Source of the DNA: a virus
IMG/VR virus record: IMGVR_UViG_3300032307_000117
Span: 11,892 to 75,891 of that record
Direction: 5' to 3' (one strand)
DNA: 64,000 nt
The notes beneath the pieces were generated by a model. It saw only the letters and a list, made by a program, of their open reading frames with translations, had not been told where the DNA came from and searched no databases. Of this stretch, positions 1-64,000 are shown in pieces. The position numbers and the translations under genes are program-made. How positions within the stretch are numbered: the stretch's first letter is position 1; the number at the start of each line of letters is the position of its first letter.

Positions 1-2877
1 GTCTAGAATTTCTACACGAGACCAGCCCTTGCCACGCTTAATTCCTTTTACCATACCCATAAGAATAAACGATCCCTTTTCTTCAAACTCCTCTACATCA
101 TTTATAAATGCGTGGAAGTGAGATGGAACGGTAATGTTAAACTCTGGTAGGTTTAGATACTCGTATAGGTTCTCACGAATGTCATCATCGTTTCTTGGGT
201 TGTCCTCAAATGTTGCAGCACCGACAACTCTCAAAGCCTGGAGGGCACGAGTGTTAACACCATTGCCCTTGGTCATAGTAAACTCTTCTAGCTCTTTATA
301 GGTCTTGAATGGTCTAGCAGCAAGATACTTGGAGGCAATGTTGTCTGAGATATACTTGATAGCAGTTAGTCCAAATCTAATGCCCTTGCCCTCAATCTTA
401 AAGTCAATATCTGAATCATTGATGTGTGGCAGCCTTACAGAAATACCCATTCTTTTTGCCTCAATTAGATATTCAGTTCTTGCATCCTTATCTTTTTCAT
501 TCTTAAGAATCGCAAACATAAATTCTAGTGGATAGTGGGACTTTAGCCAAGCTGTCCAGTAAGATAGTGTTGAATAGGCCACAGCGTGAGACTTGTTGAA
601 GGAGTAGCCAGCGTGGGCTTCAAAGTCTTGCCAAAGCTCTACAGCTACGCTTGGAGCTAAGAATCTAGATGCACCCTCTACGAATCTATCCTTAAATACA
701 TCGAACTCTTTGGCATCCTTCTTCTTACCAATGATCTTACGAACCTTGTCAGCCTCAGCCATTGACATGCCACCAAGCTCTGTACATGCCTGCATAACCT
801 GTTCCTGGTATAGAATACAGCCATAGGTATCCTCTGTAAACTTCTTCATAACCTGGTGGTGGTAGCTAATGTTTTGCTTACCGTGCTTTCTAGCAATATA
901 GTCTTTTCCAATGGTGTTAGCTGCACCTGGTCTAACCAATGCGTTAGAGGCTACTAGCTCAGAAAAATTCCTTACACCCATCTTTACAAGAAGATTGGTA
1001 TATGGTGTAGCTTCACATTGGAATACGCCCTTTGTGTATCCACTAGATAGCATTTCATATACCTTATCGTCTTCCATGCCAATTTTTAGAAGGTCTATCT
1101 TTTTGCCATGGCGATCTTCGATAATCTGCAAAGTATCTTTAAGAACACTGAGGGTCTTCAGACCCAAAGCATCAATCTTAATAAGACCAATTCTCTCTGC
1201 TTCTGTCATGTCTACCGCAACCACAGGGATTCTTTCATTAGACCCAGGGCTTGTTCTAGTTTCCATTGGTGCAAATCTGAAGATGGGGTCCTTGCTAGTA
1301 ACAACTCCAGCAGCGTGGATTCCAGTACCACGAATACGGCCACGAAGCTGTTCCCCATACTTTTCAATTTCTGGATACTTGAGCCTAAACTCTAGTGTGC
1401 TCTTTGAGGTGCAATATTCATCCCATGTGTCTACCATCTTAAGAACCTTGTTGACATCTGGCAAAGGGATGTTTAGAACACGTGCGATGTCTCGAACAAC
1501 ACCCTTGTCTTTGAATTCCAGGAACGTTGCAATAGATGCTACGTGTCGATACTGTCGGACTAGATAGTCCTTAACCTCATCACGCCTAGAGTCCTGGATA
1601 TCTGTATCAATATCTGGAAAGTCATTACGTTCAGGATTAATAAATCGGAAGAATAGCAAACCGTGTGGAATTGGGTCAATATCTGTAATTCCTAAGGAAT
1701 AGCATAGCAATGATCCAGCAGATGATCCTCGTCCTGGGCCTACCATGATACCCTCTTTTTTAGCCCAGTTAATCATATTACGAACCACAAGAAAGTATGG
1801 CCCAAAGTTTTTGTCCTTGATTACTTTCAGCTCTTCGTCAAGTCTGTCGAGATACTCTTGCTTGGTATCAAGGCCTCTTTCCTTTAGCCCTTCAAGAGCT
1901 AGTGACTTTAGCTCACCATCTGGATCCTTATACTGAACTGGCAAAAGGTTGAGGCCATCTTTAATATTGTAGTCTTCAATCTTTTCTGCAAGTTCAACCG
2001 TATTAGAATACATGTCTGGTCTATCAATACCCTGGGCTTCCATGGCAGACTTAATCTCTTCGTAAGATAGCAGATGAATGTCAAACTTATTAAAGCTCAT
2101 CTGCCTATCTGCACCATATAGGTAGTCAAGTCTTTCCATCAAGTTTTCGTACTTCTTAGACTTTTCATATGTAGCGTCTTTCTGTACCTTGTTAGAGTAT
2201 GTGTTTAGAATAAGCTTTAGCTCCTGCACTTCTTTCTGAGAAGTGTCTGCGTGGTGACAGTCTGGGGTGGCAATCATCTTTACCCCGAATTCATCCGCAA
2301 GCTCTACAAGAACTTTGTTAATTTCTGCGGCTGTGTGTGGCATCATTTCGATGTAGTAGTCATCGCCAAAAACATTCTTAAACCACTCGATGTGTTTCTT
2401 GGCTACTGCAAGCTCTCCAGCTTCGATAGCCTTTGCCAGAACACCAGATGGACAGGCTGAAGAAACAATAATTCCTTCTTTATATTGCTCTAGAACCTTG
2501 TAGTCAATTCTTGGCTTCTTGTAAAAGCCTTCAGTCCATGCAATTTCATTTAGCTTGTTTAGGTTTTCCAAACCCTTTTTGTTCTTGGCGAGAAGGATAA
2601 TGTGATTGTAGATTAGGTCTAGTGGACCAGTTCTTTCGTCTTTATCACGGTGGTCAAAACGGTCATCAGTGATGTACCCTTCTACGCCAAGGATTGGCTT
2701 AATGCCCTTTTCTTTCGCAGCACGGTACATCTCTCTGTGTCCAGAAAGAGACCCGTGGTCCGTGATTGCTAGGGCAGGCATCCCCAGGGATACCGCACGA
2801 TCTACATACTCTTGTGGGGTGGCGATTCCGTCAAAGAGTGAGTAGTGCGTGTGGACATGTAAGCCAACATAAGCCAT
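1..2877 (-). CDS. dnaE: DNA polymerase III alpha subunit (family C); 3' end runs off the window
   Basis: Absent from the ORF track; translated by hand from ATG 2877: MAYVGLHVHTHYSLFDG (PHP domain), GPGRGSSAGSLLCYSLGIT, PERNDFPDIDTD (catalytic), IKIDALGLKTL, YSFNKSHAVAYS. Confidence 0.97.
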   Translation of the reverse strand, partial: MAYVGLHVHTHYSLFDGIATPQEYVDRAVSLGMPALAITDHGSLSGHREMYRAAKEKGIKPILGVEGYITDDRFDHRDKDERTGPLDLIYNHIILLAKNKKGLENLNKLNEIAWTEGFYKKPRIDYKVLEQYKEGIIVSSACPSGVLAKAIEAGELAVAKKHIEWFKNVFGDDYYIEMMPHTAAEINKVLVELADEFGVKMIATPDCHHADTSQKEVQELKLILNTYSNKVQKDATYEKSKKYENLMERLDYLYGADRQMSFNKFDIHLLSYEEIKSAMEAQGIDRPDMYSNTVELAEKIEDYNIKDGLNLLPVQYKDPDGELKSLALEGLKERGLDTKQEYLDRLDEELKVIKDKNFGPYFLVVRNMINWAKKEGIMVGPGRGSSAGSLLCYSLGITDIDPIPHGLLFFRFINPERNDFPDIDTDIQDSRRDEVKDYLVRQYRHVASIATFLEFKDKGVVRDIARVLNIPLPDVNKVLKMVDTWDEYCTSKSTLEFRLKYPEIEKYGEQLRGRIRGTGIHAAGVVTSKDPIFRFAPMETRTSPGSNERIPVVAVDMTEAERIGLIKIDALGLKTLSVLKDTLQIIEDRHGKKIDLLKIGMEDDKVYEMLSSGYTKGVFQCEATPYTNLLVKMGVRNFSELVASNALVRPGAANTIGKDYIARKHGKQNISYHHQVMKKFTEDTYGCILYQEQVMQACTELGGMSMAEADKVRKIIGKKKDAKEFDVFKDRFVEGASRFLAPSVAVELWQDFEAHAGYSFNKSHAVAYSTLSYWTAWLKSHYPLEFMFAILKNEKDKDARTEYLIEAKRMGISVRLPHINDSDIDFKIEGKGIRFGLTAIKYISDNIASKYLAARPFKTYKELEEFTMTKGNGVNTRALQALRVVGAATFEDNPRNDDDIRENLYEYLNLPEFNITVPSHFHAFINDVEEFEEKGSFILMGMVKGIKRGKGWSRVEILD

Positions 2878-2890
2878 AGTTATTTATCTT

Positions 2891-3544
2891 CTACCAGTCG
2901 ATGTTGGATGAAGTAACTGATGGCGAGTCAAAGCCCAGGTAGAAAGCTTCCTGCTCTGCATATGGAACTTTCTTTAGGGCCATCTCTAGTGGGTATGGCT
3001 CAACGCTTGCCCAATTGAATGGCTCTGTATCTGGAGCTGAAGGAATTAGTGTGTAGTTTGTTTCTGTTCCCTGACCATTGCGCTTTAGCTTCCAGGTTAG
3101 GTTCGAGATACTTCCAGTCTCTAGCGCATACTCACGAATTGTGTTAAACGATGACTGCTTGCTAATGCCCATAGACCAAATAGCTACGTATGGAGCATCG
3201 ATACCGTCGTCTACTAGAACGTTGCAGTAGAAGCGCAGTCTTGCTCTCCAGCCAGCCTTAGGATCTTTTCTGTGCATTTCTTCTGCCCAGTCACGACCTT
3301 CTGTGTCCATTGTGTCTACAGCCTTACGCTTGTAGTCCTTTGGATTTGTGTGTTCCTTTACAACGATAGCCAAGCCACGCTTAGGATCATAGTTAGCTGA
3401 ATCCTCGTCCAGCTCTTCAATAAAGCGGATCTTTACTGACTGGCCGTCAGCAAGCTTTAGCCACTTTACTCTTGGTGAATTTTCGTCATACTTTGGTTTG
3501 TCAAGCAGGGCGTTGATGTCTTTTAGTCCCTTTATTACGCTCAT
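2891..3544 (-). CDS. Single-stranded DNA-binding protein (phage gp32/gp2.5-like)
   Basis: Between primase and polymerase; WLKLADGQSVKIRF, KLKRNGQGTETNYTL and acidic/aromatic C-terminus (SSNIDW). Confidence 0.7.
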   Translation of the reverse strand: MSVIKGLKDINALLDKPKYDENSPRVKWLKLADGQSVKIRFIEELDEDSANYDPKRGLAIVVKEHTNPKDYKRKAVDTMDTEGRDWAEEMHRKDPKAGWRARLRFYCNVLVDDGIDAPYVAIWSMGISKQSSFNTIREYALETGSISNLTWKLKRNGQGTETNYTLIPSAPDTEPFNWASVEPYPLEMALKKVPYAEQEAFYLGFDSPSVTSSNIDW

Positions 3545-3575
3545 TATTTCTCCTATTTTTATATTTTTGGTTTTA

Positions 3576-4520
3576 TTATTTTAACATAGACATGATAGAG
3601 TTGTCAAACTTAAAGTCTAATTCTTTAATTGCTTCGTCTGTCATATCCCCAATATCCTTGTATTGTTTGTCTATTTGTATTACGCTAACACGTGATGCTA
3701 GTTTCTCAACTATCTTATCTTTCATGTTACCGCCAGCTTCATCGTTATCTGCAATGACAATAATGTCATTGAAATACTTCTGAAGAAGTTCTATTTGAAT
3801 GTTTGATACATTTGATCCCAAGGTTGCTACCGCTGGGAATCCGCACTGGTCCAGCCTAATAGCATCGAATGATGACTCTACGACATATACCTTACCAGCT
3901 GCCTTTATTCTGTGTAGGTTAAACAGAATCTTGCTCTTAGGAAGTTTCGGAGTGTTCTTAAATTCTTTGCCCTCAATAGATCTACCAACAAAACCGACCT
4001 CCATGCCGTCTGGAGAGTGAACTGGTATTGTGACCATATCCTGCTTTTCAGAAAATCCTAGGGAAAACTTCTTTACAGACTCTTCGGATATCAGCCTAGA
4101 CTGAAAATATCTCATAGCTCTAGGGGACTCTAGTGCCTGGGTGTTTAGCCTTTTAATTGTTAGCTCATCGAACTGGACATAGTCTGGCTGGTGCCTTAGC
4201 TGATTTTCAATATCCTGCTCAAGGCTTGTCTCTTGTTCTTTGCTCTTTATAAATCTTACAGATTCAAAGTAGGTTCTGTTAGACGTGAACATTATTAGCT
4301 CTACTAGATCTACAACCTTGTGACAAGAAAAGCAAAAGAATATGCCGCTAGACTTATCTACTTCTCCAGCTGGTGTCCTGTAGTTTCCATGAAAAGGACA
4401 AAATATGATGTAGTCAGAGTCTACCTCTGATTCAACATCTATACCCGCACCAGCAAGGACTCTCTTAATCTGCTCTTTTGAGTATAGATTTGAGTGTCTT
4501 CTTCTGTCTCTGCTATCCAT
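3576..4520 (-). CDS. dnaG: DNA primase (CHC2 zinc finger + TOPRIM)
   Basis: CPFH...CFSC zinc finger; VYVVESSFDA and IADNDEAG TOPRIM motifs. Confidence 0.93.
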   Translation of the reverse strand: MDSRDRRRHSNLYSKEQIKRVLAGAGIDVESEVDSDYIIFCPFHGNYRTPAGEVDKSSGIFFCFSCHKVVDLVELIMFTSNRTYFESVRFIKSKEQETSLEQDIENQLRHQPDYVQFDELTIKRLNTQALESPRAMRYFQSRLISEESVKKFSLGFSEKQDMVTIPVHSPDGMEVGFVGRSIEGKEFKNTPKLPKSKILFNLHRIKAAGKVYVVESSFDAIRLDQCGFPAVATLGSNVSNIQIELLQKYFNDIIVIADNDEAGGNMKDKIVEKLASRVSVIQIDKQYKDIGDMTDEAIKELDFKFDNSIMSMLK

Positions 4521-4545
4521 TTTATTTCCGTATATTCTTTATATT

Positions 4546-5766
4546 TTATTTATCTTCAAAGTCTTTGTATTTGTAAATGCCTCTGTCAAAATCTGCCTGG
4601 ACTAGGAACTCCCCCATAAATCCATTTCTATTTTTCCTAAAAACACATTCTATGATATCACTATTTGTTCCACGACCCAAAGCCATTACCCAGTCAGCAT
4701 CGTAAGCAATCTGGCGAGACCATGCAGTCTGACCAAGAGTTGGTACGGTGTCTAGCTTTGTAACATCGTCTGGCGTTGCAGAAGAAATGGCCATGATTGG
4801 CACTGCTTCAGAAATAGCCATAAGCTTTAGCTCACGAGAAAGATTCTTCATTCTAACAGTTTCGTTATCTGACTTTTGGTTTGGGCTCATAAGCTGAAGG
4901 TAGTCTACGATTACGAAGTCTGGCTTATATTGATCAATCTTTCCACGAAGAACTGATGGCGTAATATCTCCACCAGTGTCATTAGAAATAATGTGAAACT
5001 CTGGCTTGCCCTCTAGATGATTCTTGTGCCACATCTTAAGCGTGTCTAGCTCAACCTCTCCAGAGCTCATCTTTCTGTGGGACCAAAGACCTTCGCCCAT
5101 AATTGTAAATACACGATTACGGACTTCTGTCTCTGACATTTCTAGAGAGATTACTAGTGGCGACTTTCCCTGTTTCCATGCCTGTACCGCAAAGTAAAGT
5201 GATAGCCAGGACTTACCGATTCCAGGATACGCTAGGAACACGCCAAGCTGTCCTGGCATAATTCCAGCTGGGAGATAGTTGTCAAATCCTGGCAGGCCAG
5301 TTTTAATTCCAGCGATTCCAGCTTCTTGCTGCTTCTTTAGGTTTTCAAAGTAAGCAATGGCAGACTCTAGGTCGGTGACATCAATGTCTCGAATTGCTGC
5401 AGTGTTTTTCTTAAGCTCTGATGTTTGCGAGATGAGCGACTCTAGGGCATGAGTACCATTGCCATTCTGAACGTCTGCAGCAGCCTGTCTAATAATATCC
5501 TTTAGGCTATCGTTAAGATATTCTGTCTGCAGCTCTTCTAGGTGGTGCTTGGTTGCACCAACGCTATCTACAGGGTGGAAGTCTCTAAACTTTTCTATGA
5601 CCAGTGACTTTGGTGGAACTGATCCATTGTGCTCTGTATAGTTTCTAATGAAATCCCAGATATCGTTGTGGGTTCTTAGAAGTCCGTCGACGTTGGCCTG
5701 AAGCAAAACATGAACTTGTTTATCTTCCAATACCGCAGATATTAGTTTTGCCTCTGTGTTATTCAT
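4546..5766 (-). CDS. dnaB: Replicative DnaB-like (SF4) helicase
   Basis: Walker A AYPGIGKS, ISLEM, VIVDYLQLM, DADWVMAL, KNRNG. Confidence 0.95.
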   Translation of the reverse strand: MNNTEAKLISAVLEDKQVHVLLQANVDGLLRTHNDIWDFIRNYTEHNGSVPPKSLVIEKFRDFHPVDSVGATKHHLEELQTEYLNDSLKDIIRQAAADVQNGNGTHALESLISQTSELKKNTAAIRDIDVTDLESAIAYFENLKKQQEAGIAGIKTGLPGFDNYLPAGIMPGQLGVFLAYPGIGKSWLSLYFAVQAWKQGKSPLVISLEMSETEVRNRVFTIMGEGLWSHRKMSSGEVELDTLKMWHKNHLEGKPEFHIISNDTGGDITPSVLRGKIDQYKPDFVIVDYLQLMSPNQKSDNETVRMKNLSRELKLMAISEAVPIMAISSATPDDVTKLDTVPTLGQTAWSRQIAYDADWVMALGRGTNSDIIECVFRKNRNGFMGEFLVQADFDRGIYKYKDFEDK

Positions 5767-6067
5767 TTAGCCATTCCCTCGCCATTCTTCGTCTCTGTAT
5801 TCTTTCTTGTAAATCTTGTTCGTACTGACTTCTAGAGTCCTGGATTTTATCTGCATAGTTTGCAAAGTATTTCCATGCTGGACTCTGAGAAACGTCGAAA
5901 TAATATTGTAGCAGATCGTAGCAGAACTCTATACCATACGACTCAATCAGGGCATCTGCTGCCCACTGCTCTACGTTTAGATTAAGATTGGGTCGCTCAT
6001 TGTACTTTGCTGCATGCAACTTGCTGTATCTGCTGAGCAAAGCCATACGGTCTTTGCGCTCAGGCAT
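5759..6067 (-). CDS. Hypothetical protein coupled to helicase (possible loader)
   Basis: 102-aa ORF overlapping both neighbours. Confidence 0.75.
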   Translation of the reverse strand: MPERKDRMALLSRYSKLHAAKYNERPNLNLNVEQWAADALIESYGIEFCYDLLQYYFDVSQSPAWKYFANYADKIQDSRSQYEQDLQERIQRRRMAREWLNE

Positions 6068-6279
6068 TACTCTGAAACTTCTTCTTTGGCTTCGTTAATC
6101 TTAGTAATTAGCTTCTGCTCAACAAATGAGTAGACACGAGTAAAGGCTTCGTCAATCGATTCGCCATCTCGCTTTGAGTCAACAACCCCAAGATCAATTC
6201 TTAGAGATTGGAAGTTTCCTAGATTAAGCGTATAACCTAGAGCAACGTTAACTTTTGTGCTGTCGTTTTCCATACCCAT
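6067..6279 (-). CDS. Small conserved phage protein
   Basis: TLNLGNFQSLRIDLG motif common in phage replication modules; start at 6279 or 6273. Confidence 0.75.
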   Translation of the reverse strand: MGMENDSTKVNVALGYTLNLGNFQSLRIDLGVVDSKRDGESIDEAFTRVYSFVEQKLITKINEAKEEVSE

Positions 6280-6293
6280 ACCCTTTCAAGGTA

Positions 6294-6839
6294 CTAAATA
6301 GATTCACTCCAAATCGGAATGAATCTGCCGTCTTCTGTTCTCGTATAAGTCAGTATACCATCACCCATACGCCTTGTCAACTCCTGACGTGTTGGGGTTA
6401 TATCATTTGTAATAAGCTTATCTTTCCTTGGTCTACCCTGATGGTAAGAGGCAAGGATGTCACGGATTTCTCTGACCTGTGATTCAGAGTAGTAGGACCT
6501 AACCTGCCAGCCCCTCTCTCCGCCCTTCTGGGAGCCCATAGGAAAGGGAATGACGCCTCTTTTCATCAAACTAGGCATATACTTCTTGTGCCTGTTTACA
6601 AGGTCTGCAGTCTGTCCTACGGTATAGGCTCTTTCCCTGTTCTTCTTAAAATCACTAATAAGACAGCTTTCAATCTGGTCTTTGGTTATGTTGTAAACAG
6701 ACATAATTCCATTAGACTTATTCAGGTGATGGATCCTTACAAGGTCACCATTTAAGAACCAGACCTTTTTGTTGCCAGGAATTACTGGAGCCTCGTTATA
6801 TTTTTCTTCTTCTATTGATCGCTTATCGTTGGCTGCCAA
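6294..6839 (-). CDS. DNA-binding protein with MerR-like winged HTH
   Basis: AYTVGQTADLVNRH...RGVIPFP...RSYYSESQV; TTG start after GGCGGGG. Confidence 0.65.
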   Translation of the reverse strand: MAANDKRSIEEEKYNEAPVIPGNKKVWFLNGDLVRIHHLNKSNGIMSVYNITKDQIESCLISDFKKNRERAYTVGQTADLVNRHKKYMPSLMKRGVIPFPMGSQKGGERGWQVRSYYSESQVREIRDILASYHQGRPRKDKLITNDITPTRQELTRRMGDGILTYTRTEDGRFIPIWSESI

Positions 6840-6856
6840 AACATACCCCGCCTTTA

Positions 6857-7300
6857 TTAGTTAGGGATTCCAATTGCAATTAGGTTTACGCCAGCAGATA
6901 CGTCTCCGCTAATATTAAATTTAACTAGCCCATCAATAGATGATGTGGTTACTCCAGTTATTACAACTGAAACGTCTTTACCAGCTGAAGTATTTCCAAT
7001 ATTCACTAGTGTAGCTGTAACAATTGGCGGATACTTAAAGTCTGTTGGAAAGCTGTATGAAAAGGTCTTTTCGTTTCCTGCGTTTACTGAGCTGTTGTTT
7101 GCTACCTGCACGAACCCTGCAATAAATCTTGCCTCTGAGGCCCTAACGCTTTGCTTGCCCGCACTTGGGGTGTCAACAGTTACATACTTATAAACTGCTG
7201 GAGAAATCTCCGACGACATCTCATTAACTGCATTAACAATCTGAGCAACATAAGTCAAGTCTAGTGGTTGCCCACGCTCTGGTACTGGTATTCTTGCCAT
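6857..7300 (-). CDS. Minor tail/baseplate protein (H-type lectin-like C-terminus)
   Basis: FPTDFKYPPIVTAT...VNLIAIG; last gene of the tail operon. Confidence 0.6.
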   Translation of the reverse strand: MARIPVPERGQPLDLTYVAQIVNAVNEMSSEISPAVYKYVTVDTPSAGKQSVRASEARFIAGFVQVANNSSVNAGNEKTFSYSFPTDFKYPPIVTATLVNIGNTSAGKDVSVVITGVTTSSIDGLVKFNISGDVSAGVNLIAIGIPN

Positions 7301-7323
7301 TTTTCTCCTATATTATTATATCA

Positions 7324-7833
7324 TTAAATCGTTGTGTTAGCTTTAGAGTATACCTTTAAAAAGGCGTCTGGAGCATCTGATCTGGTCACTGGATTGCCAA
7401 CGACATATATCTCAACATCTAGCCTATTAGGCTGGTCTTCTTGATCCACGCCATTGATAAAGTAGGTATCTACTGGAATAATTGTTAGGCTGGTTCCTTC
7501 GATTCTTTCAAAGTATGTCCAGTCTCCCGCATCACTCTTATGCCACCTAAGCCAAACATCGTATTGTAAAGCTTTTCTAACAATATTATTATTCTTTTTA
7601 ATTGTTACTGGATTCCAGATGATCAGGACGTGACCAGCATTCTTTTCTACCAGCAATTGACCATATGGCACTAATTCATACTCTGGTTTAATATTATATA
7701 CTGGAGACCAGTGAGAGGCCCTGTTTCGGTCTTCAGAAATTATTCGATACCTAACGCTGTATGCCTCAGTCTGAGTATTTACTGGTGGAAGGTTTGCTTG
7801 TAAAACTACCGCCTTTTTTACAACATCTGCCAT
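7324..7833 (-). CDS. Minor tail/baseplate protein
   Basis: Beta-rich ORF, TAATG-coupled within the tail operon. Confidence 0.6.
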   Translation of the reverse strand: MADVVKKAVVLQANLPPVNTQTEAYSVRYRIISEDRNRASHWSPVYNIKPEYELVPYGQLLVEKNAGHVLIIWNPVTIKKNNNIVRKALQYDVWLRWHKSDAGDWTYFERIEGTSLTIIPVDTYFINGVDQEDQPNRLDVEIYVVGNPVTRSDAPDAFLKVYSKANTTI

Positions 7834-8987
7834 TAGATTACATCCATTGCAAATCTAAACTCAATAAAGTTTGTAGTGTTGGCAAGCTTAGTAATTGTTC
7901 TGGCTTCCTGAGTTCTTACAGTTGAATACCCAGTAAGACCATATAGTGGATTTTCAGAAGTGGTGTTTTCCAGTCTTAGCGCATCCAAGAAAACATAGAA
8001 GTCACTTGAAACAGCTCCACCATTTACAACTGAAGCATAGATTTTTACAACATCCACAGAATTCCAGGTAAACCCAGCACTCTTAAACAGATCCTCAATC
8101 TTTTTGCTAACAACAACATATCTATTCTGGGCAAAGTCATGTTGTCCAGTTCCAGTTCCATTTTGTAGGTTAACCTCAAATCTAGCAAACTCAATATTCT
8201 CTGGAACAGAAGAATCTGAAGATGCAAACTCTAGCAAGATTCTAACAGTGTCTGGCACTTGAGAAGTGTTGGCATCTTTGCTAACAACAGAGAAAGCAAG
8301 CCTTAGCTCATCAGTTGGGGCACTCTTGTTTAGGTCAATAACTAGTCCAGTAATGTGAATGTGATTAGACTGATTTCCAGGAGATATGTCTGTTGGAATT
8401 AGGTGTCCGTCACCATCTGGAACAAGGCTTGAATCATCTCCACGAATAACTATTGTATTGTTCAAGAACCTGGTGGTTTCGTACCTTGCAATTCTTTCTG
8501 GTCTAGAAAAAATTCTATTGTCTGGGTTTGTCTGGAAAACCTGTAGGCCAGTCTCAATCTGTCCATCCTCGTTCTCCTCGTCAAGTGGCCCGTAAAGCTG
8601 TGGAATGGAAGTTGCAGCCTGTGCGGTGTGATATTCCCATCTTTCATTCTGACCAAAAGAATATATCATCTTGCTGTCATTGTCTCTTGCAGATGGATTT
8701 GATCCAGCAGAATAGATACCAATTTCGGTAATCTCATATCTTTCTTCTGTTGGTAGCTCTGCAGTTAATACAACTTTTGACATGCCTTCTTCGTTCACGT
8801 ATCCCCTGGAAATAATTGGAACACGGAACATCTCGAAGTCTAGGTTTTTCTTGGCAGAGTAATCTAGCAGTTCACCGTCAGATGCGATTGGCTTAGGGCC
8901 ACAGCCCACAGCAATGTAAGAGGCATAGGCTGGTGCCTGCCCAATCAAGTATTTGGCTAATATGTTTTTGCCTGTATTTGTTATCAT
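7833..8987 (-). CDS. Baseplate/tail structural protein
   Basis: MITNTGKNILAKYL...ITEIGIY N-terminus typical of baseplate/fibre-attachment proteins. Confidence 0.65.
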   Translation of the reverse strand: MITNTGKNILAKYLIGQAPAYASYIAVGCGPKPIASDGELLDYSAKKNLDFEMFRVPIISRGYVNEEGMSKVVLTAELPTEERYEITEIGIYSAGSNPSARDNDSKMIYSFGQNERWEYHTAQAATSIPQLYGPLDEENEDGQIETGLQVFQTNPDNRIFSRPERIARYETTRFLNNTIVIRGDDSSLVPDGDGHLIPTDISPGNQSNHIHITGLVIDLNKSAPTDELRLAFSVVSKDANTSQVPDTVRILLEFASSDSSVPENIEFARFEVNLQNGTGTGQHDFAQNRYVVVSKKIEDLFKSAGFTWNSVDVVKIYASVVNGGAVSSDFYVFLDALRLENTTSENPLYGLTGYSTVRTQEARTITKLANTTNFIEFRFAMDVI

Positions 8988-9517
8988 GGTGCTTCCTCTA
9001 TATCTACATATATTGTATCACTAAGTCGATCTTCTGAGGCCAATATCTGGACCTCTATTTGATACCCAGGATTTATGTTAATGACCTCTATATTTAGGTT
9101 TCCATTATTATCTAAATAAACAATCTTGTTCTTATTTGGATTTGCTGGATCTTCTGGTTCATCTATCTGGATATTTGGTAGATAGTTTTCAAGCTTAATT
9201 GGAAAGTTATTGAAAAAGGCAGAAGAATTCTGTGGTGAGAAAAGAATGTTCTGGGAGTTATACTGTAGGGCAATATCGTTTATGTTTTTAATAGGCTGGT
9301 TTATTACGTCCTGTCCATTAATAATATCATTGCGTGAAATACTGAGCAGTTCCTGTCCTCCGATGTCTTCAAAGAGTAGGTCTGCCATTATTTCTACTTC
9401 GATGCCCTCCTGGTCAAACAGGATTAGATCTGGAGTTGCTGGCTTTACTGGTTGTTCACGTGTCCTAGTTTTTAACTCTGGAATAATCGGAAATGGCATT
9501 ATTCTAAATTCACCCAT
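8984..9517 (-). CDS. Minor tail protein
   Basis: 177-aa ORF in the tail operon. Confidence 0.6.
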   Translation of the reverse strand: MGEFRIMPFPIIPELKTRTREQPVKPATPDLILFDQEGIEVEIMADLLFEDIGGQELLSISRNDIINGQDVINQPIKNINDIALQYNSQNILFSPQNSSAFFNNFPIKLENYLPNIQIDEPEDPANPNKNKIVYLDNNGNLNIEVININPGYQIEVQILASEDRLSDTIYVDIEEAP

Positions 9518-9520
9518 TTA

Positions 9521-12500
9521 CTAAACTACCTCACTTAAGTATGCCGTTATTTCTGGCCCTGATCCATTATTTGAATACTCTATATTGTATACCACAAACT
9601 TAGATTCTGGAGATAAAACCTGGTCTACGTTTGCATCCGACTTGTAATTAATATTTACAATATCTCCTAGCTGAAGTGTAGACGCACCAAATAGCCTAAT
9701 TCCAACGGCCATCCTTGGCTTCATGATTTTTGATATTATCCATCCCATCAAATCGTTAGCGTCATCCTGGGTTTGAATGTATGGAGTGTCAAGCGTGAAC
9801 TCTCTCTTGCCATATGTAATTCTGCTATTTTTTATGTCCTGGTATTCTTTCTTTTCTTTAATTGGAGAGATGACCAGGTTTGAGCCAACGGTTTGTGGAT
9901 TTGAAAAATCTCCACGCTTAGAGAAGTAGTCGTCTACTGTAAGCTCCTGTGGCGAAGACTGGGTAAAGGTAATGCCCTGAATTCTTAAGTAATTTCCAGT
10001 AGTCTCATCTAGGCTAATAGCAGTATCAGTAGAGTTAAAGATTAAGAACTCTGCACCATACGCACCAGGAATATAGCCAGATACTGTATATCCCTTTATG
10101 GAATTAAAAGTTGGTGAAATCTTTGAGTATAGAGCTGGATACGCCTTGTCATACTTTACGTTAAGGTATGAAGCTTCCCTCATAATAGTGCCAAACTCTT
10201 CAAAATACATATTGTATCTTGGCGGTTCGAGTGGGCTAATGCCAGAAAGATATGTTGACTGAATCATTCCACTCATAGCGTATTTTCTAAATGCTTCGTT
10301 TAAGTCTATCTCTGGATCTTGGAATGCAGAGTTAACTGGTGTATTTATAGATGCCCCAGTATTTTGACTATAGTTATTTGCAAGAGCATAAAGGTTTTCA
10401 AACATTACCCTGGATGATCCACGTACAAATAATCCCATGTTGTTGTAAACTGGTAGGGGATTTTCATCATCTACTGTGGCTACAAGCTTATTGTTGATGT
10501 ATAGGAAGAATCTTCTCTTTGTGCCTATGTTTTGATACTCTACTGCTAAATCGTAGACGGTTGGATTCTCTTCTCCAGTCATACGATACTGGCCAGTAAA
10601 AATTCCATTGTCTACAATTATCTTAGATAGTCCAGACCAAAGTTTAATCGGTAGGGCCTTATCGTCTCTCGTAAGCTCCCACTTGTAGTTTATCACTTCG
10701 TCAGTTTCTGGATCTGTGTAGCTTCCACCAATATTAGTAACAAGGTAGTAGCCATTTTGCTCTGTATTTGGAGCCTGATCCTCAACTAAAACCCTGTCTC
10801 CTATTTGTGCAGTATTTCCATTTATTATGAGCTCTTGTCCTGGAACCTTGCTTGTTAGGGTATTTACTTCATAAATTCCATCGATAGCAAATCCGCCAGT
10901 GTCATAGGTAAACGAAACATTTTCTTTTACTTTATAAAACACAATATTAAATATATCTGAAGTAGAAGAGTATGACTCTACGTTGTTTTCTGTTAGGGCA
11001 GCAATTTCAAAGTAGTAGCCAACATTTGTTTCTGGATTAACCATGACAGCTAGCCCGCCAGAAGCACCGCTAATATTTATATTTTGGTCTGGTGTATTAT
11101 TTGCAGATGATGTCTGACCATTATTGTTCTGGCTTTCTAGTGATTCCGATATACCGCCAGTTGCTGTGTAGTATGTTGTACTTCCAATAGGTGTCTGGCC
11201 ACGCACCCTGCTGTTTTCAATTTTACCAATAATGCGCATTCTTGTTCCAAAATGCCTAAATGATTTATTTAACGGCTTAAAAACATAAGAGATAAAGTCG
11301 ACTGGCTTTTCAGTTGTTGCAAAGGTTGGACCATTCATTACCAAGGCTGATGACTGAACTGTTCCACTTTGAGTAGAGTAAAGACTTGCTACATCTGACT
11401 CTTTAGAGAAGGAGTTGCTAAAGAAGTTTTTTATGATTCCGTTTCTTGTTGTCTTTTCTGCAAGAGTGTTGTTGACTCCAGCGTGACCAATATCGGATTC
11501 AAGCGCATCTGTGCCAGAGACTAGGTAGTTAAAGTCCATAGTGCAGCCACGAATATTTTGATTGCTTGACCAGTAGTTATCTAGTCCAGCTTTGTGAGCT
11601 ACTAGGTCGGTGCCAAACTGTTTTCTACCGTGCTTTGCAACAGGTCCATTTTGCAACCTAGTAATTCCGTTTATTATCTCATAGTTTGGCTCTGAGTAAA
11701 TTCTTACCAGTCCTGTTGGGTATATCTTTCCGTTAAACGGAATCTTTGAAAAGTAGTTCTGGTATTCTTGAGTGCTAGAAATCCAGACGTTATTCTCTAA
11801 CTGATTTGTTTCTGGATTAAATATTCCAGCTCCTGGTACGCTATATTGCACAGCATCATACCTTATAATTTCTCCATTAGCATAGAAGTAGCCGTTATAG
11901 CGTGTTATCCAATACACACCTTCTCCCAGATCCATAACGTTGTTGACCACTCTGTGATTTACAACCTGTGGCAAATCTGCAGCAAGATCTGAGTTAAGTG
12001 GTATTGCAGCTAAAACGTATGATGACTGATTGCTTGCCTCCTCATTGATTGATTTGGTGGCTTCTGTTCCGCTAATTTCCCAGAGTAGCGCTGGCTTATA
12101 AATCCAGGTTTTGTCTCTGTCAATCATGCTTGCTTGTTTTATTGAACTATATGACCTTTGAATGTATCTGGATGTATAGGTTATCTTTCCATCATTGTAT
12201 ACCAAATTTGGCTGGAATGAAATATCTTCAATGTTGGCAAGAGATGTGTTAGTTGCTTTATTCTTATATGCGCCCTCAGATATGCTGTCTTTAGATCCAT
12301 ATAGCGTCATATCGATTTCACGCTGGCCCTCGGATGGCAGAATGTATTCTTTGCTCATCATAACAAAATTGTTGTATTCGTCAAAGAACATGGCTGTCTG
12401 TGTTGATACCGCAATATTTTCTAATGCCTGTGCTATAGAGGTGTCTGGGCCAACGAAAAAGTATGGGATTACGACCTCTGTGTCTTCTTCGTTTCTTTTA

Positions 12501-14158
12501 AATACATAATTTGAAAATCCAATAGAATCTAGCAATAGAGCAACGGCATAGCTAACAGACGCATTTTGAATTAGTATTTCTGGAGCAGTTATTGATTCAA
12601 AATAGAATAGAAGATCCCTAAGCTCTAGGTCAACTTGCCTATCTAGTGAATTAGTTTCTGGAAATCCATCTGCGTATAAAACCTTTATAGGAATAAAAAA
12701 GTCTTCTGTTTTGCCTGGCGAAACCTCCACGTCTTTAACTACTTCAAATAGTTTGATTTGTAGGTTTTGGCCAGAATATTTAGAGATAATACTGTTAGTA
12801 TTATTTTTATTAAATGCCTGGTCATAGTCAAAGATACTCAACCTTCCAGTAGCTGCCAATAATTGTCCGACTGGCATTCCGCTTAGACCTAGGTCTGATG
12901 CTGGCTTGGTAGCAGAAAACGATATAGTCCTATCTGATAGATCGGCAGTTAGTCTCGGAGACATTTCTATTAGGTCTAGGGTAGAGTCGTACACATTCAT
13001 GGTGTCTACTACAATTCTGATGCCCTGAATATATTCGAACTCTCTATATTTCTTTTCTGTGCTTGTGCCAGTAATATATTCTGGTGGCGATACAAACTGT
13101 TTGACTGTGGCAGTCCTACTGTCAATTTCATCTTGTGATAAATACCAGCCATAGCTTGGTACGAATGTCTCGTATTCAGACCCCATCCAAACATGATAGG
13201 TTCCTAAGCTAGAAGCTGTAGCTCCAACCAGATAGGCGTCTCCAACTGAAGATGTCTGTGGCAGCAAAATTTCTGAAGCAACTTCACCAGCATATCTTAA
13301 TATGGTTTTGTATTTATCTGGAATGTTTAATCCATAGGATATTTCCACATAGCCATCAATGCCAACTATTGGCTGACCGTTTATTCTAGACGAGTTCTCG
13401 TCAAAGGAAATTGCGTCTGTCCAAATATTATTATTAAGATACTGAATCTTCCATCTTTTTGGAGTTCTCTGATTGTTAAATCCAAAAAATGGGTCCTCAA
13501 AAGATTGGAAAGAATTGCCAAATGGGCCGAGATCAACTGAACCAACGCCAGTCTGCATTTTTACAACAATTCTGTTTACTGGGATTTGCTCTTTATAGAC
13601 TATATATGGTGCGGCATCGCTAATGTAAAACTGATTATTTACTTTCTTATTGGCAATTCCAAACTCCTGGCCACCCTCAGTTCTGTATGAAGTCCAGTAT
13701 TTAAACTTATCATCTTTGCTAGCCATATAAAATCTTGGTCTTTTTACAAGATCTATGTTTGAGTGGTGAGAAAACTGTGTGTCAAAGTAACGCAGCTTAT
13801 TGATTCCAGATCTTGGCCTAAACCTATTGAAGCAATCTTCTAATGAATAAAGAAGCTTTTCTTTTTCTTTTGGAGATATGAATGGGGCTGGAGGTACATT
13901 GTCGTTACCCATACCGCCGTCAATAACAATGTCTGCATCTGTAGCGCCAGTATAAAAATTACCCTCGTCATTTTCATCAAAGTTATTAGGGATTGTTCGA
14001 TAAACTGATGACACTGGGTCTGTTGGCCTATAGCGATAGTTTCCCAACCTAAAAATATTTTCTGCAATATTCAGGTTCCATTCTGCTATGACTGCAGACT
14101 CTACCTTTATTGTTGAAGATGTTTCTAGGTGATTTTGTAAGTTGACATCTTTAAACAT
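9521..14158 (-). CDS. Large baseplate hub/central tail protein
   Basis: 1545 aa, second gene after the TMP; C-terminal TPYIQ...LQLGDIVNI hub signature. Confidence 0.75.
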   Translation of the reverse strand: MFKDVNLQNHLETSSTIKVESAVIAEWNLNIAENIFRLGNYRYRPTDPVSSVYRTIPNNFDENDEGNFYTGATDADIVIDGGMGNDNVPPAPFISPKEKEKLLYSLEDCFNRFRPRSGINKLRYFDTQFSHHSNIDLVKRPRFYMASKDDKFKYWTSYRTEGGQEFGIANKKVNNQFYISDAAPYIVYKEQIPVNRIVVKMQTGVGSVDLGPFGNSFQSFEDPFFGFNNQRTPKRWKIQYLNNNIWTDAISFDENSSRINGQPIVGIDGYVEISYGLNIPDKYKTILRYAGEVASEILLPQTSSVGDAYLVGATASSLGTYHVWMGSEYETFVPSYGWYLSQDEIDSRTATVKQFVSPPEYITGTSTEKKYREFEYIQGIRIVVDTMNVYDSTLDLIEMSPRLTADLSDRTISFSATKPASDLGLSGMPVGQLLAATGRLSIFDYDQAFNKNNTNSIISKYSGQNLQIKLFEVVKDVEVSPGKTEDFFIPIKVLYADGFPETNSLDRQVDLELRDLLFYFESITAPEILIQNASVSYAVALLLDSIGFSNYVFKRNEEDTEVVIPYFFVGPDTSIAQALENIAVSTQTAMFFDEYNNFVMMSKEYILPSEGQREIDMTLYGSKDSISEGAYKNKATNTSLANIEDISFQPNLVYNDGKITYTSRYIQRSYSSIKQASMIDRDKTWIYKPALLWEISGTEATKSINEEASNQSSYVLAAIPLNSDLAADLPQVVNHRVVNNVMDLGEGVYWITRYNGYFYANGEIIRYDAVQYSVPGAGIFNPETNQLENNVWISSTQEYQNYFSKIPFNGKIYPTGLVRIYSEPNYEIINGITRLQNGPVAKHGRKQFGTDLVAHKAGLDNYWSSNQNIRGCTMDFNYLVSGTDALESDIGHAGVNNTLAEKTTRNGIIKNFFSNSFSKESDVASLYSTQSGTVQSSALVMNGPTFATTEKPVDFISYVFKPLNKSFRHFGTRMRIIGKIENSRVRGQTPIGSTTYYTATGGISESLESQNNNGQTSSANNTPDQNINISGASGGLAVMVNPETNVGYYFEIAALTENNVESYSSTSDIFNIVFYKVKENVSFTYDTGGFAIDGIYEVNTLTSKVPGQELIINGNTAQIGDRVLVEDQAPNTEQNGYYLVTNIGGSYTDPETDEVINYKWELTRDDKALPIKLWSGLSKIIVDNGIFTGQYRMTGEENPTVYDLAVEYQNIGTKRRFFLYINNKLVATVDDENPLPVYNNMGLFVRGSSRVMFENLYALANNYSQNTGASINTPVNSAFQDPEIDLNEAFRKYAMSGMIQSTYLSGISPLEPPRYNMYFEEFGTIMREASYLNVKYDKAYPALYSKISPTFNSIKGYTVSGYIPGAYGAEFLIFNSTDTAISLDETTGNYLRIQGITFTQSSPQELTVDDYFSKRGDFSNPQTVGSNLVISPIKEKKEYQDIKNSRITYGKREFTLDTPYIQTQDDANDLMGWIISKIMKPRMAVGIRLFGASTLQLGDIVNINYKSDANVDQVLSPESKFVVYNIEYSNNGSGPEITAYLSEVV

Positions 14159-14796
14159 TATACCTCTTCCAGGCTAAGAGATATGTTCCAAAAGTCATAG
14201 TTGCTGCCACCACGCTTAACAACCCCGTAAGAAAAGTCTGAAAAGAATACTTCGACAACTTCATTGTATTTCTGCAGGTTTGTGTATGAACCAGCATCTC
14301 TACCAAAATTTGTGTGCTTGTCGTATGCAAGGTATACCCAGAAAGATCCACTGTGTTTTTCGTACCAGTCTAGAATCTCTACTCCACCAGCACCACCATC
14401 TGAAGTAAATTCCTGAGTGTTGTTCTTGTAGTATTGAGATCTTCCCTCTTCATCAAATCCAGGATATGATGTGTACGATCTTGATGGCAACATATCCCAA
14501 GAAGCAGAAATCTCTAGCTTGTCAGCAATATGATAGGACCTCATCCTACCATTTACCATTCGTTTCCTGTTTTCAATTCTGTTTACGTTAAAGCCAAGCT
14601 CTGCCCTATTGTCGTCTGAAAGGATTAAGAATTGATCTAGATCTGATGCAGATGCACCCTCTGTTGTTTCTTGGTTAACCTCAAGACCGTTTGGCACATA
14701 GAAACCATCAATAATCGTTCCTGGATTGTCTGCAAATAGCAAGGCCTGTGGACGCTGATATCTTTTTCTACCAGACATGTATTCAAGGGTGGACAT
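14158..14796 (-). CDS. Distal tail (Dit-like) protein
   Basis: Directly after the TMP; RMVNGRMRSY and WNISLSLEEV. Confidence 0.7.
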   Translation of the reverse strand: MSTLEYMSGRKRYQRPQALLFADNPGTIIDGFYVPNGLEVNQETTEGASASDLDQFLILSDDNRAELGFNVNRIENRKRMVNGRMRSYHIADKLEISASWDMLPSRSYTSYPGFDEEGRSQYYKNNTQEFTSDGGAGGVEILDWYEKHSGSFWVYLAYDKHTNFGRDAGSYTNLQKYNEVVEVFFSDFSYGVVKRGGSNYDFWNISLSLEEV

Positions 14797-17700
14797 TAGA
14801 ACCTATTACCCCTGATTCTCTGAGAGTCAATTCTCTTAATCTGTGTCATTACATTCCTTGCAATTTGGTCTGCGTTAGCATCTGTTTGTACGTTTACGTT
14901 GATACTATAATTATACACTGATTCGCCAGAATATGTTCCGTTATTTATTGCCTTCATATTATCTAGGCCAAAGTTCTCAACAGCATACTTTCTCATTACA
15001 AATTCGCCAGGTGTTAGCATTGCTGGGACAATGTCGGTTCCGCCCTTGGCAAACTTTACGTTGGCTAGGCCTCCACCCGCAAACATCTTGGCAACATAGC
15101 CACCCTGGTTAAACTTAGCTGCATTAACCTTGCCAACATTAGAAATCTTATTCCACTTCTTGCCATCCCACTTCCAGGTTGCATTTGGACCAACCCAAAC
15201 CTCACCCTTCTTTTTCCCATCGTGATCTGGGCCTGGCCTTGTACCCTTAAATTCGGCATTTGGCTGGCCTGCAACTGGAGCCTGAGCCCCAGTGCCCTGA
15301 CTTACCAGAGGAACGTCAACCTGCGTTTCTCCTGGAGTAGCATTTTTCCATGCAGTCTTTAAGCTTTCTACCATTGCGATTGCATTAGAAATTGATTCAG
15401 TATAGCGAGTACTTCCAATTCTAGAGTTCTCTATTTCGGATTCGATTTGTTGCCAAGCTAGTCTAGTCTTATCCAAAACAGTTACGGAATCTATAAGGGC
15501 TTGTTTCTCGATGTCTGCTAATCTAATTCTTTCTTGTGCTGGCTCCAGCCTCTTTTCCTCTATAGCAAAGATTTCATCTTGCAACTTTTTAATCTCATCT
15601 TCTAGCTGCTTTCTAGTTTTGCCATTAGAAGATACTAGGGTCGCTAGCTCTTTCTCCTTTGAAAGCTCTAGGGCCTTTTGCTGAGCGTCTATGCTTGTTT
15701 GAGCCTGAGTAGCACGAAGATCTTGGGCTGCCTTTGCAGCTGCAGCAATATCTCCTCTAGATAGTGCATCTGCTACGGTAAGCTGAGCTTTTTGCTGAGC
15801 TACTAGGTCTGAGTTTATTTCTTTTATCTCACTCAGGGCCTTGCTACGGTCAGCGTACTTCTTGTTAACCACATCTTCCTGGTCTGCAATTTCCTTTATT
15901 CCAGCCTGAAGGTCATCAATTGTAAACGATATCTTATCGATATCATTCTGTGCAGCATCAATAATCTTTAGATCTGGCTGAGTCTTTACTTCAAAGTCTA
16001 GCTCTATCTTTCTTTCTTTTACTGAGATTGCATTCATTGCAGCATTAAAGCCTTCGTCAAACAGACCCTGTAAGAACTCTGGATTAAGGATTTGCTTTAC
16101 TCTAGCCTGAAGAAGCTTTTGATTTTTACCGCTCAGGAATAGCTCTGTGAGTGCTGAGTCGCTAAGAATTGCCTGTCTTTCTGCAAAGCTGTAAGAGCTC
16201 TTTTCAAGAGCGTTAGCAGCCTTAGCCAAGTTGTTTGCATCTTGTGCGGCTATCTGAACTGAGGCTACATTTTGGAATTCTTTTGTTGCAGCAGTTGCAG
16301 CCTTAGTATCTGCAATTAGCTTAGTAAGTGCAGATTCACTTATCTGCTTTCCAGCAAGCGCAGCTGCTACTCCAGCATTTTCAACAGCGTTGTAGGCCTC
16401 TTCTAGAGATAATCCTGCAGCTACTAGCCTGTTTACTGCAACAGTCTGGTCTTTTGTCTCTTGAATGGTTCTAGCCTGATTTAGCCCAAATTCACCAACT
16501 GCAATTCTAGCATAAGCGGCCTCTCTTCTCTTACCAGCCTTAGTAAGAATTGCTGTTCCATCTTTTCCTATTTGAACAAATTTCTTTCTAGCATCTTTGC
16601 CCATGCCCATAAGCTCATCAGCAAATGCTTCTGAAATGCCAGCTTTTGCAAGTTTTTGTCCAAGTCCGTCGAACACGTTTAGCTTAGTTCCATCGATTAC
16701 ACGCTTTAGCTCTTTTAGTCCACCGTTTGCATTAATTGATGCATTAGTTAGGTTCTTTAGCTTTTTAAGTGTGTCATCAATCCAGGTTGTCTTTTTAGCT
16801 CCTGCACCAGTAGTTGTTGTCTCTCCCTCAGTGTTGGTTCCAGTACCACCATCAGTTTCAGATGGTTGACCAAGGAATGCAGCCATCCGCTGTTCTGCAG
16901 TAATTCTAGACATTGCAGTTTCGCTTCTGATGTTTTTACCTGGGCCAACCGTGTAGTACCAAGCGTCAACGGCTGTCTGGTTGTATTTTCCAATTGCAAA
17001 GTCAACAATTAACTCTGCATTCATTGTTTTCTTTCCACCAGACAAGACATCCCAATTTGCAAGAACTGATTCCAGGATTCCCTTTGATGGACCAGCTGGC
17101 ATCGTAGATATGAAGTTTGTCAAGACTGTCTGAGTTACTTCCTTTGGAAGACCCTTTGTGTCCTTTACTAGATTTCCGATAACTTCAGTGTTTTCGGCAG
17201 TTATTTCAACGCCTATACCATATTCACTCTGCATGCTGTTTAGTTCAGCAAGTGCCTTTAGGTTATAGTCTATGTCTGCTTTATCTTTAGTAACAAGGCT
17301 AAAGACGGCCTCGTACTCTTTACCTTCAACCCCTGCGGCATTTAGTAATTGAATTACCTGGTTTGAATCTGCAGTTCCAACTGCTTTTACCATTAGATTA
17401 AACTTAGAGCTGATATTGCCGTTAGATTCTTTATTAGCATTAATGAGGTTTGAAATAGTGACTGGATCAAATTCGCCGCTTGCCAAACCTATCTGAAGCG
17501 TTGTCTTAAAGTCTCCCTGCTCCAACCCAGCCAGCGAACTCTTCGCTAGATCAGCAGCTGCCTTCATGGCTCCAGTTGCATTTGCAAATCTTGAATCAAT
17601 CGCCAAGTTTATTGAGTCTGTGAAGCCAGATCCCATTATTCTTGCTTGCTCTACTAGAGAATCAAATACCGCTGCATTTGCTGCTTTTTGTTTTGCCAGC

Positions 17701-20700
17701 CCAGCATTTCTTTCAGCAATCTTATCGCTAATCTGCTTCTCTATGGCAAGTCTTTCTTTTCTAGTTGTTGCAGCTTCTTTTTCTGCCTCAAGCTGGGATA
17801 TCTGACCGTCGTACTGTCTTTCTAGAGAATCTAGCAATCCCTGGTTTTGTGCAATTTGTTCTGCACCAAGCTGTACGGCTACGCCACGAGCCTTGTTGTT
17901 TTCTTCCTGATCTCCGAGTGCCTCTACTCCTAGGGTTGCACCAGCTGCAGCAACACCTCCAGAAATAAGTCCGATACCAAGAAGACCACCAATACCAGTT
18001 GCAGTTAGGGCTGCCCCAACGGCTGTCATAATTCCAGCACCGATTAGGTTGCCTACAGAACCACCAGATACCTCGGCATTCTTTTTCATTAATTCTATTG
18101 AGTTGTCAAAAGCCTTGTTTTGCTGTGCAAGAGAATCTTTTTGGATTGCCAAAGAAATTTCTATTGGATCTCCATTAAGAAGGTTCTCTCCGTTTGGACC
18201 AAAAAGCTGTGTTAACTTTCCACCGATGTTTGCGCTTATAGAATAGTCTCCGAGTTTTTCTGAAAGCCCAAACGCAATACTTCTAGCCTGTTGGTCAGTT
18301 ATTGCACCCTGCATTATTGCATAAGAAAGTTGGCTAGCAATGCTTGAGGCAACTTCTGCACTGCTCATTCCAGATGTTGTCATTGCCTCTGCATCGGAAA
18401 GCAGCTTCTTTCCAGCCTGAGATTCTAAGAAGTTTTGTCCGAACTCTCTCTTCTTTGCACCTTGACCACTTAGCTGTTTTTCTCTTTGTCTTTCGGCAAT
18501 TTGACTTGCTGTTACTTTTCCAGTAATCTCAGACATTTCGTTAAGCTTTTCGCTTGTCATTGCCATAGACTTACCAGCCTCTAGCCCAGCCTTAGTGGCA
18601 TCTGATAGCTTAGTGGTTAGATAAATAATTCCTGCAGCTAAAGCCCCAACTGCAACTAGTGCCAAACCTATTTTATTTGCAATCATAGGAAGCATCATTA
18701 ATGGTAGCGAGGCCATTCCAGCTAAGTCTGACGCTGGGCCTCCAGTCATGCTGTACATCATAGCAGCGGTACCAGCAAGCATGCCAACTCCGCCTACACG
18801 ACCAGCCATAGATCTCTTTCCTGCTGTGGCTGGTTCTGTTGGATCAAGATCGGCTGGGGCCGTTCCAGTTCCTGGAGCTCTAACTCCAGTAGCTGCTGCA
18901 ATTGCTCTTCTAGCTGCATCGCCAAAGCCCTGCTTTAGATTGCCAGCAAGACCTCTTGATGACTTTTGGGTAAGCTCAACCTGAACTGGCTCAGCTGTAT
19001 TTGGTAGCGTACCTCCAGGTGCCGTCTTTCCTTTTACGTATCCAGGTACGTTATCGGCAATCATAGAATTAATTAGTGGTGCATACTTCTTTGACATTTG
19101 AGCTGGTATTACAGCTTCTCCTGGAGAAAGCATTGCTGGAACGATGTCCCCAGCACCCTTTGGGCCTGGAACAGACACTACGCCCTTATTAAAGGCAAAG
19201 CCTCTTCTTCTAAAGAATGCCTTAAAGAAATTAGTATTTGGAGACTTAGCATATTCAAGGTTTTCTTTAGATCCTGGGAACTGCTTAGCCAGTGGCCTCA
19301 TTGGTATCCCAATTGGCTTTCTTTCCAGCCCCTTGCTCTTAAAGCCAGGAAGGTCTTTGTTTCTTATTTCGGCTGGTGAAGTTTGTGATCTTTTAAAGAT
19401 GTACTGTAAATCTTTAGTTCCTGCTGGCAAACGCTTTTTGGCTAAGTCATAAATTCTTTCCATACTTATGGCTTTGACACCTTTACTTTCTAAGTATCTG
19501 GCTGATGCTTCAGAATCTACTACCTTTGTTCCTTGCGGAAGATCGTCTAAAATTTTAGTGATGGTGTCATCAAACATCTTCGTCTGAGGAGCTAAAGCAG
19601 CTGGGTCTCCTCCGCCAAAAATAATAGAGCGATCCCATTTAGAAATGCCAGATCTTCTGAATTCTCTAAGTAATGCATCCTTGTCTGCTCCCTTTGCATA
19701 CTTAATTGACCCATCTGAATTTTGCCCTTCTGCCATTTGAGCATTTAGTCTTACTAGCTTTCCATCTGGCCCTATTTCTTTGTTTTCTATGTCAAAACCA
19801 AAGCCACTCTTTAGGTCTAACATTGTAGCATTTGGATCGGCAACTGTTTGCAAAGCTCTTTTTTGACTAGGAGAAAGCTTAAGTATTCCCTGATCAGATA
19901 GCCTTAATGCTTCTGCAGCAGATATTTTTGTTCCAGATCCGATATGAGCAAATTCTTTTTTAATTGAAAAAGCTTGTATGCCCATAGCTTCTCTGAAAGA
20001 TTTCTTTAAGACTCCTGATCCTAGCTTAGTTCCACTCTGGTTTGCAGTTAAAATTAATGAGTCTATGGCTCTAAGAGTTTTTTGAGCACCTAGCTGTGTT
20101 TTTGATTCATTTGCAGCATCGCTCATTATAGATGCAGCATCTTGGCTACCGATATTTGCCTGTGCTAATTTTGCAAGAATTTGTCTACCAATGTCAGCAG
20201 ATCCTGCAGCATCAAACATGGCTAAGCTTGTTGGGACAGTTCTATAGCTTCTGCCACCACTATAGGTGTATCCTAGAAGCTCAGAATATTTCTTTTGCTG
20301 GGAGCCAGTTAGGTTAAGATCACGGAATACCGCTCTATCTTGGTCAGTAAGGGCTAGTGCTGCACCTATCGTTCCACTCATCAATCCCTGGAAAAGTCCA
20401 GACTGAGAACCGCCTGGTACAGAGGCGATGCCCTTGCTATATCCTGGAACCCCAAGCTTTTTAAATAGCCTTGCTATAAAGCCAGGCCCTGTAACACGGA
20501 TTGAGCCAAGACCTGCAGATTTTAATTCTGACTTGATCTGCTTTGCCATTGCTGGATTGCTAGCAATTACCTTTTCAATTTCGGCAAATCCAAATCCACC
20601 AGGAGTATATGTTTCTACGTATGGAGATCTTGGATTAGTGGTGTACTGGTTCTTAGTTCCTGGAGTTAGGTTGCTGCCAAAGGGCATTCCCAGTCTTTCA

Positions 20701-23453
20701 AAAGAACTTAGTTGTCCAGCTGATGCGCCTCGCATTGGAGCAATCTGGAATGTGCCTCGGCCACCTGAGCTTTTTGCTCTATAGTAATCCATCAGGATAT
20801 CACCAGGGTATGCAGAAGACCTTCTTGCAACAGAACCCTTAGTTATAAGATCTATATCTCCATACATACCCAAAGATTTATCTGTTGGCTTTCTGGTAAG
20901 GGCATTAAAGTTTCTTCCCTTAATTCCAAACAGTGAATTAACTATTGACTGAAGAACAGAAGTTTTTGCATATCCGTATGTAGGCCTAGCAGATCCTGAA
21001 GTAGTCTTGGGATCTAGACCAAAAACATCGGACTCCATTTTTGCACGAAGCTTTTGCTGCTTTGGGTTTTGGCGACCATACTTTGTGAGGTAATCTGCCC
21101 CGCTTTGTGTGTCAAATGCGCTTTGATATCTTGCATTCTTTCCTTGTGACTGTAGAGCACTTATAAAGTTTCCTGAACCCATCCTTACAGCAACTCTGGA
21201 TTTACCTAGCATCGATGCAAATGGATTTCGTCCAAAAGCAAAGCCAGGAACGTTGTCGGCAATAAGAGATGAAATAATTCCACTGTACTTTTGGGATTGT
21301 CTTGCAGGAATAACTGCTTCTCCTGGTGAAAGCATGGCTGGCACAACATCTCCAGCCCCCTTAGGACCTGGAACAGAAAGAATTCCACGTGCATATCCTG
21401 GTATGCCATCAATGGTTCCCTGTGGTGACTGAGCTCTTCTGCCTCCAGGAATTCTAGTTATTGGCGGTGCAATAGAAATTCTTTGATTTGCGGCAGCCGC
21501 ATTCATTGCTAGCTGTGCTCTAGTTGCTGCCTGATAAACTCCAATTAGCTGAGTTAGGGCTGCTGCCTCAGAAGTGAAGGTTTGCTTAAGCATTGCATGA
21601 GATTGATTCAAAGATGCTGCTACGGCTGCTGCTTCCAGCTGCTCTTGGGTCATGTATTGGGTTGCAGATCCTAGCTCTGTAGAAGACCCAGACAATCTTT
21701 GATAGAATAACCTTAAGGCATTAAATCCCTTTGCCAGGTTTGCAACACCGTTGGCAACTAGACCTATAGTCATAAGAGCCGCTGGCGCAATTAATCCCAA
21801 TGTTGTAATAAGTCCAGTTACAAAGGCTTTTCCGCCTTCGCTCATATTGTTAAACTGTTTTAGTAGCGATGTTCCAAAATCAATAATTGGTGTAACAAGC
21901 TTAATAAACTGTTCTCCAAATGGGGCAAGAGATGCCTGAAGATCTTCCATTGCTTTCTTAAACTTGTAAGCTGGAGAATCCTCTAGTCTCTTTAATTCTC
22001 GCTCTGAAAGTATCGCAAGCTCTTCTGCGGTTGCCTTAGATAGCTGAAGAACACGGCTTGCCTGATTTCCTTGTCCAATTACGTTTTGAAATAGTGTTGA
22101 AATACGTGAAAATTGGAACTTACCGAATAGCTGCTCAATTGCTCTAGCACGGTTTAGAGGATCTAGCGTATCCAATGCATTAGCAAAATCAATGACTAGA
22201 CCTTTTACGTCGCCCTTATTTGACTCTACAATATTTTTTACATTTATTCCAAATTGAGCCAGCATTTCTGCAGCTTTGCCAGTTGGATTAATTAAAGAGG
22301 CAAGACCAGACTTAAGTGCGTTGGCACCTTCAGAGGCATTAATTCCACCTTCTTTCATGGCGGTTAGGAAAAATGCTAAGTCCTCGACGTCTCCACCCAG
22401 CTGTTGAACTACTGGACCAGCTTTTGGAATGGCAATAGTTAAGTCTTCAATACTTACAACAGTTTGGTTTTCAACAGCGTTAAGAAAGTCTGTTTTTCTT
22501 GCAAGATCTTCGGTTGCAACACCAAAAGCACTAGTTAAAGATATTGTAGTTTTTAGTGCTTCTTGCTGTTCTACCCCACCCAAAACGGCAAGTCTTGTTG
22601 CCTCTGCAACCTGAGCTGTTAATCCTGCGCCCATTTGACCCATTGCTGCAGCATCGGCTGCTAGCTCCATAGTCTTTTCTACGGCAACACCATATTTTGT
22701 AAACTCATTTGCAAGGTCTCTAATACCAGCCAAAGCCTTTTCTGTTTCAGCAGTGGTTGTAAACATTTCACCATAAACACGTCTAAAACGAATTGCCTGC
22801 TCTTCGAGCTTCATAAATGTCTTAGAGGCAACAGTCCCAAGCATTGTAAGAGGAATAGTAAAACCAACCATAAGCTGGCGACCAGCCCACTGAGTATTTT
22901 TACCCCAGTTTAAAAGATTTGTAGATCCTTGCTTTACAAGCTGATTGAATAGTTGCTGCTTCTGAGCAGTCATGGCTGTCTGGGTAGCCAAGTTATTCAT
23001 ATCTAGAACAAGTGGTCTAACGTTAATTGCCTGAAGGGCACCGCTAGCATCACGACCCATCTTAATGTATTGGGTCTGAAGAGTCTTTACTCTTTCTCTA
23101 GATACCTTTTCAATTGTGTCAAACTCGGATCTGAATAGTCGTCCGAATGTTTTTGTAGATGCCCCAGCGTACCTAAAGTACTCTCCCATAGAGAGCTTGT
23201 TCTTTTCCAGGGCATTGGTAAAAGATTCTGTAGTGCTTTTTATTGTAGAAAGATTGGCAGAAAACTTGCCAGTAGCATTAATAGAGTCAACAAGACTCTT
23301 CTGCATGTTTCTGGACATAGCAGCATTAGCTGCATTTCCAGATGCTTGCATTTGTGTGTGAAAGGCCGAAATCTGACGCTGCAGATTTTTAATACTTGCC
23401 AGAGCTGACGAAGTATCAATATCTATTCTAATATTGGCTTCAGAATCAGCCAT
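14796..23453 (-). CDS. Tape measure protein with internal cargo domains
   Basis: 2885 aa; TP901-type core (GGINASEGANALKSGL), hydrophobic segments, coiled coils, three VPAML(S/T)PGE modules. Confidence 0.95.
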   Translation of the reverse strand: MADSEANIRIDIDTSSALASIKNLQRQISAFHTQMQASGNAANAAMSRNMQKSLVDSINATGKFSANLSTIKSTTESFTNALEKNKLSMGEYFRYAGASTKTFGRLFRSEFDTIEKVSRERVKTLQTQYIKMGRDASGALQAINVRPLVLDMNNLATQTAMTAQKQQLFNQLVKQGSTNLLNWGKNTQWAGRQLMVGFTIPLTMLGTVASKTFMKLEEQAIRFRRVYGEMFTTTAETEKALAGIRDLANEFTKYGVAVEKTMELAADAAAMGQMGAGLTAQVAEATRLAVLGGVEQQEALKTTISLTSAFGVATEDLARKTDFLNAVENQTVVSIEDLTIAIPKAGPVVQQLGGDVEDLAFFLTAMKEGGINASEGANALKSGLASLINPTGKAAEMLAQFGINVKNIVESNKGDVKGLVIDFANALDTLDPLNRARAIEQLFGKFQFSRISTLFQNVIGQGNQASRVLQLSKATAEELAILSERELKRLEDSPAYKFKKAMEDLQASLAPFGEQFIKLVTPIIDFGTSLLKQFNNMSEGGKAFVTGLITTLGLIAPAALMTIGLVANGVANLAKGFNALRLFYQRLSGSSTELGSATQYMTQEQLEAAAVAASLNQSHAMLKQTFTSEAAALTQLIGVYQAATRAQLAMNAAAANQRISIAPPITRIPGGRRAQSPQGTIDGIPGYARGILSVPGPKGAGDVVPAMLSPGEAVIPARQSQKYSGIISSLIADNVPGFAFGRNPFASMLGKSRVAVRMGSGNFISALQSQGKNARYQSAFDTQSGADYLTKYGRQNPKQQKLRAKMESDVFGLDPKTTSGSARPTYGYAKTSVLQSIVNSLFGIKGRNFNALTRKPTDKSLGMYGDIDLITKGSVARRSSAYPGDILMDYYRAKSSGGRGTFQIAPMRGASAGQLSSFERLGMPFGSNLTPGTKNQYTTNPRSPYVETYTPGGFGFAEIEKVIASNPAMAKQIKSELKSAGLGSIRVTGPGFIARLFKKLGVPGYSKGIASVPGGSQSGLFQGLMSGTIGAALALTDQDRAVFRDLNLTGSQQKKYSELLGYTYSGGRSYRTVPTSLAMFDAAGSADIGRQILAKLAQANIGSQDAASIMSDAANESKTQLGAQKTLRAIDSLILTANQSGTKLGSGVLKKSFREAMGIQAFSIKKEFAHIGSGTKISAAEALRLSDQGILKLSPSQKRALQTVADPNATMLDLKSGFGFDIENKEIGPDGKLVRLNAQMAEGQNSDGSIKYAKGADKDALLREFRRSGISKWDRSIIFGGGDPAALAPQTKMFDDTITKILDDLPQGTKVVDSEASARYLESKGVKAISMERIYDLAKKRLPAGTKDLQYIFKRSQTSPAEIRNKDLPGFKSKGLERKPIGIPMRPLAKQFPGSKENLEYAKSPNTNFFKAFFRRRGFAFNKGVVSVPGPKGAGDIVPAMLSPGEAVIPAQMSKKYAPLINSMIADNVPGYVKGKTAPGGTLPNTAEPVQVELTQKSSRGLAGNLKQGFGDAARRAIAAATGVRAPGTGTAPADLDPTEPATAGKRSMAGRVGGVGMLAGTAAMMYSMTGGPASDLAGMASLPLMMLPMIANKIGLALVAVGALAAGIIYLTTKLSDATKAGLEAGKSMAMTSEKLNEMSEITGKVTASQIAERQREKQLSGQGAKKREFGQNFLESQAGKKLLSDAEAMTTSGMSSAEVASSIASQLSYAIMQGAITDQQARSIAFGLSEKLGDYSISANIGGKLTQLFGPNGENLLNGDPIEISLAIQKDSLAQQNKAFDNSIELMKKNAEVSGGSVGNLIGAGIMTAVGAALTATGIGGLLGIGLISGGVAAAGATLGVEALGDQEENNKARGVAVQLGAEQIAQNQGLLDSLERQYDGQISQLEAEKEAATTRKERLAIEKQISDKIAERNAGLAKQKAANAAVFDSLVEQARIMGSGFTDSINLAIDSRFANATGAMKAAADLAKSSLAGLEQGDFKTTLQIGLASGEFDPVTISNLINANKESNGNISSKFNLMVKAVGTADSNQVIQLLNAAGVEGKEYEAVFSLVTKDKADIDYNLKALAELNSMQSEYGIGVEITAENTEVIGNLVKDTKGLPKEVTQTVLTNFISTMPAGPSKGILESVLANWDVLSGGKKTMNAELIVDFAIGKYNQTAVDAWYYTVGPGKNIRSETAMSRITAEQRMAAFLGQPSETDGGTGTNTEGETTTTGAGAKKTTWIDDTLKKLKNLTNASINANGGLKELKRVIDGTKLNVFDGLGQKLAKAGISEAFADELMGMGKDARKKFVQIGKDGTAILTKAGKRREAAYARIAVGEFGLNQARTIQETKDQTVAVNRLVAAGLSLEEAYNAVENAGVAAALAGKQISESALTKLIADTKAATAATKEFQNVASVQIAAQDANNLAKAANALEKSSYSFAERQAILSDSALTELFLSGKNQKLLQARVKQILNPEFLQGLFDEGFNAAMNAISVKERKIELDFEVKTQPDLKIIDAAQNDIDKISFTIDDLQAGIKEIADQEDVVNKKYADRSKALSEIKEINSDLVAQQKAQLTVADALSRGDIAAAAKAAQDLRATQAQTSIDAQQKALELSKEKELATLVSSNGKTRKQLEDEIKKLQDEIFAIEEKRLEPAQERIRLADIEKQALIDSVTVLDKTRLAWQQIESEIENSRIGSTRYTESISNAIAMVESLKTAWKNATPGETQVDVPLVSQGTGAQAPVAGQPNAEFKGTRPGPDHDGKKKGEVWVGPNATWKWDGKKWNKISNVGKVNAAKFNQGGYVAKMFAGGGLANVKFAKGGTDIVPAMLTPGEFVMRKYAVENFGLDNMKAINNGTYSGESVYNYSINVNVQTDANADQIARNVMTQIKRIDSQRIRGNRF

Positions 23454-23476
23454 TCACTAGCACCTCTTTGTTGTTT

Positions 23477-23797
23477 TTACTTAAGATTGTTTAGCAAAGC
23501 TGCATCTGTAAGATTAATTCCAGATGCCTCTTCTACAATCTTATACACAGTTGGAAGGTCTAGAAGCTCTTCCAAAGCTGCTGCATCAGCTGCCAACTCT
23601 GGCTTGTACTGCTGCATAGCAATCTGTACACATTCCATCAGTAGGCTCATCGACTTCTCGTTGTCCTCTGCCACCTTTGCAATGCCCTCAAACTTGGACA
23701 TGAATGGACGCAGTAGAGAAATCTTTAGTGGGCGAACTGCCACCTTTGTTCCATCAATTAGTGTAATTGTCTTTTCTTCATTTACTGTTGTAGCCAT
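23477..23797 (-). CDS. Tail assembly chaperone (G-like)
   Basis: Between major tail gene and TMP; paralogous to the N-terminus of 23824..24519. Confidence 0.75.
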   Translation of the reverse strand: MATTVNEEKTITLIDGTKVAVRPLKISLLRPFMSKFEGIAKVAEDNEKSMSLLMECVQIAMQQYKPELAADAAALEELLDLPTVYKIVEEASGINLTDAALLNNLK

Positions 23798-23823
23798 TTT
23801 TTCCTCTCATATGGTTGATTAAA

Positions 23824-24519
23824 TTATACCACAGTTGCACTCTTTTTGTCTATCTTTTCATAGCTTAGCCCCATGCCAATGCCGAAGCCAGCCTTCTGGG
23901 CTCCTACCCCTTGCAGGGCGACAACGTCATTTGGATCCTTTGTGGTTCCACCACTAAAGACCTTTGCCTTCATCTGTTCCCATGCGTTAGAGCTCTTCTT
24001 GTTGTCTTTATCTATGTCAACTCCCTGAATGGCAGCCAAAAACTTTTTTTCTTGATAGTCTAGCTCTCTTTTAGATTCTAGGGTGGCCATTAATTCTGGC
24101 ATAGATAGCGATGACTCTAGTTGTTCATAGTCTTTCCAGATACCCAGCAAGAATGCCTCTGCCTCTAGCTTTGCCAGGTCAAGGGTTTCCCATGTAGAAC
24201 CACTCTCTACGGCCTGGTCTTTAACAGTTTCTTCAGAATCTGGCTTTACCTTGATTCCAGCGGCTACCTCTATGATCTTATAAATAGTGTGAATATCGGC
24301 ATTGTCTTCTAGGTCAAACCTGTCTGGGGTATATTGCTTCATAGCTATTTTTGCACATTCCGTCAAAAATAAAACAGCTTGACTGTCATTACTTGCATTT
24401 TTTACAAACTCAAACAGCTCCATAAATTCTCTAAGATATTTAATCTTTAGTGGAGTTAGGCTAACTTCCGTGCCGTCCATAAGAGTTATGCTCTCAACGT
24501 CATATATTTTAGTAGCCAT
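23824..24519 (-). CDS. Tail assembly chaperone (GT-like fusion)
   Basis: G-like N-terminal domain plus C-terminal extension (LESSLSMPEL). Confidence 0.7.
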   Translation of the reverse strand: MATKIYDVESITLMDGTEVSLTPLKIKYLREFMELFEFVKNASNDSQAVLFLTECAKIAMKQYTPDRFDLEDNADIHTIYKIIEVAAGIKVKPDSEETVKDQAVESGSTWETLDLAKLEAEAFLLGIWKDYEQLESSLSMPELMATLESKRELDYQEKKFLAAIQGVDIDKDNKKSSNAWEQMKAKVFSGGTTKDPNDVVALQGVGAQKAGFGIGMGLSYEKIDKKSATVV

Positions 24520-24532
24520 CTAACCATTATAA

Positions 24533-24580
24533 CAAAAATAAGGCTACCCAGTCAACAAATGACCGAATAGCCTTATCTTT
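24533..24580 (-). terminator. Intrinsic terminator after major tail gene
   Basis: ATAAGGCTA...TAGCCTTAT stem flanked by A/T tracts. Confidence 0.75.
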
Positions 24581-24590
24581 ATTAGTTTTA

Positions 24591-25229
24591 TTACGAAGCA
24601 GCAGGAATGGTGCGATCTACGATCTTACCATATGATGCGTTATCGTTTGGAAGCAGACGGAAAGAAACCTCGAACATGGTTGGTTCGTCACGCTTAGCAG
24701 ATACTGTAACACTCTCAATTGAAAGCGCACGGTATGCGGCGTAGACTCTTTCGATCTGGTCACCTAGAGCACAGTCTCCTGTACCAGGACCAACAGCCAC
24801 TAGACCACGCTCTACTGGACATTCTCCAATGTCACCAGCAGATAGGTTTAGGGTTGGGTTGCCACCAACGGTAGTCAAGTCTTCGTCCTGACCAGCTAGT
24901 GAGAATAGCAAGTTTTCCAATGTTGCCTCAGCAAATGCTGTGTTTAGGTTAACCTGCATACCCTGCTTGTATAGCTTTGCAACGTCTAGAACCTGGTCGA
25001 CCTGCACCTCACCAAAATCAGGCTGGAAAACAATTTCCAAACCGTTCATGGTGTAACCAACGTTTCTGAAGTCTGCGTCGTCAGAAAGTGTAGTTCTGTA
25101 CGATACATCGTCAACGTAGCTTGGCAAGTCTGCTTCGGTAAGCTGTGAAGCTCCTCCAACAGGCTCGTATGTAAAAAGTGCAGCTGCACCAACAATGATG
25201 TTTGCACTTGAACCACGTGTATATGCCAT
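24591..25229 (-). CDS. Major tail protein
   Basis: NVGYTMNGLEIVFQPDFGEVQVDQ, TAFAEATLENL; strong SD; followed by a terminator. Confidence 0.88.
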   Translation of the reverse strand: MAYTRGSSANIIVGAAALFTYEPVGGASQLTEADLPSYVDDVSYRTTLSDDADFRNVGYTMNGLEIVFQPDFGEVQVDQVLDVAKLYKQGMQVNLNTAFAEATLENLLFSLAGQDEDLTTVGGNPTLNLSAGDIGECPVERGLVAVGPGTGDCALGDQIERVYAAYRALSIESVTVSAKRDEPTMFEVSFRLLPNDNASYGKIVDRTIPAAS

Positions 25230-25310
25230 ATTTTTTCACCTCTTTTTCTTTAATAGATTAAAGGCGTGTTTCCTCATGTATAAGTATACACCCATTTATG
25301 AAAGGATTAT

Positions 25311-25919
25311 TTAAGATATTGGCGCTGAATAGTGCCAGTCATAGTCTACAATTATCTTGTTTCCAGCATAGGTTCTGGCTGTACCAAAGTCAATAATATC
25401 CCTGGTTTCTTCTAGCTGGTAGATCTTAATTTCGTGGAAAAACGGTAGCAAAAAGTCTTTTGCGGATGGTCCAGAGCCAAAAGTAACGACTTTAAAGGTT
25501 TCGTTTTGTCCAGTAACAACGTTTGCAACCTGGGTTGTCTTTTTGCCCTGAGCAATGTGAATGTTAGCAATCCAAGAGTTTAGCTCTTGAGCTGATTCGT
25601 CTCCTCTGTCCAACAGATCCATAACTAGCTGAGATGTCTCGATAAGCTCTTCTGGGGTATCCTGCATTTTGTAGAAGTAGTAGAGTAGTTGCTCTCTTTT
25701 AATGTGTGGGAAGGCTGTTCTTCTCATCTTAAACATTCTGTCATATACCGCAAATAATCCGCTTCCGTTTGGAAATGACTCTGTTAGTGCATTAATGTCT
25801 GTTGGACTTGTTGGGAAAAATGGAAGACTTACGTCCCGTCCAGTCTGAGCACCAAAGTAGCCACTAACCTTTTCAGAAAGATAGTTGTTTATAAAAACTG
25901 GTGGGTAATGAATAGCCAT
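25311..25919 (-). CDS. Tail terminator/completion protein
   Basis: Position just before the major tail gene. Confidence 0.55.
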   Translation of the reverse strand: MAIHYPPVFINNYLSEKVSGYFGAQTGRDVSLPFFPTSPTDINALTESFPNGSGLFAVYDRMFKMRRTAFPHIKREQLLYYFYKMQDTPEELIETSQLVMDLLDRGDESAQELNSWIANIHIAQGKKTTQVANVVTGQNETFKVVTFGSGPSAKDFLLPFFHEIKIYQLEETRDIIDFGTARTYAGNKIIVDYDWHYSAPIS

Positions 25920-26596
25920 TATATCTCCAAACCTGCATTAGCTATCCAGCGATAGCCTGTTGATATTCCCTTGGATTTACCTATTCTACTGCCACTTCTC
26001 ATATCTTTCTTAAATACTTCTGCATTAGAAAGGTACCGCCCAATTCCGCTAGAGCTTAGGAATGCCTGGGTAAAATAATTCCTAAAGAAATCATCAAATG
26101 TTCTTTGGAAGCTGCCTTCTACGTTATCTCCACCAGGATTTGAAACAGATATTGGTTTTCTTGTAAAGACCTGTTCACCGTTATCGTCAAAAGCTAGGAC
26201 CTCTGATCGTCTAGGACTAATTGTAACACCAATACCATTTTCCATTATTGCTGCCTTGTTATAAAATGGAACATTTGACCCCATCTTAACAGAGGTAGAC
26301 TGTCTAAAGTTAGACTTTAGTGATAGGCCTAGCCCACTCACAGTATAGTTAATGTCAAATAGTCTAGCATCTGGGCTTCCAGTTCTAGACCACTCGTATA
26401 CGTGATGCAAGGCTTCTGGATTTACTCTAGCATTAGCGTCTATAAATTGCTGCAAAATTTGTACGGTATTCTTACCTATATTATTAAGAAGCTCATTCTT
26501 GCCAAGCTTTATTCCATCTAAGAATCCAATAGAGTAGTTCATGATATTGTTCATATCTTTCATAAACTTTCTAGAGTCAATCTTTGATTTCATCAT
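25919..26596 (-). CDS. Neck/tail completion protein (HK97 gp10-like position)
   Basis: Synteny in the neck module. Confidence 0.55.
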   Translation of the reverse strand: MMKSKIDSRKFMKDMNNIMNYSIGFLDGIKLGKNELLNNIGKNTVQILQQFIDANARVNPEALHHVYEWSRTGSPDARLFDINYTVSGLGLSLKSNFRQSTSVKMGSNVPFYNKAAIMENGIGVTISPRRSEVLAFDDNGEQVFTRKPISVSNPGGDNVEGSFQRTFDDFFRNYFTQAFLSSSGIGRYLSNAEVFKKDMRSGSRIGKSKGISTGYRWIANAGLEI

Positions 26597-27039
26597 AGCG
26601 TTGCCGCCTGATTCTCTGATCTACGAATAACTATCTTGTAGTATTCTGTTGATCCAAATGGACCTACAAATGGCTCTACTGTGGCGACTTCAAATATAGT
26701 TGACTTTCCAGTTCTTGGACCAGAAGTTTCTAGATAAATCTCATTGTCATTCTTGTCCCTGATGTTAGTGACAATAATGTTTGTTATTGCATTTTTAGAG
26801 TCCCTGGCTGAAATACGGATGTCGGTTTTTGCTCTTCCAAGAAGGACCGAGTTTTCAATAATTGCCCTGTTTGGCTTTACTTCTTGAGCCCAGTCTGTAC
26901 CAGCAGTAGTAAAGCTAGAGGCTATTGTTCTGTCGTGCATCCATTCTTTTTGTACAGATCCATAGGCATTCTGAGAAATGGTTGGATAAAAGATATCTGC
27001 CTTCATGGGGAACATGAAGTCTGGAGTTTCGCAAATCAT
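26593..27039 (-). CDS. Head closure (stopper) protein
   Basis: Synteny; QNAYGSVQKEW beta-rich motif. Confidence 0.6.
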   Translation of the reverse strand: MICETPDFMFPMKADIFYPTISQNAYGSVQKEWMHDRTIASSFTTAGTDWAQEVKPNRAIIENSVLLGRAKTDIRISARDSKNAITNIIVTNIRDKNDNEIYLETSGPRTGKSTIFEVATVEPFVGPFGSTEYYKIVIRRSENQAATL

Positions 27040-27950
27040 TATAGAACTCCAATTTTACGAATAGACTTTATATACTTAGAAAGTATCTTGTCTACAATAA
27101 GGTTTCCTGTCCCCTCAAACGATTGCTTGTCAAACTGAATCTTAAATTGATCTGTATTGTAGGATGAGACGTATCTCTTGTAATATTCTAGCTTTCCGCA
27201 TTCAATGTCATCTATAAGAAGCTGGGTTGCTCTTGCAATGTCTGATGGGACTGCGTATACCCCAGCCTCAAGGAATATCCTGTAGTCAAAAGTGTGTGGG
27301 AATCCTCTACGTCCAAAGTATGCTAGGTCTACATAGTCTGATGGAGAAGCTGGAAGCTCTAGTGGAGCACCCTCTCTTCTATTAAAGGTTCCAGTGTAGT
27401 CTTCCACAATGGCTGTTTTGTCATCTGAAATCTTGTAAAGCGTTCTGGATGTTTCTGGGCTAAGTGCGTCGAATACCAAAACATTGTTTTCGTATACTTT
27501 TAAAATCTTTTTTGCGTCTACCCAAACTGGGATATAGTCCAATCCAAGACCAGTGGTCTCTAGGACAACCTTCTTGAGATAGAATCCGTCTGGAACTATT
27601 GAGTCTATGACTGCCCTAGCCAATTCTTCCTTTTCGGCAAATGCCGCTATTTCTGATGGCAACTCTGCCTTTGTAGCTGGATCAATGTACGGCCTAACTA
27701 GCTCTACAGTTTCGTCTATAAGTATTGATGAGTCTGGAGCAAATATTCTCACTCTATAAGAGTTGTCATATTCTCCTGGCAAAACGACAACTATTTTTTG
27801 TCCAGTTGATTTTGTAGATGTTGTAGAGGTTTCTGACAAGTCCGCCATATCAGTTACGGTAATCTTAAATTCTGCATTGGTGTATCCAGCTGGTACTGTC
27901 AATGCTTCAAAATTAACGTCTAGATATGGCGAGACTCTCAGAATTTCCAT
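27039..27950 (-). CDS. Head-tail adaptor/connector
   Basis: VPSDIARATQLLI...TGNLIVDKILSKY C-terminus. Confidence 0.7.
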   Translation of the reverse strand: MEILRVSPYLDVNFEALTVPAGYTNAEFKITVTDMADLSETSTTSTKSTGQKIVVVLPGEYDNSYRVRIFAPDSSILIDETVELVRPYIDPATKAELPSEIAAFAEKEELARAVIDSIVPDGFYLKKVVLETTGLGLDYIPVWVDAKKILKVYENNVLVFDALSPETSRTLYKISDDKTAIVEDYTGTFNRREGAPLELPASPSDYVDLAYFGRRGFPHTFDYRIFLEAGVYAVPSDIARATQLLIDDIECGKLEYYKRYVSSYNTDQFKIQFDKQSFEGTGNLIVDKILSKYIKSIRKIGVL

Positions 27951-27953
27951 GTT

Positions 27954-28406
27954 TTACTTACCGAACTCTTTAGCAACTTCTTCTGGAGTTGCAAGTCTTA
28001 TGTGACCACGAGTTAGCCACTTTTCTGCAGCTGACTTCTTCACAATGTTGTAGCCAGTGTAAACTTTGCCAACTTCATTCCAGGTTACATTTCTGGTAGA
28101 ATGAATGGCTACGGTTTCTTCTTTTGGCTCTTGCTTTTTGGCAGGCTTCTTTTCTGCCTTTTCTGCAGATGCTGAGCCAAACGCTCCGCTCTTTAGATTT
28201 ACAATTCCAGATGACTTACGGGCAGCTGGAACTACCTTTTGTACTGAATCGATAACATTGTTTTCTTCGACTGCTGGCTTGACATCTTCAGAAATTGATG
28301 CGGTAATTCCTAGCTCTTCGGCTACTTCTTCTACCTTAGTTTCTGGAGCCTGAGCCAACTCTTCTTCAATTACTGGTTCATTATTTGTATTAATATCTTC
28401 AGACAT
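27954..28406 (-). CDS. Hypothetical virion-associated protein
   Basis: Acidic low-complexity N-terminus, compact C-terminal domain; strong SD. Confidence 0.7.
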   Translation of the reverse strand: MSEDINTNNEPVIEEELAQAPETKVEEVAEELGITASISEDVKPAVEENNVIDSVQKVVPAARKSSGIVNLKSGAFGSASAEKAEKKPAKKQEPKEETVAIHSTRNVTWNEVGKVYTGYNIVKKSAAEKWLTRGHIRLATPEEVAKEFGK

Positions 28407-28450
28407 AAATACCTCCTATTTATATATATTATAACAGATTAATTAATAAT

Positions 28451-28488
28451 AAAGGGGCAGAGACCGTTAAGCCCCTGCCCCCTTAAAA
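28451..28488 (-). terminator. Intrinsic terminator after major capsid gene
   Basis: AAGGGGCAG...CTGCCCCCTT stem followed by a T-rich tract on the minus strand. Confidence 0.8.
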
Positions 28489-28499
28489 GGTTTTACAGA

Positions 28500-29612
28500 T
28501 TATGAAGCGTCTGCTCCAGCATCTGCGAACGCAATGGCGTCTTCCTCTTCGAACTGAATACCGAAACGTACGAATACGGTGTACTCAATTGTGTCCTTCT
28601 TTGCAACGTACTCACGGTTTACAACGATGTCACGCTGGAAACCCCAAACACGGTTAGCTGGGAAGGTTAGGTCAACATAACCATCTGGGTAGTAAGGAAC
28701 TTCCTGAACGTCGATGCCAAGAACACGAGTGGTACGTGCAGTACCAAGTGTCTGAGCAGCTCCGTCTAGGTAAGACTGACGGTTTCTTTCGGTTCCGCCA
28801 GTAGCTGGTGAAAATGCTTCAGCAATTGCGTCTGCAAGTGTACCATTGTTCTTTACGATACCCTGGAATGCATCGGTACCTGCGTAGAACTTTAGGTTGT
28901 TCTTGATCGCACGGTACTTACGAGGCATTGCCAAGATGATGTTCTGCATTACGTCTGGAGTCCATGCATTGTTGGCTACTGTTACAACAGCCTCGTGTGC
29001 ATCTCCAGTAACGGTCTTGTTAACAAAACCGTTCATGATTGAAAGGAATGCATCTGGGCCAGTTCCTGTTCCGTTGATCGCTAGATCTTCGATGTCATTA
29101 GCAAAAGCGTTTGTCATCAAACGGACTAGGTGGTCCTCAAGTGCACCTCCTTCAATATTGTCTTCTAGTGCTTCAGCAGAAACTTCCCAGTCCAAGCGAA
29201 TCTTCTTGGTGGTTAGCTCTACCTTTGAGAATGTTGCACCAGTGTTTGTGTATGTTGCATCAGCCTGGGCTGCAGCACGGATAACACGCTCACCGACGTT
29301 AACCTTCTCTAGTTCCATTGTGTTGGCTCGCATAGTTACACGACGACCGTCTTTGGCGAGAACTGTAGCATCCCACACGTAGTCAATAAAACGACGTGCC
29401 TGTTCAGGGCGTAGGATACCGCTTGCTGCATCACCCGAAGGATTTACGGCATTTGGACCACTTGTAACACCAAATTCGGCTGTTGGGATGTTGCCTAGGG
29501 TGTTTAGCCCTGGATCAGTTACCCCTCCAACACCTCCAGACGCAAATGCACCTTCGCCGTTTACTTCGTTAGCGCCAGCTCCTGGATAGTTTTTCTTAAT
29601 CTCTTCCGACAT
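28500..29612 (-). CDS. Major capsid protein (HK97 fold)
   Basis: Start reassigned to ATG 29612 (SD AGGAGGTG); GILRPEQARRFID, EALEDNIEG, FANDIEDLAING. Confidence 0.92.
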   Translation of the reverse strand: MSEEIKKNYPGAGANEVNGEGAFASGGVGGVTDPGLNTLGNIPTAEFGVTSGPNAVNPSGDAASGILRPEQARRFIDYVWDATVLAKDGRRVTMRANTMELEKVNVGERVIRAAAQADATYTNTGATFSKVELTTKKIRLDWEVSAEALEDNIEGGALEDHLVRLMTNAFANDIEDLAINGTGTGPDAFLSIMNGFVNKTVTGDAHEAVVTVANNAWTPDVMQNIILAMPRKYRAIKNNLKFYAGTDAFQGIVKNNGTLADAIAEAFSPATGGTERNRQSYLDGAAQTLGTARTTRVLGIDVQEVPYYPDGYVDLTFPANRVWGFQRDIVVNREYVAKKDTIEYTVFVRFGIQFEEEDAIAFADAGADAS

Positions 29613-29637
29613 ATTGTCACCTCCTAAGTGAATTTTC

Positions 29638-30264
29638 TTATCTAAATAGATCGGCAGTTTTGAGGAAACGTCCGCCCCATAGGGATTTTTCAACCGTTTC
29701 AGGTTGATTCTGTACAATCTCGCCTAGATCGCCAGACTTACGGAAAGCGGTGTCTGCCTCAACAGCATCAATCCTCTTTCCAAACTCATTAAAGTCGCTT
29801 TCTGCATCTGCAAGTTTTGCATTTGCTAGATCAAGTGACTTCTTTAGCTCAGCAATTTCGTCACCAAGTGACTTTACTACTGATGTTAGATCGCTAAAGG
29901 CTGTTGTGATACCGTCACGAATTTCAGCAACTGCTGCTGTAACGACATCCTCTGACTTAGATACCTCTTCGGTTGACTCAGATTTTTCTACAGCAGGCTC
30001 TACAGAAGCGGAGTCTTCCGACTTCTCCTTGTAGTTGCCCTTCATAGCGTCTTCTTCATCTTCTTCATCGTCTTCATCGTCCATGCCTTCGGAGCCAGCA
30101 GCAGGGCCACCAGCAGTAGCTGACTTTTCAGCATCTACTTCTTCAGACTTTTCGACATTCAACTCGGCAGCGGTATCTGCCTCTGGAGCGACCTGTGTTT
30201 CTTCAACTGCTGGAGCTTCTGCTACTGGAGCTTCTGCTGCCACGTTTTCTGTTGCGTCAGTCAT
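29638..30264 (-). CDS. Internal in-frame scaffold protein
   Basis: TAAGGAGGT SD 7 nt before an internal in-frame ATG (MTDATEN). Confidence 0.7.
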   Translation of the reverse strand: MTDATENVAAEAPVAEAPAVEETQVAPEADTAAELNVEKSEEVDAEKSATAGGPAAGSEGMDDEDDEEDEEDAMKGNYKEKSEDSASVEPAVEKSESTEEVSKSEDVVTAAVAEIRDGITTAFSDLTSVVKSLGDEIAELKKSLDLANAKLADAESDFNEFGKRIDAVEADTAFRKSGDLGEIVQNQPETVEKSLWGGRFLKTADLFR

Positions 30265-31023
30265 AGGACTTACCTCCTTAATTATCTTAGAAGTATTAAT
30301 GCCTTTAGCACTATCAACTAAGAACTTTATCATTTCTGGTTTTTCTGTATCCGTCTTTTCAACGAAACCTATGTTTTGCATTTCTATGCCAGAGGTGGGA
30401 CTTACCTCTGTTTCGTTTTCGGATAGTAGGACCATGCCAGCTTCGGCATCCCAGAAAACATTTTCAATTACGGTATCTGCATTTGCACCCTGAACGGTGT
30501 CTACACCATCTACCTTCTGAACAGACAAAATACTAGCAAACTGATTTGCTGGATTGTCTACAAGTGAAAGCTCTACAAGGTCGTATTCTTTGATAATGCG
30601 AACCTTGGATTCCATCTTCTCATCGTAAGCGTCATCCCACTTGTTCATTCTACCGCCGATTGAAAAACCAGTGTATGTTCCATCTAAAACTTTTTCCCAA
30701 GCATCCTGGGCACCCTTAGAAATATAAGTAGATACGTAAACACCAGAATAAAACTTCTTTGTCTCTGGGTCAAAGTACTTGTCTTCCTTAAACGATAGCA
30801 TCTTGCCAACAGCAATTGGTTGGTGCATTTCACGGATGTTGCCACGGAATTTTGCAAAAGCCTTCATGCTTGCTTCTGCTGTGACAATGTCAGCCTGCTT
30901 GTCTACGTTATCGAGTGTTGCAAATCCAGAGACAATACGTCTCTCAACGTCCACTTTACTGAACGGCATGGATAGGCGAACATTCTCGCCCTCTGTGTCC
31001 CAATGGGCTTTTGCAATAGTCAT
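29638..31023 (-). CDS. Prohead protease fused to scaffold
   Basis: IREMHQ, GFSIGG, LVELSLVDNPAN (HK97-type protease) followed by an acidic coiled-coil tail. Confidence 0.9.
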   Translation of the reverse strand: MTIAKAHWDTEGENVRLSMPFSKVDVERRIVSGFATLDNVDKQADIVTAEASMKAFAKFRGNIREMHQPIAVGKMLSFKEDKYFDPETKKFYSGVYVSTYISKGAQDAWEKVLDGTYTGFSIGGRMNKWDDAYDEKMESKVRIIKEYDLVELSLVDNPANQFASILSVQKVDGVDTVQGANADTVIENVFWDAEAGMVLLSENETEVSPTSGIEMQNIGFVEKTDTEKPEMIKFLVDSAKGINTSKIIKEVSPMTDATENVAAEAPVAEAPAVEETQVAPEADTAAELNVEKSEEVDAEKSATAGGPAAGSEGMDDEDDEEDEEDAMKGNYKEKSEDSASVEPAVEKSESTEEVSKSEDVVTAAVAEIRDGITTAFSDLTSVVKSLGDEIAELKKSLDLANAKLADAESDFNEFGKRIDAVEADTAFRKSGDLGEIVQNQPETVEKSLWGGRFLKTADLFR

Positions 31024-31076
31024 ACTACTCCAATTATAGGGCCTTTTTGTAATGATTGTTAAAAACCTACAAAAAA

Positions 31077-32669
31077 CTACTCAGCTGCTCTACCCTCACC
31101 CTGTGGATTTCTACCACTTAGGGTTGTTGGGCTATCAGAAGCGTTGTTAGACCTTTCGGTGTCCCTTGCTCTATTTCCTGAGAGATCCGCCCTAGTATCC
31201 GCAGCCTGCCGTGGTGACATTACAAATGGCATGTCTCCGTCTGGCCTCTGTGGCAAACCAAGAACCTGTCTGGCTTCGTTAGGAACCATAACTTGGGTCT
31301 TTACGTATCTTTCAAGAATCTGGGACTGAGCAATTTCATCAGTCAGGGTTAGCTCGTTAAACTTAAGCTCTAGGATGTCAGTCTTTTCACGAATAATCTT
31401 ATTAAGAACCTTCTCTAGATTCCTCTGAGCTGGTCTTGCCACCTGCTCTTTAAATGTACGATCCTGGGCAAGGGCAGATGCGATGTTTGAAGAATCCCCT
31501 CCACCAATCTTAGATAGCGGAACCTGGTGTGCAATAAGAATGTCGTCTCTGTTTTGCTTGCGGTATTCCTTGAAGGAAGCTTCCTGAACACCGTTCTCAA
31601 TTGGCTCCATTTTAAACTCAACCTTATTAGTCTCTGTATCTCCTGGTAGCGGAACGTAGAGGGTTCTGTGGGACTGACCCTTTAGATTTGTCTGAAGGAA
31701 TCTAAATAACTTATCTTCTGCCTCGTCAGATAGTCTTGCACCCTTTAGGGTTACGACGTATCTAGGAACAGCCTTATTTCCAAAGTAATCAATGTTGTAT
31801 TGTGATGCTAGCTGGTCTCCATGCAAAGATCCAATTGCAGCCATAATGTCTGGAATACCATAGAAAGTATTTAGTGGAGAATACTGCTTAAAGTGAATGA
31901 TCTCGTTTGGTCTTGGATCATCAGTCATTGGGTTTACGTTAGTTGCCCCGAAATTTCTAAAGTAGACAACCCTGTGACCAATCATCTGGACATAGCCATC
32001 ACGAAGTCTACGGACTCTCATGGTTGTTGCTGGAATGTGCCCCAGGTATCCAATCTGGCCATTTACGGTTCTACCAATTTCTAGGTATCCATTTCCAGTT
32101 GCCTGAACATCTGTGTAAACCTTTGTCATAACGTTTGTAAAGGACTCGTCATCATTAAGGGTTTCTATCCAGTCCCGCATCTCAATTTTTGCTCGTTCAA
32201 TTCTGTTTCTTGCCCTAGCCCTCTGCTCTTCATTAGCAGACTCAAGCTTCATCATAGTCCTATCAGAAACGTGGAAGTCATAACCAAGTCCAACGATATT
32301 TTCCACCTTTGCATCAATGGCTGCGTGGTTGGCAAAAGATGTGTCATAGTAGTTTGCAAGCTCATAAAGATTCCATGGCGGGGTAATGACATCAAACAAG
32401 CCATATCCGTTGTGGTAAACAACTCCAGGGTTAATCTCCTTAGATCTTGCACCGTCTCTACCAGCATTTACAGCAAGGGCATTCCCAAGGTATTGGTCGG
32501 TTGCATCAACCTTTGCAATCCTGTTGGTTTTTCTTTTAAAGTTATTGCTAATTCCAGAGAACTTCTTTAGCTCTTCCCAAGGCTTGTTAAAGGGGTCTTG
32601 CCTTTTAAAGGTGTCATCTTCTGGTAATAGGTCATCTGTTTTTAGCAGAATTCTCTGGATTTCATCCAT
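31077..32669 (-). CDS. Portal protein
   Basis: TGNGYLEI, EIIHFKQYSP..FYGIPD, YFGNKAVP, VMVPNEARQVLGLP. Confidence 0.93.
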   Translation of the reverse strand: MDEIQRILLKTDDLLPEDDTFKRQDPFNKPWEELKKFSGISNNFKRKTNRIAKVDATDQYLGNALAVNAGRDGARSKEINPGVVYHNGYGLFDVITPPWNLYELANYYDTSFANHAAIDAKVENIVGLGYDFHVSDRTMMKLESANEEQRARARNRIERAKIEMRDWIETLNDDESFTNVMTKVYTDVQATGNGYLEIGRTVNGQIGYLGHIPATTMRVRRLRDGYVQMIGHRVVYFRNFGATNVNPMTDDPRPNEIIHFKQYSPLNTFYGIPDIMAAIGSLHGDQLASQYNIDYFGNKAVPRYVVTLKGARLSDEAEDKLFRFLQTNLKGQSHRTLYVPLPGDTETNKVEFKMEPIENGVQEASFKEYRKQNRDDILIAHQVPLSKIGGGDSSNIASALAQDRTFKEQVARPAQRNLEKVLNKIIREKTDILELKFNELTLTDEIAQSQILERYVKTQVMVPNEARQVLGLPQRPDGDMPFVMSPRQAADTRADLSGNRARDTERSNNASDSPTTLSGRNPQGEGRAAE

Positions 32670-33049
32670 TATTCATCACTTCCATAAGCATCGAAGGTTT
32701 TCTTTGCAGCTATCAAAGCACCAATGTCATTCTCGGATGGGATTAGACCTTGGTTCATTCTATCTGCCTGCTCGCTATACTGCTCATCAGATATCTTTGA
32801 GCTTCCTTCGAAGTAATACTCTTTTCCATCTGGTTCGCCATAATAGGCTGCAGCTGCTCTAAGCTCAGCAATCTTAGACTCATCACCTTTGCGAGAATTG
32901 ATGCTAAGAACGTTACCCTGGCCATCAGTAAACCATTTGCCATTAGCTTTTTTCCAAACGTAAACGCCGAATCCAGTAAAAGATTCGTTTACGATCTGTA
33001 CTTTTGTGTCACCAACTTGACCAGGAAATCGTGGTTTTTGCCTTTTCAT
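32669..33049 (-). CDS. Hypothetical protein upstream of portal
   Basis: Leaderless ATG 7 nt after TGGTATACT; coupled to the portal gene. Confidence 0.75.
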   Translation of the reverse strand: MKRQKPRFPGQVGDTKVQIVNESFTGFGVYVWKKANGKWFTDGQGNVLSINSRKGDESKIAELRAAAAYYGEPDGKEYYFEGSSKISDEQYSEQADRMNQGLIPSENDIGALIAAKKTFDAYGSDE

Positions 33050-33067
33050 AACCACCAGTATACCACA

Positions 33068-36000
33068 TTATGCTGGGTCTGTCACGCTAGACTCTAAAAG
33101 AACGTTTCTAAGGACGTTGTATTGATAGTTTTTGAGCCTAAAAGTATTAGAGGTGTTTGTATCTACCTTTAAATCGTCCACAATTATCTTATTTGTTCCA
33201 GTGTAAGCCTTGTAAATGTTAGAGGCATTCAGACCAAGGAAGCTGGCAGACGAGATAACAAGAACATCGTTCCAGGTAAAGGAGTCTAGCCAGTATTCCC
33301 AGGTTCTATCTAGTGGATCAGTTGTGCTGGACTTAACTCTTAGCCATGGCCTAGACACGGTCACCTGGACCTCCTGGAGGCTTGTAGACTGATAATAGGA
33401 TACATTGTTGATAAGAACATCCCCCGTAATTCTAAAGGCTCCCTGGTAGTTCTTAAAGTCGATGGTTTGAGAGAAGCTAATCCCTAGCATAGCCCATTCA
33501 TCTACAGAGATCATAGGGTTCTTGGCAGCATTTCCATTTACATAAAATACTATTCCGTCCTCTACCATTCCAGTATTTGCATTTATAGCGTAGATTCTTC
33601 CACGTTTTCTGTCTGGTTGAGAAGAAACAACGTAGAACTTTATATATGTGCTCCTACCCTGTATCTCAAAGATTTCTCTAGCTTGCTCAGGAAATAGGCC
33701 CTGATTCTGTAGAATAGCCAATTGAGCTGCAATAATTCTATAGTTTGTAGCAAGGTTTTCGTTTATCGGAATAGATAGCCCTCTACTTACTCCAGGCTCT
33801 TCTGGACCCCTAAGCTGAATACCGCTGTTTTTTGTCAGGTATAGGTAGGGTGTGCTGCCCTTGTAAATACTAATTGGATTTCTTTCCTTGTAAGAAAAAT
33901 ATACGCCATATTTCTTGTATGGAAACATCTTTGCTCCAAATCTTGTACCAATCGGATTTGGGGAGACCTCATTAAATGACTGAGAGGCAAGCTGTAGCTT
34001 TTTGATTTTTACTGGCTGTGTCAAAATACCTTCGCTTTGCAGCTCTATGTGAACGACAATTTGTAGGTCATTAAAGTTTATGCCACTTGGCATATAAATG
34101 ACTGAATTGTCTACAACCTCATACTTTGTATTAAATATGCTTGAGTCTGGAATAACTATCCCATCGGCTGGCAACAATCTGGTATTTGTAAAAGACTTAA
34201 ATGGTGCATTTGGAGACTGAAGATATTGGAATGTTATGTAGGTCTTTACCAATGCGTCGGATGTGTCATAGTATTGCTGTCCCTCTAGCTCTACCGTTTT
34301 TGTCACGGCTGGGTAATTAATATTGAGCTGAATAAAGTCTAGGTCGTAATAGCTGTCACCATTAACATCTGTGACAAATTTTGCAAAGTATGTAAGTGGC
34401 AGGTAATCTTCCCAATAAGAGTCAGTAGCTATATCTAGGATTAGCTTGTTAAATATTATTTTAGGAACCAGAGTATAGCTTGCTGTATGAGCATCAGTGC
34501 TTATTACAGATCCAGACTCGTAAGATCCTCCGTCTGTTATTGTTGGCCATTCAGTAGTGTTGTAGCTACCGCCATCAAGATCTGTTAGCTCATTAAATGG
34601 GTCTCCGAAATCGTTAAAAATATCGTTATAGGGAATAAGGCCATTGTCATTAAAGGCATCGTATATCTTATCTAAGTTTCTTTCCGAACAAATAGCGACC
34701 TTATAGATCTTGCCGCTGAAAGTATTTGTAAGGTCTTTATTGCCACCAACGTATAGTTTTAGCCCATCCTTGTTACCAAAGAATGACAATAGGTTGCCGC
34801 CTACTGACTCTGCAAACCGTTTTATGTCAAAGCCTACGGAAAACTCTGTGCCCTCAACATACTGGTTTGATGTTGTAAGAATATTCTGCTCTGCACCCTG
34901 TCCAAATTTTAGCTTGTATACAACTTCTCTATCTACGAGACTTACTGTCAGGTAATTATTTGTTAGCTCATTTACTAGCTGTAGCAGTACCTGTTCAGAT
35001 GGGGATGCTTCCATAAACTTGAATATGCCATATACTGCTTTTGGATCTTGACCTATTAGATTTAGGCTAGGGAACAATATGTGACCCTGTGAGCTATCCC
35101 AGTCTGAATCTGGCCTAAGGCTTATAAATGTCTTTAGGTCATCTTGGGCAGCTAGGCAATCTGCGTACCAGTCACTACTAGGGTTATTTCTAAATACTAT
35201 TTCTGGCAACGAGTAAGATGGGGAAGACAGTGTGTTGTTTTGTACAGAAACGTTCTCCTGAACTCCCTGACTCCATCTACCAATATCTGGATACAAATAG
35301 TTATTTGCATAATCTGCAAATGGATAATCTATAAATACAGATGTTCCACTATATGCGGTGTTAATGTTTTCTGGAAATTCCACACCCTGGCCATACACCC
35401 ACCTTCTTTTAGCAACAATTGCTGGAACAGAATATGGGTAAAGAGCCACACAGTCTATTTCTATTGGGTCTACGTCATCATATGCATAGAATCCTAACCA
35501 GTCTTGGCTTCTTCCAAACTCGTCAAATTCTTTTGGTAGCTGTAGATTGGCAGTATCTACGTCAAGGAATAGAACTTCTTCTCCGTTTATCATAAGGCTG
35601 GCAGAATTATTAAGAACTCTAATATTAATAAGCATTGGCCTAAACCATTCCCCGACAAAGTGCGAAGAAAATGCATCTCCAACCTTCAGAGTTATAAACG
35701 GCCCATCTACATAAAGTCCATCTGTAGATGCTATTGGTCCAAAGATTCTTTTATTTTCTGTAGTATTGGAGTTTAGTCTTAGCCACATCTCCATGGTATA
35801 TTCTTTATATTGACCAACATCATTCAAGAATCCAGATCCAGGAATTATTAAGGATGGACCGTCTGGATTTGGGGAAATCTTTGTAACGCTAGATGCCCCA
35901 TAAACCAATGGTACACCAGAGTTTTTTGCAAACAAAAAGTTATCTTTTGCTAAATAGTATCCAGGCAGATCCTGCAATCCATAAGCCCTTGCTTCAATTC

Positions 36001-36655
36001 CATGACTCATAGACAGAGCAATATTCTTGTCCGATAAGTCTTCTAAGTCTACCCCCAAAGAGCTTGTGCTAAAGTTCTCTGACCACTGCCCTAGAGTTAA
36101 TCCATTTATCAAAAACGGATACTCTGTAATTTCTGGGGTCGCTTCATATTTAAGCTTAAGAATTATTCTTATTCCCTCAGTGGTTTCTGGGATTTCAAAG
36201 GTCTCTGATAAAAATATCCAGCGATTAAATATGCTGCTAACAAAGCTCTTTGTTTGTGTAACTGTATCTAGTGTATCTGGATCTGTATACTCGTATCCAA
36301 GCTCAAAGCCACTGACTAGCGGAGTTTCTGGATATACGTATACCCCAATAGAAAATGTGCCAAGATCCTGATTCATTTGTGGTACTGGGAATCCCTCGTT
36401 TTTAAAGCATACCACTTCTGGATCTGCGGGAGACCCAATAACCCTGCTTACAACACTATTAATAAAAGGCTCGTCAGAAATTGTTTCTGGTCCAGTCGCC
36501 TCTCCATTAACAATGCCCCATTCGGTTTCATTAAAAAACTGGCGGTCTTGCTCGTTAATAAAAGACACAAAATCTGCCTTGTCATCTAGAGACCATAAAG
36601 CCGTAGGATGCTCTGCGAACACCTTTTCAGCATAGAGGTTTGATGGAGATGACAT
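33068..36655 (-). CDS. Large virion protein with LamG/concanavalin-like domains
   Basis: HPTALWSLDD, YTMEMWLR, IDCVALYPY LamG-type signatures. Confidence 0.7.
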   Translation of the reverse strand: MSSPSNLYAEKVFAEHPTALWSLDDKADFVSFINEQDRQFFNETEWGIVNGEATGPETISDEPFINSVVSRVIGSPADPEVVCFKNEGFPVPQMNQDLGTFSIGVYVYPETPLVSGFELGYEYTDPDTLDTVTQTKSFVSSIFNRWIFLSETFEIPETTEGIRIILKLKYEATPEITEYPFLINGLTLGQWSENFSTSSLGVDLEDLSDKNIALSMSHGIEARAYGLQDLPGYYLAKDNFLFAKNSGVPLVYGASSVTKISPNPDGPSLIIPGSGFLNDVGQYKEYTMEMWLRLNSNTTENKRIFGPIASTDGLYVDGPFITLKVGDAFSSHFVGEWFRPMLINIRVLNNSASLMINGEEVLFLDVDTANLQLPKEFDEFGRSQDWLGFYAYDDVDPIEIDCVALYPYSVPAIVAKRRWVYGQGVEFPENINTAYSGTSVFIDYPFADYANNYLYPDIGRWSQGVQENVSVQNNTLSSPSYSLPEIVFRNNPSSDWYADCLAAQDDLKTFISLRPDSDWDSSQGHILFPSLNLIGQDPKAVYGIFKFMEASPSEQVLLQLVNELTNNYLTVSLVDREVVYKLKFGQGAEQNILTTSNQYVEGTEFSVGFDIKRFAESVGGNLLSFFGNKDGLKLYVGGNKDLTNTFSGKIYKVAICSERNLDKIYDAFNDNGLIPYNDIFNDFGDPFNELTDLDGGSYNTTEWPTITDGGSYESGSVISTDAHTASYTLVPKIIFNKLILDIATDSYWEDYLPLTYFAKFVTDVNGDSYYDLDFIQLNINYPAVTKTVELEGQQYYDTSDALVKTYITFQYLQSPNAPFKSFTNTRLLPADGIVIPDSSIFNTKYEVVDNSVIYMPSGINFNDLQIVVHIELQSEGILTQPVKIKKLQLASQSFNEVSPNPIGTRFGAKMFPYKKYGVYFSYKERNPISIYKGSTPYLYLTKNSGIQLRGPEEPGVSRGLSIPINENLATNYRIIAAQLAILQNQGLFPEQAREIFEIQGRSTYIKFYVVSSQPDRKRGRIYAINANTGMVEDGIVFYVNGNAAKNPMISVDEWAMLGISFSQTIDFKNYQGAFRITGDVLINNVSYYQSTSLQEVQVTVSRPWLRVKSSTTDPLDRTWEYWLDSFTWNDVLVISSASFLGLNASNIYKAYTGTNKIIVDDLKVDTNTSNTFRLKNYQYNVLRNVLLESSVTDPA

Positions 36656-36695
36656 ATTCCTAGTTTACCATATCTGCAGTTAATTAATTAAGGTT

Positions 36696-38036
36696 TTACA
36701 CTTTTACGATTGTATCCGATAAAACAACATCGCTTGTTGGTCTTCCGCCTGGGTCTCCGCCAAACAGGGACGGAGGGCTACCTTCCAAAAAAGTGGCATC
36801 TGATATTGTAAGCGATCCATTAGATTCTGAAAATGATCCAGCAACAACAGTAAAAGTCTGCCCCTCCATCTTATAAGATCCTAAAACTGAACCGTCTGTT
36901 GGCAATGACAAAAGCATGTGTCTTTTGTTTCCAAGATAAGGAAAGGCAGTTGATTGAAGAAGAATTAGGCTGTCTTTTGGAAGCCTTGAGTCTACAGTTT
37001 GCAAGTTACTAGAAGTAATAGATGCAAGTCTTTGCAATTGCAATGCCCCAGAACTGTTGTACTTTACAAAAAACATAGCGCTTCCAGATGCTCCAGTTAC
37101 ATAGCAGTTAGACGATGAGTCTACGTGAATTTTATCAAAGCCATATATGTTGGGTCCAAAAAGATTTTTTTGCCAAAGGATGTCCCCCGCTGGACTTAAT
37201 TTTACTACAATTGCTTTGGATGGGCTTCCATTTATTCCAGGGTCTGAAATTAGAAGATAAATATTATTCGAGGGGTCTGTAGCAGTACTAACTGGCATAA
37301 TTCTAGAGCCTGCAGGAGAAACTATTAGCTTTTGCCATTGTAGCGTTCCAGAAGAGTTATACTTTGCAATAAGACCTCCCTCTGCCCAACCACTGCCCAA
37401 AAAATTTCTTTGCCTAGCTGCTGGAATAATAATGTTTCCAGAGCTATCTATCGTAGGTGGAACTCCAGCAAAAATACCATCCGCAGATTCGGTACCATTT
37501 CCATCTATTACAGAGTTGTTTCTCAGCATTCTTTGAAACAAAACGCTTCCAGAATTATTTAATTTAGAAAGAACCATGGCGTTTGGAGACTGAAAACCGC
37601 TAAAAATCATGTATCTATTTTCTGAAGAATCTAGGCAGTGACCACCCCAAAATCCAGATCCATAAATTATCCTCCACTGCTCTACCCCAGAAGAGTCTCT
37701 CCTAGAAATATATGGGCTACTAGAGTTTCTAATGTTTGCTGTGTATATGTTTCCAGAACTAGAAACATTAAATGCGTTTTGATAGAACCACTCTTCTTCA
37801 AGAGCTACTCTGTCAAAAACCTTTGAGAACAAGATTGTTCCACCACTATTATATTTTCTTAAAGATGTTTTAGAGGTATTTCTGTACCATCCACCAACAT
37901 AAATATTTCCAGAGGAATCGGCATCAAAGGATTTAATTATAGATTCTTCGACTGGGGAGCCTGGTGATCCTATCAATAGAAACCAGTGCTCTGGATTCCT
38001 TTCTCCTTCTTTAACTACTCCGATTGGGATTCTCAA
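36696..38036 (-). CDS. Beta-propeller receptor-binding protein
   Basis: Repeats of DSSGNIY...KYNSSG.LQWQ. Confidence 0.7.
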   Translation of the reverse strand: MRIPIGVVKEGERNPEHWFLLIGSPGSPVEESIIKSFDADSSGNIYVGGWYRNTSKTSLRKYNSGGTILFSKVFDRVALEEEWFYQNAFNVSSSGNIYTANIRNSSSPYISRRDSSGVEQWRIIYGSGFWGGHCLDSSENRYMIFSGFQSPNAMVLSKLNNSGSVLFQRMLRNNSVIDGNGTESADGIFAGVPPTIDSSGNIIIPAARQRNFLGSGWAEGGLIAKYNSSGTLQWQKLIVSPAGSRIMPVSTATDPSNNIYLLISDPGINGSPSKAIVVKLSPAGDILWQKNLFGPNIYGFDKIHVDSSSNCYVTGASGSAMFFVKYNSSGALQLQRLASITSSNLQTVDSRLPKDSLILLQSTAFPYLGNKRHMLLSLPTDGSVLGSYKMEGQTFTVVAGSFSESNGSLTISDATFLEGSPPSLFGGDPGGRPTSDVVLSDTIVKV

Positions 38037-38038
38037 GA

Positions 38039-38701
38039 CTAGCCTCCGATATCCCCAACAAAATAGTAAACGCCATCTAGCTTAACCAGAGTTGCAGCGG
38101 CATATTGAGAAAAAGTAGCAAGCTTTCCATCCCTAGAATTAATCGTAAGTCCACTGCCAGCAACGGTAATTTTGCCATCTCCAGACTGAATGAAGGTCAC
38201 AGATTGTCCATTTTGCAAAACATCTGGAACTGTTATTGTGATATCAAAAGCTCCAGATCCAATTATAGTGTTTGCATCTGTTGCCTGTAGAGTATACGAG
38301 GTAGTCTTGCTTGTTGTAGTTGTTTCTAGCTGAGTGCTGCTTATGGATATGGAAGACTGATTTATAGATACCGTTTCGCTTTGGGCATCATAAGCTAGTG
38401 GGCTTGTTGCATTAGTTACCCCAGAGGGTCCGTCATCACCTTTTATACCAGTGTCACCTTTTGGTCCTGCTGGACCTGCTGGCCCCAGTGGTCCAACTGG
38501 GCCCTGTGGTCCAACTGGGCCCTGTGGTCCTGGAACACCTTCGGCTACATAGGGAAGGTCTACCCACTCGGTTGCTCCATCTCCAACTTTTAGATTGGTA
38601 GTGTCTGACTCAAATCCAATTTCACCATCTTCCAGTATTGGATTTGCGGTTTCCCACTGAGCCGCCGTACCACGCCTCTGTCTAGTTCTAACGAAAGTCA
38701 T
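38039..38701 (-). CDS. Fibre protein: Mtd_N-type anchor, collagen, adaptor domain
   Basis: QRRGTAAQW...[14 protein letters not shown]; Gly-X-Y repeats; ends YFVGDIG. Confidence 0.8.
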
Positions 38702-38713
38702 ATATTTCTCCTA

Positions 38714-39373
38714 TTAATCCAGATCGCCAAATAAAAAGTAGCTGCCATTTGCTTTTGCTACAGATGCTCCAGCATATTGCATTTTTGTTTTTGGTGAAGT
38801 AGCCTTTGTATTCAGGGTGATGCCTTGTCCTGTAAACGTTATCTTTTCCGTGCCAGTTTGAATAAAAGTAACCATGTCACCGTCCTGCAGAACATCTGGA
38901 ACTGTCACAGTCAATGCTAGTGTCGATGATCCTATAAAAGAGTTGGCATCAGATGCCTGCAGTGTATATGTTGACTGCTTTGTGCTCGTCAAAGACGATA
39001 CCCGTGATTCGTTTACTGTGATTGCAGATTGATTAAGGGATAACGCTTTTGTTGTTGAATTGTAAAGAATTGGTGGTTCTACATTTACCGAGCCTGAGTC
39101 TCCGATAGGCCCCTCGTCTCCAATTGGACCTTTTATGCCAACAGGTCCTAGTGGTCCACTTGGTCCCGCTGGACCCTCTGGTCCTAACGAACCAGTTTCT
39201 CCTGGCACTGCGCCACCAACATATGTAAGATTATTCCAGGCTGTTCTGCCATCTCCAAGCTTTAATTTTTTGGTGTCTGTTTCTATGCCTAGCTCACCAG
39301 ACTCTAAAACTGGATTAGTAACGGCCCATTGGGGTGCTGTTCCCCTTCTTTGCAGTAGTCTGCTAAGTGCCAT
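38714..39373 (-). CDS. Fibre protein, paralog of 38039..38701
   Basis: Same architecture; ends YFLFGDLD. Confidence 0.8.
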   Translation of the reverse strand: MALSRLLQRRGTAPQWAVTNPVLESGELGIETDTKKLKLGDGRTAWNNLTYVGGAVPGETGSLGPEGPAGPSGPLGPVGIKGPIGDEGPIGDSGSVNVEPPILYNSTTKALSLNQSAITVNESRVSSLTSTKQSTYTLQASDANSFIGSSTLALTVTVPDVLQDGDMVTFIQTGTEKITFTGQGITLNTKATSPKTKMQYAGASVAKANGSYFLFGDLD

Positions 39374-39390
39374 GAAAAATCCTAATCAGT

Positions 39391-39720
39391 TTAAAATAGT
39401 CTATTTTGAACTATAGCCTGTATCTCAGCTTCTGAAAATCCGAGCGTAGCTAATTTCTCTCTTGCAGTTCTAGGAGCATTCATAATTTCTAGCTCTGCCT
39501 CAGTTAAATCTCTTACAATCCAAGTGTGGAACCATTCCCCATTAATCTCTTCTGGCTCCCCAGCTTCAAAGGTCTGTCCAGGCTCTAGTTCTGGAGGATT
39601 AGTTTCATTTACGAATATCCATCCAGCTGGTAGCGGATCTCCGACATTCCATTCTGGATTAAGGATCTGGATATCTCCAGGGTATCTAGGGTATTCATTG
39701 TTTGGTGATATGTATGGCAT
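39391..39720 (-). CDS. Putative fibre assembly chaperone
   Basis: YPRYPGD...W.HTWIVRDLT...KLATLGFSEAEI. Confidence 0.55.
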   Translation of the reverse strand: MPYISPNNEYPRYPGDIQILNPEWNVGDPLPAGWIFVNETNPPELEPGQTFEAGEPEEINGEWFHTWIVRDLTEAELEIMNAPRTAREKLATLGFSEAEIQAIVQNRLF

Positions 39721-39774
39721 ATAACTCTCCTTGTTAAGACTATTTTATCATACTATAAGTTGTATTATTCAAGT

Positions 39775-39812
39775 AAAATAGCGGAGCAGATTTTAGGTCT
39801 GCCCCGCTATTA
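39775..39812 (-). terminator. Intrinsic terminator
   Basis: AATAGCGGAGCAGA...TCTGCCCCGCTATT stem. Confidence 0.75.
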
Positions 39813-39824
39813 TCGCAATATTGA

Positions 39825-41426
39825 TTATACTAGTAGCGTTCCTACAGTTGTAATCGTGGCTGCTCCTGTCACGGTAACCCAGACATAAACGTCTGTTCCA
39901 GAAACAATAGCTGAAACTTCTGACAAAGAACCGTTAGTTCCCACAACTCCGTACTCGGTAACTGCAACGTTGTCTGAAGAGTCCAGAGTAAGTAATAGCT
40001 TTGAAATTTCTGTGTGAGATCCAGACTGAACCTTTACCAAGAATTCTGCAGATCGGTATTCTGACTTTAGGAATGTTGCAGCTGCAAGAGATCCAGCCTC
40101 AACTGCTTGGGTTGTAAATGCTACCTGCTTAGCAATCGAATTAATATCTACGGCTAGGTAGGTTGGGGTAGCTGTAGCATCACCAGCAGCAACCAAAGCA
40201 TCTGAATATCCATTGGCAGCAAGCAGTGTAGCTGCATCCTGCTGATCAATGTATTCAACTGTTGTACCAGTACTTGGATCTAGGAACCCATCGATGTAGT
40301 TCGTAAGATCGCTTACGGCTGTGTCTGTGTATTCCTTAGTTACAGCGTGGTCATTAGCTGTTGGTGTTGCAAGACCAGTAATATTGTTGCTACCCATGGC
40401 TAGGTTTCCAGTCATGGAGTCTCCAGCCTTGCTAACCTTAGTTCCGATGTCAGTTGCTATTGTGGCTGCAAAGTTTTCGTCATCGTTAATAGCTGCGGCT
40501 AGCTCATTAAGGGTATCCAACAAAGCTGGGGCACCGTCAACAAGATTTGCAACTGCAGAATCTACATAAACTTTTGTAGCAGCATCGTTGTCACTGTTTG
40601 GAGCACCTAGATTATTGATGTTCTTAAAGTTAGCATCTAGAGCACTGTCAAGTAAGGTTCCAGACCCAAGAGTCTTGTTTGTAAGAGTCTGGCTGTCTGA
40701 GTCACCTACAATGTTTCCATTTACTCCGTGGGCAGATGTTGCCTCAGTGTGATTAAGAAGAGAGCCTCCAATTGCACCAGTTGCAAAATCTACATAAGGC
40801 TTTGTTGCAGCAATTTCATAACCTATTCTAACTTCGTAGCCAGCTGCTGGGAAAAGGCTAATGTCGTTAGATGTTGAGCTAATTGCAACCCCATTAACAT
40901 CGTTAGAAAATGCAATGCTAAGGTTAGTTCCAGCATCATCAACAGTCAGCCCAGTTGCTGAAATATCTCCAGCTGCAAAGTCTCCATTTGCATCACGCTG
41001 TACAATCTTGTTTGCAGTGTTAGTTGAGGTGGCAGCTGTCTCTACTGCGTCTACTGCTCTCTGGTCTGTAAAGTACTTGTTAGTTGTGCCTTCATCTAGA
41101 TCGTCTGTAGTTGAATCTTCTACACCGTTTTCAGCGGTAATGACTAGACCTTCTTCAGTTCCAGTAATTGATATATTTGTCTGTGTAGACTGTACCAAAA
41201 GCTGTGTAGCTGCTGCTTTAGCTTCTTCGTCTGTATAACCTGGAGCTGCCTCAAAGGTTACTTTTTTCTCTACTGCATCGTATCCTACAGTAATGTTTAA
41301 GTTACCGTCGCCATTTCCAGCGAGAAGGGCATCCTCTGTAATAATGTCTGATCCGTTGATGGTACCATTCTGTCCCTCAACGACTAAACCATGTTTGACC
41401 TTAAAGTCTTTGGTTACTGTTGCCAT
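39825..41426 (-). CDS. Tail/neck fibre protein
   Basis: [10 protein letters not shown]-terminus, DAATKVYVD repeats, APALLDTLNELAAAI. Confidence 0.8.
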   Translation of the reverse strand: MATVTKDFKVKHGLVVEGQNGTINGSDIITEDALLAGNGDGNLNITVGYDAVEKKVTFEAAPGYTDEEAKAAATQLLVQSTQTNISITGTEEGLVITAENGVEDSTTDDLDEGTTNKYFTDQRAVDAVETAATSTNTANKIVQRDANGDFAAGDISATGLTVDDAGTNLSIAFSNDVNGVAISSTSNDISLFPAAGYEVRIGYEIAATKPYVDFATGAIGGSLLNHTEATSAHGVNGNIVGDSDSQTLTNKTLGSGTLLDSALDANFKNINNLGAPNSDNDAATKVYVDSAVANLVDGAPALLDTLNELAAAINDDENFAATIATDIGTKVSKAGDSMTGNLAMGSNNITGLATPTANDHAVTKEYTDTAVSDLTNYIDGFLDPSTGTTVEYIDQQDAATLLAANGYSDALVAAGDATATPTYLAVDINSIAKQVAFTTQAVEAGSLAAATFLKSEYRSAEFLVKVQSGSHTEISKLLLTLDSSDNVAVTEYGVVGTNGSLSEVSAIVSGTDVYVWVTVTGAATITTVGTLLV

Positions 41427-41442
41427 TTCTTATCTCCTTATT

Positions 41443-41892
41443 TTATGCCTTTAATCCTATGCGAGCAAAACGCACAGTGATTGGCCTAACTGCAGGATTG
41501 GGGGTAACGACAAGATTAATATCGCCAGCCTCAGTCCTTGAGACGCTAATGGTTCCAACATCCCCATCATTGTCTAAAACTCCATATTCTGAGACGTTAA
41601 CATTTGTACCGTCGCTTAGTATGGATAATTCTGTAGCAAAAAATTTGTTATCATCATTTGAGGTTTTTGATATAGAAACTAGATACTTAACCATTCTCCA
41701 GTCAGATGCCCTGAATGAATCAACTACCGTTTCGTTTTCTATGCCAAAAATCTCATTTTCGTTATTACCATTAGTGCCTAGATCAGTTGCCTGAGCTGCA
41801 AGGGTATCAATTAGATTCTTGTAATCATCAGACGTCGGCCTATCGCCTCTCTCAAAACGTGTTTTGAGCGTGGTAATATCAATTTTAGCCAT
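41443..41892 (-). CDS. Fibre-associated protein, paralogous to the C-terminus of 39825..41426
   Basis: Shared (S/T)EYGV domain; FERGDRPT N-terminus. Confidence 0.7.
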   Translation of the reverse strand: MAKIDITTLKTRFERGDRPTSDDYKNLIDTLAAQATDLGTNGNNENEIFGIENETVVDSFRASDWRMVKYLVSISKTSNDDNKFFATELSILSDGTNVNVSEYGVLDNDGDVGTISVSRTEAGDINLVVTPNPAVRPITVRFARIGLKA

Positions 41893-41917
41893 AACGATAT
41901 TATATCATTATTTTATT

Positions 41918-42265
41918 TTATATAGACTGCTGATCCCAAGATATGGTTTCTTCGTTCCATAAATACATACCGCCGTCATTTGGATACGGTGTTGGGGATT
42001 CCCACAAAGCGGTTTCTTCATTTAGTGTCCACGACTCAAAAGGTTTTGGCGATATAAAAGCATCTAAAGCTTCATCATAGGTGTAGCCAACCCCAGCATA
42101 GTTTTTACGATAGTTACCGTTGTACGAAGTTCTTTTACAGGTCTGCCCCCGAAATTCTCCATACCATACTTCAGGGTGCTTACCCTCAATTAGCTCTGTT
42201 TCATCAATTCCGACGATAACCTCTGTTACGATATTGTCGTTGTCTAGAAATGCATAGTGTGCCAT
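41918..42265 (-). CDS. Fibre chaperone-like protein (MAHYA family)
   Basis: TSYNGNYRKNYAG.GY.YD...DAFI.PKPFESW; paralog of 43775..44128. Confidence 0.7.
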   Translation of the reverse strand: MAHYAFLDNDNIVTEVIVGIDETELIEGKHPEVWYGEFRGQTCKRTSYNGNYRKNYAGVGYTYDEALDAFISPKPFESWTLNEETALWESPTPYPNDGGMYLWNEETISWDQQSI

Positions 42266-42275
42266 TTTTATCTCC

Positions 42276-43238
42276 TTATGTCCAACTAATATTTCCAGCT
42301 CCTGCTGTTATTATTGTAGTTACAAGCCCTCCACTTGCCGCAGATGATGATCCAGTTAGTCCTGCCCCAATGGTCAGAGAATATGATTCTGGATATCGTA
42401 AAACAACAACTCCTGAACCACCGTTTCCACCACCCTGTTCATATAGATATCCAGCCCCACCTCCACCAGTATTGGCTACTCCATTTGCATTTCCTAGTCC
42501 ACGCCTTGCTGTTTGGTTAGGAACCTTTAGTCCAGAAGTTCCTCCACCACCAATACCACCAACTCCAGTAGTAAGTGGAGAAGTTGCAGATAGGTTTCCT
42601 CCACCGCCACCTCCAGCATAATAACTGTTAGTAAACCCCAAAAGTCCTGCACCACCAACACCAGAAGTATTTATAATGTTTGGTTGTGTTCCAGCAGACC
42701 CAGCTCCTCCACCACCACCGTTTGCATAGTCATAAACGTAAAAATTACCGCTTCCACTAGAGTGCCCTCCTACAAACCCCTGATTAGCAGTTCCAGTACC
42801 AGCCCTGTTTGCACTATCTGAAGCTCCACCACCAGATCCACCATCATTTACTGAGCCTGCTGTTTGTCCTTGTGCTACACCTCTTCCACCACCTAAAGAA
42901 GTAATAGAGCCAAAAACTGAATCTATACCTTTAGTGCCTTGATCAGCTCCAGACTGATTTCCAATAGCTCCACCAGCACCAATTGTTACTGAATAATTTA
43001 CATTAGTTTGAGCAATTAGAGCACCTTCTGGATTAGATCCACCACCTGAGGTAAAACCAATGGCATTTGTCCTGTAGCCACCGCCACCACCACCGCCTGA
43101 GTGATATCCACCACCGCCACCACCACCCGCAACAACAATATATTCAACTGTTAGTAATGGTGGTGGTAACTGAGCTTTTGCATTACGAAAAACATAAAAA
43201 TTATTTATTCCAGAATATCTTAGGCTTCTTGCTGACAT
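42276..43238 (-). CDS. Glycine-rich adhesin/fibre tip
   Basis: VVAGGGGGG...GGSGVVVLRY glycine-rich domain. Confidence 0.8.
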   Translation of the reverse strand: MSARSLRYSGINNFYVFRNAKAQLPPPLLTVEYIVVAGGGGGGGYHSGGGGGGGYRTNAIGFTSGGGSNPEGALIAQTNVNYSVTIGAGGAIGNQSGADQGTKGIDSVFGSITSLGGGRGVAQGQTAGSVNDGGSGGGASDSANRAGTGTANQGFVGGHSSGSGNFYVYDYANGGGGGAGSAGTQPNIINTSGVGGAGLLGFTNSYYAGGGGGGNLSATSPLTTGVGGIGGGGTSGLKVPNQTARRGLGNANGVANTGGGGAGYLYEQGGGNGGSGVVVLRYPESYSLTIGAGLTGSSSAASGGLVTTIITAGAGNISWT

Positions 43239-43246
43239 ATATTGTC

Positions 43247-43579
43247 CTAAGCTGTTATCTCGGAGCCAAACACACTAAATGTTAAAAGATCACTTGATGC
43301 TCTAACAGTAATGACATCTGCTGCATCAAGGGTAATTCCAAGAGTAAGGGTTGTTGAGTCAGACGCTGATACTGGGACATCGTAGGCAATGTAATGCTGA
43401 TTTGCTAAAGTAGCCCCATTTGGTCTAATTGCAATTCTATATGTTGCGTCCTGAGTATGTCTGTTTGCAATTATAATTGAAGAAATAATTGCTTGAGTGT
43501 TTGCTGGTACAGTGTATAAATTTACGTCTACTTCAGCATCTTGGGCAGACTGCCCTAAAACTTTATAAGTTGTCGCCAT
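43247..43579 (-). CDS. Fibre adaptor protein
   Basis: MATTYKVLGQ..LYTVPA...FGSEIT. Confidence 0.7.
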   Translation of the reverse strand: MATTYKVLGQSAQDAEVDVNLYTVPANTQAIISSIIIANRHTQDATYRIAIRPNGATLANQHYIAYDVPVSASDSTTLTLGITLDAADVITVRASSDLLTFSVFGSEITA

Positions 43580-43580
43580 T

Positions 43581-43751
43581 TTAGGCTCCCATCAATAAAA
43601 ATATGTTTGGATCTACGCCACTTTGTGCAGATGACTGACCTACAGATACCGCCTTCCAAACGCCAACGGTATCGTTCCAAACCCAAGTTTTACCAGATGC
43701 AGAGAACTCTTGTCCATCTGTAGGAGTGTCTGGAAAGTCAATAGCGGGCAT
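43581..43751 (-). CDS. Minimal fibre anchor protein (56 aa)
   Basis: Translated by hand: MPAIDFPDTPTDGQEFSASGKTWVWNDTVGVW...FLLMGA; leaderless after TGGTATAAT. Confidence 0.8.
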   Translation of the reverse strand: MPAIDFPDTPTDGQEFSASGKTWVWNDTVGVWKAVSVGQSSAQSGVDPNIFLLMGA

Positions 43752-43774
43752 ACGCTAATTATACCATAATAGTT

Positions 43775-44128
43775 TTAAGACTCTGACGACACTTCTACAG
43801 GAATCCAAGAAAGTTCGTCTTCGTTCCATAGATACATACCGTCATCATTTGGATAAGGTGTTGGTGGCTCCCACAATGCACTACTTTCATCAAGTATCCA
43901 TGACTCGAATGGTTTTGGAGGTATAAAAGCATCCAATTCTTCGTTATACGAATATCCAATTGCTGCGAAGTTTTTTCTAATATTGCCATTGTAGCTGGTT
44001 TTTATCCAGGTTCCCCCAAGATTATCGATTAGCCATTGATACCCTTCGTCACCGTTAGGATCTTCATTATCTCCAACAAGCACACGAAGAACAATGTTGT
44101 CTTTATCTAGTTCTGCCCAGTGTGACAT
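43775..44128 (-). CDS. Fibre chaperone-like protein (MSHWA family)
   Basis: Paralog of 41918..42265. Confidence 0.7.
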   Translation of the reverse strand: MSHWAELDKDNIVLRVLVGDNEDPNGDEGYQWLIDNLGGTWIKTSYNGNIRKNFAAIGYSYNEELDAFIPPKPFESWILDESSALWEPPTPYPNDDGMYLWNEDELSWIPVEVSSES

Positions 44129-44192
44129 AATTTCTCCTTATAAAATTTATTTATATTATAGCATTGGGTGATGTAAAAGAATTCTGTAACTT

Positions 44193-45206
44193 TTAGTTAG
44201 ATGCTGCTGTTCTAAGGTATCTAATAATTACAATTCCAGCCCCTCCAGCACCCGAAACTCCACGATAACTAGCATAGCCAGACTGTTCCGCACTTCCACC
44301 ACCAGAGCCCGTGTTAATTCCACCATCTCCAGCTCTTGTGATAGCACCATTATTAAATACAATGCTACCATTTCCACCAGAATTCCTAGCAGATCCACCG
44401 CCGACTCCAGCCTGGGTGCCACCATTGTAATCTGCCCTGCTGCCGCCTCCACCGCCACCTATTCCACCATTTCCACCTCTTCCAGAGTTCCAGGAAGATC
44501 CGCCACCGCCAGCTGCATAAAAAAGTCCATCAACCCATTGTTTTCCAGGTCCACCGTCTCCACCATTTGTTGATCCTGTTTGACCAGCACCACCTGCACC
44601 TCCACCGCCACCAGAAACAACGTTTGTATTCCAGCCACCGCCAGAAAAACCAAAAGCAGTTCCTTGTACTCCTGCTACCTGATTACTTGCTCCTGGAGAT
44701 CCTCCATATGGAGCTCCACCACCCGAACCACCAGCAAGTCCATTTTGAATAACTGGTCCACCATCGCCATAAACTCCACCGCCACCGCCACCGACGGCCA
44801 CTTCTTGCAAAAATGAAGAATTTGTTCCATTATTTCCAAGAACTCCATTGCCCTCTACCGAGGCTCCTCCTGCACCGATAAGGACTGGATAAGATCCAGG
44901 TGTGATTGATAGGCTTCCAGAAATAAATCCGCCAGCCCCGCCGCCTCCACCGTGACGTCCGCCTCCAGATCCGCCACCAGCAACTACTAAGAAATCAGCC
45001 TGAACGGGGCCATTAAATACTTCCAGGGTTCCATTACCTGTAAAGGTGCGATAGTGATAAACGGAATCAGAAGTTAAAATGCCACCAGTAACAGTAGGCA
45101 GTAGCCAAGCATTATCCCTTACTAATTGATAATGCTCAGGAAGTCCGAAAAATCCTTTGATGCTGCCATTAGCCGTAGGCCCTAGCCTGCCACCATTCTT
45201 TGGCAT
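44193..45206 (-). CDS. Glycine-rich adhesin/fibre tip
   Basis: LVVAGGGSGG...GGAGIVIIRY. Confidence 0.8.
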   Translation of the reverse strand: MPKNGGRLGPTANGSIKGFFGLPEHYQLVRDNAWLLPTVTGGILTSDSVYHYRTFTGNGTLEVFNGPVQADFLVVAGGGSGGGRHGGGGGAGGFISGSLSITPGSYPVLIGAGGASVEGNGVLGNNGTNSSFLQEVAVGGGGGGVYGDGGPVIQNGLAGGSGGGAPYGGSPGASNQVAGVQGTAFGFSGGGWNTNVVSGGGGGAGGAGQTGSTNGGDGGPGKQWVDGLFYAAGGGGSSWNSGRGGNGGIGGGGGGSRADYNGGTQAGVGGGSARNSGGNGSIVFNNGAITRAGDGGINTGSGGGSAEQSGYASYRGVSGAGGAGIVIIRYLRTAASN

Positions 45207-45568
45207 TACGCAATTTCCTCATAAGAACAGATCGCTGTTAGGTCTCCTGCAGCACTGGCCTGTAGCCAAATACTGTCATTTTCTTCTAGGTAAATCGAAG
45301 TAGCTTTGTCAATAAGTGTTAGAGTCGAATCAGCTGGTACAGAGATAGTTGAAGCTATAAAAAAGTTTGCGCTGTTATTCTTTCTAACATATGCGGTAAC
45401 GTCTGCAGCTGCTGAACCATCAACATTTGCAATTATTAATGAGTTAATCTTAAAAATCTTGTTGCTGTTTGAAGAGTTGGTTACAATTGCTGCAGCGGAT
45501 GTACCTATAGCCTGTCCAGCAATTTTTCCTAGAATGCTTGTTACACTTACAATGTTTGGGTTTGCCAT
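45206..45568 (-). CDS. Fibre adaptor protein
   Basis: MANPNIVSV...VPADSTL...SYEEIA. Confidence 0.7.
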   Translation of the reverse strand: MANPNIVSVTSILGKIAGQAIGTSAAAIVTNSSNSNKIFKINSLIIANVDGSAAADVTAYVRKNNSANFFIASTISVPADSTLTLIDKATSIYLEENDSIWLQASAAGDLTAICSYEEIA

Positions 45569-45571
45569 TTG

Positions 45572-45913
45572 TTATCCTCCAAAAACTATTGACATTGCAA
45601 TAGCCTTTCCTGTTGATGCCTTTGTTTCTAGCTGAGACTCTAGCTCTGAAATACCGTCGCTTATGCTATTAGTTACTAGCTCAACCCAAAAACTATCGTA
45701 ATAAATATATGTCGATCCGTCTACGGAGTTAAACCAAAGATCTCCCTCTTCGGCGTCTTCTGGCGCTGTTTCAGAAACAGTGATGCTACCAGATCCTCCA
45801 CCAGAGGTTACCCCCATTGACTCCCATCGAGATCCATCCCAAATCCACACCCTACCATTTTCAGTAGTAAAGGTGTCATTCAGGCTTGGCGAATTGGGAA
45901 AGTCTAAAGGCAT
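45572..45913 (-). CDS. Fibre anchor protein
   Basis: DFPNSP...WIWDGSRW; VSETAP..GDLW domain; ends KAIAMSIVFGG. Confidence 0.75.
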   Translation of the reverse strand: MPLDFPNSPSLNDTFTTENGRVWIWDGSRWESMGVTSGGGSGSITVSETAPEDAEEGDLWFNSVDGSTYIYYDSFWVELVTNSISDGISELESQLETKASTGKAIAMSIVFGG

Positions 45914-45952
45914 AAGGCTATTTTATCACACTATTAAGCTAGTTTTAATAAG

Positions 45953-46804
45953 CTATGATACTTTTAAGATAGTAGAAACTATGGCTCTTCCAGCCTCTGT
46001 ATCTGGAGTAATAATTGCCATGCTACTTCCAGCTCTATAGACCCTTAAGTAATAGCCAGTCGATATATCTGTAACGTTAGCCATAAAAGAAAACATTGCT
46101 GGCCCTGGATCATTTACAACGTTTCCAGTTCCAAAGCTTCTAGCAATTATCGTTCCTGCTGCCGTTGCAAGATTTACACCAGTCCAAACATCTCCACCAG
46201 ATCCAAATCTCCATCCAACATTTATTAGATATACTCCAGGCTGAGAGAATGTTATTAGGCCGTTAGACGTATTCAGGGTTATATTGCTAGCTATAACTGA
46301 TTCATTTAAAACAATATTTTGATGACCAGATCCGTAAGTTACTTCTTGAATTCTATTAAACTGGGCATAAGCTTTAGATAAATCAATTGTTGACCACTGG
46401 GTATCATAATCATTAGTTGATGCCTTGGTTAAAATTTGACCAGTGGTTCCGCCAACTGCTATTCCTGGGCCTGCTGGACCAGTTTCTCCTGCGACACCAT
46501 TTGCCCCATTTTGTCCGTTTGCTCCTGTAGGTCCTGCTGGACCTCTTGCACCAGCAGGGCCAACTCTGACCTCTCCAACCTCAACCCAGGAATTGTCGTA
46601 ATAAATAAAAAATTGGCCAGTATTTGAGTCAAACCAGCCCTGCCCCTCTTGGATATTTTCTGGTGGGGTAGTGGAAGCGATAAATTTTCCAGGGAATATG
46701 GTAGTTACTGCTGCATCCCAAGAGGTGCCATTCCAAGTCCAAGCATTTCCATTTACGGAAAACTGCTGCCCTACTGATGGCGTGTTTGGAAAATCAATAG
46801 GCAT
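45953..46804 (-). CDS. Fibre: DFPxxP anchor, collagen, C1q/BclA-like head
   Basis: Gly-X-Y repeats; ITFSQPGVYLIN jelly-roll C-terminus. Confidence 0.75.
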   Translation of the reverse strand: MPIDFPNTPSVGQQFSVNGNAWTWNGTSWDAAVTTIFPGKFIASTTPPENIQEGQGWFDSNTGQFFIYYDNSWVEVGEVRVGPAGARGPAGPTGANGQNGANGVAGETGPAGPGIAVGGTTGQILTKASTNDYDTQWSTIDLSKAYAQFNRIQEVTYGSGHQNIVLNESVIASNITLNTSNGLITFSQPGVYLINVGWRFGSGGDVWTGVNLATAAGTIIARSFGTGNVVNDPGPAMFSFMANVTDISTGYYLRVYRAGSSMAIITPDTEAGRAIVSTILKVS

Positions 46805-46851
46805 AATCTATATTATATCTTATATTATTGAGATTAGGCTGAGTTTAACTA

Positions 46852-47157
46852 TTAAGCTATTTCAACGCCACTGATGTGGAATGTTAGGCCTGTTCCAGAT
46901 GCCCCGCCAGTCACTGCGTCTCCAGCATCCAAGACCTGCTTAAGATCAATGTACGCTGTTGAATTTCCAGCCAAAGGTGCTGCGGTGTTAATGGCTATAC
47001 CATCTAGCGAAAGAGTAAAGGTTCTTTCTGAAGATGTTGCATTTGATACAACAATGTTTGTTACGATAGCCTGTTTACCTGTAGGCACGGTATACAAAGC
47101 GGTGGTAGTTGTAGTAGTAGCGGCACCTCTAAATAGCACCTTGCTTGTTACTGGCAT
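46852..47157 (-). CDS. Fibre adaptor protein
   Basis: KVLFRGAA..LYTVP...FHISGVEIA; same family as 43247 and 45206. Confidence 0.7.
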   Translation of the reverse strand: MPVTSKVLFRGAATTTTTTALYTVPTGKQAIVTNIVVSNATSSERTFTLSLDGIAINTAAPLAGNSTAYIDLKQVLDAGDAVTGGASGTGLTFHISGVEIA

Positions 47158-47184
47158 AATTCCTCCATAAATAAGTTTATCATA

Positions 47185-47445
47185 TTAAATTGCGCCCATG
47201 ATGGATAAAAGCTCTGAATCTTCTAGCCCAGCAACCTGGGACTTTTCGATTTCTATAAGGCTTTCGTTTATACCAATTATTGGACTATACTGAGTTCCAG
47301 TATTTGTAATTGGTGAAGTTGTCTGTGTCCCATTTATTGCAAATGAAACAGTATTCCAAACAGAACCATCCCAGCTCCAACTGCGACCATCGGTTGCAAC
47401 AAAGACCTGATTTAATGTGGGGGAATTTGGAAAGTTAATGCGCAT
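47185..47445 (-). CDS. Fibre anchor protein
   Basis: INFPNSP...WSWDGSVW; ends LSIMGAI. Confidence 0.75.
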   Translation of the reverse strand: MRINFPNSPTLNQVFVATDGRSWSWDGSVWNTVSFAINGTQTTSPITNTGTQYSPIIGINESLIEIEKSQVAGLEDSELLSIMGAI

Positions 47446-47482
47446 AGCTTAATTATATCACTAATTAAAATAATCACTGTAG

Positions 47483-47532
47483 ATATAGCAATACCCCAGA
47501 ATTTTTATCTTCTGGGGTAGCTATATTGTTTT
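47483..47532. terminator. Intrinsic terminator-like hairpin
   Basis: ATATAGC..TACCCCAGAA...TTCTGGGGTAGCTATAT. Confidence 0.7.
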
Positions 47533-47873
47533 TAGGATTCGTCTAGCAGAGTGTATGTTCCATCTGGTGCTGGCTCGTGGGGAACTGGCTCATCTGATGG
47601 TGGGACTACAATAGACGGATCATAGTCAAATGGCTCTGGTCTAGGAATTACTGGCTCATCTGGGTTGTTGCCCTGAATAAATTCAGATGTTGAATCTAGC
47701 AATGCCGTAATGTAGGCATCTGCCCAATTCTGAACTTCCTGTCTATTAGCCCAAGGCGTACCATCTGGCCAGTCTGGCTGGAATAGGAATGGGGCATTGC
47801 CTGGTAGCTCCAAGTCATTATCCCAAACCCTAAGGTGATTGTTTGCATCTATTTCATAGTAGTACTTGCTCAT
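47532..47873 (-). CDS. Putative fibre chaperone
   Basis: Start reassigned to 47873 (ATGA overlap); FQPDWPDGTPW motif. Confidence 0.6.
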   Translation of the reverse strand: MSKYYYEIDANNHLRVWDNDLELPGNAPFLFQPDWPDGTPWANRQEVQNWADAYITALLDSTSEFIQGNNPDEPVIPRPEPFDYDPSIVVPPSDEPVPHEPAPDGTYTLLDES

Positions 47874-48538
47874 GATCTTGGTCCTTCCCATGTTAGTTTC
47901 ATGACTTTGTTGTGTTCTAGTTTGATACTTGGGTCGAACCAGATTTCAAATCCAGCTTCCCCCGCTCTGTGGCAGAATGATAGGTCTTCTCCAGTGATAG
48001 AAAAGTCAAGTTTTCCACCATCCCAGTCTACCTCAACTTTTGGAGACTGGAACCATGGCCTGCTAAGTGATTCGAATACTCCAGACTTTACTGCCATAAA
48101 ACCCATTCCTGCACCCCAAACCTGTACTGGCTCTTTCATTTGTAGAACCTGATCGTAGGTGTATGGCTGCCCCATCTTTTCTTTGTGGGCAACAACTGTT
48201 CCATTTCCAAGAAGGTACGCTCCAGCAACAACGTCATACTCAGACTCATAGGCTTTGATAACGTCTTCTGGGGTAAACCTGATATCAGAATCTATCCATA
48301 AAATTTTGTCGTATGTAATTTGACCACTAAATGGTCTGCTGTCTTTTGGATTTGGAGTATTGCTACCATTTAAAGTTATTTCTCTGGCGTCAGCCACATG
48401 GCTAGAATATTCTGAGGTATATAGCCAAGAAATCTGCCTTCTGTTTAGCTCATCAATTGTCAACAATAGGCTTTTTAGATATGGTGCCATAACTGAATGA
48501 CCAGGGGTAGCTATAACTAAATTTACGTGATTTTCCAT
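47870..48538 (-). CDS. Glycosyltransferase-like protein (GT-A fold)
   Basis: ILWIDSD (DxD), GAGMGFMAVK..VFE, GEDLSFC, DPSIKLEH. Confidence 0.8.
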   Translation of the reverse strand: MENHVNLVIATPGHSVMAPYLKSLLLTIDELNRRQISWLYTSEYSSHVADAREITLNGSNTPNPKDSRPFSGQITYDKILWIDSDIRFTPEDVIKAYESEYDVVAGAYLLGNGTVVAHKEKMGQPYTYDQVLQMKEPVQVWGAGMGFMAVKSGVFESLSRPWFQSPKVEVDWDGGKLDFSITGEDLSFCHRAGEAGFEIWFDPSIKLEHNKVMKLTWEGPRS

Positions 48539-48566
48539 TTAACTTCTCTCTAGTATTTTGCTTATA

Positions 48567-49805
48567 TTATACTATAGCAGAAATTTCAGCTTTTTTCTCA
48601 AACAGGACTCTGGTCTCTGCAGTTGCTGCTCCACCAAAGGTGGTTGTATTCCACAAAACTGCCTGATGTACACCAGTGTTTGGCTGGAATCCCATACCGC
48701 CCATGAGATAACGGTTGTTTCCAAAAATAATTCCATAGGCGTGATAGTCTGCACCACTAAATGTTGACGGATTTGTTCTAAGGGTCCATGTAAGTCCATC
48801 TACCGATGTTTGTACAGAATATCTTGCAGCAGCAATAAATATTCCACCCTGGAAAATTATTTCAAATATTGGCTGTTGGTTGCCAAATGGCGTAACTGCC
48901 CAAACCACACCATCTGTAGAAGTTCTAAGCTGTCCATTTCCAGCAACCACAAATCTGCCATTACCAAATGCTGCAGCCTCTAGCCAGTTACCAACAGCAT
49001 TAGCATTCCTTGTTGTCCAGGTAACGGTATCTGTAGAAGTTATAAGCTGGCCTTCTGCACCGCAGATAACATAAACGCCATTTCCGAACGCTGCGGATCT
49101 CATGCTTCTGCTTTGAAACGCTGATTGTGCAGAAGAGTTTACTTCGGACCAATTTACTCCATTTGTAGAAGTTCTTAGTGTCCCGCTGTCTCCACCTGCC
49201 AAGAAAATGTTATTTAAAAATCTTGCAAAGAAATAAGATGTTCCAGAAAAGGGTCTATCCCAATGCCAGGCATTTGTAGATGTCCACAACTCTCCTCCAG
49301 CAGATCCACCAGCAACTGGAATAACATATCTTCCAGCACCGTAGGCTCCTGGGAAAAATGTACTATTTATCGTAGCATTTAATGGGTGGCCCCAGTCACC
49401 AGTTCCAGTTGTTGAAACCCTTAGTTGTGGGGCAAAGTTGTTGCCATCATACCTATAAACCCCCAATAAAAATAGCTCATTTCCAAATACTAAAGGTTTT
49501 GCAACGAAATAGTTGTTAGACTCATATCCATATCCGCCAGTTAGGCCAGACCACGGAACAGCTCCAGATGCGCCCAATGGAGCAATCGTCATAGATGTTT
49601 GTGGGGTAGTTATGAAGTATGTGCCAGTAGTATTATTAACAAGAGTGTTTGTTCCTAAAGCAATGTTTCCAGATGAAGCTACTGTGACATTGTATACCCC
49701 AGGCTTAATGTCAACTGGAACAGATCCAGAACGCTCAGTTATATACGCTCTGCTATAGCTAGATGGATCTCCACCAGCTGATAGCGGGAATTGTGAAATT
49801 GCCAC
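48567..49805 (-). CDS. Beta-propeller receptor-binding protein
   Basis: Repeats of AFGNG.FV...TSTDG..W. Confidence 0.75.
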   Translation of the reverse strand: MAISQFPLSAGGDPSSYSRAYITERSGSVPVDIKPGVYNVTVASSGNIALGTNTLVNNTTGTYFITTPQTSMTIAPLGASGAVPWSGLTGGYGYESNNYFVAKPLVFGNELFLLGVYRYDGNNFAPQLRVSTTGTGDWGHPLNATINSTFFPGAYGAGRYVIPVAGGSAGGELWTSTNAWHWDRPFSGTSYFFARFLNNIFLAGGDSGTLRTSTNGVNWSEVNSSAQSAFQSRSMRSAAFGNGVYVICGAEGQLITSTDTVTWTTRNANAVGNWLEAAAFGNGRFVVAGNGQLRTSTDGVVWAVTPFGNQQPIFEIIFQGGIFIAAARYSVQTSVDGLTWTLRTNPSTFSGADYHAYGIIFGNNRYLMGGMGFQPNTGVHQAVLWNTTTFGGAATAETRVLFEKKAEISAIV

Positions 49806-49846
49806 TACCTGACCTCAATTCTTAGAATAATCATTTTTAAATATAA

Positions 49847-51232
49847 CTACTGAGTTAATGTAGTTATCTCACCCTTCTTTTCAAAGGAAACATACGTGCT
49901 ACCGCCAGAGACTGCCTCACCCATGCTTGTTGTGGTTAGTCCAGTTGCGTATGACCAGTTATTTCCATCTCGTCTACCCTGGCCACTCATAATCCATCTT
50001 CCATTACCAAAGTCAATTTTGCTAACATATCCAGAAGGATAGGTTCCAGTCCACCAAGGTGGATTATTTCTTAATGTCCAAGTAATTCCACTTGGAGATG
50101 TTGCCACAAAGTAATCTCCAGCCATAACAAAAATACCATTAGCAAACTTAAGTGCGTAAATCGCATTTCCAGTTCCTGGATTTCTTAGTTCCCAGTTTAC
50201 TCCGTCAGTAGACGACCTTAGTTGATTTCCTCCAGCAACCAAGAATAATCCATTGCCGTAGGTTGCAGCTGTTAGCCAGTTACCAACGGCATTAGAGTTT
50301 CTTGTGGTCCAAGTTGTTAAGTTAGTTGAAGTAACGAGCTGTCCTTCTTGGCCTGCAACAACATAAGTTCCATTTCCATAAGCCATGCTTCTGATTGATC
50401 TGCCAACAAATCCAATATCAATTGGAGCTGTCCAGTTAGTTCCATTTGTTGCATACCTAAAGTGACCGCCATCACCACCAATAAAGTGATAGCCATTAAA
50501 AAATTCTGCCATGTATGGCTGACCAAGTCCACCAGAAGAGTTACTGTTAATTTGTTCGTCCCAGTGGAAAGCATTTGTTGAAGACCAGACCCTTGGAGTA
50601 CCAACCTGAGTAACCACATATCTTCCATTGCCGTATCCGCCAACAAAGAATTCGTTATCTACGTTTCCAGTTAAAACCTGTGGCCAGCTAGAAACGTTTG
50701 TAGAGACATAAAGTCTAGGAACTTCTCCAACACCAGACCTATGCCTGAAGGCCATTAGGTAAACATCGTTTCCATAGCCGCAGCTACTAAACCAGCCATT
50801 CCAGTTGTCATTGATAAAAATAGCGCCCCAGTTTACGTTTCCAGTAGATCCAATAGGGAGAATGTTCATGCTTGTTTGTGGTGTGTCAAAGAAATACATT
50901 GTGTTAGCATTTTGAGAGATCGTCTGTCCACCGACAATAAAATCTGCAGCTGCTTGAGCTCTTACGTGATATGCTCCAGCTGGCACGTTAATTGTGTAAG
51001 TTCCAAAACCAGTAACCTTATATGTTGGGTTATACTCAGTCTGGTCTCCAATAATTCCCAGGGTATTTGGTTCAGCAACGGCATATTCCAAAGCATTCCA
51101 AGCGGTAACACCATCACCAATCTTAAACTGGTTAGTGTCATTCTCTATACCCACTTCGCCAATAGCTAAAGTTGGGTTTTCAGATGTCCAGTTTGCCGCT
51201 GTATCATTACGAAGCTGGATTTGTACTGACAT
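49847..51232 (-). CDS. Mtd_N-type anchor plus beta-propeller receptor-binding protein
   Basis: IQLRNDTAANW...GEVGIENDT..FKIGDG; propeller paralogous to 48567..49805. Confidence 0.78.
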   Translation of the reverse strand: MSVQIQLRNDTAANWTSENPTLAIGEVGIENDTNQFKIGDGVTAWNALEYAVAEPNTLGIIGDQTEYNPTYKVTGFGTYTINVPAGAYHVRAQAAADFIVGGQTISQNANTMYFFDTPQTSMNILPIGSTGNVNWGAIFINDNWNGWFSSCGYGNDVYLMAFRHRSGVGEVPRLYVSTNVSSWPQVLTGNVDNEFFVGGYGNGRYVVTQVGTPRVWSSTNAFHWDEQINSNSSGGLGQPYMAEFFNGYHFIGGDGGHFRYATNGTNWTAPIDIGFVGRSIRSMAYGNGTYVVAGQEGQLVTSTNLTTWTTRNSNAVGNWLTAATYGNGLFLVAGGNQLRSSTDGVNWELRNPGTGNAIYALKFANGIFVMAGDYFVATSPSGITWTLRNNPPWWTGTYPSGYVSKIDFGNGRWIMSGQGRRDGNNWSYATGLTTTSMGEAVSGGSTYVSFEKKGEITTLTQ

Positions 51233-52203
51233 TAAAAACTCCCTGCGTTTCCACCACTAATAGACATTATACCATTATAAATAGCACTAGCAGAGCCTCC
51301 GTCTATGTTTCCAAAATATCCGATATTGCCCTCTGGTCCTTGTGGACCCGCTGGACCCTGTGGTCCTGCTGGACCCTGTGGTCCTGGAACAGTACTAGCC
51401 GCTCCTGCTGGACCTGTTGGCCCCGCTGGTCCTTGTGGTCCTGCAGGTCCTTGTGGTCCTGGAACAGTACTGGCTGCACCAGTTGCTCCTGTCGGACCTG
51501 CTGGCCCCTGAGGACCTGGCTGATTAGAGGTTACCTCAATCCAATAGTTGTCATAAAAAATGTAAAACCTTGAGCTTGCTGCATCATACCAAAGTTTTCC
51601 TTCTTCGGGATTCTGTGGCATATTTTCAGATACCAGGAATTTTCCATCTGGTCCCTGAGGTCCTTCTACACCCTGAGGACCTGGCTGACTAGGAAATGTC
51701 TCAACCCAGTAGTTATCATAAAACATGTAGAATCTAGAAGTTTCTGCATTGTACCAGGCGTCTCCCTCTTCTGGCGATTCTGGAGCAGTCTCAGAAACTA
51801 GGAACTTTCCTAAAGGACCTTGTGGGCCTTGTGGTCCTTCTGGACCAACCTGAGATGGATTTGAGTCTACCCAGAAACCATCGTAGTACAAGTAAGTTGT
51901 TCCAACGCTTGAGTTATACCAAAGATCTCCAGTTGCAGGATTTAGTGGTGGGGTATCGCTGACCGTTACGCTTACGGTTTCGCCACCGCCTCCGCCTCCT
52001 CCAGTCATTTCTCCTGGTATCCAGCTTGAGGTAGATTCGTTATAGATTAAGACATCGCCATTGCTTAGGCCAGAAAGATTTACGTTTGCAAGGGCATCTA
52101 AAGGAGATGCCTCAGTTAATACCTGATTTCCATTTACGGTAGCAACGGACCCCTGGACCACTAGTCCATGCTTGACTTTGAAATGTTCGTTGCTTGTTGC
52201 CAC
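51232..52203 (-). CDS. Collagen fibre with three VSxxP..GxxWY domains
   Basis: [10 protein letters not shown]-terminus; GPQGPAG repeats. Confidence 0.8.
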
Positions 52204-52250
52204 GGTGTCTTCCTCGAAGTATAACTATATTATTATAACACGTGATTATT

Positions 52251-52559
52251 TTACAAAATATAGTTATTGAAACCAATAATAGCTATACCAACTGGAGGAA
52301 CGTTATTAGGAAAAGAATATCCAGGAATGGTGATGTTTATAAAACGAACCCTAAATGGCAAAGTTTGCTGAATTTTTACTAGTCTTTTACCCTCAGCAAT
52401 CTTTACTAGTCTTTTACTCTGAGCAATTTTTACTAGTCTTTTAGTCTCAGAAATTTTTACTAGTTTTTTATCCTCAGCAATTTTTACTAGTGGGTAGTCA
52501 GACTGAGTGATGCTTTTAGTTTTTAACTTTGGCTTGTCTGTTAATACAGCCCTGGCCAT
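52251..52559 (-). CDS. Small virion protein with 9-aa repeats
   Basis: Five LVKIxxxKR-type repeats. Confidence 0.7.
   Translation of the reverse strand: MARAVLTDKPKLKTKSITQSDYPLVKIAEDKKLVKISETKRLVKIAQSKRLVKIAEGKRLVKIQQTLPFRVRFINITIPGYSFPNNVPPVGIAIIGFNNYIL
52371..52491. repeat. 27-bp tandem repeat, about 5 copies
   Basis: TTTACTAG recurs at 52375, 52402, 52429, 52456 and 52483. Confidence 0.9.
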
Positions 52560-52969
52560 TAGTCAGTTACATCCTCTAGGACTACTATGCTACCCTGAGC
52601 AACAGTCCAAACTATTTGATCTTGTGCGGTAGAAAGCTGAATATCAAAAATATCTCCAGTCTCCAGTGTTGCAGACTGAGCAGCTGTAAGAGAAACTGTA
52701 AACTCTCCGATTGCATCATCTGGGTCTTGTTCTGGATTTAAAAGCAAAATGTTTGTGGCGCTATCAGTAATCACTCCAGCGTTATCTGAGCTTGTTGGCC
52801 TTTTTATTTGCATCTCAATTAGCCAGTCTGGAATATTTAGCGGTGCGCTTTCGTCGTCAGTTGCATACACTTTAAATGCAGCGGTATCTCCACGAACAAT
52901 AGTCCAAACTACCTTTGGTGGAGCACTACCAATATTGTACGAATTCGAAGATCCTCTTGAAGTTGCCAT
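52559..52969 (-). CDS. Ig-like/BppU-N-like virion protein
   Basis: WTIVRGDT...FDIQL...QGSIVVLEDVT. Confidence 0.65.
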   Translation of the reverse strand: MATSRGSSNSYNIGSAPPKVVWTIVRGDTAAFKVYATDDESAPLNIPDWLIEMQIKRPTSSDNAGVITDSATNILLLNPEQDPDDAIGEFTVSLTAAQSATLETGDIFDIQLSTAQDQIVWTVAQGSIVVLEDVTD

Positions 52970-52976
52970 GTTATAA

Positions 52977-53038
52977 ATTATACCATATTTAAAATAATCT
53001 TAATAGAAGTAAAAGATGTGCTCAAATCATGGTATAAT
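52977..53038. promoter_or_regulatory. Back-to-back extended -10 promoters
   Basis: TGGTATAAT on the minus strand (ATTATACCA near 52977) and on the plus strand (53030-53038). Confidence 0.7.
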
Positions 53039-53084
53039 TAATAGAACACTCCGTCAAAAGAGTGTTTTTCCGTTAAGGACGATA

Positions 53085-53192
53085 ATGATGAAACAGAGTA
53101 ACAACAAAGTGGGAATCGTGACAATACAAGACAAATATTTTTTACTATTAACTAATAAAAATATTGTCGCCAAGACCGTGACAGGGTCGTAA
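53085..53192 (+). CDS. Possible 35-aa leader peptide (uORF)
   Basis: AAGGA SD, then MMKQSNNKVGIVTIQDKYFLLLTNKNIVAKTVTGS. Confidence 0.35.
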   Translation: MMKQSNNKVGIVTIQDKYFLLLTNKNIVAKTVTGS

Positions 53193-53222
53193 CAACAAAA
53201 AGAATAAAAAGGAGGTAGTAAA

Positions 53223-53858
53223 ATGAATAAAAATTTTTCTACTGTTTTTGGACTAACGTCAGTGCTTTTGCTGACTATGTGCTCTAGTGCTGTAATTGCT
53301 AAAGAGCAAAGCTATGCAATAACCCCCTCTCAGCTCACTATCGAAGCCCCAGAAGAAACCGCAAATCTTTTGCATCCAGAAGAAGAGCCAATAACCTTGT
53401 TAGAAAATAAGGTTCTTAACTATGAAAAGGCTCAGGAAAGAAAGCGGCTTAAGAATAAACAGCTGCTACAGAACCTATCTGATCTAACTGTTGCTATAGA
53501 AAATACTGAGCAGTATGTAGGAAAGACTTGGTATGTGTTTTCTGGGTCTACCCCCTCTGGATGGGACTGCTCTGGTTTAGTAATGTGGACCTACAGCCAT
53601 ATGGGATTTGATCTGTATCACAGCGCAACAGCTCAAATGAATTCTGGATATTTAATCAAAGAGCCAAAGTATGGTGACATTGTTGGCTTTAAGTATAATG
53701 GGGCATCCGTATACTACCACGTAGGTATCTATATCTCAGAAGATGTCATGCTACACTCTGGAGGTAAAAGAGGAGATAGAACCGAATTAAGGTCTATCTC
53801 AAATTTTGCTGGGAAGCATTCTAGTATTAGCTACTCAAGACTCGTAGACACAAAGTAA
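53223..53858 (+). CDS. Secreted NlpC/P60 peptidoglycan endopeptidase
   Basis: Signal peptide; GWDCSGLV (Cys), HVGIY (His), MLHS; SD AAGGAGG. Confidence 0.92.
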   Translation: MNKNFSTVFGLTSVLLLTMCSSAVIAKEQSYAITPSQLTIEAPEETANLLHPEEEPITLLENKVLNYEKAQERKRLKNKQLLQNLSDLTVAIENTEQYVGKTWYVFSGSTPSGWDCSGLVMWTYSHMGFDLYHSATAQMNSGYLIKEPKYGDIVGFKYNGASVYYHVGIYISEDVMLHSGGKRGDRTELRSISNFAGKHSSISYSRLVDTK

Positions 53859-53863
53859 ATAAC

Positions 53864-55120
53864 TTAAGGTGATGGATTTATCCAGCTAACACCGTTATAG
53901 ACTTTGATTATTGGGGTTACCCATTCTGAGCCATTGAATACTCTAACTGTTCCATTGATCCATCCATTTACGTTTCCTGGATATGATCCCGCTACATAAA
54001 CTTTAATTGGTTGATCTGATCCACCTACCGTGCCAGTAAATGATTGGCTGACAAAAAGACTATTTGCGGTATTCGTAGCTCTTAAAGTAAACGAGTATGA
54101 TTGCTGCGCTACTGTTGGAGTTCCAGTAACTGTTCCATCTGAGTTAAGAGTTATTCCAGTTGGGAGGCTCCCAGAAGATACAGAATATTGGTTTGCATTG
54201 CTTGCAGCAACAGCATCGCTATATGGTATATTTGCAGAAAATGCGGCAAGAGTATTGTCTGTCCATACTGGAGCAGCAGCAGATGTGCTAGCAGTAGTGG
54301 TTGGACTATAGGCGCTGACCCCACCCATGATATCTGTAGCGCCATTTTTTGCTGCTAACCTAAAATCATATGAGGTTCCAGCAGAAAGCCCAGAAGCAGT
54401 TACAGAAGTTGTTGATCCACTAACATCTGTTAAATCTGACCAAGTTGACGAAGAGCTTGCCTTATACTGAACTCTGTATCCAGTAATAGCAGAGTCGCCG
54501 TTATCTTTAGAACTTGAGTATGATGGTATGCCCAGGGTTATAGAGCTGGTGGTTACGGAAGATAGTGTTAGTGCGTCTGGAGCCTCTGGGGTATAGATAT
54601 AAGTTACAGTCCCCATAATTGCATGATTTGCAAATGTACTAGTATCTGTTGCAGAAAAATCTGAGCTGGCACTACCTGAAAGCTGAAGCCCTATATTGTA
54701 AGAGGTATTTGCCCTTCTAGCAAAAACAATTGGTGCAGTAGCTACTCCAAGTAAACCAAAACGATAGCTTGTTCCTCCATCTAATATTGCGTTTGAAGCG
54801 CCGCTACCAGGAAAAGAAAATGATACTTCAGAGCTTGGGGTGCTTGTGCCAACATTTGGCAAATCTACCAGAACGCTATAAGATAACAGGTTTCCACCAG
54901 ACTTAAAAATCTTAGCTCTTCCATCACCACTTGAATGGCTTAGTCCACCAGATCTGATTCCGATTGAGGTTACAACCATAGTATTTGCATTACCATCGCT
55001 GCCACGATTAGCGGTTGGTATGTTTGGAGTTGTGAGAGAGTGTGCTATTTGAAATGGAACAGAATCAACTCTTCCACGAAGAATACTTCCAGAGCCAGGA
55101 GCCAGGGTAAAGGTTGCCAT
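53864..55120 (-). CDS. Virion protein with FN3 and putative Ig (He_PIG) domains
   Basis: ITGYRVQYK...GLSAGTSYDFRLAAKN; GSLPTGITL..GTVTGTPT. Confidence 0.8.
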   Translation of the reverse strand: MATFTLAPGSGSILRGRVDSVPFQIAHSLTTPNIPTANRGSDGNANTMVVTSIGIRSGGLSHSSGDGRAKIFKSGGNLLSYSVLVDLPNVGTSTPSSEVSFSFPGSGASNAILDGGTSYRFGLLGVATAPIVFARRANTSYNIGLQLSGSASSDFSATDTSTFANHAIMGTVTYIYTPEAPDALTLSSVTTSSITLGIPSYSSSKDNGDSAITGYRVQYKASSSSTWSDLTDVSGSTTSVTASGLSAGTSYDFRLAAKNGATDIMGGVSAYSPTTTASTSAAAPVWTDNTLAAFSANIPYSDAVAASNANQYSVSSGSLPTGITLNSDGTVTGTPTVAQQSYSFTLRATNTANSLFVSQSFTGTVGGSDQPIKVYVAGSYPGNVNGWINGTVRVFNGSEWVTPIIKVYNGVSWINPSP

Positions 55121-55123
55121 TAG

Positions 55124-55741
55124 CTACCACCCAATATAAATGTCGCCAACCTGTGGAGTTACTCCATCAATTGGTGTAGATCCGCTTGGCGGCGTTGTGC
55201 TATTCTTTACGAATATCCTTCTATTGCCAATGTAATTATTTGATGAATCTACATACAAAGATCCTGGCACTTTAATGTTTGCAGTTCCGTTAAACTCTAC
55301 ACTATTGATAGTTCTGGCTGTCGCTAGGGCGGTTGCTGCATTTGCTGTAGTAGCGTTAGTGGCTGTAGTGGCTGTAGTTGCAGTTCCAGCTGTTGTAGCA
55401 AAAGTTGCAGTTGCAGCATTGCCACTTAAAATGTTTACCCAGCCATTAAAGTAATACTGAAGCTCATTGATCTGTGTTCCAGTAGGACTTTGCCTTACGA
55501 AACAGACTGTTCCATTTGTTGGTGTTGGCAGTGCTGCATCTCTAGCTGCTGGGTTCTGAAAATTATTTACTCCAGCCCTAGAAAAAATAGAGCTAACAAA
55601 AGTAGTTGCATTGCTAAATGTATGTGTTCCACTCCAGATATAGTTGGCTGCGGTATTTGCAATTCCAGCTAGTGGATACCAGGTATCAGTTTGCTGATCA
55701 TAGATGTATGAGGTCTTTGGTGCACTGCTTAGTGTTGCCAT
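55124..55741 (-). CDS. Fibre protein with Ala/Thr-rich shaft
   Basis: GNAATAT...ATARTIN; ends GDIYIGW. Confidence 0.7.
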   Translation of the reverse strand: MATLSSAPKTSYIYDQQTDTWYPLAGIANTAANYIWSGTHTFSNATTFVSSIFSRAGVNNFQNPAARDAALPTPTNGTVCFVRQSPTGTQINELQYYFNGWVNILSGNAATATFATTAGTATTATTATNATTANAATALATARTINSVEFNGTANIKVPGSLYVDSSNNYIGNRRIFVKNSTTPPSGSTPIDGVTPQVGDIYIGW

Positions 55742-56181
55742 TATGCACCAATCTCTCGCCAGCCAAGGGCGGTGTCATAGACATACATCTTCAATGGCGA
55801 TGAGTTTTTATCTACCCATAACAAACCATCTACAAGAGGAGTAGTTTCTGATGACACTGGAGCATCATTTTGGTAAAGTGCGGTTGAGGTATTTGCAACT
55901 ATGTTTGCGGAAGATGCCGCATCTGCCCAGATAAACCCATCTGGAACTCCAGTAGGCAATGAGCTTGAAACTTCTGATCCAATTCCAGAAGAAGTAACTG
56001 CGGTAATCTGGGTTTGTAGGCTCTTTAGGTATCCCGCTACAGAATCTTCTGGAAGATCTTGCTCTGTTACGTCAGATGCTGTTGTTCCATAGTGATACAG
56101 TCTGAGGGCTGCCTGAATGTCAGCATCCTCATCGTATTCTGGAATTAATGTGGGGTAAAGGTTTCCAATTGGTTCAGCCAT
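55741..56181 (-). CDS. Virion structural protein
   Basis: ADIQAALRLYHYG; DGLLWVD domain. Confidence 0.65.
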   Translation of the reverse strand: MAEPIGNLYPTLIPEYDEDADIQAALRLYHYGTTASDVTEQDLPEDSVAGYLKSLQTQITAVTSSGIGSEVSSSLPTGVPDGFIWADAASSANIVANTSTALYQNDAPVSSETTPLVDGLLWVDKNSSPLKMYVYDTALGWREIGA

Positions 56182-56200
56182 TTTTTATCACCAATCTAGA

Positions 56201-56779
56201 TTATACCATAGTAATAAATAGATTAACTGTCTTATTTCCAGATAGGGCTGACCAAGTTGATGAAGAATATTCTATGGCGTTTACGGTTATTGGAATATTA
56301 AGTATTCCAGATTGTTCAACCAATGCCCCGACGGTAATGGCAGATGAAACTGGGTTAGAGTTTTCGATTGAATACTGAACATTAAAGTTAGCTGAAGTTA
56401 GTCCGTCAACAATTGGAGTTACATCTGCAACTGGTACGTACAAAACTGTCGATCCAGCGGTAAATGCACCAGTCTTTTTAAAACTAGCATTTTCTGGCTG
56501 TAAATCGAATAGTCTTACCCAAGTATTATTTCCGTCCACACTCTGATACTGGTAAACATTGAGATATTCTTCGTCGACTGTTGTTGGGGCTAGGTTAATG
56601 TATAAATCTAGGATATTTGGAGTTTGTCCGATTACAGTGCTAGGATCGTTTGGCTGCCCCCTGCCAACAAATATCTGACTACCACGTATTCCAGCTGGTC
56701 CAAAGTCAACTTCGACATTAATAGTAGATGGTCCACCAACAAGGCTAAGGCTATCTGGGGAAACTACGACATCTACCAT
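56201..56779 (-). CDS. Virion structural protein
   Basis: DFGPAGIRGSQIF.G.G.P motif. Confidence 0.65.
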   Translation of the reverse strand: MVDVVVSPDSLSLVGGPSTINVEVDFGPAGIRGSQIFVGRGQPNDPSTVIGQTPNILDLYINLAPTTVDEEYLNVYQYQSVDGNNTWVRLFDLQPENASFKKTGAFTAGSTVLYVPVADVTPIVDGLTSANFNVQYSIENSNPVSSAITVGALVEQSGILNIPITVNAIEYSSSTWSALSGNKTVNLFITMV

Positions 56780-56780
56780 A

Positions 56781-57176
56781 TTAGAGTTCTCCAGCTCCAG
56801 TTACCTGGTCAGTTACCGATATTGTTCCAGTAACAAGAGTTAGAATATATGGAGTAGCTTCTACAGATTTACGTATTTCAACGTCGTAGACGTATGATGT
56901 TCCTGCGTTCATAGAGGTTCCCTGTCCAGGAGTTATTGTGCAGAGAATGTATGTATCTGAAAGCTCTGTGACTATTTGAGCGCTGCATTCGATTTGGCTT
57001 GCAATTCCAGCAATACCTCTTTCGGTAGCGACGAAGAATCTAACGTTGTCTTCGCTTTCAGTGTCAGCGAATGAGCTTAGGTCAAACGCCGTGCCATCTG
57101 AATTTTTCGGGTAGATCTTAAATTCGTAGGTGTCACCCTTGTAATAAGAAAAGTTATAAGTTCCTGGAAATGCCAT
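56781..57176 (-). CDS. Ig-like/BppU-N-like virion protein
   Basis: YYKGDT...YVYDVEI...TGTISVTDQVT. Confidence 0.65.
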   Translation of the reverse strand: MAFPGTYNFSYYKGDTYEFKIYPKNSDGTAFDLSSFADTESEDNVRFFVATERGIAGIASQIECSAQIVTELSDTYILCTITPGQGTSMNAGTSYVYDVEIRKSVEATPYILTLVTGTISVTDQVTGAGEL

Positions 57177-57223
57177 TTGTTCCTCCTATGGTATTATACC
57201 ACGATGCGATTAGTTTTATAAGA

Positions 57224-57316
57224 TTAATTAGACTTCTGGGTCTTGTATACTTTTCCAGCAACTTTGATAACTGGAGGGATATTCAGAGGGGCTGCTGATA
57301 CCCGTATTACTGGCAT
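57224..57316 (-). CDS. 30-aa peptide coupled to upstream gene
   Basis: TAATG overlap; MPVIRVSAAPLNIPPVIKVAGKVYKTQKSN. Confidence 0.6.
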   Translation of the reverse strand: MPVIRVSAAPLNIPPVIKVAGKVYKTQKSN

Positions 57317-57696
57317 TATAGTCCTCCGCTGGTAACATCTGCAATAACAGATATTGTTCCTACAACTGGAGTCCAGACGGTATCTCCGATTGTCACTTCT
57401 AGATCAAATGGTAGTTCAGCAACGGTATATCCGTATCCAATACCCCAAAGCTGTGTAATCTCAGGATTAGCTACGATATCTACATATCCTGAAAATACGT
57501 TGACTTCGAGTTCGTCGAGAGCATCTCCCCTTGAATCATAGGTAGATGAGTTAAAAAGCCAGGTAGATGTATTGACGTAGGTAGATTCATCATTCTCAAG
57601 GAATTCAACACGCAGGGTAGCTGTATCGCCTCTAACTACAGACCATTTGACATTGGCTGGATCTGCGCCAATCTTATCTATTACGTGTTGTCCCAT
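57316..57696 (-). CDS. Ig-like/BppU-N-like virion protein
   Basis: WSVVRGDT...FDLEV...GTISVIADVT; leaderless. Confidence 0.65.
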   Translation of the reverse strand: MGQHVIDKIGADPANVKWSVVRGDTATLRVEFLENDESTYVNTSTWLFNSSTYDSRGDALDELEVNVFSGYVDIVANPEITQLWGIGYGYTVAELPFDLEVTIGDTVWTPVVGTISVIADVTSGGL

Positions 57697-57721
57697 AACA
57701 AAATTATAACATAATAAATAA

Positions 57722-57774
57722 TAAAACTGGTACTCAGGGCGGTGGGTATGAGAGACGATCCTGAGTACCAGCTT
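57722..57774 (-). ncRNA. Candidate hairpin small RNA
   Basis: TGTTATAAT just upstream; perfect 12-bp stem CTGGTACTCAGG/CCTGAGTACCAG; 21-nt loop; U-tract. Confidence 0.5.
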
Positions 57775-57970
57775 ATAGAATTATAACATAATTATAACAA
57801 AATCTCAAGAATATCAAGGGGTTAGAAATTGTTACAAAATTGTTATAAAAAATATTCGATCAAAATAAAAAAAGTGTGGTATATTGTTATAATTAGGTTT
57901 TAAGAAATAATATATATAATATATAAAGAATATTAAGATATAGGATATATCTTATATATTATAATAATAA

Positions 57971-58264
57971 TCAGTTTTTTGGTTTTGAAGTTTTAACAGG
58001 TTTTGTGGGTGTTGTTAGAATATCGTAAATTTCATCGACTTTTTGATTTAAATTAGCATGTTGAGCTTCTAACCTATTAACCTGATCTTTTAAGCTTGAA
58101 CCACCATTTGGTTTAAATTCTTTAGCGACTTCCTGAATTTCATGCTTTACGAATTTAGTGAAAGTTGTATATATTGTATAAAAAATACCTGAAACCATGG
58201 TAATAATTGTTAGGATTCCTATAGTTAAAGGAACCCATGTTTCCAGCCAATTTAAAATTTCCAT
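57971..58264 (-). CDS. Holin-like membrane protein
   Basis: N-terminal TM helix; KPNGGSSLKDQVNRLE motif typical of actinophage lysis-region membrane proteins. Confidence 0.65.
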   Translation of the reverse strand: MEILNWLETWVPLTIGILTIITMVSGIFYTIYTTFTKFVKHEIQEVAKEFKPNGGSSLKDQVNRLEAQHANLNQKVDEIYDILTTPTKPVKTSKPKN

Positions 58265-58719
58265 AATGAAACTATTATAAATACTTTTTTTAATTCTTGA
58301 CTATCTGACTAAATAAAGATACATTATTAAAGTTCGATTTTTCTTGAAAAATAAAGCTCGGCGGCAAGATTAAAATAGTTATCTTTGATTTAAAGTTCTC
58401 GCTACAGGGCGGCGGGATATAAGAGCTTTAAAAATCGCCGTAAATAGATATTATAAAACCACCTACCAACACCAAACCAAACAATGCAATAAATTTGCAC
58501 TATGGAATATATGTTGGATAGGGTTAAATAGCCTCATATGCCTCGTACAGGGGTTTTGGGAGATATTTCGACAAACCATGTGTCAGGGATAGTTTCATAG
58601 GCTGTACGTGTCATATGATCGATTTTATGTATTTTGGATATTGGTTATTCGATCAAGAAGAGCTTCGCTCTTGTAAATCCCCCAAAATTTTACAAACCTC
58701 CATATGCTATACTGTAAAT

Positions 58720-58926
58720 ATGAAAGACAATGGCGAAGTGGAATTCTTTGATCTATTTGATCCTAGACAGCCTAGATCTGATCAAGAGCTAATTGAATAC
58801 CGCCTAGCAATATGCAATCAGTGCCCCTGGCTAGATAAACGTCTAACAAAATGTAGGAAATGTGGATGTTTTATGAAGCTCAAATCTACCCTCAAGCAGG
58901 CTAGCTGTCCTATAGGTAATTGGTAA
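58720..58926 (+). CDS. Small Cys-rich metal-binding protein (DUF6171-like)
   Basis: RLAICNQCPWL...CRKCGCFM...CPIGNW; leaderless ATG 6 nt after TGCTATACT. Confidence 0.75.
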   Translation: MKDNGEVEFFDLFDPRQPRSDQELIEYRLAICNQCPWLDKRLTKCRKCGCFMKLKSTLKQASCPIGNW

Positions 58927-58942
58927 GAAAACGGAGAGACAT

Positions 58943-59113
58943 ATGGAAAACAAGCAATTAATCGATTTTAGAAACACTAAGCCACATCAGAATAAAGAGA
59001 TGCTTGCAGCATTGTATGGTGAAGGTTTGAATACCTCGGAAATAGCCAAAAAGCTACATGTTTCTACTAAGCTAGTAGATATCATGCGAAAGCAATTTGG
59101 CCTACGTGGCTAG
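58943..59113 (+). CDS. Small HTH protein (56 aa)
   Basis: Translated by hand: ...LYGEGLNTSEIAKKLHVSTKLVDIMRKQFGL; GGAG SD. Confidence 0.7.
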   Translation: MENKQLIDFRNTKPHQNKEMLAALYGEGLNTSEIAKKLHVSTKLVDIMRKQFGLRG

Positions 59114-59273
59114 TTCTTTTTACAAGAACAGTTACCGCAATTACAGTCCATTATTAATCCCTGTCTCTATTGGTTATCAGGATATAGATCATCCAGGATG
59201 AAAATGCTAGAAATAGGATAGTTTCTATCATAGGACTATTATACTATTAAAGTTTAAAATGCTATAATCTATT

Positions 59274-59918
59274 ATGCCTAAAATATTGCTAGCTGTCCTA
59301 ACTGCAGGACGCCAAGATTATTTGGATATAGCGATAGAATCTTTAAACAAAAACCTATCTGGAAGCATATCTGAAAAAATAATTTTTGACAATTCCACAG
59401 ATTCAGACATTAGCTATGAAGGCTATGAAACAGTCAAAACCCCAAAAGACAGATTGCCGTATGGACCGTTAAGACACTCAAAAGCTATTCGTTTTATTTT
59501 TAACCATATCAAAAAGCTAGATGTAGGCTATGTTGTTTTCTTTGAAGAAGATTGGGAATTACTTGCCCCAATTTTTGCAGATGATTTATGCAATAAGCTA
59601 GATAGCAGCTTGTCTCAAGTAAGAATAAGCAGATTCAAGAATTACGACTATCCAGAAATAATGCCTCAAGGTGAGTTTATTCGTATGAACCATAATGACG
59701 TTAAATACAAGTTTTCTTGGAATCCCTGCGTTTTTTCTAAAGATCTAGTTTATAGGGATTATCCATACTTCGCAAAGCATGAGCTTAAGTTTGGTCGTGA
59801 CATATCCAAAGATTTCTTAATTTACGGTTGGCCAAATGAGCTAGTTAAGCATACTGGCAAAATAAGCATATCCGATCCAGGACGGATCTGGAATGATGAC
59901 TATACCATTGTAAATTAA
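59274..59918 (+). CDS. Glycosyltransferase family 2-like protein
   Basis: VLTAGRQDYL, IIFDNS, YVVFFEEDW, FSWNP, VKHTG; leaderless. Confidence 0.75.
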   Translation: MPKILLAVLTAGRQDYLDIAIESLNKNLSGSISEKIIFDNSTDSDISYEGYETVKTPKDRLPYGPLRHSKAIRFIFNHIKKLDVGYVVFFEEDWELLAPIFADDLCNKLDSSLSQVRISRFKNYDYPEIMPQGEFIRMNHNDVKYKFSWNPCVFSKDLVYRDYPYFAKHELKFGRDISKDFLIYGWPNELVKHTGKISISDPGRIWNDDYTIVN

Positions 59919-60018
59919 AAAAAATATTTTTTTTCTAAATTGAAGAAAATTAAAATATTTTGTAAGTATGTACGATACACATTTACACACAAAAAAGCAA
60001 AAAACTTAGTGCGACCAC

Positions 60019-60076
60019 ATCGGGGACAGTGGTGCCACCACTTTTATTAGTAGTGGGGCCACCCCGATTGTTTTTT
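60019..60076. terminator. Terminator between convergent genes
   Basis: ATCGGGG...CCCCGAT outer stem plus T tract. Confidence 0.65.
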
Positions 60077-60098
60077 ATTCTTGCGAGACTACTGCCCG

Positions 60099-60311
60099 CT
60101 ACTTGATAATACTTAGACTAGCTAATGCATCTTCCGCATTGTCAAACATCGCAACAAAAGCATCTAGTGATTTTTGCTTTCGCAATTCTGCACACTTTTC
60201 TAAGTTGTGATTAGCATTCCACATCTTTCTATCTAAGTAATAACTTAGAACAGTAGTCTGCTCGTATTCGCAATTTGAACACTTAGTGTTTCTCCACATT
60301 GTAGTTGTCAT
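60099..60311 (-). CDS. Early hypothetical protein (CxxC..H..C)
   Basis: 70-aa ORF, TAATG-coupled. Confidence 0.7.
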   Translation of the reverse strand: MTTTMWRNTKCSNCEYEQTTVLSYYLDRKMWNANHNLEKCAELRKQKSLDAFVAMFDNAEDALASLSIIK

Positions 60312-60409
60312 TAGTTATTTTCCTTTTCTGCTAGTGAAATTGTTAGTGTTGTAATGTTGCTAATTGCTTGGTCGTATTCTTCCCAAGTGTTGAAGGTTAG
60401 GGTAATCAT
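60311..60409 (-). CDS. 32-aa early peptide
   Basis: MITLTFNTWEEYDQAISNITTLTISLAEKENN; overlaps both neighbours. Confidence 0.75.
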   Translation of the reverse strand: MITLTFNTWEEYDQAISNITTLTISLAEKENN

Positions 60410-60564
60410 ACTTTACCCCCCATAGATTTTAGCAACTTAGCTAAGCTAGTGAGTTGGCTCTCAAAAGCTGGTGTCAATTCTACGCCGTGGGCGATAGAAG
60501 ACTTAGCAACCTTTAGCATAGCGTCATACTCTTTTTGGTAATCAGATACCTTTTTGATTTTCAT
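60406..60564 (-). CDS. 52-aa early protein
   Basis: SD GAAAGGA; MKIKKVSDYQKEYDAMLKVAK... Confidence 0.7.
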   Translation of the reverse strand: MKIKKVSDYQKEYDAMLKVAKSSIAHGVELTPAFESQLTSLAKLLKSMGGKV

Positions 60565-60606
60565 AACTTATCCTTTCTAATCTAAGCTTACTTGATACCA
60601 CCGACA

Positions 60607-60732
60607 CTAGACCTTGTAAACACTTACAACATCTAGCATTGAGATACCCTCTCTTGACAACCAGTATCCCCAGTTGTCTCCTGGGTAAATCTCAACATTT
60701 CCATTTTTGAAGGTAATCTGGACTTTTTCCAT
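60607..60732 (-). CDS. 41-aa early protein
   Basis: SD GAAAGGA; MEKVQITFKNGNVEIYPGDNWGYW... Confidence 0.7.
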   Translation of the reverse strand: MEKVQITFKNGNVEIYPGDNWGYWLSREGISMLDVVSVYKV

Positions 60733-60855
60733 TTTACACATCCTTTCTTTTTTTATCTAAACTTTCTTTATGCCTTTAGCCTATCATCAACCACCGACAT
60801 TTATACCCCTTTTTCAACTGTTTTTGATACAAACTTTACCCCTGTTTTTTGTAGG

Positions 60856-60974
60856 TTATCTACAAAGTTATCCACAGCGTTATCAAATCGTTATAATTTA
60901 TCGGCGTGTTTACTTGACACGACACGCCCGAATGAGGTACCCACCTGTGGATAACTCGATCTGCCTGTGGATAA
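60856..60974. promoter_or_regulatory. DnaA-box cluster
   Basis: TTATCTACA 60856, TTATCCACA 60868, TGTGGATAA 60946 and 60966; another at 62551. Confidence 0.7.
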
Positions 60975-61070
60975 CTTCGTTATCATTTTGTTATACGACA
61001 CGCTAGAGAAATGTGCCAAAATGTCGTAGGGTTGTGATAGGTTTTAGATAACAACGAAAGGAAATAACAA

Positions 61071-61211
61071 ATGGACAAGATGTGTGTTTACTGCGAGAGT
61101 GTTTTCACTAGCGATACTGTTGTGTGCCACAACTGTAATGAGTATGATGGTATGATGCCACTAGAGTCAGCTATTGACTACCTAAACCTAGACCCTAACG
61201 ATTTCTACTAA
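61071..61211 (+). CDS. 46-aa zinc-ribbon early protein
   Basis: MDKMCVYCES...CHNCNEYDG; SD GAAAGGA. Confidence 0.75.
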   Translation: MDKMCVYCESVFTSDTVVCHNCNEYDGMMPLESAIDYLNLDPNDFY

Positions 61212-61221
61212 GGAGAACGAA

Positions 61222-61314
61222 ATGATAACACTAACCTTTGATACTTGGGAAGAGTTTGACAACGCTATCGCTGGGATAGTAAGCTTGGAAACAACACTAG
61301 CGGAGGGAAACTAA
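61222..61314 (+). CDS. 30-aa early peptide, paralog of 60311..60409
   Basis: SD AAGGAG; MITLTFDTWEEFDNAIAGIVSLETTLAEGN. Confidence 0.75.
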   Translation: MITLTFDTWEEFDNAIAGIVSLETTLAEGN

Positions 61315-61317
61315 CTG

Positions 61318-61428
61318 ATGTTTTATAACGGATTCAACTTGCTACTTGACCTAGCTTTGGTTATACTTGCGTATGAGCTTGGTATGTATTTCGCAACTAA
61401 GAGAACAATTGAAAGGATAAGCAAGTGA
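61318..61428 (+). CDS. 36-aa membrane peptide
   Basis: MFYNGFNLLLDLALVILAYELGMYF... Confidence 0.65.
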   Translation: MFYNGFNLLLDLALVILAYELGMYFATKRTIERISK

Positions 61429-61616
61429 ACCAAGAAGAAATTGAAGAACAGTTTGACGATTGGCTAGATGATGTTTACCCAACCTATGACATTGCTGGGA
61501 TAACTTTGCGTCCCTCGCAAATGCTAAAGAACTGCGACCCAATCGCATACAGGATTGCGCTATCTGAGTATGACTACAGAGAAGAAGAATGGAAAGGATA
61601 CCTTGACAATGAGTAA
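61425..61616 (+). CDS. Acidic early protein
   Basis: FDDWLDDVYP...PSQMLKNCDPIAYR; SD GAAAGGA. Confidence 0.75.
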   Translation: MNQEEIEEQFDDWLDDVYPTYDIAGITLRPSQMLKNCDPIAYRIALSEYDYREEEWKGYLDNE

Positions 61617-61722
61617 TCTATCAACAGAAGAAATTGAAGGACTAGAACACCTGATTTATTTGATTGACCTAATGCTAGTTGAAGATGTTAGCGATTTGTT
61701 TACAACACCAGAGGAGAACTAA
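61609..61722 (+). CDS. 37-aa acidic peptide
   Basis: SD GAAAGGA; MSNLSTEEIEGLEHLIYLIDLMLVED... Confidence 0.6.
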   Translation: MSNLSTEEIEGLEHLIYLIDLMLVEDVSDLFTTPEEN

Positions 61723-61863
61723 ATGGAACTAATAACGATTTTGCTTTTTATCGGATTTGCTACTTTGATTTTTGTGATAACTCAACTTGTAGCTATTTTG
61801 TTTTTGCTAAGGCAGAACGACGAACTGACTCAAGACATCAACGATTCCAAGCCGCCGTTTTGA
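61723..61863 (+). CDS. 46-aa membrane peptide
   Basis: SD GAGGAG; long hydrophobic helix; ends KPPF. Confidence 0.7.
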   Translation: MELITILLFIGFATLIFVITQLVAILFLLRQNDELTQDINDSKPPF

Positions 61864-61998
61864 TTTGACAAAACCCCAGAAATGGGGTACCCGATTTTCA
61901 GGATCCAGGAATAAAAAACTTTTTACGACACGCCGATGTTTTGCCCCAGAATGTCATAGGTCACTGATAGGATAATCTTATCAATGAAAGGAAACCCC

Positions 61999-62517
61999 AT
62001 GGACTACGCTGCAGTTTATTCAGGAATAGTAAAGAACGCTACCTTTGGTCAGGTAGAACAAGCAAGCAAGTGGTATGTTGACGCCGAGCGTATTGCAGAG
62101 AAGGTTGCAGAAAATCTAAACACTACCCTTGAAGTTGGCGCAAGTGTTGTATCTGCATTCTCACCTAGAGAGCGTTGGTCAGTCAATGTTGCTAGAGCTA
62201 TTGCATTCTCACTTGGTCAAGAAGTCACCTGCCTAAAGAACAACATCGTAATGGCTAACAATGCGTTGACAATGGGATTCAAGGCGTTGAACGGATTAAA
62301 GACTAACTCATTCGCTAAAGCTATTGCAGGTGACGAGCAAGCCGTTGTGATTGATGTTTGGATGTTGCGAGCTGTTGGAATTGAAAAGAAAACACCTAGC
62401 CAGTCACAGTATTGGGATTTGGTAGAGGCTGTTAAAAAAGCGGCATTCGAAGTTGGCATGACACCTAGAGCTATGCAAGCTTTGATTTGGATTGTTGTTA
62501 GAGGAAGCGCAGACTAG
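61999..62517 (+). CDS. Early protein with HhH-GPD glycosylase-like motifs
   Basis: SAFSPRERW, GLKTNSF, VVIDVWM, QALIW; start reassigned after SD GAAAGGA. Confidence 0.6.
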   Translation: MDYAAVYSGIVKNATFGQVEQASKWYVDAERIAEKVAENLNTTLEVGASVVSAFSPRERWSVNVARAIAFSLGQEVTCLKNNIVMANNALTMGFKALNGLKTNSFAKAIAGDEQAVVIDVWMLRAVGIEKKTPSQSQYWDLVEAVKKAAFEVGMTPRAMQALIWIVVRGSAD

Positions 62518-62643
62518 ACTTGACAAGTCCCCAGAAATGAGGTACCCACCTGTGGATAACTTGTTAATAACTATTTACGAAAGAGTTTAAGAAAGTCCCG
62601 AAAAGATCCACAAAATGTCGGTGGTCAATGCTAAGATTATCTT

Positions 62644-62796
62644 ATGTTGGGAAAGAGAAACGAAGCCAGAAGAAAAGCTGAGTCTAAAGAATTGTTTAGA
62701 CAGCTACTAAAGTCGCCACACCTAGTCCAACAGTCTAAGCGCCACAAGGAAACAAGAGCTGAGCAGAAAAGGAAGGCTATAAATGACAACTATTAG
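62644..62796 (+). CDS. 50-aa Arg/Lys-rich peptide
   Basis: Leaderless ATG 6 nt after TAAGAT; MLGKRNEARRKAESKELFRQLLKSPH... Confidence 0.7.
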   Translation: MLGKRNEARRKAESKELFRQLLKSPHLVQQSKRHKETRAEQKRKAINDNY

Positions 62797-62929
62797 AAAC
62801 TTTTACAGTTGCGATGACTGTGAGTATTGGTTTGAAGAGAAGCCACGCTATAGCTATGACCTCAAGAATGTCTGTGGTAGATGTTATGCTATCTATGCTA
62901 ATCACCCAACCGTAAGAAAGGTAAGCTAA
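62783..62929 (+). CDS. 48-aa zinc-finger peptide
   Basis: CDDC...CGRC. Confidence 0.7.
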   Translation: MTTIRNFYSCDDCEYWFEEKPRYSYDLKNVCGRCYAIYANHPTVRKVS

Positions 62930-63051
62930 TGTATGTAGACGAAGAAGAAGTAAAAGAGACTATTGCGATGATGAATAGTGGAGAGATTTCTGTAGCCGAG
63001 GCTTGGGAGATTCTAGACTACTTTGATGGCGACCTGATTGAGTTTCTATGA
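62929..63051 (+). CDS. 40-aa acidic peptide
   Basis: TAATG coupling; MYVDEEEVKETIAMMNSGEIS... Confidence 0.65.
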   Translation: MYVDEEEVKETIAMMNSGEISVAEAWEILDYFDGDLIEFL

Positions 63052-63161
63052 TAGGACAGCTAAGCATAAACTTTTGCGATACCTGTAATGAGTTTGGTAT
63101 GGTGTCGGTAGTAGATGGTAAACTAATGATTCAACCGTGTGATTGTGTAGAAGGAGAATAA
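63048..63161 (+). CDS. 37-aa zinc-binding peptide
   Basis: ATGA coupling; CDTC...PCDC. Confidence 0.65.
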   Translation: MIGQLSINFCDTCNEFGMVSVVDGKLMIQPCDCVEGE

Positions 63162-63162
63162 A

Positions 63163-63447
63163 ATGGGAATGATGACCGCAATGGACTTGGCAGGTAGCGA
63201 AGTCTCACTAGAGCAACAACTATCGATTCACTTTAGTAGCAACTGTTATCCACCAATTCCTAAGATAATGATACCTGTTGCAGTTGCAGCTATTGATGCT
63301 TATTGGGAAGAAGACTATTCTAGAATGATACCCTTGCCAGAAGGCGTAGAGTTTAGAACTGGAGCAACAAGCGTGTCTGCCTCACAAGCTATTGAGTCTC
63401 TCAGACTTGACGCTTGGTGCATGGACGACGAGGACGACTTCCTCTAG
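63163..63447 (+). CDS. Early hypothetical protein
   Basis: 94-aa ORF with SD AAGGAG; HFSSNCYPPIP. Confidence 0.8.
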   Translation: MGMMTAMDLAGSEVSLEQQLSIHFSSNCYPPIPKIMIPVAVAAIDAYWEEDYSRMIPLPEGVEFRTGATSVSASQAIESLRLDAWCMDDEDDFL

Positions 63448-63643
63448 ACTTGACAAGTCCCCCGAAAGGGGGTACCCCAAATCAGGATCATTGTCAAGCC
63501 CATTTTTGGTTTACGATTATAACGATTTTTTTCCCGAATTGTTATAATTATTTTTGCTAAATGGTAGACAAATGTCGGTGGTATCCGCTACAATAGACCT
63601 ATCAACACAAGTTGGTAATCAAATAAGTAGAAAGAAGCAAAAA

Positions 63644-63796
63644 ATGGAAAACACTCTAACTGTTGGCTCACAGTTCACCACAGCAAAGTCTGGCGTATCA
63701 GGCACAATTCAGGAAGTAGTAGCAACCAAGTCTGGTTCTTTCCGAGTTCGCCTTGATGTAAACGGACAGCCACGCTGGACTACTGTAAAGAAGTAA
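63644..63796 (+). CDS. 50-aa SH3-like early protein
   Basis: Start reassigned to 63644, downstream of the promoter; all-beta pattern. Confidence 0.7.
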   Translation: MENTLTVGSQFTTAKSGVSGTIQEVVATKSGSFRVRLDVNGQPRWTTVKK

Positions 63797-63900
63797 TCCA
63801 CCTTCTCTGCTGGGTATCAGATAAAACTGCCCACCCCCATAAATGTCGTAGGTCTCACCTATAATAGAAACACAACACCCAAAAGAAAAGGAAGAAACAA

Positions 63901-64000
63901 ATGGCTAGAACCCTGTCAGTAAAAATCCCAACCGCTAAGCTAATCGCAGACATTGAGGCATCTATTGCTAAGGTAGATGTTGATGTTGCTGCTTATGCGG
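63901..64000 (+). CDS. Early protein, truncated by the window end
   Basis: SD AAGGAAG; MARTLSVKIPTAKLIADIE... Confidence 0.7.
   Translation, partial: MARTLSVKIPTAKLIADIEASIAKVDVDVAAYA

Follow-up and report, generated by a model that had tools for sequence, protein, structure and literature searches.

T4 Alt and MuF-fused toxins are packaged in the virion and enter with the DNA, and MuF-fused polymorphic toxins of temperate phages were reportedly described by Jamet and colleagues in 2017. These proteins are capsid-borne with a C-terminal variable part, and the MuF fusions join a conserved structural trunk to variable domains. The published enzymes of tape measure proteins (TMPs) are fixed, namely muralytic domains and one RNA polymerase. 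The latter is the precedent in the literature for an enzyme carried on a TMP: gp96 of Thermus phage P23-45 is a 5,002-aa TMP fused to an active virion RNA polymerase (Chaban et al., 2024, PMC10770324), which has a fixed N-terminal position kept in related phages and acts in the cytoplasm at the start of infection. T5 pb2 (pb2* + pb2C; Linares et al., 2023, PMC10038345) has a C-terminal muralytic metallopeptidase that is cleaved off in tail assembly and remains in the tail tip. Lambda gpH (gpH* + gpHC) has no enzyme cargo and carries a C-terminal helix that docks at the tail tip.

The TMP gene analysed here, P0001, lies in a window of 64,000 nucleotides (the whole stretch of viral DNA under study). 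Like gp96, it encodes a giant TMP with membrane segments and a predicted folded enzyme; unlike the fixed polymerase of gp96, its cassettes are internal, optional and exchanged at repeated modules. A conserved structural trunk with variable domains is shared with the MuF fusions, but here the carrier is the tail tape measure and a repeated module fences the cassettes. T5 pb2 resembles P0001 in combining a TMP with an enzyme domain and differs in having no slot polymorphism, whereas lambda gpH shares the docking helix and has a single copy of the module. We favor the reading, with a probability of roughly 0.6, that P0001 is a modular carrier TMP with exchangeable folded cassettes that are delivered at infection; the tail probably brings ready-made enzymes into the host.

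The open reading frame of P0001 is intact (14796..23453 of the window, minus strand; 2,885 aa). Its product scores 84.7 bits (cut-off 33.2) for PhageMin_Tail (PF10145) over aa 246–444, and matches PHROG TMP families with E-values down to 1.6e-94. The gene is flanked by genes for tail assembly chaperones on one side and for distal/minor tail proteins on the other, the latter including a downstream minor tail protein of 1,545 aa (phrog_10359), and this order (chaperones, TMP, minor tail proteins) is that of the annotated Streptomyces phage Gilson. Judged by Pfam, PHROG and gene context, P0001 is a tape measure protein. The source is an uncultured siphophage of about 110–125 kb, distant kin of the Streptomyces Stanwilliamsviridae phages; megablast found no close DNA relatives of P0001 among cultured phages, and in tblastn the TMPs of cultured phages match the N-terminal 640 aa only. 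Among the ten downstream ORFs scanned, none has a Pfam protease match, seven have no Pfam match of any kind and the others are a DnaB-like helicase and a primase. PADLOC found nothing.

The protein is laid out as a conserved core ending in a gpH-type module, two cassettes parted by a truncated module and a closing full module; beyond these, helical tape with hydrophobic stretches of membrane type runs for about 1,300 residues, up to a third module and a putative docking helix. More specifically, the conserved N-terminal core (aa 1–660; 21474..23453, on the minus strand like all features below) contains the PhageMin_Tail match and a hydrophobic segment at aa 542–573. Module copy 1 (aa 683–749; 21207..21407) is followed by insert 1 (aa 750–1000, 251 aa; 20454..21206), the truncated module (aa 1001–1015; 20409..20453), insert 2 (aa 1016–1417, 402 aa; 19203..20408) and module copy 2 (aa 1418–1482; 19008..19202). 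The tape region (aa 1483–2786; 15096..19007) is 25–35% identical in all relatives, and a hydropathy scan places Gly-zipper-like hydrophobic segments in it at aa 1582–1617 and 1800–1843. Module copy 3 (aa 2787–2854; 14892..15095) precedes a C-terminal tail (aa 2855–2885; 14799..14891) that ends in ...IARNVMTQIKRIDSQRIRGNRF and is conserved in the consensus of the relatives. Because residues 818–849 of lambda gpH, residues 1658–1699 of gp16 of mycobacteriophage Douge and the C-terminal 35 residues of T5 pb2 are all in the tail tip, this tail may by analogy serve as a hub-docking helix. The sequence-only reading had placed three modules at about 21230–21400, 19030–19200 and 14940–15120 and a lone junction at about 20430, bracketing two globular, non-coiled-coil inserts of roughly 270 and 410 aa. 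All of these elements are present, and AlphaFold2 models both inserts as globular, with alpha/beta or helical-bundle domains and no coiled coil.

The module, located by regex, BLASTP and iterated HMM searches, is about 60–65 aa long, and P0001 contains three full copies and one truncated copy. BLASTP aligns copies 1 and 2 over 56 aa at 68% identity (E 3e-23); copy 3 is more diverged (54% over 26 aa, E 4e-5) and matches the family HMM at E 2e-22. At the DNA level the identity of the first two copies is 64% overall and just 39% at third codon positions, so that the pair is neither recently duplicated nor a product of misassembly. Two subtypes can be distinguished, an internal 'SPGEA' type (copies 1 and 2) and a C-terminal 'TPGEF' type (copy 3), the latter being the canonical gpH type. 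The lone junction, GVPGYSKGIASVPG (GVPGYSKGIASVPGG), is taken as a truncated module because GVPGYSKGIASVPG aligns with the first 14 module residues (E 7e-4); in the relative P0012 this place is taken by a full module. At the position of copy 1, a module is kept in nearly all relatives.

Within the module, an Asp and a Glu are among the invariant residues. We considered a LexA/S24-type autoprotease and rejected it, as hhalign of the module alignment against Escherichia coli LexA gave a probability of 0.07%. LexA rows from the PDB also appeared at E 0.15 in the module profile search and are regarded as chance. A basic amphipathic helix before the [FY]xKG motif had been proposed from the sequence; both such stretches exist in P0001, but the feature fails as a general junction signal, since the 20–45 residues before modules are Ala/Gly-rich with a K+R fraction of only 0.1–0.2 (n=479 modules).

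To place P0001 in context, it was compared with about 230 metagenomic TMP relatives of 1,873–4,579 aa. Complete or nearly complete TMPs have 2 to 6 modules; entries with a single module are almost all truncated proteins. In the closest relatives the N-terminal ~740 aa are 57–68% identical and the rest of the protein 25–35%. This similarity stops at aa 741–750 in most of them and by aa 781 in two, that is, at the end of module 1, and the bracketed cassettes downstream of it fall into at least 48 clusters or families. Cassettes also change place: insert 1 follows module 1, follows module 2 or lies near the C-terminus depending on the TMP, with a module directly after it in most relatives, and the insert 2 cassette sits in other slots in relatives. 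One relative carries a HAD phosphatase domain as a cassette, and the precomputed Pfam column lists the wall-binding domains LysM and PG_binding_1 in the TMPs of some others; for the 4,170- and 4,579-aa relatives, Pfam gives PhageMin_Tail only. Together these comparisons support swappable slots and enzyme cargo in this TMP lineage.

The alignment of related TMPs thus agrees with the sequence-only reading, which had predicted conserved flanks, variable inserts and swappable slots. Its further proposal, that duplication of the module creates the slots, holds only as far as the slots themselves: the distinct internal and C-terminal subtypes indicate that they are not simple copies of P0001's own C-terminal module. 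Instead, recombination between phages may swap the content between sequence-conserved modules, and through such exchange the lineage would keep a large pool of alternative cassettes. With its conserved trunk, its break at the module and its exchangeable domains, the family resembles polymorphic toxin and effector systems. It departs from them in that there is no variable extreme C-terminus with an immunity gene: the cassettes are internal, the C-terminus is a conserved docking end, and the gene after P0001 is a conserved tail gene.

Insert 1 is predicted to be a SopF/DarT-like ADP-ribosyltransferase (ART)-fold cassette. Its AlphaFold2 model (pLDDT 75.8, pTM 0.72) matches SopF at E 1.9e-5 and DarT at E 9e-4 in Foldseek. 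In the VIA search the Z scores are 10.5 for SopF, about 10 for DarT, 8.2 for Tpt1, 6.7 for CteC, 5.6 for CopC and about 4 for pertussis and cholera toxins, with 171–181 residues aligned to SopF/DarT at a sequence identity of 10–18%. Ranks 1–30 and 32–33 are all ADP-ribosyltransferases or the related tRNA 2'-phosphotransferase Tpt1, rank 31 being a protein of unknown function. At the moderate confidence of the model, insert 1 has an ADP-ribosyltransferase core fold. SopF and DarT themselves, unlike insert 1, do not belong to virions: the former is a type III effector, the latter the toxin of a toxin-antitoxin system. We found no published description of SopF-like ART cassettes in TMPs. The effector cargo proposed by the sequence-only reading is thereby partly supported, insert 1 having an effector-type enzyme fold.

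ADP-ribosyltransferases share a signature of Arg/His on strand 1, an aromatic residue/Ser on strand 2 and a catalytic Glu on strand 5. Across 18 homologues of insert 1 (36–68% identity), 30 columns are invariant, among them R757, Y776, R803, E807, R823, D885 and E947. According to the model and the alignment, R757 closes the first strand, Y826-G827 falls on a strand and E947 belongs to the strand YVETY. Judged by this residue conservation, insert 1 may be catalytically competent.

Sequence searches add little to the structural match. Insert 1 retrieves nothing from the PDB by sequence, and Pfam gives nothing on either insert even at E 10. ESM Atlas links insert 1 to DUF3626 clusters at 0.92, a lead that agrees with the SopF-like fold because SopF carries DUF3626 (PMC6682159). 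The Pfam profile (PF12294, gathering score 27 bits) has no match to insert 1 of P0001 at E <= 10 and matches 0 of 20 relatives at E <= 0.01; the insert 1 homologue in L023 shows a weak match of 19.9 bits (E 4e-4), below the gathering score. Run over P0001's own record, the same HMM has no match, a result of low weight since control genomes were silent too. We therefore call insert 1 SopF-like in fold and not a DUF3626 member, and the enzyme assignment rests on predicted structure. No stand-alone homologue of insert 1 was found at 138–440 aa; short proteins bearing it are mostly fragments on 1–3 kb contigs, whereas the contig of P0141, a protein of 480 aa, is 13.7 kb long. A metagenome scan on the context of P0141 and P0138 retrieved L023 and no other contig. 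When viral contigs were scanned with insert 1 or insert 2 singly, no relatives came up.

Insert 2 is a globular two-part cassette whose predicted fold is without known match. AlphaFold2 models it with a pLDDT of 78.3 (>90 in the alpha/beta part) as a helical subdomain (~aa 1035–1160) and an alpha/beta subdomain (~aa 1165–1365), the last 45 aa being disordered. There was no clear match in the PDB or BFVD with Foldseek or in the VIA wide search; the latter was dominated by the helical subdomain, its best Z of 7.1 belonging to designed helical repeats, and says little on the alpha/beta subdomain. By sequence, the PDB yielded HIV protease rows at chance level only.

Because insert 2 has no enzyme signature and neither insert matches a Pfam family, the cassettes could conceivably be structural or penetration aids that set ruler length, bind the envelope or form a trans-envelope channel, the ART-like fold being inert or a chance resemblance. 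The wall-binding domains of some relatives and the muralytic domains that are classic TMP inserts point the same way. We nevertheless find this improbable. Resemblance by chance fits poorly with a VIA ranking whose first 33 places, all but one, go to ADP-ribosyltransferases or Tpt1, the highest Z being 10.5 with 171 residues aligned, and the invariant Arg, Tyr, Asp and Glu fit an active site. Gain, loss and replacement of cassettes between close relatives would be unusual for a part essential to assembly, and the HAD phosphatase cassette of a relative also speaks against such aids.

For a carrier TMP, delivery would follow from the order of ejection. Since TMPs exit the tail before the DNA, infection would bring the cassettes into the envelope or cytoplasm of the host. 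There the ART domain may modify a host protein or nucleic acid with NAD+, before any phage gene expression, and the cassettes may work either while tethered, the mode proposed for the virion RNA polymerase of P23-45, or after release by cleavage at the modules. We infer delivery, activity, target and mode of release alike from the anatomy and from known systems. A folded 28-kDa insert 1, in three or six copies, does not readily fit a tail-tube lumen of about 4 nm and would need to travel unfolded or metastable. TMPs are also made late and in quantity, and the sequence is compatible with activity before assembly, so that the ART might act in the producing cell instead, modifying phage or host components late or in tail assembly from within the unassembled TMP. 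This seems very improbable to us: a separate gene would suffice for such a task, and the placement of an enzyme within the first-ejected protein would be hard to explain. Slot polymorphism fits an arms race at entry, and T4 Alt and the P23-45 polymerase are virion-borne enzymes acting at entry.

Whether the modules are also cleavage sites bears on how freely the cassettes would act. In a true polyprotein, each module would mark a processing site, with the TMP cleaved there or right beside it as the tail matures or on ejection, freeing diffusible effectors in the host. Lambda gpH is cut in a Gly-rich stretch at about 690–730 (PMC12617516), directly upstream of its module at 730–785, and in T5 pb2 cleavage after R1127 separates the enzyme domain (PMC10038345). 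In the TMPs studied here, a Gly-rich linker precedes the modules, most cassettes have a module directly after them and so form cassette-plus-module units, and the module holds the invariant Asp and Glu. Excision of the cassettes would thus be argued by analogy with gpH and T5 pb2. T5 pb2, however, is cleaved and yet has no match to the module profile at E <= 1, which argues that cleavage needs no module; the Douge paper reports no TMP cleavage. A LexA/S24 resemblance of the module is unsupported, and the P23-45 polymerase has been discussed as an enzyme that works in the fused state. On balance we regard cutting at every module as possible but somewhat doubtful. A more sweeping version, in which the SPGEA module is both a processing and a recombination joint, the TMP of this lineage is a true polyprotein injecting dozens of freed enzymes ahead of the DNA and the module also marks the cleavage determinant of gpH, strikes us as unlikely. 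The split TMPs in L057 and L045 are uninformative on processing because neither break is at a module: one is due to an in-frame TAA within the tape region, the other to a multi-stop stretch.

As a modular carrier, the TMP of the P0001 lineage looks like a plug-in platform, with a conserved trunk and joints and a fast-changing pool of folded enzymes. If delivered, these enzymes would reach the host before phage gene expression, when host defences are decided, and the cassette pool would be a source of unknown enzymes. The layout also suggests sites at which foreign proteins could be inserted in a phage tail for delivery. The adjacency of the module to the cleavage region of lambda gpH offers a concrete handle on a question that dates from 1974, the exact site and its protease.

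Outside this lineage, the module is, on sequence grounds, a widespread lambda-gpH-type C-proximal TMP motif without a Pfam entry. The profile matches gp16 of Douge, a cultured phage (PDB 8ZDO; 1,699 aa), at E 3.3e-28. Like P0001, gp16 has more than one strong module: its two copies, at 963–1025 (E 4e-12) and 1410–1474 (E 3e-12), bracket about 385 residues, and the modules and bracketed segment are neither resolved in the structure nor discussed in its paper. One copy each is found in the 1,158-aa TMP of PDB 8rk3 (E 0.0017) and, weakly (E 0.044), in lambda gpH (FATGG...GEFV...GYATGG), in line with the sequence-only reading that gpH has one such segment. Modules are not required for a long TMP, as that of the cultured relative Gilson reaches 2,100 aa without one. 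Cultured phages of Clavibacter (CN1A), Gordonia (GMA4), Stenotrophomonas and Nitrincola also have the module in their TMPs, and the Synechococcus cyanomyophage S-SCSM1 carries it in the virion protein gp159, upstream of a glucosaminidase domain.

The intact 2,885-aa product of ORF 14796-23453 (minus strand) is a tape measure protein (TMP), and the best-supported reading of it is that of a modular carrier: a conserved trunk and a putative docking end are joined to exchangeable folded cassettes, which would exit the tail together with the TMP at infection. The gene lies on a 75.9-kb IMG/VR viral contig with an estimated completeness of 70%. PHROG TMP families cover aa 8-666 (best E 1.6e-94), Pfam PhageMin_Tail matches aa 246-444 (84.7 bits), and TMPs of cultured phages match the N-terminal ~640 aa only. 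The gene is flanked by chaperone-position genes on one side and a 1,545-aa minor tail protein on the other, an order shared with Streptomyces phage Gilson, whose portal shares 47% identity with that of the window phage and whose lineage, Stanwilliamsviridae, is the nearest cultured one. Directly upstream, in the tail-assembly-chaperone position, lie two paralogous ORFs, 23477-23797 (-) and 23824-24519 (-); the first ~104 aa of both match phrog_10504, the longer also matches phrog_10474, and instead of the usual G/GT frameshift pair they seem to be separate genes.

The sequence-only reading had proposed a repeated gpH-type module in this protein, and the repeat is confirmed. The motif VPAML[ST]PGE occurs at aa 704, 1438 and 2809, and an HMM iterated on relatives bounds the copies at aa 683-749, 1418-1482 and 2787-2854. 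In BLASTP comparisons of TMP pieces with each other, aa 687-742 and 1421-1476 share 68% identity (E 3e-23), aa 2795-2820 match copies 1 and 2 (E 4e-5 and 7e-6), and a lone junction at aa 1001-1015 matches the first 14 module residues (E 7e-4). This junction is a truncated module, because a relative's TMP (P0012) carries a complete one at the matching site. The duplication behind copies 1 and 2 is old and is maintained by selection on the protein, since at the DNA level their identity is 64%, and at third codon positions only 39%. The basic amphipathic helix that had been suggested as a further junction feature is not general across modules.

Relatives were gathered from IMG/VR by a scan (80 loci) and from 1.84 billion representatives by exhaustive HMMER searching (435 matches). 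The complete TMPs among them are 1,873-4,579 aa long. A module at aa ~660-750 is shared by nearly all relatives, complete ones have a second near the C-terminus, and zero to four more lie in between. The ten closest relatives are 57-68% identical along aa 1 to 741-750 (781 in two); similarity ends with module 1 and does not return until about aa 1550, at 25-35%. Internal modules are mostly of subtype SPGEA and C-terminal ones TPGEF (120/157), and the internal joints therefore form a lineage of their own. Two relatives have interrupted TMPs, by an in-frame TAA within the tape region (L057:9996-9998) and by a stretch with several stops (L045:13802-13969), neither at a module; the breaks may be genuine or due to sequencing error.

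The segments between modules are variable in both content and position. Insert 1 (aa 750-1000) recurs in only one of the 80 IMG/VR loci, where it lies elsewhere in the protein (aa 2121-2338), and insert 2 (aa 1016-1417) in none of them. Among the representatives, insert 1 follows either module 1 or module 2, or lies near the C-terminus, mostly with a module directly after it, and insert 2 likewise changes position. At least 48 clusters are formed by module-bracketed segments no longer than 700 aa. A cassette in one relative, at L019:9890-11326 (+) (TMP aa 729-1207 of IMGVR_UViG_3300028027_000185), includes an acid phosphatase domain of the HAD superfamily (PF03767, E 1.1e-6; 28.8 bits, cut-off 27). 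The TMPs of some relatives (P0002, P0157, P0174 and P0219) are annotated with LysM (PF01476) or PG_binding_1 (PF01471) in precomputed Pfam columns, and wall-binding domains therefore also belong to the cassette pool.

Insert 1 is predicted to form an alpha/beta domain (18-sequence alignment, pLDDT 75.8, pTM 0.72), and on this model it is an ADP-ribosyltransferase (ART)-fold, SopF/DarT-like domain. Foldseek ranks SopF at the top (E 1.9e-5), with DarT next (from E 9e-4). In a second structure comparison, with VIA, SopF reached Z 10.5 (171 residues, rmsd 3.4) and DarT about 10; tRNA 2'-phosphotransferase scored 8.2, CteC 6.7, CopC and OspC3 5.3-5.6, and the pertussis and cholera toxins about 4. 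Every entry in the top 33 was an ADP-ribosyltransferase or the related Tpt1 apart from rank 31, a protein of unknown function. Independently, an ESM Atlas feature search returned clusters of DUF3626 (0.92), a domain carried by SopF (PMC6682159). We do not file insert 1 as a DUF3626 member, because the window segment has no Pfam match, none of 20 relatives matched DUF3626 and a single homologue's segment scores 19.9 bits (E 4e-4), a weak link at sequence level. Its homologues (36-68% identity) share 30 invariant positions, including R757, Y776, D787, R803, E807, R823, D885 and, within strand YVETY, E947; this pattern fits a putative active site. Insert 2 is predicted with confidence (pLDDT 78.3) as helical and alpha/beta subdomains, the latter above pLDDT 90, with the last 45 residues disordered; structure searches gave no clear match in any library and barely covered the alpha/beta part.

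Three observations speak against the inserts being structural (ruler or penetration) parts: the ART fold of insert 1, its invariant polar residues, and the gain, loss and replacement of cassettes. The modular carrier would belong to a known kind, virion-delivered enzymes fused to a tape measure. By analogy, delivery is plausible here given two published precedents, among them the P23-45 TMP with its active virion RNA polymerase, by which the first genes are transcribed (PMC10770324). Full-text literature searches found no paper tying TMPs to ADP-ribosyltransferases, DUF3626 or polymorphic cassettes. The cassettes may be cut free at the modules, as the sequence-only reading proposed, or may act while tethered to the TMP. 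Lambda gpH is cleaved in a Gly-rich region near residues 690-730 to give gpH* and gpHC (PMC12617516), and its module (730-785) starts straight after this region.

The lambda match is weak (E 0.044) and comes from a search of PDB sequences with a profile of 42 modules (A1), which itself matched no Pfam family. The same search found the module twice in mycobacteriophage Douge gp16 (963-1025 and 1410-1474 of 1,699; E 4e-12 and 3e-12) and once in a 1,158-aa TMP (PDB 8rk3, E 0.0017). Solved tails resolve only residues C-terminal of the module (lambda 818-849, Douge 1658-1699). The module was also checked for likeness to LexA-type self-cleaving proteases, and this idea was rejected. No copy was found in the 2,100-aa TMP of Gilson (gene 40, L082:9001-15303 (+)), even at E 10. 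The module is present in TMPs of cultured Clavibacter, Gordonia, Stenotrophomonas, Nitrincola and Rhodococcus phages. It also occurs at aa 588-643 (E 1e-19) of gp159 of the cultured Synechococcus cyanomyophage S-SCSM1 (L084:2195-5044 (+)), a 950-aa virion 'lysozyme' with a glucosaminidase domain downstream (aa 697-816), so its range extends beyond tape measures and beyond siphophages.

Elsewhere in the window, a 1,195-aa ORF beside the portal gene (33068-36655, minus strand) has a near-absent family match (phrog_11584, E 3e-5, 90 residues only). Two paralogous ORFs of 320 and 337 aa, 42276-43238 (-) and 44193-45206 (-), both matching phrog_2295 (E ~1e-37), sit inside a run of fibre-like genes.

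Follow-up and report, generated by a model that had tools for sequence, protein, structure and literature searches.

A predicted SopF/DUF3626-type ADP-ribosyltransferase domain embedded in the tape measure protein of an uncultured freshwater phage

The tape measure gene, its repeated elements and its inserts

The window, by which we mean the whole 64,000-nucleotide stretch of virus record IMGVR_UViG_3300032307_000117 analysed here, carries gene P0001 at 14796..23453 on the minus strand, the strand of every feature described below. P0001 is a single uninterrupted ORF encoding 2,885 residues. Residues 246-444 match PhageMin_Tail (PF10145; E 1e-23, Pfam), residues 8-666 match tape-measure PHROGs at up to E 1.6e-94, and the gene is flanked by tail chaperone-like ORFs and minor tail genes. 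On PhageMin_Tail, length, gene position and C-terminal element, P0001 belongs with the tape-measure proteins (PF10145 / TP901 family); it is the tape measure protein of an uncultured freshwater phage. The closest cultured phages are Streptomyces Stanwilliamsviridae, with 47% identity in the portal. No prophage relatives were found in 185,579 species genomes, and the 70%-complete phage record yielded no WhiB, Macro or MuF genes. A Kyte-Doolittle scan of P0001 identified one hydrophobic segment N-terminal to the inserts described below (residues 542-573, 21735..21830) and another C-terminal to them (residues 1582-1617, 18603..18710).

Towards its end the tape measure carries its canonical C-terminal element (DIVPAMLTPGEFV..., residues about 2795-2850, 14904..15071), which has matches in the C-terminal parts of several tape-measure PHROGs. 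A three-copy alignment placed two further copies inside the protein. Internal copy 1 (SVPGPKGAGDVVPAMLSPGEAVIPA...DNVPG, residues 686-737, 21243..21398) forms the upstream bracket of the domain studied here, and internal copy 2 spans residues 1420-1474 (19032..19196). The domain itself, residues 738-1010 (20424..21242), is assigned a SopF/DUF3626-type ADP-ribosyltransferase fold from AlphaFold2, Foldseek, VIA and hhalign, as set out in the next section. The junction motif VPGFAFG stands directly before it (residues 735-741, 21231..21251) and VPGYSKG directly after it (residues 1002-1008, 20430..20450). A motif count gave four occurrences of [IVL]PG[FYW]xxG in P0001 against 0.01 expected. Among 123 tape measures, the motif closely precedes the domain in 100 and closely follows it in 88. 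G1008 is invariant in the homologue alignment. The domain is a movable cassette within tape measures: its location varies between them from position 720 to 2776, and it mostly adjoins the repeated element.

A second insert follows at residues 1011-1425 (19179..20423). It is predicted to be a folded domain of unrecognised kind (AlphaFold2 pLDDT 80.8) and is common to only nine of the relatives. No solved structure matched it above background: VIA gave a best Z of 6.2, for the helical part only, and Foldseek gave E > 0.3; Pfam, PHROG and PADLOC returned no match. Metagenome runs X2 and X3 covered the ADP-ribosyltransferase region and left insert 2 (19202-20413) without a contig, which is a gap and not evidence for other cargo. 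In X1, one contig joins 19142 to 21612; its record is 88% alike, one side of the joint has 36 letters, and it probably belongs to another phage.

The first-pass annotation of this DNA had drawn attention to eight motifs, quoted in order, in the region 20430-21230. All eight were found there in that order, at residues 753-962 (window 20568-21197): RVAVRM (753-758), RYQSAFDTQSG (775-785), MESDVFG (806-812), RPTYGY (823-828), YGDIDL (864-869), RRSSAYPGD (877-885), PYVETYTPGG (944-953) and EIEKV (958-962). The domain occurs as a single copy within the phage record and is kept in 107 giant tape measure proteins, with E-values from 1e-189 to 2e-8. These homologues go down to 26% identity, and R803, E807, R823-P824, R878 and D885 are invariant in all 107. 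The motif match is far more than chance would give. Nearly always the domain is fused within a tape measure, short matches being fragments on 1.5-kb contigs. More than 100 independent contigs carry the fusion, and it occurs in two other metagenomes as well. In two freshwater metagenomes from another study, 22 of 24 strain differences were synonymous. Judged by these differences, the domain is under purifying selection.

Relationship of the domain to DUF3626 and SopF

Comparisons that began from a single sequence were largely silent. The domain found no match in Pfam, PHROGs, PDB (phmmer), NCBIfam or PADLOC, and a scan of viral contigs with the single protein also found none. With tblastn, neither the window domain nor L006, a distant tape-measure copy, matched any of 50,697 cultured phage records. 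The Pfam DUF3626 model (PF12294) had no match at E <= 1 to the whole of P0001, to the domain alone or to the phage record. The ESM Atlas gave weak leads (score <= 0.84), the fourth-ranked of them a DUF3626 virus cluster.

We built four profiles, from the tape-measure domains alone (A2), from three DUF3626 sequences (A4), from 14 sequences (A7) and from a combined set (A3). An A2 search of 5.8 billion sequences found the Pfam-positive DUF3626 proteins P0133 (E 9e-14), P0134 (E 3e-9) and P0135 (E 7e-5), which score 45, 29.6 and 37.1 bits on PF12294, where the gathering score is 27 bits. With hhalign, A2 matched these three stand-alone members at 99.15% (E 3.8e-19) and 14 chromosomal DUF3626 proteins at 97.97% (E 2.7e-13, 182 columns). 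The combined profile A3 reached SopF in the PDB at E 2e-6, and A7 reached it too; neither A2 nor A4, each used by itself, got as far as SopF there. Two distant tape-measure copies approached the Pfam model, L006 at 26.5 bits (E 4e-6) and L004 at 17.4 bits, both under the gathering score. Because the scores lie below the PF12294 threshold, we assign the domain to a divergent sister clade within that superfamily, outside the family as Pfam defines it. A DUF3626 link had originally been proposed. It is borne out only by profile (hhalign 98-99%) and by fold, with SopF as the best solved structural match, and the motif pattern given for that family agrees with genuine DUF3626 proteins, which carry GRYRSQFETGTS, R..WE..LFG, RPKYG, RFG, RTTF..DS and YIEA.VHG.

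The AlphaFold2 model of the domain has pLDDT 88.8 and pTM 0.84. Foldseek, one of the checks suggested by the first-pass annotation, returned SopF (DUF3626; PDB 7DN8/7DN9) as the top solved match at E 1.2e-6, with DarT at E 5e-4 to 5e-3. VIA also ranked SopF 7DN8/7DN9 first (Z 11.5; 184 residues at 3.4 A, model residues 1-253 on SopF 120-374), and the runners-up were all ADP-ribosyltransferases: DarT (Z 8.6-9.8), Tpt1 (7.3), OspC3/CopC (6.2) and CteC (5.5). As modelled, the domain shares the fold of the SopF catalytic domain. An assignment to the R-S-E class, put forward together with the DUF3626 link, was not upheld. The model falls in the SopF/DarT (H-Y-E-like) branch, with SopF, DarT and Tpt1 at Z 7-11.5, whereas the R-S-E-type structures of pertussis, LT, Scabin and C3 reached only Z 2-3.5 in VIA. 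The early-strand Arg thought to mark that class (R757) is not kept in the wider clade, being Asn in L005, Thr in P0135 and, by alignment, Asn in SopF. In the literature SopF is classed with the 'I-Y-E' enzymes, which are diphtheria-toxin-like (PMC10333799).

Three residues of the predicted active site are invariant in the 107 tape-measure homologues: Y826 in RPTYGY (20976..20978), Y864 in MYGDIDL (20862..20864) and E947 in PYVETYT (20613..20615). By alignment they correspond to SopF Y224 and Y240, which contact nicotinamide, and to the catalytic E325. All three SopF residues serve NAD+ binding and are required for activity according to the literature; in the NAD-bound entry 7DN9 the depositors had replaced E325 by Asp. 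RPxY aligns with SopF SRPIY via classical DUF3626, Y864 with SAYGK, and E947 with NYIEAHI, so the glutamate of a late Y-x-E, anticipated from the sequence, has its SopF counterpart in E325. An A3-SopF HMMER alignment placed RPTYG on SopF P198-Y199-G200 instead. This was rejected because classical DUF3626 and SopF share a 16-residue spacing from Tyr to the following aromatic, with GG between; A7 aligns RPkY with RPIY224. Y826, Y864 and E947 are thus putative counterparts of the NAD-contacting residues of SopF. The invariant beta-1 His of classical DUF3626 (FHPD) is missing: this stretch reads V-R-M-[GRQP]-S in the tape-measure clade and I-N-F-N-A in SopF. Since active SopF also lacks it, the beta-1 His is not required for SopF-type activity.

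Proposed function and alternative explanations

With moderate confidence, we favour a reading drawn from alignment, model and analogy in which residues 738-1010 form a globular NAD-using ADP-ribosyltransferase of a DUF3626 sister clade, which would be delivered by the tail and would modify a host macromolecule. The phage thus probably introduces an enzyme that modifies its host when the tail protein enters the cell. We infer injection of the domain from known tape measure behaviour: the tape measure would fill the tail lumen and exit ahead of the DNA, and because it precedes the DNA out of the tail, its few copies per virion would be carried into the host. Several points weigh against this reading: the silence of the Pfam model, the missing beta-1 His, the lack of the N-terminal domain by which SopF binds its host cofactor, and a siphovirus tail lumen too narrow for three in-register 30-kDa folded domains, through which the domain would have to travel unfolded or staggered. 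NAD+ is cytoplasmic, so the domain would have to reach the cytoplasm to act. It may refold in the host, perhaps after excision at the flanking VPG[FY]xxG junctions, and would then spend cytoplasmic NAD+ on ADP-ribosylation of a host macromolecule, either protein or nucleic acid. Such modification could serve host take-over or counter-defence, in parallel with T4 Alt and the MuF-fused head toxins.

The chemistry may differ from this. An active tail-delivered NAD enzyme working on DNA like DarT, on RNA like Tpt1, or by plain NAD+ hydrolysis would suit the structural neighbours that follow SopF, which act on nucleic acids (DarT, Z 8.6-9.8; tRNA 2'-phosphotransferase, Z 7.3), and the sequence itself names no target. 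We consider it unlikely, as sequence-level homology is to DUF3626/SopF only, SopF modifies a protein side chain (PMC10333799), and the PADLOC defence models had no match to the domain. Loss of catalysis is a further alternative: the tape measure would have retained the domain as a module for structure or binding, for example as a plug, to check assembly or to bind the envelope. The invariance of the NAD-contacting Tyr, Tyr and Glu and of five further motif residues across 107 sequences, down to 26% identity, makes this improbable, as does strain variation that is nearly all synonymous. The absence of the classical beta-1 His speaks for such a module, but SopF equally lacks the residue and is active. 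So do the little space that tail lumens are generally known to offer folded enzymes, and the many non-enzymatic inserts that tape measures accept, insert 2 among the inserts having no recognisable enzyme fold.

Timing is a separate matter. The enzyme could work late in the producing cell, from new tape measure protein made in NAD+-rich cytoplasm before it is threaded into tails, and not after ejection into a new host; sequence cannot tell the two timings apart. Late action is nevertheless a very unlikely explanation of a domain that is almost exclusively fused to tape measures and whose DUF3626 relatives sit on other virion-internal proteins, a pattern to be expected if packaging is what matters. 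The empty single-sequence searches of Pfam, NCBIfam and PDB might suggest that the motifs match by chance or that the assembly is chimeric. This was rejected, and we give it next to no weight: profile E-values run from 1e-13 to 1e-19, the fold matches agree, and the fusion recurs on independent contigs, over 100 in number, and again in two other metagenomes.

Beyond the favoured reading of a tail-delivered ADP-ribosyltransferase, we tentatively suggest that the tape measures of this lineage might be modular effector-delivery platforms. Cassettes would sit between copies of the C-terminal element and VPG[FY]xxG junctions, be swapped by recombination, be threaded unfolded, and be released to the cytoplasm before the DNA. 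Just as speculatively, the SopF-type ADP-ribosyltransferase could be one cassette of such a platform, and the second insert, 415 residues of unrecognised kind, another. If true, these large freshwater siphoviruses would possess, in the tail lumen, an equivalent of the T6SS or MuF polymorphic toxins.

DUF3626 is already known on head proteins of cultured phages, and the new element is therefore its placement within a tape measure as a movable cassette. To our knowledge, enzyme domains within tape measures are cell-wall hydrolases, and the virion-borne ADP-ribosyltransferases we know of travel in the head (T4 Alt, MuF fusions). An active enzyme in the tail lumen would show that a tape measure reaches the cytoplasm and delivers catalytic cargo, and would offer a testable case for the storage and passage of a folded enzyme through a 4-nm tube. 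More than 100 tape measures carry the domain and none is detected by Pfam. If our reading is true, a family known only from one animal-pathogen effector would be tied to a wide unannotated phage reservoir, with a functional lead for the DUF3626 proteins of Actinomycetota and of model phages such as TP901-1 and L5.

Comparison with known systems

SopF, a Salmonella T3SS effector (PF12294; 7DN8, 7DN9), shares with the domain its superfamily, its fold, the Tyr/Tyr/Glu equivalents and the lack of the beta-1 His. Identity is about 15%, and SopF is type III-secreted whereas the domain is embedded in a phage tail protein. SopF depends on a host cofactor, an ARF GTPase, bound to its N-terminal domain (PMC10333799). 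The insert has no such ARF-binding or membrane-targeting N-terminal region, and the VIA match is confined to SopF 120-374. SopF targets eukaryotic V-ATPase subunit c, which is of no obvious relevance where the host is a bacterium.

Stand-alone DUF3626 proteins of the classical type, known from Actinomycetota and some Pseudomonadota (e.g. Amycolatopsis, Nocardioides, Photobacterium), have the same motif order as the domain: YxxxFET, R..E..FG, RPxYG, [YF]G, R[ST]T..DS, Y[IV]E and GG/HG. They differ in having an invariant FHPD in beta-1 and a C-terminal extension with a W-H motif, and the second Tyr of SopF and the tape-measure clade is Phe in them. For its part, the tape-measure clade has about 22 extra residues, helical in the model, inserted between the two Tyr. 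The DarT (DUF4433) DNA ADP-ribosyltransferase toxins are the second-best structural neighbours, with no sequence-level match to the domain; no DarG-like macrodomain partner was found in the phage record.

The same enzyme family occurs on virion head proteins of cultured phages, namely ORF33 of Lactococcus phage TP901-1 (MuF + DUF3626) and gp9 of Mycobacterium phage Tierra (VG15 + DUF3626), the latter annotated as 'capsid maturation protease and ADP-ribosyltransferase'. The domain aligned to them in hhalign at 97.8% and 97.2%, respectively. In both, DUF3626 is a C-terminal appendage of a head protein, a carrier believed to accompany the DNA into the host; here, by contrast, the domain lies within the tail tape measure, flanked by repeated elements. 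MuF (PF04233) is absent from P0001 and from the phage record, which places the domain outside the MuF polymorphic toxins, and the paper describing those toxins does not mention tape measures (PMC5576092). The domain may work like a MuF polymorphic toxin without being one.

The logic proposed here is also that of T4 Alt, a ready-made packaged ADP-ribosyltransferase that modifies host machinery before phage gene expression. Alt is of the R-S-E class and is a separate head-packaged protein; no homology between it and the domain was seen beyond the general fold. Tape measures with embedded entry enzymes are represented by Tmp of mycobacteriophage TM4, with its peptidoglycan-hydrolase motif, and by Pb2 of T5, with its peptidase domain. 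These enzymes attack the cell wall, work outside the cytoplasm and need no cofactor, whereas an NAD-dependent transferase must enter the cytoplasm.

The tape measure gene and its DUF3626-like domain

The phage is represented by a linear IMG/VR virus record of 75.9 kb, about 70% complete, of which the window is part. A single uninterrupted frame of 2,885 codons on the minus strand (14796-23453) encodes its tape measure protein: residues 246-444 match PF10145 (Pfam, E 1e-23) and tape-measure PHROGs cover residues 8-666 of the 2,885-aa product (best E 1.6e-94). The gene order is portal, capsid protein, Ig-domain tail protein, two small chaperone-like ORFs, tape measure and minor tail proteins; this is a standard siphovirus structural block. 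An ORF of 1,195 aa (33068-36655, minus strand), which separates the portal region from fibre-like genes, had no PHROG match at E 1e-5. The closest cultured phages are Streptomyces Stanwilliamsviridae of ~128 kb (portal identity 47%). In one of these, Muntaha, the tape measure (2,088 aa) aligns to residues 59-620 only and has neither the repeated elements nor the ADP-ribosyltransferase (ART) domain.

With the boundaries adopted in this analysis, the ART domain spans residues 738-1010 (20424-21242, minus strand) and occurs once in the phage record. The motifs from which the first-pass annotation had proposed a DUF3626-like domain are all present, in the order it gave, at residues 753-962. The DUF3626 pattern that it cited was accurate, since genuine DUF3626 sequences display the same pattern. 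The assignment itself held by profile-profile comparison and by fold but not by the Pfam model, PF12294, which matched neither the whole protein nor the domain at E <= 1, nor anything else in the phage record. A direct sequence search of the PDB with the domain was empty.

The domain is shared by 107 giant tape measure proteins at 26-75% identity. When 1.84 billion cluster representatives were searched exhaustively with phmmer, only 44 clusters contained it, nearly all of them proteins of 2,000-3,400 aa, with short members coming from ~1.5 kb contigs; the family is large but narrow. Domain-only sequences were taken from six IMG/VR loci (L001-L006), and PF12294 scored the two most distant, L006 and L004, at E 4e-6 (26.5 bits, cut-off 27) and E 0.0024, respectively. 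A profile of seven tape-measure domains (A2) was searched against 5.8 billion sequences and retrieved the stand-alone proteins P0133 (E 9e-14), P0134 (E 3e-9) and P0135 (E 7e-5), which pass the PF12294 threshold with 45, 29.6 and 37.1 bits. In profile-profile comparison A2 matched these three at 99.15% probability (E 3.8e-19) and 14 independent chromosomal DUF3626 proteins, mostly from Actinomycetota, at 97.97% (E 2.7e-13), the latter alignment (182 columns) extending from strand 1 through the domain end. We conclude that the domain represents a divergent sister clade of DUF3626 left unannotated by current family models. Classical DUF3626 genes (L007-L086) are common in Actinomycetota chromosomes, for example in Amycolatopsis, Nocardioides, Catellatospora and Nesterenkonia; a few others lie in Photobacterium, Shewanella, Corallococcus, Nitrospira and Planctomycetota.

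Fold and NAD-binding residues

The domain was modelled with AlphaFold2 from an alignment with the window sequence as first row and 37 full-length homologues (pLDDT 88.8, pTM 0.84). The Foldseek check that the first-pass annotation had proposed placed SopF-ARF1 structures first in the PDB (7DN8 and 7DN9, E 1.2e-6 and 3.2e-6), followed by DarT toxins, also ADP-ribosyltransferases (E 5e-4 to 5e-3). SopF is the one characterised DUF3626 protein (PMC6682159), an ADP-ribosyltransferase whose 'I-Y-E' triad resembles diphtheria-toxin-like enzymes (PMC10333799). An independent all-against-representatives aligner again ranked SopF top (Z 11.5, 184 residues at 3.4 A, model residues 1-253 onto SopF 120-374), above DarT (Z 8.6-9.8), tRNA 2'-phosphotransferase (7.3), OspC3/CopC (6.2) and CteC (5.5). 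We regard homology and fold, taken jointly, as nearly certain.

SopF contacts NAD+ through E325 at the N-ribose and through Y224 and Y240 at the nicotinamide; mutation of any of the three largely blocks activity (bioRxiv 10.1101/2024.03.28.587227 = PMC11937434). Residue numbers of the crystallised chain in PDB alignments differ from those of SopF by 69, and its Y155 (SRPIY), Y171 (SAYGK) and E256 (NYIEAHI) match the 224/240/325 spacing; in NAD-bound 7DN9 the Glu is replaced by Asp. The classical DUF3626 profile (RPkYG...RFG...YvEaqvHG) aligns exactly to these segments (E 1.1e-11), and hhalign aligns the same columns with RPTYGY, MYGDIDL and YVETYT of the window protein. Because the classical columns align to both, Y826, Y864 and E947 correspond, by sequence and profile alignment, to SopF Y224, Y240 and E325. 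A HMMER alignment of SopF with a combined tape-measure and DUF3626 profile (A3) placed RPTYG elsewhere; it was rejected on spacing, a rejection confirmed by the classical alignment. All three residues are invariant in 107/107 homologues, as are R803, E807, R823-P824, G865, R878 and D885, and all three are kept across loci of 26-38% identity and the stand-alone proteins.

These results bear on the proposed R-S-E class, which had been read from an early-strand Arg and a late Y-x-E. The glutamate was well chosen, E947 being the residue that aligns with the N-ribose contact of SopF. The arginine, R757, sits two positions before the classical His column and is variable in the wider clade. Classical R-S-E toxins matched the model at only Z 2-3.5 with the second aligner. 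Fold and sequence evidence therefore converge on an H-Y-E-like branch rather than the R-S-E branch. Whereas classical DUF3626 proteins have an invariant His in FHPD of beta-1, the tape-measure clade has V-R-M-x-S in its place; the active enzyme SopF likewise lacks this His.

A movable cassette under purifying selection

On its upstream side the domain borders an internal copy of a ~50-residue element (SVPGPKGAGDVVPAMLSPGE...DNVPG; residues 686-737), which recurs at residue 1420, takes a variant form at the true C-terminus and matches C-terminal parts of several tape-measure PHROGs. The motif [IVL]PG[FYW]xxG occurs four times in the protein against 0.01 expected, at residues 684, 735, 1002 and 1469 (21384-21404, 21231-21251, 20430-20450 and 19029-19049, minus strand; seven residues each). 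It lies upstream of the domain in 100/123 tape measures and downstream in 88/123; it may be cleaved during processing, serve as a hinge or be a scar left by recombination. The domain behaves as a movable cassette: its position in relatives ranges between residues 720 and 2776, usually beside an element copy, and differs greatly in P0118-P0122, P0033, P0035, P0110 and P0128. Sometimes it is the sole insert between two modules, as in P0110 (693 and 1000).

A second insert (19179-20423, minus strand, residues 1011-1425) comprises a helical and an alpha/beta part. It is variable cargo, since it is common to only 9/107 relatives. Its model is a confident fold (pLDDT 80.8), with no Pfam, PHROG or PADLOC match and no match to solved structures above background. 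Hydrophobic segments at residues 542-573 and 1582-1617 enclose both inserts.

Near-identical DNA was found in two freshwater metagenomes of a study different from the likely source, with contigs spanning the ART domain at ~93-98% identity. The domain is under purifying selection, with 22/24 of the differences listed in or adjoining it synonymous and the other two, V962I and I904T, conservative. At the second module, ~90 bases encoding DxVPAMLSPGE (19102-19193) matched many extra contigs at 85-90% identity in 3/3 metagenome runs, at a depth of 34-69 against 5-11 nearby. These contigs run on into unrelated sequence; the element is therefore shared, at the DNA level, by many different phages of these waters.

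Delivery and comparison with other phages

Family, fold and conserved NAD-site residues, along with purifying selection and cassette behaviour, are established by the comparisons made here. In the delivery model the domain, presumably an active ADP-ribosyltransferase, would travel in the tail lumen, built into the tape measure, and would exit before the DNA. It would then refold, perhaps with release at the flanking junctions, and use cytoplasmic NAD+ to modify a host target. Against this model stand the missing classical His, the lack here of the cofactor-binding domain that SopF depends on, and the narrow tail lumen; we also count against it the uncertain step of the domain-bearing part reaching the cytoplasm. 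On balance we consider the full delivered-enzyme model moderately probable.

The tape-measure form of the domain was absent from all cultured phage records searched, and a search of 185,579 species genomes turned up no prophage copy. DUF3626-type domains on other virion proteins of cultured phages are already known. Lactococcus phage TP901-1 ORF33 (L087:580-2274) combines Phage_Mu_F with DUF3626 (27.6 bits), and Mycobacterium phage Tierra gp9 (L088:1688-3871), annotated as 'capsid maturation protease and ADP-ribosyltransferase', combines VG15 with DUF3626 (35.7 bits). Each is a homologue of the tape-measure clade, ORF33 at 97.8% (E 1e-12) and gp9 at 97.2% (E 4e-11). Predicted viral structures agree; they include one named 'minor capsid protein', a DUF3626 protein of a Nodularia phage and large proteins of Bacillus phages. 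Weak DUF3626 matches (E 2e-6 to 8e-4) came from gene 2 of mycobacteriophage L5 and its relatives. A paper on MuF-fused toxins, ADP-ribosyltransferases included, proposes that they pass into the host together with the DNA; it leaves tape measures unmentioned (PMC5576092). A full-text literature search, judged mostly on titles and abstracts, returned no report of a tape measure-ADP-ribosyltransferase fusion. The enzymatic domains so far described within tape measures are, to our knowledge, cell-wall hydrolases. Whereas TP901-1 and Tierra bear DUF3626 on head proteins, the phage studied here bears it on the tape measure.

Follow-up and report, generated by a model that had tools for sequence, protein, structure and literature searches.

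On the minus strand of the 64,000-nucleotide phage sequence analyzed here (the window), a hairpin lies between two co-directional genes. On its 5′ side is a 97-aa gene (57971 to 58264) with one transmembrane segment and weak holin-like PHROG matches, and on its 3′ side is a 126-aa gene of phrog_1084 (57316 to 57696), which opens a long structural array and served as our synteny anchor. The tandem promoter boxes, 12-bp stem, 21-nt loop, and U-rich tail described in the original prediction were all found. The stem is perfect, with its 5′ arm, CTGGTACTCAGG, at 57760 to 57771 and its 3′ arm, CCTGAGTACCAG, at 57727 to 57738, both defined by the fold and by covariation, and the MFE fold adds three A-U/G-U pairs. 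The apical loop, ATCGTCTCTCATACCCACCGC / AUCGUCUCUCAUACCCACCGC (57739 to 57759), is the proposed seed and has a core that is kept in relatives, and the U-rich tail, TTTTATTATTTATT (57713 to 57726), forms a terminator-like 3′ end. The MFE of the hairpin is −25.8 kcal/mol, compared with −11.0 ± 2.7 kcal/mol for shuffled sequences (z = −5.4). We looked for a gene opposite the hairpin and found nothing encoded there.

The likely promoter of the small RNA (sRNA) is the proximal extended −10 box, TGTTATAAT (P1; 57780 to 57788, minus strand). A −35-like hexamer, TTGAGA (57803 to 57808), lies 17 nt 5′ of the proximal TATAAT on the same strand, and this TTGAGA-N17-TATAAT arrangement was the top promoter-scan match of the region (11/12, including the TG extension). 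The distal TGTTATAAT box (57791 to 57799) repeats the proximal one as an 11-nt tandem unit; relatives carry one box and no tandem duplicate. The window holds eight copies of TGTTATAAT against 1.08 expected, and none of 100 shuffles reached eight. The gap between box and hairpin had been given as about 6 nt. We measured 8 bases to the 12-bp stem, or 5 when the three extra pairs are counted; the close spacing stood and the figure was adjusted. Consistent with the earlier statement that no gene intervenes, we found no open reading frame of at least 30 aa between box and stem. Based on promoter spacing and the U tract, we predict an RNA of about 55 to 59 nt (57716 to 57774, minus strand), with its 5′ end at A/A/G 57774 to 57772 and its 3′ end within the U-rich tail. 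A look-up of sequencing runs containing this DNA listed no RNA run.

A third copy of TGTTATAAT, overlooked in the original prediction, forms another extended −10 box (P2; 57703 to 57711, minus strand). It is located only 6 nt 5′ of the ATG at 57696, so the mRNA of the 126-aa gene is probably leaderless. Boxes of the form TGNTATAAT occur 5 to 7 nt before the ATG at eight gene starts in the window, on both the minus strand (box 57711/ATG 57696, 52985, 47460, 43766, 41907, and 24534) and the plus strand (59260 and 63540). Judging by these starts, translation without a leader is probably common among the genes of this phage. Leaderless mRNAs are a typical habit of Actinobacteria. Phrog_1084 is represented by two tandem paralogues of 131 aa (56781 to 57176) and 126 aa (57316 to 57696), which together open the structural array on the minus strand.

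The IMG/VR record behind the window (IMGVR_UViG_3300032307_000117) is 75.9 kb long, with an estimated completeness of 70% and a GC content of 41%. The window encodes a portal, a prohead protease, a capsid protein, a 2,885-aa tape measure protein, and numerous tail-fiber genes, as well as a replication module of DnaB, primase, SSB, and Pol III alpha. Relatives came from freshwater metagenomes, and the phage family includes more than 599 contigs with DnaB; complete relatives are 90 to 117 kb long and have terminal repeats. The phage group is one of large (about 105 to 117 kb), uncultured freshwater siphoviruses. No integrase or resolvase was found in four complete relatives, a search for tRNA and tmRNA genes returned none, and neither blastn of the hairpin region nor tblastn of the 126-aa protein against cultured phages gave a match. 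The nearest kin of the capsid protein are those of Streptomyces siphoviruses (42% identity), and based on this kinship and the leaderless starts, the host is probably a low-GC actinobacterium. MAG bins with contigs of the phage group (L278 to L286) were labeled Acetobacteraceae, Beijerinckiaceae, Flavobacterium, Polynucleobacter, Bifidobacterium, Aquiluna, and Rhodoluna. Labels from such unrelated phyla indicate binning artifacts and are unusable for host calls, and we rejected a host assignment from these mutually inconsistent bins.

We collected 80 related loci from IMG/VR by using the 126-aa protein as an anchor. Nearly all of them share the same order of promoter box, a few bases, a 12- to 15-bp hairpin, a U-rich tail, a second box, and an ATG. 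A covariance model built on 51 distinct sequences gave 66 matches (62 distinct sequences) with E values of 1e-5 to 1e-21; the match in the window (57716 to 57778) scored 67.8 bits (E value, 1e-18). Each phage yielded a single copy in the model search, always at the same syntenic position, and every related locus with enough upstream sequence carries a copy of the hairpin. In one locus (L065), the hairpin fell under the model threshold, yet it is visible by eye. The copy is likewise single where an extra gene separates the RNA from the anchor and in loci reached via the 97-aa gene, which is itself syntenic with the sRNA in relatives.

Covariation of the stem, one of the checks proposed with the original prediction, was evident: 11 of the 12 pairs showed compensatory changes on both sides among the 62 distinct sequences. 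Alignment cells in which both sides had changed numbered 151, compared to 35 in shuffles, and none of 500 shuffles reached the observed value. Stem cells were paired in 87.9% of cases, compared to 70% in shuffles and 33 to 55% when partners were slid, and the covariation score was 0.62 versus 0.26 in shuffles (0/500) and 0.07 to 0.21 in slid controls. A TGNTAYAMT box ends 1 to 7 nt (mode, 6 nt) 5′ of the stem in 60/62 distinct relatives, and an extended −10 box lies 5 to 7 nt ahead of the stem in 50/62. Beyond the hairpin, the P2 box begins 1 to 16 nt past the stem (9 to 11 nt in 29/62) and reads TGGTATAAT in 44/62. The 10 nt that follow the stem contain 3 to 9 T residues among relatives, and the poor U tract in many of them leaves the 3′ end of the RNA uncertain. 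The promoter box stays with the covarying stem and the loop core throughout the relatives, which supports the original view of a stand-alone small RNA unit over a mere terminator of the 97-aa gene. Judged by its sequence, the hairpin is a genuine small RNA gene, conserved across a large phage group.

Rfam searches returned no matching family, whether for the window at the gathering threshold, for positions 57650 to 57900 at E values of up to 10, or for nine relatives of both loop classes (see below) at E values of up to 1. An exact search for the loop in IMG/VR gave no match, and a search of 151 sampled bacterial genomes, from the class of one relative-bearing MAG, with the sRNA model gave none. 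We class the predicted sRNA as a new family of an already known regulator type.

An alternative explanation is that the hairpin serves only as a terminator or insulator between the 97-aa gene and the structural operon, with a loop that has no role in trans. Like Rho-independent terminators, it combines a GC-rich stem with a U-rich tail between co-directional genes; it probably also ends transcription and would stop read-through from upstream as well. It differs from them in its conserved 21-nt loop, in the promoter directly 5′ of it, and in the weak U tracts of many relatives. Terminator loops are short and free to vary, whereas those of the relatives are 15 to 25 nt long with a conserved core, and they are kept even where the U tract is weak. 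Rho-independent terminators are defined by a loop of 3 to 8 nt and a direct U tract, and because of its 21-nt loop, the hairpin was not listed by the terminator scan. With a promoter box just 5′ of the stem in 60/62 distinct relatives, a short RNA would be made in any case, and termination alone leaves unexplained the covariation of the loop with a distant ribosome-binding site (RBS) that we describe below. We give this explanation a slim chance.

The loops that accompany this conserved RNA share a C-rich core in which CCAC is invariant. Two classes differ strongly (CAUACCCACC versus CCCCCACCCCAC): class A, to which the window phage belongs, has the loop GUCUCUCAUACCCACC, and class B has CUACCCCCACCCCACUG. 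The C runs of class A are limited to CCC and CC, whereas class B has CCCCC and CCCC. The original prediction had called the loop “anti-AUG.” As a general property this fails, because CAU is missing from class B (CUACCCCCACCCCACUG), whose loop pairs with RBSs of the GGUGGGG type. A likeness of CUCAUA-CCC to the initiator tRNA anticodon arm was dropped for the same reason.

The proposed target site, GGGUAUGGGUAUG (6271 to 6283, minus strand), spans the SD region and likely start codon (ATG, 6273 to 6271) of a 70-aa gene (phrog_5189; 6067 to 6279), with the start at ATG 6273 chosen from the family consensus. This site is complementary to CAUACCC(A) in the loop, with 8 contiguous pairs and a duplex energy of −16.4 kcal/mol. 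The 70-aa gene sits between a 181-aa “MerR-like” gene and an overlapping 102-aa/DnaB pair and is the first cistron of the overlapping 70-aa/102-aa/DnaB block. The 102-aa gene (phrog_11101; 5759 to 6067, minus strand) is without an SD of its own and begins inside the stop codon of the 70-aa gene (TAATG); the DnaB-like replicative helicase gene (4546 to 5766, minus strand) in turn shares its first 8 nt with the end of the 102-aa gene. These frame overlaps (4546 to 6279) suggest translational coupling of the two small proteins with the helicase. Other genes of the phage have ordinary AGGAGG sites, which makes GGGUAUG an odd RBS. A TGGTATACT box (6352 to 6360, minus strand), located within the 3′ end of the 181-aa gene and 72 nt ahead of the 70-aa gene, may be an internal promoter of the block.

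The family of the 70-aa protein comprises 3,381 clusters. Phrog_5189 is a PHROG without an assigned function, and the protein matched no Pfam family. Its AlphaFold model consists of a beta-hairpin and a long helix (pLDDT, 86), and Foldseek against the PDB returned nothing under an E value of 2.5.

Because loop matches of 7 to 10 nt turn up dozens of times in a 100-kb genome, the 70-aa gene site does not stand out in any one genome. Whole-genome energy and k-mer scans likewise gave many sites of equal quality in coding regions, and we therefore adopted a comparative approach based on 27 genomes with both loci, to which a 28th was added later. Cognate loops and 70-aa gene RBSs formed duplexes with a mean energy of −14.44 kcal/mol, compared to −12.81 ± 0.38 kcal/mol for permuted pairs (0/20,000 permutations, relatedness ignored). 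The longest perfect match averaged 7.65 nt for cognate pairs and 6.56 ± 0.18 nt for permuted ones (0/20,000, again ignoring relatedness). Within class A alone, the cognate match length gave a p value of 0.0006 (relatedness ignored), and non-class A loops gave p values of 0.01 to 0.04. In most of the 27 genomes, 7 to 11 contiguous pairs connect the loop and the RBS of the 70-aa gene, compared to 4 to 5 for neighboring genes, and the permutation test on the RBSs of the 181-aa, 102-aa, and DnaB genes gave no signal (matches of 4.4 to 5.1 nt). The 70-aa gene also ranked first in an unbiased screen of 47 orthogroups in four genomes. Across 66 distinct relatives, its RBS matched consensus loops over a mean of 7.14 nt, compared to 4.4 to 4.9 nt for the neighbors.

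Class A loops face GGGUAUG(A) in the 70-aa gene RBS, and RBS variants track the loop. For example, the loop UCAUACCC of L013 faces the RBS GGGUAUGA, and in its sister L004, the loop UUAUACCC faces GGGUAUAA. Other loop/RBS combinations are UUCAUACCC/GGGUAUGAA in L226 and L189, CUCUCAUACCC/GGGUAUGAGA in L160, UAUACCCAC/GUGGGUAUG in L026, UGUUCCUUA/GGAGGAACAA in L088, UAUCUCUC/GAGAGAUA in L288/L280, and CCCCACC/GGUGGGG in the class B phages L022 and L024. Some relatives pair via other registers of the loop, over up to 11 nt (e.g., GGTATGAGAGA and GAGAGACA), which helps to explain why the whole loop is conserved. Pairing is weak in L007 (5 nt), in L071 and L200 (6 nt each), and in L066 (6 nt, at the start codon only). 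By eye, we counted about six compensating loop-RBS changes. On a tree of the DnaB region, there are 2 to 3 independent pairs for the class switch and 3 for a C/U position, too few for significance in a sign test (p = 0.5); all independent pairs were compensating or neutral, with none opposed. For the second target of the original prediction, the “next gene” at 6271 to 6285 (the 70-aa gene), complementarity is conserved and changes with the loop over 27 to 28 genomes. The most likely partner of the exposed loop is the RBS of this gene, which heads the DNA-helicase genes.

The original prediction had placed the 181-aa MerR-like gene first, with the RNA silencing both it (6842 to 6854) and the next gene. 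Both of the mRNA strings it quoted, AAGGCGGGGTATG (6842 to 6854) and AAGGGTATGGGTATG (6271 to 6285), are present. In the window phage, the RBS of the 181-aa gene carries GGGTATG (6842 to 6848, minus strand) and a flanking G, and its predicted duplex with the loop (−16.8 kcal/mol) is on a par with that of the 70-aa gene. This GGGTATG is unique to the window phage and is not conserved: 25 relatives share just 4 to 5 nt between this RBS and the cognate loop, which is chance level, and cognate pairs were no better than permuted ones (p = 0.10 for energy and 0.60 for match length). We see little prospect that the RNA works through the 181-aa gene in this way; the GGGTATG may serve the window phage alone as an additional site, outside the conserved system. 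A better-matching target elsewhere in the phage, also suggested originally, was searched for in the window and the whole contig, where near-perfect complements of the loop were confined to the opposite strand of the hairpin itself, besides chance-level matches.

The loop could also be read by something other than an mRNA, either as a protein-binding RNA (a decoy or assembly factor) or as a DNA-level site such as a cruciform, an origin, or a regulator site. An invariant CCAC inside a conserved loop would fit such a role, as would the repeated (T/G)ATAAC(A/G)AT(T)T motifs upstream, which suggest regulator binding, and the two occurrences of TACCCACC in an early-region repeat of this phage beside a DnaA-box-like sequence. 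Same-sense TACCCACC was not found elsewhere in three complete relatives, and we rejected it as a clue for this lack of conservation. The strong difference between CAUACCCACC and CCCCCACCCCAC suits a changing RNA partner better than a single protein, and a promoter set to start exactly at the stem favors an RNA product. The probability of a protein- or DNA-level role is, in our view, very slim. The early repeat, AATGAGGTACCCACCTGTGGATAACT, is about 26 nt long and occurs at 60925 to 60960 and 62530 to 62565 (plus strand), 3′ of TTGACA-N18. It shares the 8-mer TACCCACC with the sRNA loop and holds the DnaA-box-like TGTGGATAA.

The predicted pairing of the loop with mRNA would place the candidate RNA among trans-acting sRNAs, as it has its own promoter box, a compensatory stem, and a conserved loop complementary to a translation start region. 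To our knowledge, very few regulatory RNAs have been catalogued in virulent phages, and no description exists of one from the abundant freshwater phages that probably infect low-GC Actinobacteria. The C4 antisense RNA of phages P1 and P7 has loops that pair with the RBS region of a phage operon, with downstream genes repressed by coupling; it is processed from the transcript of its own targets and forms part of a temperate-phage immunity system. C4 is the closest phage analogue, in that loop and target differ together between related phages, as they appear to do here. It is cis-linked, whereas the sRNA described here has its own promoter and a proposed target 51.5 kb away, and four complete relatives showed no integrase. 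Cis-encoded antisense RNAs (lambda OOP, P22 sar, and P1/P7 C4) are opposite their target or on the same transcript, and our sRNA is neither. The RsaE/RoxS sRNAs of Firmicutes use an exposed C-rich motif to pair with the SD and block initiation, and they are chromosomal, multi-hairpin, and multi-target. The proposed C-rich pairing with the SD is alike, whereas the sequences are unrelated; Rfam includes these sRNAs, and we obtained no match to it.

The closest system in mechanism is the 6C sRNA of Actinobacteria (RF01066; B11 of mycobacteria), whose C-rich loops pair with G-rich RBS regions, the same seed arrangement as proposed here (PMC6486639). Its mechanism has been described as chaperone-independent, with dnaB as one validated target (PMC6486639); the proposed target of the phage sRNA heads a block that holds the phage DnaB. 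The 6C sRNA has two hairpins, each with at least six C residues in its loop, whereas the phage sRNA is a single hairpin that lacks this feature, is phage encoded, and in class A has a loop that does not consist of a C run (CAUACCCACC). It also gave no match to the RF01066 model at any threshold tried. A phage-encoded base-pairing sRNA linked to DNA replication in lytic growth is known from lambda: LPR1/PreS targets the host dnaN gene in Escherichia coli and enhances its translation with Hfq (bioRxiv 10.1101/2024.10.31.621285). The sRNA described here is instead proposed to target a gene of the phage itself, which we expect it to repress.

These comparisons bear on another possibility, that a genuine phage sRNA acts mainly on host mRNAs, through the G-rich RBSs of a probably actinobacterial host, the 70-aa gene match being secondary or one of several. 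At the 70-aa gene RBS, most class A duplexes engage fewer positions than are conserved in the loop (GUCUCUCAUACCCACC, with its invariant CCAC). In particular, CCAC is not engaged in most of these duplexes, a hint of a further partner in host or phage. Actinobacterial 6C loops bind many G-rich sites, dnaB included (PMC6486639), and the lambda sRNA targets host replication genes (bioRxiv 10.1101/2024.10.31.621285). Against this, the MAG bins of relatives name unrelated phyla and do not identify the host, and part of the wide conservation is covered by the other loop registers that the 70-aa gene uses in other phages. A main role in the host also leaves unexplained why the phage RBS tracks the loop while neighboring RBSs stay put. 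We regard host mRNAs as unlikely main targets.

Weighing these points, we favor, at slightly better than even confidence, a phage sRNA gene whose loop pairs with the 70-aa gene RBS and represses the replication block. The unit would be an sRNA gene at a fixed site, between the 97-aa gene and the leaderless phrog_1084 gene. A host-type extended −10 promoter would drive an RNA of roughly 55 nt, running from the base of the stem to the U-rich tail, and its loop would pair with 7 to 11 nt around the SD and start codon of the 70-aa gene, which lies on the same strand 51.5 kb further downstream. This pairing would keep ribosomes off the 70-aa gene. Because the frames overlap and the 102-aa gene is without an SD of its own, the helicase should fall with the first cistron. 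The sRNA is probably a translational repressor of the replication block, and as its promoter is of the same type as those of the structural module, the RNA may damp that block during virion building. When the RNA acts, that it represses, and that the frames are coupled are all predictions of this model.

The sRNA is minimal, one hairpin with a terminator-like loop as its seed. It occurs in a family that counts hundreds of members from metagenomes, and it has a specific, testable predicted target, the gene that leads the replicative helicase block. Confirmation would make it a clean natural case of loop-to-RBS control without a chaperone in the life cycle of a phage, with natural compensatory variants ready for experiments. 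A more speculative extension, which we consider unlikely, is that loop and RBS together serve as a variable RNA “address code,” timing the helicase operon and maybe acting between phages. The codes among relatives include CAUACCC/GGGUAUG, CCCCACC/GGUGGGG, UGUUCCU/GGAGGAACA, and UAUCUCUC/GAGAGAUA, and since they differ among co-occurring relatives, they may act between phages. If so, an established infection would silence the replication genes of an incoming relative with the same code, an RNA-based exclusion that would create heteroimmunity-like classes in virulent phages.

We also observed repeated TTATAACAATTT / TGTAACAATTT motifs 5′ of the sRNA promoter (57810 to 57870, minus strand). Motifs of this type are also present 5′ of the sRNA in L002, L014, and L020 to L034, and in class B relatives they make a palindrome, TTATAAC-N5-GTTATAA. 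Further copies lie at 60895 (minus strand) and 63518 (plus strand), and the motifs may be sites for a regulator of the sRNA or of late promoters. Upstream of the 181-aa gene, homologues in L237 to L248, L178, and L212 share a conserved element, TGGATCAAGAAAATTTTTTCATCCACC, located about 45 nt from the gene. This element is present in most relatives and absent in the window phage, where the start region of the 181-aa gene differs.
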